Source: Pseudobdellovibrionaceae bacterium
Lineage (GTDB): Bacteria; Bdellovibrionota; Bdellovibrionia; Bdellovibrionales; Bdellovibrionaceae
Direction: 5' to 3'
Assembly (NCBI GenBank): GCA_044359815.1
Contig: JBIKLL010000053.1
Location: forward strand, 1-19,269
Length of the DNA stretch: 19,269 bases
Positions 1 through 19,269 of this stretch are shown here, one piece after another (the stretch's first letter is position 1; every line of letters starts with the position of its first letter). The notes below the pieces were generated by a model. It saw nothing but the letters and a program-made list of their open reading frames with translations, was not told the origin of the DNA and made no database searches. A program made the translations under genes and the position numbers.

Positions 1-184
1 CGGAAATTTTAATTTCGGCAGATATCAAATGGGTGGGTTCCAAAATACCTGCAAATCGTTTTTTGGATTTCAGAGCACCCCTCGCAAAGGCTGCGACTCG
101 GCGGCCCTCGTCGGTCAGCATGTGGATCACTAAATCGGCTTCACCAGTTTTGATTTTTTTTAAAATAATAGCATTGGCTCGCAT
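1..184 (-). CDS. recO: DNA repair protein RecO, N-terminal part (runs off the left edge)
   Basis: Manual minus-strand translation from ATG at 184: MRANAIILKKIKTGEADLVIHMLTDEGRRVAAFARGALKSKKRFAGILEPTHLISAEIKIS, matching the RecO N-terminal OB-fold pattern (AIIL..GEAD..T.E.G...A.ARGA.KSK.RF.G.LEP). The ATG overlaps the upstream stop (TAATG). Not in the ORF track because it is truncated. Confidence 0.93.
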   Translation of the reverse strand, partial: MRANAIILKKIKTGEADLVIHMLTDEGRRVAAFARGALKSKKRFAGILEPTHLISAEIKIS

Positions 185-1122
185 TACAGATCTTGTATGC
201 CTTTGGCAGCCGCCTGTAAATCCTGGGGTTTGATTTTATCTAATGCGGCGGCATCCAAGATAACCATTCCCCTTAAAACTGGCTCGCTGATTGGCCCATC
301 CCACCAATCCTTGTAGTCCGCCATCAATCCCCAATGACAGGGGCTGGTAGTCACAGCCGCAGTTTGCGAAATTTTGTTTTTAGCCATCAGCCACTGTATC
401 ATGGCATCGGCATTGGCTTCGGTACTGTAAACCACTGCCCGATCAAAAATTCTGTGCTCAGTTTTTAAAAAAGCACTGAATCCCTGTGGAAGATTGCCTT
501 CAAAATCCAATACTGTTTGTTTGGAAATCATGGGGTTCAGATTTTTTTGGACCAATGCCAGGACCTGATCCTGTTCCCAGCTCATTTTGTGCGCCATCTG
601 CACTGCAGGTTTAAATCTGGAACCCAAAATAGCCACCGCCAATTGATCATCAATTGAGTTGATCAAACAAGTATAGGCAGAGGGTTCAGTTTTTAAGGAG
701 CCTGCGTGATGATCAACAATGATGTGATAAATCTTTTTGTCATTTAATGCTTTATCAATTGCTGCCAGATCGATGGTTTCAGCCGTGATTGGATGATTGG
801 CAAAACTGAGCACAAACAGTGTGTCTTTATTAAGACCTGAAATAAAATTTTTTGAATCCGCCAATGCCGATGAACCCACAGGTGTGATTTGAAATCCTTG
901 TTTAAAGAAATAAGGTGACACAAAATCAAAGGCAAAGGACCAACCCTTTACCCAAGTCAGACTGTTTTTGTATTCTAGAAACTGCGAAATCCCTGTGGTT
1001 AGCTCGTAAATCGCATGCGAAAGCCCTTTGTAACATCGAACTGGATTTTGAATTTTCAGAAATTCAGAAATATTTTGATTAGTTGATTCCCATTGATCCA
1101 ACCTGTTGATTTCAATCTTCAT
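184..1122 (-). CDS. Hypothetical protein, degenerate cysteine desulfurase / class-V aminotransferase-like fold
   Basis: 312-aa ORF. By-eye colinear similarity to IscS/NifS blocks: FFKQGFQITPV, TLFVLSFANHPITAE, HIIVD, AVTTSPC. No SxHK PLP-lysine motif at the expected position. Confidence 0.6.
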   Translation of the reverse strand: MKIEINRLDQWESTNQNISEFLKIQNPVRCYKGLSHAIYELTTGISQFLEYKNSLTWVKGWSFAFDFVSPYFFKQGFQITPVGSSALADSKNFISGLNKDTLFVLSFANHPITAETIDLAAIDKALNDKKIYHIIVDHHAGSLKTEPSAYTCLINSIDDQLAVAILGSRFKPAVQMAHKMSWEQDQVLALVQKNLNPMISKQTVLDFEGNLPQGFSAFLKTEHRIFDRAVVYSTEANADAMIQWLMAKNKISQTAAVTTSPCHWGLMADYKDWWDGPISEPVLRGMVILDAAALDKIKPQDLQAAAKGIQDL

Positions 1123-1205
1123 ATCTAAAATTGTCCCTCAATAAATTTGCATTGCCAATGTTTTGGATAGTTGTCTGCAGATGTCTGACACCCCCTGGGT
1201 TCAAA

Positions 1206-1221
1206 ATCTCATTCTGAGACA
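1206..1221. promoter_or_regulatory. Short dyad TCTCA-N3-TGAGA in a divergent promoter region, possible transcription-factor site
   Basis: aTCTCAttcTGAGAca, about 50 bp upstream of the candidate sigma54 element. Confidence 0.3.
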
Positions 1222-1269
1222 CTTTATGTGTTCTAAATCATTGTACCGATGTTGAGCTGGTCCTTGGTC

Positions 1270-1285
1270 AGGCCTATTGGTTGCT
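1270..1285 (+). promoter_or_regulatory. Candidate sigma54 (-24/-12) promoter for the cell-wall hydrolase gene
   Basis: AGGCCTATTGGTTGCT: GG(1271-1272)-N10-GC(1283-1284) with a TTGCT -12 box. The -24 box is imperfect versus TGGCAC. Confidence 0.35.
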
Positions 1286-1298
1286 AAGTATTACTGAT

Positions 1299-2687
1299 AT
1301 GGGGAAACTGCGTCTATTTATGTTAATCACTGCTGCAAGCCTGATAATGGGATCCAATGCCCACGCTAATTCCCTATGCGCTGATGGTAATCAGAGACAG
1401 AAAAAAACTCTGATAAAAAACGTTAATATCAGAGTGCAGAATTCGGATGGCAACCTAGAGCTGGATAACAGATACTTTACTTTGCCTGCTGGTACGGTGA
1501 TCAGTGTCTGTAACGACAGCACCAAGATATTAAGACCCAAATGGATTGAAAGCGACATGGGCACATTGAGGTCATCGACAAAATGGACTAATGATCACAG
1601 ACATCCGTTTTCATCAGATTTTAGGATTGAATCTGTGCCCGGTGGCTTTGGATATAAAGATTCAGACATAAAAGATATCAATGAAGGCGCAGCCAACGGC
1701 AGAAAATTTATTTCACGCAGTCCTTCGCTGTTTCCAGAAAACGATGCTGATCCTTCTGTGAATTCACCAAGCGGCAATACTGATGATGAAATCCCACCAG
1801 TCATTCCAGTGGAAGGTGGAGCGCCCTACACCCCACCGGTTCGTCAATCTGATGATCCTGAGTTGGGATCCGGCAGCCCTGGATCAGGTTCTGGTGCTGG
1901 TTCTGGTTCGTCGCCGTCAGCACCATTGCCGATGATTCCGCCGGAAAATACTGGGCAGGATAGTTATGAAACCGAAAGCACGGAATCATTCACTCCAACA
2001 ACGGGAGTCAGCAATCTAATGTTTGATACAGCTCAACCCAGTGAATTGGCAGAGCTTAACAAATTTGCGGGTTGTGAGACTTTGGCAAACGCCCAACCTG
2101 ACAGAGGGAAATTGCTTCAGTGTTCAGATTCGGTATCCAGATACTGTGGAAATAGATCTGGTTTGCAAGCTCGTAAAGTTTGTTTAATTAATTTAAAATC
2201 ACCAAGGCTTCGAGAATTTATTGCCTTAACAAAAACAGCCTATGGTGAAGCTGACCGAAGAATGAAACAACAAGATATGTTAGGAATTATGAAAGTTGTC
2301 GAAAACAGAGCTGGCAAATGCAGGACGCCCTCGAAAACCTGCGATCCATTGGCAATTGTGATGCAATACAAACAATTCTCGTTTTTTAATTCGGACCGAC
2401 TAGGTGGGACTCGAACCATTAAGGCGACTTCCAGTGATTCACATATGAGAAATGCGATTGATGCTTATTTGCGATTTCAAAATTCAACCTTTGGAGAAGG
2501 TTGGAACAATGTATTCCATTACCATGCGACCTATGTAGCTCCCAATTGGGCTCCAAAGATGAATCCATTGAATTTTGAGAGGGGCACTGTCAACGGATTA
2601 GAATTGAAAAGTCATGGCACTCATCATATCTTTTTGAGAAGCAGAGGATGGGGTCCGCATTCGTCATTCAGAATGTATACTAGATAA
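1299..2687 (+). CDS. Secreted cell-wall hydrolase with C-terminal SleB-like (Hydrolase_2) domain after a Pro/Gly/Ser/acidic linker
   Basis: Signal-peptide-like N-terminus MGKLRLFMLITAASLIMGSNAHA (ATG 1299 preferred to TTG 1281). C-terminal motifs ALTKTAYGEA (catalytic Glu), VVENR, IVMQYKQFS, FHYHATYVAPNWA and GTHHIF are typical of the SleB/CwlJ family. Confidence 0.85.
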   Translation: MGKLRLFMLITAASLIMGSNAHANSLCADGNQRQKKTLIKNVNIRVQNSDGNLELDNRYFTLPAGTVISVCNDSTKILRPKWIESDMGTLRSSTKWTNDHRHPFSSDFRIESVPGGFGYKDSDIKDINEGAANGRKFISRSPSLFPENDADPSVNSPSGNTDDEIPPVIPVEGGAPYTPPVRQSDDPELGSGSPGSGSGAGSGSSPSAPLPMIPPENTGQDSYETESTESFTPTTGVSNLMFDTAQPSELAELNKFAGCETLANAQPDRGKLLQCSDSVSRYCGNRSGLQARKVCLINLKSPRLREFIALTKTAYGEADRRMKQQDMLGIMKVVENRAGKCRTPSKTCDPLAIVMQYKQFSFFNSDRLGGTRTIKATSSDSHMRNAIDAYLRFQNSTFGEGWNNVFHYHATYVAPNWAPKMNPLNFERGTVNGLELKSHGTHHIFLRSRGWGPHSSFRMYTR

Positions 2688-2698
2688 AGGAACACAAG

Positions 2699-3211
2699 AT
2701 GCTTAAAGCAAGTATTTCAGCTATGAGTTTTCACAGGAAAAACCTAAGCATTTTATTAACTTCAGCCATTTTAGTTTTTGTATGTTCTTTGATTTTCGCA
2801 AATACTGTGTTCGCAAACACAGTTCGTGAAGAATGGAAAATTATTGGGGACTATCCCAATTATTCTTTGCAATTAAAAACAGATGCGAAGGTCAAAATTG
2901 CCCTGACCTCTGAAAACATAGTTCCTAAAATCGTAATGGTCATGCCGCATGAAAAACATCAAGACGTGGATTTGATCGTTTATTTTTCAGGACGGATAGG
3001 CACACGAGAAATGACCGACATTTATCATGCAGTCATGTACAACAATCGAACAAAAAAAATTATGGGTGTTGCGCCCTACAGAGTCACAGAAATGGGAAAA
3101 TTTAAAAAACTGCTCCCCAAAGATGAGCAACCAGCATGGAGCTCTGATCAAAAAAGTATAAAAGTCACCGTCCCTGACACCGGTGAAAAACAGTCCTTCG
3201 AGGTCAAATAG
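2699..3211 (+). CDS. Secreted/periplasmic hypothetical protein
   Basis: 170-aa ORF starting 11 bp after the hydrolase stop, with AAAGGA RBS. Basic plus hydrophobic signal-like segment ending in VFA. Confidence 0.8.
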   Translation: MLKASISAMSFHRKNLSILLTSAILVFVCSLIFANTVFANTVREEWKIIGDYPNYSLQLKTDAKVKIALTSENIVPKIVMVMPHEKHQDVDLIVYFSGRIGTREMTDIYHAVMYNNRTKKIMGVAPYRVTEMGKFKKLLPKDEQPAWSSDQKSIKVTVPDTGEKQSFEVK

Positions 3212-3440
3212 GGTCCTCGACCTTAGTGCTGACTATGATTTAGATTTTATAATTTTATTTTCCGTGCACCTTAGCCACTTTCGCAAAGGGTTGAGAACTT
3301 GTATTTGGCCAAAGGTCCTATGTTTAAATTTACCGAATGAAATTCAAAGATTTAACCGAAAAGTTCGCTGTGGTATTTTGAATTGCCGAAGGACGTATGG
3401 ATCTGCGGCGCCACTAATTTTTTCAGAAAAGGGCTTAGGC

Positions 3441-4073
3441 TTGAAACAGCTTTTGGCAGCACTGATTTTATTTTCAATGATTTGCACAGCAAATGCTGCC
3501 GAATCATCTAAAAAATCCGGTCGTAAGCCGGCCTCAGTCACAGCAGAAAAATCCAAAACCAAGAAAAAGAAATCCCAAAAATCATCAGGAATAAAAAAAG
3601 ATAATCAAAAATCAACCAGCAAGAAAAAAACTGTGACAGCAAAAAACGCTAAAACTAAAAAAACCATTCGCAGAATCACAAGCCAAGTGGCTAAAAAAAC
3701 AGGAATGGCTGAAGACCTAAGAAGCATTATCGAAGACATCAAAACAGTGCTGTTAAATGAAGCCATCAATTACCAAAAAAAGCTGGATTTTATTAATACC
3801 AAATCCACAGAAATAACTGAAATGCTGGATAATTCCGAGGGCAACACAGCTGAAATTGCTGAGCTTCATAGATTTTCAGACTTGGTAACTGCTCTGCAAG
3901 CATTGGACATCAAGGACTCAGGATTTGAATCAAGCTCTTGCGAACTGGCGATATCGGAGCTGCAAAAAAACAAGACCGTCGGCAACACCACTGAGCTTGA
4001 AAACCTGTACATCAACCCCTTGGTCGGCGAGCTTTCCGACATCCTCACTCGAGTCTGCAAAAAACCAAATTAG
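3441..4073 (+). CDS. Secreted hypothetical protein with Lys-rich N-terminal region and helical C-terminal domain
   Basis: Start re-assigned to in-frame TTG 3441 (MKQLLAALILFSMICTANA signal peptide, purine-rich AAAAGGG upstream), giving 210 aa. The ORF-track extension to 3183 overlaps the previous gene and does not look protein-like. Confidence 0.75.
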   Translation: MKQLLAALILFSMICTANAAESSKKSGRKPASVTAEKSKTKKKKSQKSSGIKKDNQKSTSKKKTVTAKNAKTKKTIRRITSQVAKKTGMAEDLRSIIEDIKTVLLNEAINYQKKLDFINTKSTEITEMLDNSEGNTAEIAELHRFSDLVTALQALDIKDSGFESSSCELAISELQKNKTVGNTTELENLYINPLVGELSDILTRVCKKPN

Positions 4074-4296
4074 AATTTTTTGTGGAATTATTTCTTTAAT
4101 TTTACACCTTGTGAATACTTGCTAACGGCCGCGGGCTCATCTCTCGTATTGAGTCATTTAGATTAATCAGTTTTCTGATTAATAAATTATCATAAAACTG
4201 ATTAATCTAAATGACTCAACACCAGATATGCCCCGCACGCTCGCAAATGTATTCACAAGATGTAAAATTAAAGAAATACTTCCATAGAAAATTCTA
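4071..4296. repeat. Long imperfect palindromic element, family A copy 1 (weak pairing continues to 4059-4308)
   Basis: Outer arms 4071-4118 / 4249-4296 (44 of 48 Watson-Crick pairs). Perfect 26-bp inner stem 4149-4174 / 4194-4219. GC-rich asymmetric segments lie between them. Homologous to 14951-15228 in inverted orientation. Confidence 0.95.
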
Positions 4297-4435
4297 GCTT
4301 GTTTTTTTTAAGAAGTTTTATAATCAATAACCGACTAGAAATTTGTAAGCTGAAAATAATTTTCCAAGGTACTTTTTCTATTTTTATGCCTTATGCAGCG
4401 AGCGCGCCACCGAGCCTCCCGACTGGCATCAACTC

Positions 4436-4595
4436 TGCAGAATTTAGTAATAAAAAAATGAGAACTTATTTAAAAGGGTTCTCCGCGGAGCCAGGATGGC
4501 GGGGGCGCAGCCCGAGCGATTTGAGTGGCGATATTAAATTAAGAGGCTGTAACCCTTTTAAGTAAGTTCTCATTTTTTTATTACTAAATTCTGCA
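4436..4595. repeat. Long inverted repeat (element B): 45-bp AT-rich arms around a 70-nt, largely GC-rich loop
   Basis: 4436-4480 is the reverse complement of 4551-4595 with a single T/G mismatch (4469/4562). The loop contains CTCCGCGGAG, GCCA-GGA-TGGC and GGGC-GCA-GCCC. Confidence 0.93.
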
Positions 4596-4619
4596 TGGCT
4601 GACCAGGGTAAGCTATGGC

Positions 4620-5147
4620 TCAGATGCCGTGGCGGTGGCGTTCTTCGTCGTCCAAGTGTGATTGAATGCCGCCCTTCAGTTGTGGCCGGTAAGCAAGCTT
4701 TTGGATATCATAAATAAAGTTTGTACCGCTTAAACCTGGAGTCTGCCATTCGGGACCCATTCTGACTGCATCCACTGGGCAAGCCTCTTCGCAATAACCG
4801 CAGAATACGCATCGGAGCATATCGATTTCGTAATGAATCGGATATTTTTCCACCGATGGATCCTCAGATTCAGCAGCGATAATTTTAATGCATTCAGCAG
4901 GGCAATTGGTCGCACACAACATACATGCCGTGCATCTCAAAGAACCATCTTTTTTGACTGTCAAAACATGGTTGCCCTTGAACCTTGGTGAATACTCAAA
5001 TTTTTGCTCGGGGTAATTGATGGTTAGCATTTGTCTTTTGTATAAAAGATTTCTGATCAAATGCTTTCCGGTAATCCACAAACCAACCAAAATCCCTGGC
5101 AAATACCACTTAGAAAGTTCAGAAGTGTTTTTTTGAACGACGCTCAT
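4620..5147 (-). CDS. nuoI: NADH-quinone oxidoreductase subunit I
   Basis: TINYPEQK...RFKG. Two CxxCxxCxxxCP motifs (CTACMLCATNCP, CVFCGYCEEACP). Confidence 0.96.
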   Translation of the reverse strand: MSVVQKNTSELSKWYLPGILVGLWITGKHLIRNLLYKRQMLTINYPEQKFEYSPRFKGNHVLTVKKDGSLRCTACMLCATNCPAECIKIIAAESEDPSVEKYPIHYEIDMLRCVFCGYCEEACPVDAVRMGPEWQTPGLSGTNFIYDIQKLAYRPQLKGGIQSHLDDEERHRHGI

Positions 5148-6703
5148 AAGCTGCCTCGCTTAAATACAAATTCGTTTTTCTTACGGTGCTCCAGCATAAC
5201 TGTGTCTTGTGGTCTTTCAGCTTCAACAAACAAATTCTTTTCTGGCTGTACCTGCAAATCCTGGCCAGTTACCAAAGCTGCAAACTGATCCAAACCTAAT
5301 GCTCCAGGAACAACAGATGTGACCTTTTTAAAGGTTTGCGCAATTCCGGCATGATTAACAAATGTTCCTGATTTTTCTGTATAAGACTTCATCGGGATAA
5401 TCATTGAGCCCTCTGGCAAAATATTAAGCTCGGCACATTTTGTTGATTGAAGCCAAATTACTTGTGAAGCCTTTGCTGCTAATTTGATTTTTTCATTCAA
5501 ATCAGGAAAATAATTTTTATTTTCAGGACCAGCAACGATCACAGTTTTAAAACTGCCTTTTTCAAAATCAGACCAATTGGTTTTAATTCCAAATTTAGTC
5601 AAAGCTGCCAATAACCCCTTAGTATTGGGATTTCGGTCACCACGTAACAAAATTCCGTCAAATTCTTCAGACTTTTCTTTGTTATTAAAATAATGAAACA
5701 CATTTTTTGTTCCAATAGTTTTAGTCACCATGGTTAAAAAGGCATCAAATTCTTCATTAGTATATTGGCCTGTTAAAACCACTGCCACTGAATCGCCCTT
5801 AAGTTTTCCGGAGAGCTCTTTGCTAGCCAAGGTAGCATCCATATCAACCCAAGCGCCGTTAACCTTCTTCTGAGCAGTTAAATTGCGAAACTCTTTGTTG
5901 ATGTACTTATAAACATCGCGACCTTCATCACACATCCAGTGTCCGTTTACCTTTTCGTTGTAAACAGGCTTAACCCTGAAAAACCCTTCTTTGTTGTAAT
6001 ACATTTTCACATTACAACCAGCACTGCAGCCGTTACACACAGTCTGAGAATCTTTCAAATACCAAACCCGCTGACGGAATCTGAAATCCTTAGAGGTCAA
6101 GGCTCCTACGGGGCAAATATCAACAGTGTTTACCGAATACTTATTGTTGAGCTTTTTACCCTCGACAGTGCCGATTTCGGATCGATCTCCACGATTAAAA
6201 ATCCCCAGTTCAGAAGTTTTGGGAACTTCGTCGCAGAAACGCACACACCGCGAACACAAAATACATCTTTCTGAATCCAAAACAATTGTTGGTCCCAAAT
6301 CAACGACCTTGTGTTTTTTAACTTTGCTTTCAGACATTTCAGGAGTGTATTTGCCAAATTCCATATACTGCTCTTGCAAACCACATTCACCCGCCTGATC
6401 ACATATCGGACAATCCAATGGATGATTGATCAAATGAAAATCCAATCCCCATTTTGCAGCGTCTTTAACTTTCGCAGAAGTGTTGTTGATTTTCATACCT
6501 TCGGTCACAACTGTATTGCAGGCAATTTGCAACCTAGGATTTCCTTCGATTTCAACCATGCACAGTCGACAGACTCCTGCCACGGTCAAACCTGGATGCC
6601 AGCAATAATGAGCAATTCTTTGTTTATTTTGAGTCATTGCTTCGATGATCGTAGTGCCAGCTTTAACCTCTAGCTCTACCCCATTAATGGTGCATTTGGG
6701 CAT
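5144..6703 (-). CDS. nuoG: NADH-quinone oxidoreductase subunit G (short form, 519 aa)
   Basis: CWH..AGVCRLC..IAC (N1b), HPLDCPICDQAGEC (N5), CILCSRC...CP (N4), CNGCSAGC...WMCDEGR (N7-type). Confidence 0.95.
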   Translation of the reverse strand: MPKCTINGVELEVKAGTTIIEAMTQNKQRIAHYCWHPGLTVAGVCRLCMVEIEGNPRLQIACNTVVTEGMKINNTSAKVKDAAKWGLDFHLINHPLDCPICDQAGECGLQEQYMEFGKYTPEMSESKVKKHKVVDLGPTIVLDSERCILCSRCVRFCDEVPKTSELGIFNRGDRSEIGTVEGKKLNNKYSVNTVDICPVGALTSKDFRFRQRVWYLKDSQTVCNGCSAGCNVKMYYNKEGFFRVKPVYNEKVNGHWMCDEGRDVYKYINKEFRNLTAQKKVNGAWVDMDATLASKELSGKLKGDSVAVVLTGQYTNEEFDAFLTMVTKTIGTKNVFHYFNNKEKSEEFDGILLRGDRNPNTKGLLAALTKFGIKTNWSDFEKGSFKTVIVAGPENKNYFPDLNEKIKLAAKASQVIWLQSTKCAELNILPEGSMIIPMKSYTEKSGTFVNHAGIAQTFKKVTSVVPGALGLDQFAALVTGQDLQVQPEKNLFVEAERPQDTVMLEHRKKNEFVFKRGSL

Positions 6704-8000
6704 GATCGCCTCCTCTTAAAGCTGGAGTGAACAGATCTCCGCGAACTTTGGATCTGCCCTCTTTCACAAAAAATTCAAATTCATCACGAAATTTGGAAAC
6801 AAAACTCAGTACTGGCAATGCCGCTGCATCTGAAAGCGCGCAGATAGTTCGCCCCTTCATATTATCAGCTACCTTTTCAAGTAATTCGATGTCTTGTAAC
6901 CGGCCGCGACCAGATAAAATAGAATGAGTGATTTTATTTAACCAACCCGTTCCTTCCCTGCACGGAGTGCACTGTCCGCAGGATTCATGATGATAAAAAT
7001 GCATCAAAACGCCCAGCAGATCGACCATACATTGAGAATCATCAATCACTATGATGGCGCCCGATCCCAGCATGGATCCCATTTGTGCCAAACATTCGTA
7101 ATCCAAAGTGGCCTTTTCAGCTTCGACAGCAGTTAATACAGGTGCAGATGATCCCCCTGGGATAACTGCTTTCAGTTTTCGTCCTGGTTTTAATCCACCA
7201 CCCAATTTATAAATCATATCCTTTAATGGATAGGCCAATACTGTTTCATAGTTGCCAGGTCTCATCACGTTTCCGCTTAATGAAAACAATTTTGTACCCG
7301 CAGATTTTTCAGTTCCAAATTTTTTGTAAGCAGCGGCACCGTCTTTGATTATCGGAACAACAGCCGCCAATGTTTCAACATTGTTTACAATTGAGGGCTT
7401 TCGCAAATAGCCCTGAATCGCCGGAAACGGAGGTTTCAGTTTTGGCTGGCCTTTTTTACCTTCGAGGGACGAAATCATTCCAGTTTCTTCGCCGCAAATG
7501 TAGGCGCCTGCTCCAGCATACACATCTAAATCAAAATCAAATCCGCTACCTAAAATATTTTTACCTAATAATCCTGCATCATAGGCTTCTTTTAAAGCGT
7601 TGCTGATGACTTCGATGGGGAAATTGTATTCACCACGGATGTAAATGTAACCTTTGTTTGATTTTATGGCGAAGGCCGAAATAATCATGCCTTCAATCAA
7701 TTGATGGGGAGCTCTTTCCATCATCATACGGTCTTTGTAAGTTCCGGGCTCGCCCTCATCAGCATTGCACAATAAATATCTGGGTTGGCCGTTGTCTGGT
7801 AAAAATCCCCACTTAACACCAGTCGCAAAACCCGCTCCGCCACGGCCCCTTAGGCCTGAGCTTTTGACTTCTTCAATAATCGCTTTGGGCTGCATCTTAA
7901 GTGCTTTTTTTAAAGTCTCGTAGCCACCTAATTTTTGATAGCCCTTGATGCCGATAAAATCTTCTTTGTCATAATGTTCTGATAAAAGTTTGGTTTCCAT
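6684..8000 (-). CDS. nuoF: NADH-quinone oxidoreductase subunit F
   Basis: SGLRGRGGAGF, CNADEGEPG, GAGAYICGEET, ESCGQCTPCREG...TICAL. Confidence 0.98.
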   Translation of the reverse strand: METKLLSEHYDKEDFIGIKGYQKLGGYETLKKALKMQPKAIIEEVKSSGLRGRGGAGFATGVKWGFLPDNGQPRYLLCNADEGEPGTYKDRMMMERAPHQLIEGMIISAFAIKSNKGYIYIRGEYNFPIEVISNALKEAYDAGLLGKNILGSGFDFDLDVYAGAGAYICGEETGMISSLEGKKGQPKLKPPFPAIQGYLRKPSIVNNVETLAAVVPIIKDGAAAYKKFGTEKSAGTKLFSLSGNVMRPGNYETVLAYPLKDMIYKLGGGLKPGRKLKAVIPGGSSAPVLTAVEAEKATLDYECLAQMGSMLGSGAIIVIDDSQCMVDLLGVLMHFYHHESCGQCTPCREGTGWLNKITHSILSGRGRLQDIELLEKVADNMKGRTICALSDAAALPVLSFVSKFRDEFEFFVKEGRSKVRGDLFTPALRGGDHAQMHH

Positions 8001-8473
8001 TATTTCAATCCTCGAATGATATTCATCGCTGATTCGTGTGTTAGATTTTCGTAGTACCTGTCATTGATTTGCATCATCGGAGCAGTCCCACAGGATCCCA
8101 AGCATTCAACCTTTGAAACCGTGTATCTGCCATCAGTAGTGACTTGATCAAAATCAACCTTCAGTTCCTTGACAATGTGATAGGCCAATTCTCTGCTGCC
8201 GTTCACTGCACAAGAAATATTGCAACACACTTGAATGTGATGTTTCCCGACAGGTTTTTGATTAAACATTGTATAGAATTTAAAAACTTCATTGATTTTT
8301 GCAGCTGGGATTTCCATGACTTTTGACAAATGGTCGATGACTTCTTGATTGACCCAACCTTTGTGTTCTTTCTGAGCAATGTAAAGCGCAGGAATAATCG
8401 CGGACTCTTTAGTCTCGTATCTTTTGAGTTCTTTTTGAACCGCAGTTAATCCTTCTTTTGAAAGTTCAAACAT
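8000..8473 (-). CDS. nuoE: NADH-quinone oxidoreductase subunit E
   Basis: FYTMF..PVGKHHIQVCCNISC...VECLGSCGTAPMMQIND ([2Fe-2S] N1a). Confidence 0.97.
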   Translation of the reverse strand: MFELSKEGLTAVQKELKRYETKESAIIPALYIAQKEHKGWVNQEVIDHLSKVMEIPAAKINEVFKFYTMFNQKPVGKHHIQVCCNISCAVNGSRELAYHIVKELKVDFDQVTTDGRYTVSKVECLGSCGTAPMMQINDRYYENLTHESAMNIIRGLK

Positions 8474-8483
8474 TTAAATTCTC

Positions 8484-10166
8484 CTACCTATCCAACTCAC
8501 CAGCGATCACATTCATACTGGCCACAGTTGCAATTGCATCTGCCAGCATAGCGCCTTTAACCACTGTTGGAAAACTTTGATAAATTGCAAAACAAGGTGG
8601 CCGCACCTTTAACCGATAGGGATTGGCACTGCCATCACTGACTAAATAAAATCCCAATTCGCCATTGGCGGCCTCGGTGGCGTCATAGACTTCACCGATC
8701 GGTGGACGCAAGCCCTTGATGACCAACATAAAATGATTCATCAAACCTTCGATGTTTCCGTAAACATCTTTTTTCTCGGGCAATACAATGCCTTTATCGC
8801 GGATTGTGTAATCACCACTGGGCATGTTTTTACAAACCTGTTCAACGATTCTGATCGATTGTCGCATTTCTTCAACGCGAACTAAATACCTGTCATAGAT
8901 ATCGCCATTGGTTCCTACTGGAATTTCAAAATCCAATTTGTCGTAGCCATAATATGGAGTTAATTTTCTTAGGTCTAATCCAACACCGCAGGCTCTTAAC
9001 AAAGGACCTGTGTATCCCCATTGAATCGCATCGCTGCTGTTGACCGGGCACACGCCTTGGGTTCGCTTGATAAAGATTTTGTTTTCAATCATTAGCTTTG
9101 TGATTTCATCGACACCGGCACGCATTTCTTTGCAAAATGCTAAAACCTCATCAAACCAACCAGCTGGTGCATCCTGAGCCATGCCCCCGATTCGAGTCAT
9201 TGATACCGTCAAGCGGGCTCCGCACAGTTTTTCAAACAAAGTATAAACTTTTTCTCGGTAAGTGAATAAATGGAAAAAAGAAGTCAACGCCCCTAAATCC
9301 ACACCGCCCGTACCCACGGCAATAATATGATCAATGATTCTGGATAATTCACACAGCAAAACCCTCATGGCCTGAGCTTTTGCTGGAATTTCAACACCCA
9401 ACAGTCTTTCAACGGCTTTGCAGTAGCCCACGTTGTTCATAGGTGCTGAACAATAATTTAATCTGTCGGTATACGGAATCACCTGATTATAGGGATGAGT
9501 TTCCGCCATTTTTTCAAAACATCTGTGCAGATAACCAATTTCGCAGGCCGCTCTGACCACAGTTTCGCCATCCAGTTCAGCCATCACCCTTAGGGTTCCA
9601 TGCATTGCTGGATGAGATGGTCCCACATTCAGTGGCACCATATTTGGATTTAAAACTGAGCCGTCAACACCGTCTTCGTTGTCAAAATGAATGGGCAGAG
9701 TTTGTGTGCAATGTTGCTGTTGATCAGCTTCGTAGTCCTTGCGCAGTGGATGTCCAACAAATTGATGATGGGTTAAAATTCTGCGTAAATTAGGATGACC
9801 TTTGAACACGATACCGAACATATCGTAGGCTTCGCGTTCAAACCAATCAGCGCCTCGCCAAATCGGCAGTGCGCTTTCTATCGATTCACCCTCTGCCAGG
9901 GCAACCTTCACGCGGATTCTGGAGCCGTCTGCAGAATTAAACAAATGATAGACAACTTCAAAAGGCTTTTCGCGATCCGGATAATGGGCCCCGCAAACAT
10001 CCATCAAAAAATTAAATTTAAAATGGTTTTTCAAAAATCCCAGCACCTGCCTGATTTCGGTTTTTGGCACAGTTAAAACTGTGTCCCCGACTTGTTCCAG
10101 CAGTGAAAAAGAATTTCCAGAAAATTTTTGATTGAGTTCTTTTTTAATGGTTTCAAGATTATTCAT
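8484..10166 (-). CDS. nuoCD: Fused NADH-quinone oxidoreductase subunit C/D
   Basis: NuoC part: [30 protein letters not shown]. NuoD part: [27 protein letters not shown]-terminal GELDR. Confidence 0.97.
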
Positions 10167-10704
10167 AAGGTGGTTTCCAATTGTCTTTCCAAGGCCGTGG
10201 CCCGCAGTCTTTGATCATTTTCTGAAGGGTCATCACTCCGTCCAAAACGGCTTCTGGAGTGGGAGGACAACCTGGAACGTAAACATCAACAGGGATGACT
10301 TTGTCACAGCCTTGCAGCACGTGATAGGCACGGTAAAATCCACCAGAGCTGGCACAAGCTCCCATTGAAATCACAAATTTGGGTTCAAGCATTTGTCTGT
10401 AGATACGAACCAATATCGGCGCCATTTTTTCGGTGATGGTTCCGGCCACTAATAACAAATCCGATTGTCTGGGTGAAAAACGAACAACCTCGGCACCAAA
10501 TCTGGCTAAATCATATTTTGGTCCCATCACTGACATTAATTCGATTCCGCAACAGGCGGTACCATAAGGCAATGGCCACAAGGCGTTTCGCTGCCCCCAT
10601 GCCATCAAGGCATCGAGCTTTGAAGTGAAGGCAAAAGACTTCGCCAGTTCTTCATCGGTTGATGTTTGCGAAACCTGTGATGATGACGTTGCAAGCTGAG
10701 ACAT
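10159..10704 (-). CDS. nuoB: NADH-quinone oxidoreductase subunit B
   Basis: [41 protein letters not shown] upstream. Confidence 0.98.
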
Positions 10705-10879
10705 ATTTGCTCCGTGATTTTATGTATTACCGAAGTTTTGCAAGGTTTCTGTTTTCAGTCAAATTATCAAAATATTATCAATTTCCACAATAAATTTGTC
10801 ACCTCGCATTGAAAGACAATTTCAGTTTCATAGCTGGACTATGCGTGGTGCAATCTTCCAACGGCTAAGGAGGGGAAAA

Positions 10880-12361
10880 ATGCCAAAATCACCGTTAATG
10901 ATAATGAAAAGCATTTTAGTTGCAGCAATGATGCTAACACTAAATGCACAAGCTGACGATTTACTGATCAAGGTTAAAAAAGGAACTGCTGAAAAGATGG
11001 TTTCCAGATTTACTTTGCTAGGCAATACTCAGGCAGAAGCTTTGACTGACACATGGATCCACTTAAAGGGACCATCAATGCAGCAAATAAATCAGATGAG
11101 AGTCCAATTGGGCTCGGACAGCATTTTATATGTGCAGCCAAACTATAAGTTGGTGATGTACGGAAACTATAAATCTCAAGATCCAGTGATCAGATCCATG
11201 GCTCTTCAGAAAATGCAGGAAGTCAGTGGCGACAATCCAATAGATGATTTGTTTCCAAAGGCTGCAGACAATCCAGCAATTCCTGCTGCGCCATCTCAAT
11301 CAACTGGTTCAGATCCATTGATTAGCAGCCAATGGGGAATGTTGGACATTGGTGCCAGATCAGCTTGGAATGTTACCAAAGGTAACCCCAACATCGTTGT
11401 GGCTGTGATCGACACAGGTGTGGACTACACTCATGAAGATCTGTTGCCAAACATGTGGAGAAATCCAGGCGAATCAGGTAACTCAAAAGAAACCAACGGA
11501 ATTGACGACGACAAAAATGGTTACATTGACGACGTAGTCGGATGGGATTTTGCATATAACGACAGCAAACCTTACGATTTATCGACTTCAAACCCTTTTG
11601 AGTTAATCATCAGCGGTGGAAACCCAGGTCATGGCACACACTGCGCCGGTAACGTTGCAGCTCGTGGCGACAATGGCAAAGGTATTTCAGGAGTAGCTCC
11701 TAATGTTCGCATTATGGCTATCAGATTTTTGACTGAAAAAGGTCAAGGAACCACTGAAGGCGCGATTAAATCTATCAAGTACGCAGTCGACAATGGCGCC
11801 AAGGTTTTATCAAATTCTTGGGGTAGCGAAGGCGACGATCCCAAAGAAGGACAATTGAATCAAGCATTGAAAGACATCATCAAGTACGCTCAAGACAAAG
11901 GTGTTTTGTTTATAGCTGCTGCTGGTAATGGTCACCAAGGTGCTGGTTACAATAATGACACTGATCCACGCCCAGGAGTTCCTGCAAGCTATGATAACGA
12001 AAACATCATCAGCGTCGCAGCCTTGGATTCAAACAATCAATTGGGTTCATTTTCAAATTGGGGAGCGCGCACTGTAGACATTGGCGCACCCGGTGTGAAA
12101 GTGTTTTCAACTGTGCCTGGGAATCAGTATCAAGACACAGTGATCAATTTACCTGATTTCGGTTTGGTAGCGACATGGGATGGTACTTCAATGGCCACTC
12201 CTCACGTTGCTGGAGCTGCAGCTTTGTATTGGTCAGCTCACCCAGAAAAATCATGGAGTGAAGTCAAAGCGGCTTTGTTAAACACAGCTGCTAAAATCCC
12301 CGCGATGGCAGGAAAATCTGTCAGCGGAGGAAAACTAAATGTTGATGCTTTACTGAGATAA
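10880..12361 (+). CDS. Secreted subtilisin-like serine protease (S8)
   Basis: Catalytic triad motifs VAVIDTG, HGTHCAG, GTSMATPHVAG, oxyanion-hole AAAGN, and a Ca-binding-type NGIDDDKNGYIDD insert. Start re-assigned to ATG 10880 (AAGGAGGGG RBS, signal peptide ending AQA). Confidence 0.96.
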   Translation: MPKSPLMIMKSILVAAMMLTLNAQADDLLIKVKKGTAEKMVSRFTLLGNTQAEALTDTWIHLKGPSMQQINQMRVQLGSDSILYVQPNYKLVMYGNYKSQDPVIRSMALQKMQEVSGDNPIDDLFPKAADNPAIPAAPSQSTGSDPLISSQWGMLDIGARSAWNVTKGNPNIVVAVIDTGVDYTHEDLLPNMWRNPGESGNSKETNGIDDDKNGYIDDVVGWDFAYNDSKPYDLSTSNPFELIISGGNPGHGTHCAGNVAARGDNGKGISGVAPNVRIMAIRFLTEKGQGTTEGAIKSIKYAVDNGAKVLSNSWGSEGDDPKEGQLNQALKDIIKYAQDKGVLFIAAAGNGHQGAGYNNDTDPRPGVPASYDNENIISVAALDSNNQLGSFSNWGARTVDIGAPGVKVFSTVPGNQYQDTVINLPDFGLVATWDGTSMATPHVAGAAALYWSAHPEKSWSEVKAALLNTAAKIPAMAGKSVSGGKLNVDALLR

Positions 12362-12383
12362 TTTTTTTCAGTTGCATAGAACC

Positions 12384-12415
12384 AAAAAAGCCGCAGACCT
12401 CTGCGGCTTTTTTTT
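12384..12415. terminator. Bidirectional intrinsic terminator
   Basis: AAAAAA-GCCGCAG-acct-CTGCGGC-TTTTTTTT between the convergent protease and permease genes. Confidence 0.9.
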
Positions 12416-13802
12416 ATGCTTTGTGCGCAGTTGATCTGAAAAACAACCAATAGACCGGTAAACCCAGAGCAATAATTAAAAGACCCATTCCAGATTCGTT
12501 GGGTGCTGTGATTAATGTGTTAATCAATAACAGCACTGACAATGTGACAAACAATATCGGTATCACCGGATACAGTGGGACTTTGTAGGCTCGTTCGGCA
12601 TTTGGCATTCGCTTACGCAACAGCATGACTGCAACGCCATTCATCGCATAAAAAAGCCACGCACTAAAAACCACATAATCAGTCAGCTGATCAAAAGTTC
12701 CCGACAGTGCCAATCCACAGGCAATCAAACCCTGCACAATAATAGAAATCACTGGAGTCTTGGATTGACTGTGTATAAAAGCAAAAATTTTAGGAAAGGC
12801 TCCGGCTTCAGCCATGGCAAAGGGCACTCGCGCAGATGTCAGTATCGATCCATTCATCGCACCCAATGCTGATATCACAAAAGCCACTGACAGGACTGTG
12901 ATGCCTTGGTCACCCATAAATATTTTAACAGCTTTTGTGGCAACAGGCAGAGCTTCTGGAAAATTTTTAGAATTTGCCGACAAAATTTCGCTAACAGGCA
13001 AAGCCACGAAATAAGCTAAATTGACCAAACAATAAATTGCGATGCACGAAAACACTCCCAAAATCAGAGCGCGCGGAATGTTTTTCTGTGGGTCTTTGAC
13101 CTCGCCAGAAGCCATTCCTAAATTGTTCCAACCATCGTAGGCCCAAAGTGCTGCCAGCATAGCTGTACCAAAAGCTGACATCCCAGCGAATTCAGTTTGC
13201 AGATTAAAATTTTCTACCGATCCCCCTGACAAAAACAAAGCCCCAAAAATCAAACCACCAATTAAAAAAACTTTTAATATCGTTAAAAAAACTTGAAGCT
13301 TCCCACCAAATTTTACAGCCAAACAATTTAAAAAAGTAAAAACACAAATAAATAAAATTGCCATCGAAACTTTTGCCGAATCATTTGGGTAGGCAACCAG
13401 CGCCCCTAAAAAAGTTGCTGCACCCACAGAATAAGCCGCAATGGAGCCTGGCGAACCTATCCAAAATCTCATCCAGCCATATAAAAAACTGACAGCATTG
13501 CCGTAGGTTTTCTGCAGATAAATATATTCTCCACCCGCTTTTGGAAACAATGATCCTAATTCAGCGTAGGTCAGAGCCCCAGCTAATGACAATAACCCCG
13601 CAACCACCCAAGCCAGCATCACAACTGATGGTGACTGCACAGTCTGAGTCATGATTCCTGTTTTAAGAAAAACTCCAGTACCGATAATACTTCCCACGAC
13701 GATCGCTATGCATTCATTCAATCCTAAACTTCGAATCAATTTTGCTGATTCTGAATTTGCGGAACTGACATCATTCTTAAAAATATTTTTCTGATCGCTC
13801 AT
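12414..13802 (-). CDS. APC-superfamily amino-acid permease (LAT/SteT-like)
   Basis: GSIIGTGVF, YAELGSLFPKAGGEYIYL, LWAYDGWN, EVKDPQKNIPRA, RAYKVPLYP; about 12 hydrophobic segments. Confidence 0.94.
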   Translation of the reverse strand: MSDQKNIFKNDVSSANSESAKLIRSLGLNECIAIVVGSIIGTGVFLKTGIMTQTVQSPSVVMLAWVVAGLLSLAGALTYAELGSLFPKAGGEYIYLQKTYGNAVSFLYGWMRFWIGSPGSIAAYSVGAATFLGALVAYPNDSAKVSMAILFICVFTFLNCLAVKFGGKLQVFLTILKVFLIGGLIFGALFLSGGSVENFNLQTEFAGMSAFGTAMLAALWAYDGWNNLGMASGEVKDPQKNIPRALILGVFSCIAIYCLVNLAYFVALPVSEILSANSKNFPEALPVATKAVKIFMGDQGITVLSVAFVISALGAMNGSILTSARVPFAMAEAGAFPKIFAFIHSQSKTPVISIIVQGLIACGLALSGTFDQLTDYVVFSAWLFYAMNGVAVMLLRKRMPNAERAYKVPLYPVIPILFVTLSVLLLINTLITAPNESGMGLLIIALGLPVYWLFFRSTAHKA

Positions 13803-13864
13803 TATTTTCTCCTCAGATGATTTTTATGCTTTTACAGGCAAAAAAATAAAAATAAACAATTTAT

Positions 13865-13879
13865 TAAGACACTGTCTTA
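13865..13879. promoter_or_regulatory. Perfect dyad TAAGACA-c-TGTCTTA in a divergent promoter region
   Basis: 7-bp inverted repeat with a 1-nt spacer in the AT-rich intergenic DNA between the permease and the 13937 ORF. Confidence 0.35.
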
Positions 13880-13936
13880 TTTTTATCATTGCCTGTGGTC
13901 TGTAGGCTTTGTTTGAATGTCTAAAGAGGGGAAAAT

Positions 13937-14947
13937 ATGAAATTTTCATTGTTATTTGCATTTGCGAGCTTCCTAATCACCATCAATTTACAAGCCAGCA
14001 TCGGCAGTCAATCCAACGCAGAAGGGTTCAGTGCAAAGTTAACCGAGGCCAAACAGATTCTTGGTTTTTGCCAGCAGTACACAAATGAATTTGCAACCTT
14101 GGTAAAGTCTTGTTCAAAATACAGCGACAGAGCTGTGGAAGGCTTAACAACAGTGACCAATGATATTTGCATTTCACTGAAAAACAAAATTGCAGAATTT
14201 GAAAGCTTTCTGGGCAGTAGCGAATGCCACAGTCGCAGTCCCAATGTTTTTACTGAGATGTCCCGCAACCTAGGCAATTTGCAAACAGCTATGGCCGATG
14301 CCAGACAAAAAATCACCCAATACAAAGCCAGTTTGTTAAATATTGAAAACGTGCCATTCACAGGATCGCTGTCCCGGGAAATATTGATTGTTTGGGCCAT
14401 GGAAGTCACAAGCAAATATAACCTGTGCCCGATTCAAACCCTGGGCGAATCTGATCAATTGTTTTTTGGTCAAAGCAACGATGCCACTAAAATCTATTTC
14501 AGATGGAAACAAGCCTTGATGGGAACCAACCGATTGGAAAACGAAATTTTAGCTCGAGAAACCACAGCTAAAACAAAAATCGAAAGGGATCATATTGCCG
14601 AAATCAGAAAAATGATGAGCGGGACAGGATTAGCACTGGAAATTGGCCCCAATGGGTTGCGCACTACGAACACCAGAATTTCTTGGTCAGTATGGTTAAA
14701 TTCCAGAACCAGCGATGTGATGAACCAAGGTCGCTCAACATTGAGTGTGGCGGCTCAGAATGCGTGGCTGCAACAGTCTCGTAGAGGGTTTTTATTGAAT
14801 GTATCTGGCGCTTTGGCTGCTGAGGCAACCGAGCTAATGGATCAATCGCGAAATCGCAGTACCGAGGTTTTAAAGCTGTGCAAAAGCAAACCGCAAAATC
14901 TTGAGTACTATGACGAAGGCGAAGCCGATGATGGGATCTGGTACTAA
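13937..14947 (+). CDS. Secreted hypothetical protein (helical, 6 Cys, acidic C-terminus)
   Basis: 336-aa ORF with AGAGGGG RBS and signal peptide MKFSLLFAFASFLITINLQA. No recognisable motif. Confidence 0.85.
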   Translation: MKFSLLFAFASFLITINLQASIGSQSNAEGFSAKLTEAKQILGFCQQYTNEFATLVKSCSKYSDRAVEGLTTVTNDICISLKNKIAEFESFLGSSECHSRSPNVFTEMSRNLGNLQTAMADARQKITQYKASLLNIENVPFTGSLSREILIVWAMEVTSKYNLCPIQTLGESDQLFFGQSNDATKIYFRWKQALMGTNRLENEILARETTAKTKIERDHIAEIRKMMSGTGLALEIGPNGLRTTNTRISWSVWLNSRTSDVMNQGRSTLSVAAQNAWLQQSRRGFLLNVSGALAAEATELMDQSRNRSTEVLKLCKSKPQNLEYYDEGEADDGIWY

Positions 14948-14950
14948 AAA

Positions 14951-15228
14951 CCAGCTTGTCCTCTTGCCTGTATTTAATTTGAATTTTAAAAAATTATTTC
15001 TATGATTTTACACCTTGAGAATACATTTGCGAGCGCGCATGGCATATCTGGTGTTGAGTCATTTAATTTAGTTAGGAATATGATAATTTATTAATCATAT
15101 TCCTGGCTAAATTAAATGACTCAATACGAGAGATGAGCTTGCGGCCGTTAGCAAGTATTCTCAAGGTGTAAAATCATAGAAATAATTTTTTAAAATTCAA
15201 ATTAAATACAGGCAAGTGGACCAGATGG
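14951..15228. repeat. Long imperfect palindromic element, family A copy 2 (inverted relative to copy 1)
   Basis: Perfect 62-bp arms 14963-15024 / 15155-15216, extending to 74 bp with 3 mismatches. Inner stem 15054-15084 / 15094-15124 has two T/G mismatches. Core 14992-15187 aligns without gaps to the reverse complement of 4086-4281. Confidence 0.96.
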
Positions 15229-15234
15229 AAAAAT

Positions 15235-16209
15235 CTAGGTGGCTGAGGCTGGTTGGAAATTGACGCTGATGCCATCTGTGGCTTTAGGAACTGATGTTCC
15301 GTGAAACCTGATAAAATTGCCTTCAGGTACGTATTCCCATCCATTAACGTTGTCCTGGGCTACAGGGACTCCATTGACAATCACCGTGATCGAATCCACC
15401 AGTGGAACCTTGTCCAGAACAAAGTCCGTCATGATCTGAACAATTCTGGATCTGATATTTTCAGTGGCCATGGCCAAAGTTGATTCGCAAATGGATTCAA
15501 CTTTACCGCCAGAGTGGTTTGCAAGGGCCAGATATCTGAGCCCTGGTTCTTTGTAATCAGAAGTTGTCGATGAGGTACAAACCGAATCCAAGTTATCAAC
15601 GCCAATAAAATTTAAAATCCAATTTTGTTTGGCTGTTTTACCTGGTGGTTTTAAGGCATCCAAAAAGGCAATGTCGTCATTGTAAGATCCAGATGAATTG
15701 TCGTCTTCGCTGGTCATAGCGACAATCGCCAACAGCGCATCTGATCTCAGAAATCCAGCTCCCTCTGTGGCCAAATAGTTCGCTGACAAAGACTTTTTGA
15801 TTGATGCAATTCCCTGCTCGACATCGTGACCATCAGTGCCCGCATTGATTCTGGCTTGTAAAAGACTTTTCAGATTAGGCGTAGCTGCTGTCAAAAATTT
15901 TGGTGAAGTCCCCAAAAATTTTCCACCGTTTCCACCAGAGATCGAATCAGAGGTCACCACAGCAATATGATAATCCATCGCAAACTGGTTCAGTGAATCG
16001 ATTAAATCATTGGCTTGCGCTGCCAATCGATTTTGATAAAGATCCATTGATAATGAATTATCCACCATTATCAACACATCGACTTTATTGTTATAGGTCA
16101 CTGTTTGAGGAAAATTCTGCTGAGCGGGAGGAACTGCAAACTGTTGTTGGCTGCAAGCAAGCTGGATCAGACTTAAGGCTAGGATCAGGGTTGTGAAAAG
16201 CGTTCTCAT
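15235..16209 (-). CDS. vWA-domain lipoprotein (CglB-like gliding/adhesion lipoprotein type)
   Basis: Start at ATG 16209 (GGAG RBS). Lipobox ..IQLA-C, MIDAS DxSxS in KVDVLIMVDNSLSM, plus VVTSD, EQG, FLRSDALLAIVAMTSEDD, and a C-terminal beta-rich domain. Confidence 0.8.
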   Translation of the reverse strand: MRTLFTTLILALSLIQLACSQQQFAVPPAQQNFPQTVTYNNKVDVLIMVDNSLSMDLYQNRLAAQANDLIDSLNQFAMDYHIAVVTSDSISGGNGGKFLGTSPKFLTAATPNLKSLLQARINAGTDGHDVEQGIASIKKSLSANYLATEGAGFLRSDALLAIVAMTSEDDNSSGSYNDDIAFLDALKPPGKTAKQNWILNFIGVDNLDSVCTSSTTSDYKEPGLRYLALANHSGGKVESICESTLAMATENIRSRIVQIMTDFVLDKVPLVDSITVIVNGVPVAQDNVNGWEYVPEGNFIRFHGTSVPKATDGISVNFQPASAT

Positions 16210-16235
16210 AAGTTTCTCCATGAGGCATCCACCAA

Positions 16236-17039
16236 TTAAGCTGCTTTGTTGCGTTTTGCTTTTTTCGATTCAGTTTCGGCAAAATTGCGTATTGCCTGTT
16301 GCATACTCTGACTGATCGAAGTGAATTTCAGACCGTATTTAAAATAACCATTTGCGGATGGTGATACATTAATGACTGAACAAATCGCATTAAATGGAGG
16401 AACTCCATCACCCGGCTGAAAATGTAAAAACATAGTAGAGGCCATCGGAAATTCATCAGTCTGCAACACCACAGAGGCGCCGCCTTCTGAAATTTCGATT
16501 GAATTGCCTTTAAAAACATTCTTTTGATTGTGAACTAAAATCGAAGCCCCGTATTGTACACGAGCGTGCCTTCTGCGAAAGAAAGCTTCCGATGCCTGAT
16601 TGTTTTTGGAATTCTGTAAATCTCTGATAGCATCTGCTGAAAATTCTTTGACCTCTGAAAGCTTTTTCCATCCCGACATAGACTGGCGCCAAACGTATTC
16701 ATGGGCCTGGATTTTTCCGCTTTGTCTCATATTGACAATTTCCAGAAAACTAAAGGGTCCGTGACGGTTATCACCCTGTAACACAAACCATTCTTGTTCG
16801 TCTGGTGTCGATGGAATCCCGCCCTTTGCAGCTGTCTGTGGTGGTGCACTGGGAGCTTTCTGCTGTTTAAATTTTGCTGAAAACAATGGGTACTGCAAAA
16901 ACGTAACCCATTCCTTAGAATTTTCATCATAGATATAATCAGTCCACTCGTAAGTACCAGAACTTAATCTTTCAGTGATTTCTTTCTCACTCAAGGGACC
17001 TTGCTGCTGTTCATTGATGTAAACGTAATACTGACTCAT
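16236..17039 (-). CDS. Tandem GYF_2 (DUF4339) domains plus C-terminal PilZ domain
   Basis: YYVYINEQQQGPLS...YIYDENSKEW and WFVLQGDNRHGPFS...YVWRQSMSGWKKL (GYF_2). RRRHAR and EISEGG..YGLKF (PilZ RxxxR and D/NxSxxG-like motifs). Confidence 0.88.
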   Translation of the reverse strand: MSQYYVYINEQQQGPLSEKEITERLSSGTYEWTDYIYDENSKEWVTFLQYPLFSAKFKQQKAPSAPPQTAAKGGIPSTPDEQEWFVLQGDNRHGPFSFLEIVNMRQSGKIQAHEYVWRQSMSGWKKLSEVKEFSADAIRDLQNSKNNQASEAFFRRRHARVQYGASILVHNQKNVFKGNSIEISEGGASVVLQTDEFPMASTMFLHFQPGDGVPPFNAICSVINVSPSANGYFKYGLKFTSISQSMQQAIRNFAETESKKAKRNKAA

Positions 17040-17046
17040 ATGTACT

Positions 17047-17076
17047 ATTATACGGTATTTCTGAACCTGGGCTTAA
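17047..17076 (-). promoter_or_regulatory. Candidate promoter for a leaderless GYF-PilZ transcript (sigma70 -10, overlapping sigma28-like arrangement)
   Basis: Minus strand TTAAG-cccaggttcagaaat-ACCG-TATAAT-agtacat-ATG: perfect TATAAT 7 nt before the ATG, with no Shine-Dalgarno. TAAG-N15-ACCGTATA also resembles TAAA-N15-GCCGATAA. Confidence 0.45.
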
Positions 17077-17139
17077 GGCTTTTACTGTGATTTTTATTTT
17101 AAGACTGATTCAAGATTTTTTGATGATATTTTGTACACC

Positions 17140-17541
17140 CTAGGGCTCAAAGCCTAAGGCGTGATTCCACTCAGGTATAGGACTGATCAGCTTTCTATCG
17201 ACCAAATCAAAAAAGCCCACAGTGAAAAAGGCTTCACAGGCCAGTTGATTATTTGAATTACGAATTTCCTGTCGCAGTTTTGCGATCTTAGAAACCATTT
17301 TTTCAGGAAAGGTGTGAATTTCAATGGGTTCCCGTAGCTTAAGTTCTTTAAGAAACTTAACGTTGACCTCTAATATTACGGGTCCTTTTTTGTGGTGATG
17401 AATGTCTTTTAATCCGAAACCTCTTTCGGTGATCATGTCCCAACGAGCTTGCTCTAGGATTTGTAAATAAGTCGCATTGTTCATATGACCAAAACTGTCC
17501 AAATGAATTTCTTGAACTGTCATTTTACAAATGTGCTTCAT
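17140..17541 (-). CDS. Acyl-CoA thioesterase (4HBT/YbgC-FadM hot-dog family)
   Basis: LDSFGHMNNATYLQILEQAR signature; 133 aa. Confidence 0.92.
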   Translation of the reverse strand: MKHICKMTVQEIHLDSFGHMNNATYLQILEQARWDMITERGFGLKDIHHHKKGPVILEVNVKFLKELKLREPIEIHTFPEKMVSKIAKLRQEIRNSNNQLACEAFFTVGFFDLVDRKLISPIPEWNHALGFEP

Positions 17542-17550
17542 TGACTGCCT

Positions 17551-18570
17551 CTACTTAAGAGCTTCTCGCAGATAGGCTGAGCTGGTGTCCATAAACCAAA
17601 CCACAAAAGCGATCACGGCAAAAATGCAAGCGACCTCTGGCCACATGGCTTGGCCTTGGTACATTTGCAAAAGCGATCCAATACCACCGCCCCCGACAAA
17701 GCCAACGATTGTAGCCATCCTGATGTTGATGTCCCAACGATAAATCGTGAACGAAATAAAGGGCAATACGACCTGAGGAACAATGGCAAACCAGATTGTC
17801 TGAACCTTGGTAGCACCGGTTGATTGAATGCCCTCAATCGGGCCATCATTAACGGTTTCAACCAGCTCAGAGTACTGTTTTGTCAGTGACATGATTGAAT
17901 GAACCATTAACGCCAGCATTCCTGCAAAGGGCCCAAAACCAACCCAAACCGAAAAAATAATCGCCCAAATAAAGGCTTCAACAGCTCGGCATAAATTCAA
18001 AACAGTCCGCAATGACATATAAATCACAAAAGCTGCCGGTGATGCCATAATGTTTTTAGCTGCGAAAAAACACAAAATAAATGAAACCGGTATGGCCAAT
18101 GCTGTGGCCATAAATGCTACAAAAATTGTTTCAATCATTAATAGCACAGCTCTGGGTAAAACATCCCAATTGGGACTGACCAATCCAGTCAATAATCTGA
18201 TTGTCGGGCCTAAGCTCTCTTTATCAACCATTTTTAAAATCGAAAACTGAGTGACTGAAAACCCAACTGCCAAAGTGATGATCATAAACAATAGCAATTG
18301 CCAGCCCCAGAAGGTTTTGTACCATTCTTTGTCGACTGAGGTGATTTTTTTGTGAGGTGGCTCAAAAATCAGCTCACCTAAAGTTTTTAAATTAAATTTA
18401 TTCAAACCCAAGCTGGCAATGATTCCTAGTACTAGGCCCACAAAAAATATGGACACATTTTGGGATAGATTCATCATTGCTTCTTCGGTGGGTTGAAATA
18501 CAAAAATCACCAAAACACAAAACAAATAAGCAAACATTATACTATCAAAAATCGTGCGCTTAGTTGACAT
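17551..18570 (-). CDS. phnE: Phosphonate/phosphite-type ABC transporter permease PhnE with N-terminal membrane extension
   Basis: MIETIFVAFMAT, GFGPFAGMLAL, GPIEGIQSTGA, YRWDINIRMATIVGFVGGGGIG. Start re-assigned to ATG 18570 (AAGGAAG RBS, 11-nt overlap with the phnC end). Confidence 0.9.
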   Translation of the reverse strand: MSTKRTIFDSIMFAYLFCVLVIFVFQPTEEAMMNLSQNVSIFFVGLVLGIIASLGLNKFNLKTLGELIFEPPHKKITSVDKEWYKTFWGWQLLLFMIITLAVGFSVTQFSILKMVDKESLGPTIRLLTGLVSPNWDVLPRAVLLMIETIFVAFMATALAIPVSFILCFFAAKNIMASPAAFVIYMSLRTVLNLCRAVEAFIWAIIFSVWVGFGPFAGMLALMVHSIMSLTKQYSELVETVNDGPIEGIQSTGATKVQTIWFAIVPQVVLPFISFTIYRWDINIRMATIVGFVGGGGIGSLLQMYQGQAMWPEVACIFAVIAFVVWFMDTSSAYLREALK

Positions 18571-19269
18571 GGACTTCCTTAGCCCCTTCCCCATATATTC
18601 TGGCAAACCAATCATCATTGATTTCTGATGGACTGCCTTCATAGACAATTTCCCCACCCTTCAAGGCAATCACTCTGGTAGCATATTGCCTGACTAAACT
18701 GAGAAAATGTAAATTAGCAATCACAGTGATTCCCAATTCGGTGTTCACCTTTTTTAAATAATCCATAACTGTGTGACAGGTCGCCGGATCCAAACTGGCA
18801 ACGGGCTCATCTGCCAATAAAACCTCAGGATTCTGAGTCAATGCCCTGGCAATAGCCACACGTTGCTGCTGCCCACCCGACAGATTATCGGCTCGCATTC
18901 GAGCTTTTTCAGAAATACCCACCAGCGACAGATATTTCAGTGCGTCCCTTTTGTCCTCGGATTTAAAAAACCCAAAAATAGACCCAAATGTTCCCGTGTA
19001 TCCCAGTCTTCCCATTAAAACATTGGATAAAACTGTGTGACGAGGAATCAAATTAAATTGCTGGAAGATCATTGCGATTTTGCAACGCAAGCCTCTGATT
19101 TCTTTTTTATCTGTCAGCTTTGCAATATCCACTCCGTTGTAAATGATTTCTCCAGAAGTGGGTTCGTGCAGACGATTAATACATCTAAGCAATGTACTTT
19201 TACCAGATCCAGACAGTCCAATGATGACCAGGAATTCGCCTTTTTTAACATTCAGTGAAACGCCTTTTA
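18560..19269 (-). CDS. phnC: Phosphonate-type ABC transporter ATPase PhnC (start lies beyond the right edge)
   Basis: The frame stays open to the window edge (KGVSLNVKKGEFLVIIGLSGSGKSTLLRC, Walker A). Also IFQQFNL, NVLMGRLG, LSGGQQQRVAIARAL, ADEPVASLDP. Confidence 0.93.
   Translation of the reverse strand, partial: KGVSLNVKKGEFLVIIGLSGSGKSTLLRCINRLHEPTSGEIIYNGVDIAKLTDKKEIRGLRCKIAMIFQQFNLIPRHTVLSNVLMGRLGYTGTFGSIFGFFKSEDKRDALKYLSLVGISEKARMRADNLSGGQQQRVAIARALTQNPEVLLADEPVASLDPATCHTVMDYLKKVNTELGITVIANLHFLSLVRQYATRVIALKGGEIVYEGSPSEINDDWFARIYGEGAKEVHVN

Follow-up and report, generated by a model that had tools for sequence, protein, structure and literature searches.

Palindromic intergenic repeats are common, but only very few have a known partner or a known use. 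The ERIC (or IRU) and BIME elements of enterobacteria are intergenic imperfect palindromes of at least 100 nt that often lie behind genes. Longer forms of ERIC result from internal insertions, and in BIMEs a conserved palindromic unit alternates in orientation. Other hairpins, such as attC sites and the end hairpins of IS200/IS605 or IS608, are recognised as folded single strands. In these hairpins the active strand is set by conserved unpaired bases, and the remaining stem can vary freely. IS608-type insertions are oriented with replication.

The closest counterparts of the repeats discussed here are REPINs. These are high-copy extragenic elements with a motif spacing of 71 nt, predicted to fold in single-stranded DNA or mRNA; each arm carries a conserved motif, the spacer is less conserved and the hairpin is kept by compensatory changes, as described by Bertels and Rainey (2011; PMC3116915). 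Later abstracts present REPINs as vertically persistent.

In the window, by which we mean the whole stretch of 19,269 nt that was analysed, we find two copies of a repeat that is predicted to fold into a long rod. Like REPINs, these rods have two inverted conserved motifs, a spacer and a hairpin with compensatory changes. Since this signature has already been described for REPINs, the kind of element is not new, though the family is. The rods differ from REPINs in being two to five times longer (213–594 nt across the family, compared to the 71-nt motif spacing in REPINs), in carrying a bulged 30-nt pair instead of a short REP palindrome, and in that most of them consist of two units nested in opposite orientation. 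In REP-RAYT systems, a RAYT gene that is usually single-copy has the same REP or REPIN at its sides, but no RAYT flanked by the rod's own repeat was found in the five carrier draft genomes searched. ERIC and BIME elements, compared here by their general description, are also intergenic imperfect palindromes, but their sequences are unrelated to the rods. By the same kind of description, BIME units alternate in tandem, whereas in the rods one unit lies inside the other. The conserved unpaired bases and freely varying stem resemble the general picture of attC sites and IS608 ends, but unlike attC sites the rods are dispersed in both orientations and are not arrayed as cassettes. Our preferred interpretation, with moderate confidence, is a non-autonomous repeat of the REPIN type that is recognised as a hairpin and may have been co-opted for a role at 3' ends.

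Two related rods in the window

The original prediction, made from the letters alone, aligned positions 4086–4281 with the reverse complement of 14992–15187 over 196 nt and counted 28 differences. A script gave exactly the same count, and a repeat search put the complementarity of the two stretches at 86%. The prediction also held about 20 of these differences to be pair-preserving, which agrees with our result that 20 of the 28 represent 10 positions altered on both arms. Six of these double changes are located in the 15-bp stem (4161/4207, 4162/4206, 4166/4202, 4171/4197, 4172/4196 and 4173/4195), three in the outer stem (4096/4271, 4098/4269 and 4112/4255) and one in the GC-rich part (4133/4234). 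The inner stem was re-paired by hand around its own centre for this count, with each partner at 8368 minus the position; a single mirror register gave nine mirrored pairs.

Both copies are long imperfect palindromes (Table 1), with arms at 4054–4118/4249–4313 in copy 1 and at 14951–15024/15155–15228 in copy 2. The predicted fold of copy 1 has an energy of −121.7 kcal/mol (z = −19.4) and that of copy 2 an energy of −154.2 kcal/mol (z = −23.3), and in either case 0 of 200 shuffled sequences folded as well. The outer stem of copy 1 is homologous to the middle stem of the two-core rods described in the next section. The ORFs beside the rods are ordinary: copy 1 has a NuoI-like ferredoxin ORF on one side, and the other flanking ORFs of both copies encode unknown proteins. 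Copy 2 is only 3 nt and 6 nt away from the stops of the convergent ORFs 13937–14947 (+) and 15235–16221 (−).

Contigs from lake-water metagenomes enter both elements from the unique flank with 0 differences in 4 of 4 runs, each coded as a separate study. For instance, such contigs span 9–4128, 14640–14992 and 15187–19000. Because they reach both elements without differences, the palindromes are not an artefact of assembly GCA_044359815.1. No contig from the four runs, whose contigs drop rare variants, bridges a whole element. The best identity of any other copy to copy 1 is 92%, and hence there is no sign of very recent jumps.

Table 1. Features of the two rods in the window. Strand is the strand on which the core reads from arm A to arm B.
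Feature	Position	Strand	Description
Copy 1, whole rod (single-core short form)	4054..4313	+	Inverted repeat, fold and lenient palindrome extension; its first 20 nt coincide with the last 20 nt of ORF 3183–4073
Outer stem, left arm	4086..4118	+	Pairs with 4249–4281; kept in many copies
Core arm A	4118..4148	+	GC-rich 5' side of the bulged region; nearly invariant; 130 matches at 90–100% identity
Conserved closing stem, left	4149..4160	+	Pairs with 4208–4219; counterpart recognisable in other genera
Variable 15-bp stem, left	4161..4175	+	Pairs with 4193–4207
Tip, spacing-59 type	4176..4192	+	Asymmetric loop
Core arm B	4220..4250	+	Forms the bulged region on the 3' side; related to arm A, in diverged form, when reverse-complemented
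Copy 2, whole rod (single-core short form)	14951..15228	−	Inverted repeat and fold
Copy 2, core (arm A, inner stems, tip, arm B)	15023..15155	−	Match to covariance model R1, 143.3 bits
Copy 2, motif match of arm A	15122..15154	−	
Copy 2, motif match of arm B	15041..15060	−	

A high-copy family of nested rods

The host genome is a 2.95-Mb draft of 125 contigs (91% complete, 41% G+C), in which the window is contig C46. The draft contains about 90 loci of the family with about 130 conserved cores. BLAST with both window copies as queries, a copy-number check that had been proposed along with the prediction, led to 94 places; arm A gave 130 matches and arm B 65, which makes 195 matches in 87 clusters. 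Copies of either orientation are scattered across at least 60 contigs. Repeats of this kind break short-read assemblies, and 34 of the 87 clusters are less than 450 nt away from a contig end. The whole window yielded 0 Rfam matches at the gathering score, and thus none to 6S RNA, which the prediction had named. The central idea of an undescribed structured multicopy element with a recognised bulge survives, and the copy counts and stem statistics support a multicopy, structured, non-coding palindromic repeat with genuine compensatory variation.

The two window copies represent a minority form. The commonest form is a rod of about 400–450 nt with a second unit inverted inside the first. From the outside inwards, an outer stem is followed by arm A, a middle stem of 38 bp, the second core in opposite orientation, a 12-bp conserved stem, a variable stem and the tip. 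Two cores are recognisable in 39 clusters, where the order of motifs is A+ B− A−, A+ B+ A− or else B− A+ B+ A−. The cores are inverted in all of them, and 0 of the 39 two-core clusters has two cores in the same orientation. The 39 clusters probably descend mostly from one composite, however, so that they do not represent 39 independent events. Another type of nesting, at C6:20960–21560, is inverted too. Deleted and reduced forms are also present in the family.

The tip is less uniform than the window copies suggested. At the outset it was described as invariant, but there are at least two tip forms in this genome (30 copies with spacing 59, and 18 copies with spacing 37 and a different loop), and other genomes have other tips. 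In two copies, C93_11208 and C13_32808, the asymmetric tip loop is flipped relative to the core. Similarly, the claim that all lengths are fixed applies to the two window copies only; lengths and tips vary across the family. With a variable tip and variable lengths, there is no support for a factor that reads the bulge and the tip at a set distance along the helix.

Frozen core and freely varying stems

Divergence among the copies differs strongly between the parts of the rod. In 27 spacing-59 cores, the mean pairwise difference per site was 0.046 in arm A, 0.05–0.10 in the conserved stem and 0.14 in both the tip and arm B, but 0.33–0.35 in the variable stem. The low value of arm A compared to the variable stem, together with its retention in other genera, supports the expected constraint on the GC-rich asymmetric region. 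Yet, pairing is maintained throughout. The stems of the 27 cores are Watson-Crick paired in 689 of 729 cells, and the variable stem in 373 of 405, compared to a mean of 269 and a maximum of 306 in shuffles.

Covariation persists in a larger alignment, as had been anticipated. Among 23 of the 27 cores, 17 of 49 pairs were double-changed; shuffles had a mean of 7.9 such pairs, and in 0 of 500 were there as many as 17. All 17 are located in the stem helix that holds the variable 15-bp stem, and the core helices of these 23 copies have no double-changed pair within this genome. For the core, the sequence itself is fixed, mismatches included; for the stems, only the pairing is. Such an unusually clear split between a frozen asymmetric core and freely varying stems is what makes this family informative.

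These patterns would fit a repeat with two kinds of parts, namely freely varying paired stems and a conserved core, which is an imperfect hairpin made up of the two arms and the short closing stem, with fixed bulges and mismatches. We propose that the bulged core is the module recognised by a trans-acting protein. Recognition of this kind could explain why both the sequence and the asymmetry of the core are frozen, while stems that need only to pair would produce the compensatory pattern. The repeat itself may multiply and persist as a folded single strand. An old core, present in several genera of the order, would then have expanded here to about 90 loci, gaining long AT-rich stems and forming mostly composites. 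Copies directly behind genes would survive and may be used as 3' end hairpins.

Position and orientation relative to genes

The rods are strongly concentrated between convergent genes. Gene contexts were obtained with a crude longest-ORF caller with a minimum of 100–120 aa. On this basis, 51 clusters could be classified as 33 convergent, 15 tandem and 3 divergent, compared to 411, 1668 and 424 genome-wide (p = 1.6e-14). With lenient palindrome extension, the rods occupy a median of 95% of the convergent spacer, and in 22 of 26 such spacers at least one end of the rod overlaps a stop codon or comes to within 10 nt of it. Convergent contexts are also found in two other carrier genomes, for 15 of 47 copies placed between two ORFs in G043 and for 18 of 37 copies in G170. 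The neighbours of 34 loci in seven other genomes are housekeeping genes, with no transposase among them.

Orientation is biased as well. For single-core copies between co-directional genes, the A-to-B strand is the sense strand in 40 of 53 cases (p = 0.0003). Sense orientation accounts for 21 of 26 copies in G043, 10 of 14 in G170, 4 of 4 in this genome and 5 of 9, scored by hand, in the remaining genomes. An alternative explanation for these patterns is a cis-acting RNA element of the 3' UTR, whose core would be read in the mRNA by an RNA-binding protein or ribonuclease, such that the rod stops or protects transcripts. The inverted two-core composite would then provide each of two converging transcripts with one correctly oriented core, and spread would be secondary. 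The sense bias and the almost complete filling of convergent spacers up to the vicinity of the stops are in line with this alternative, as is the observation that copies in G043 lie nearer to the upstream stop than to the next start. We consider it possible, though on balance rather unlikely. The A-to-B strand also matches the sign of the local GC skew in 60 of 90 cases, and hence sense orientation is inseparable from the direction of replication. Furthermore, the RNA alternative would lead one to expect two-core rods preferentially in convergent spacers, but they are not enriched there (24 of 38, against 10 of 14 single-core rods; p = 0.75).

An intrinsic terminator was considered too. A T-run follows the rod in copy 1 and in some copies of G057, and 2 of the 5 short G057 copies shown have an A-run before and a T-run after the hairpin, which would suit an RNA element. 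The downstream T-run is not general, however, and we rejected this candidate. Within this genome, the orientation of the innermost core gave no signal relative to GC skew or gene-strand bias (25 vs 21). This comparison is uninformative, because most rods carry both orientations and their interiors flip.

Turnover at orthologous sites

A relative, represented by four short contigs from one metagenome assembly with flanks that are 88.5–95% identical, has the element at the same four sites. The conserved modules are 96–98% identical between the two, which is above the flanking, mostly coding DNA. The interiors are less stable. In one orthologous pair the variable stem and tip were exchanged wholesale (64% identity), and both versions occur at other loci in this genome. 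The second pair shows an interior that is inverted as a whole and carries the other tip type. A nested unit makes the difference between the interiors of the third pair, and for the fourth there is a deletion in this genome. Copies thus exchange modules with one another, and their interiors turn around. In part, the "compensatory" pattern is due to both arms being inherited as one block. Neither the metagenome contigs, which drop rare variants, nor the relative's four contigs showed an empty site, an excision product or an insertion polymorphism.

The slower change of the modules than of neighbouring coding DNA is also in agreement with the RNA alternative. Combined with the sense orientation, it implies that a host function fits at least as well as a selfish element.

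The flipped interior between relatives and the two inverted tips show that the arms recombine as DNA. This might point to a duplex DNA site, either a cruciform or a protein-binding element of chromosome organisation, that is kept for a structural role. Such a role in chromosome organisation has been proposed for BIMEs in E. coli, and the intergenic location and alternating motif orientation of the rods recall BIMEs, although this likeness is one of general description. We know of no binding protein for a site of this kind. A duplex DNA site seems improbable to us, since the features in which the arms differ from each other are conserved, with covariation across genera, and the types of mismatch are strand-biased, both of which point to a folded single strand instead.

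Search for a partner enzyme

Our preferred interpretation of a REPIN-like repeat raises the question which enzyme would move it. Pfam searches of this 91% complete genome gave 0 matches each to PF01609, PF13358, PF01548, PF07282 (TnpB) and PF00078, 1 match to PF00665, 2 to PF00589 and 9 to PF01797. The nine Y1 matches comprise one RAYT-like gene and an eight-copy HUH-like family of about 211 aa. It had been envisaged that copies might flank an HUH or RAYT gene, but no Y1 match lies beside a copy in the five carrier draft genomes searched. Y1_Tnp gave 0 matches in the draft genomes of the carriers G043 (54 copies; 91% complete) and G143. The two Phage_integrase matches of this genome are not near the window.

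The RAYT-like gene (C8:9501–10160) scores 72.5 bits against NF047646, where the cut-off is 80. This classical RAYT was rejected as partner, as it is flanked by a different inverted REP of 25–26 nt that is itself multicopy. The HUH-like family was rejected too. It has no similarity to the core, and its alignment to arms A and B is no better than that of shuffles. Conservation within this family stops at the stop codon and about 80–100 nt upstream, and 24 of 40 relatives that lack the rods have multiple copies of it.

Alternatively, the rods might be ordinary MITEs, in which case a DDE transposase would bind the arms as terminal inverted repeats and leave a target duplication. Two rods indeed have direct repeats at both sides, of 10 bp at C48:28234–28638 and of 9 bp at C50:8836–9239, and long direct repeats are slightly commoner than in shuffled pairs. 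Among 41 rods, however, there is no consistent target duplication: 36 have flanking repeats of at most 6 bp, like the shuffled pairs, and the longer ones include one 10-mer and two 8-mers. The Pfam profile of the genome does not favour this explanation either, given that the single PF00665 match is located elsewhere. Moreover, the conserved part of the rod is internal rather than terminal, and the outermost arms vary. Nor would a transposase that binds duplex DNA explain why the arms differ from each other in a conserved and covarying way. Altogether, we regard an ordinary MITE as very improbable. The portion of the literature on nested MITEs that we covered contained nothing closer than general reviews.

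The core in other genomes

Simple sequence searches found little outside this genome. BLAST with the 128-nt core gave no convincing match in 40 relatives. An exact 17-mer of arm A had 27 single matches, in unrelated phyla, among 185,579 species genomes from which the records of this genome had been left out, where about 69 are expected by chance; the same 17-mer had 0 matches in a viral collection. Covariance models were more sensitive. Model R1, built of the core from this genome's copies, matched 5 other genomes from three other families in a sample of 150 other genomes of the same order. The foreign copies have the same letters on both arms, around differing and GC-richer interiors of 61–168 nt. 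RNAalifold of 20 copies from four other genomes returned 15 pairs, 7 of which have double changes. The shared arm letters and the covariation across genera indicate that the bulged region is a real conserved hairpin.

A second model, R2, was built from foreign copies only and contains no sequence of this genome. It recovers 21 copies in this genome and adds 2 further carrier genomes of the order. The seven other carriers have 54, 43, 12, 11, 5, 3 and 3 copies (E ≤ 0.001). Their rods are about 130–270 nt long, with the core inside genome-specific palindromic arms. The core is older than this genome's family. R2 had no match in 127 genomes of families f14–f33 in a sample of the phylum, and among the other sampled genomes of the host's own family the core was found in 0 of 31 with R1 and 0 of 9 with R2.

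The family is thus order-wide but patchy. This patchy distribution speaks for a mobile or losable element, and its absence from the 31 and 9 genomes of the own family would be odd for a host RNA element. In contrast, covariation of the core between genera is compatible with the RNA alternative; it points to a folded single strand. A partner protein, if there is one, should emerge from a comparison of the few carriers with the many repeat-free relatives.

Short forms of five loci from other genomes had 0 Rfam matches at E ≤ 0.1. Sub-threshold matches were confined to models of eukaryotic miRNA-precursor hairpins, on both strands. Searches of the literature on Bdellovibrio yielded nothing relevant on such repeats.

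Strand-biased mismatches

The mismatches within the rods differ between the two strands. Rods were folded without G.U pairs, and 1×1 loops were read on the A-to-B strand. Counted in this way, the transition mismatches A.C and G.T occur in a ratio of 36:4 in G043 and of 67:9 in G170, for the outer and core parts of the rod together. In the main size class only, the ratios are 32:4 in G043 and 46:4 in G170, with mismatches spread over 11 and 22 position-and-type entries, respectively, including a few hot ones. Pairing through wobbles is thus preserved on the strand complementary to the sense-oriented one.

From the RNA alternative, with selection for pairing in a sense RNA, one would expect the reverse: the sense strand carries the A.C mismatches, and the G.U wobbles fall on the antisense strand, which argues against simple selection on a sense RNA hairpin. 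The bias fits a functional complementary strand, or strand-specific repair or mutation in an extruded hairpin. A more speculative explanation, unlikely in our view, is that the bulged hairpin serves as the recognition site of an undescribed strand-specific system in this order, which would write the bias of A.C over G.T on the core strand and favour one core per strand. Candidates for such a system might be hairpin-directed transposition or repair of single-stranded DNA without Y1 or RAYT, or an RNA-processing signal. The nested two-core form would likewise predict one functional core per strand.

The strand asymmetry is built into the family and is seen in three genomes. In the single-core rods of this genome, the outer stem has a ratio of A.C to G.T of 19:6 and the inner stem one of 8:2. 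In its two-core rods, the ratio is 11:2 in the inner stem and 52:29 in the middle stem, and it is reversed to 13:28 in the outer stem. This reversal would be expected if every stem takes its bias from the orientation of the core to which it belongs.

Other repeat families in the genome

The RAYT-like gene on contig C8 of the Pseudobdellovibrionaceae genome, together with the 25–26 nt repeat that flanks it in inverted orientation, is a separate REP/REPIN-type system within this genome. The short repeat also occurs on many other contigs, often in close inverted pairs.

A gene of ~211 amino acids with a weak match to HUH/Y1 transposases is present in eight copies that are 86–92% identical to each other. 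The conserved unit of this family spans ~720 nt, starting roughly 80–100 nt upstream of the gene and ending at the stop codon. The family is also multicopy in 24 of the 40 relatives screened, with up to 17 matches, and has the appearance of either a domesticated gene family or an element of the IS200 kind. No connection was found between these eight copies and the rods, the long palindromic hairpin repeats.

The window itself contains a second palindromic repeat, located 100 nt from the first rod copy and unrelated to it. Its two AT-rich arms, each of 52 nt and 92% complementary, flank a GC-rich core of ~53 nt. BLAST returned 54 matches for this core, including that of the window itself; the best 40 of these were listed, and among them the further copies, spread over many contigs, showed 76–96% identity. 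Breaks in the lake-water metagenome contigs occur at this repeat as well.

Coordinates of the repeats, genes and rod loci (G000, the genome of the window; G170, another carrier genome of the same order)
Feature	Location	Details
RAYT-like gene	G000:C8:9501-10160	outside the window; 72.5 bits against NF047646 (cut-off 80)
Inverted 25–26 nt repeat	G000:C8:9474-9499 and 10266-10291	
HUH/Y1-like family	G000 C23, C47, C48, C49, C56, C100, C125, C8	e.g. C48:48162-48797
Second palindromic repeat	window 4416-4615	52-nt arms at 4429-4480 and 4551-4602, core at ~4466-4518
Rod behind putative tRNA gene	G000:C48:28234-28638	
Rod between convergent ORFs	G000:C2:870-1307	
L085	G170:C4:544254-547334	
L089	G170:C4:551507-554054	

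Individual rod loci

Loci L085 and L089 share 2,548 bases that are 100% identical and lie in inverted orientation, ~7 kb apart and close to the contig end, with one rod core per copy. Either a long segment has been duplicated in inverted orientation, or the identity stems from the assembly.

The rod on C48 lies directly 3' of a putative tRNA gene, recognized by eye from a T-arm-like sequence. Among the 41 rods compared, it is the only one flanked on both sides by a clean 10-bp direct repeat. On C2, the outer arms of the palindrome extend 13 nt into each of two convergent ORFs, and therefore the two genes end in near-identical, mirror-image codons with the same stop codon.
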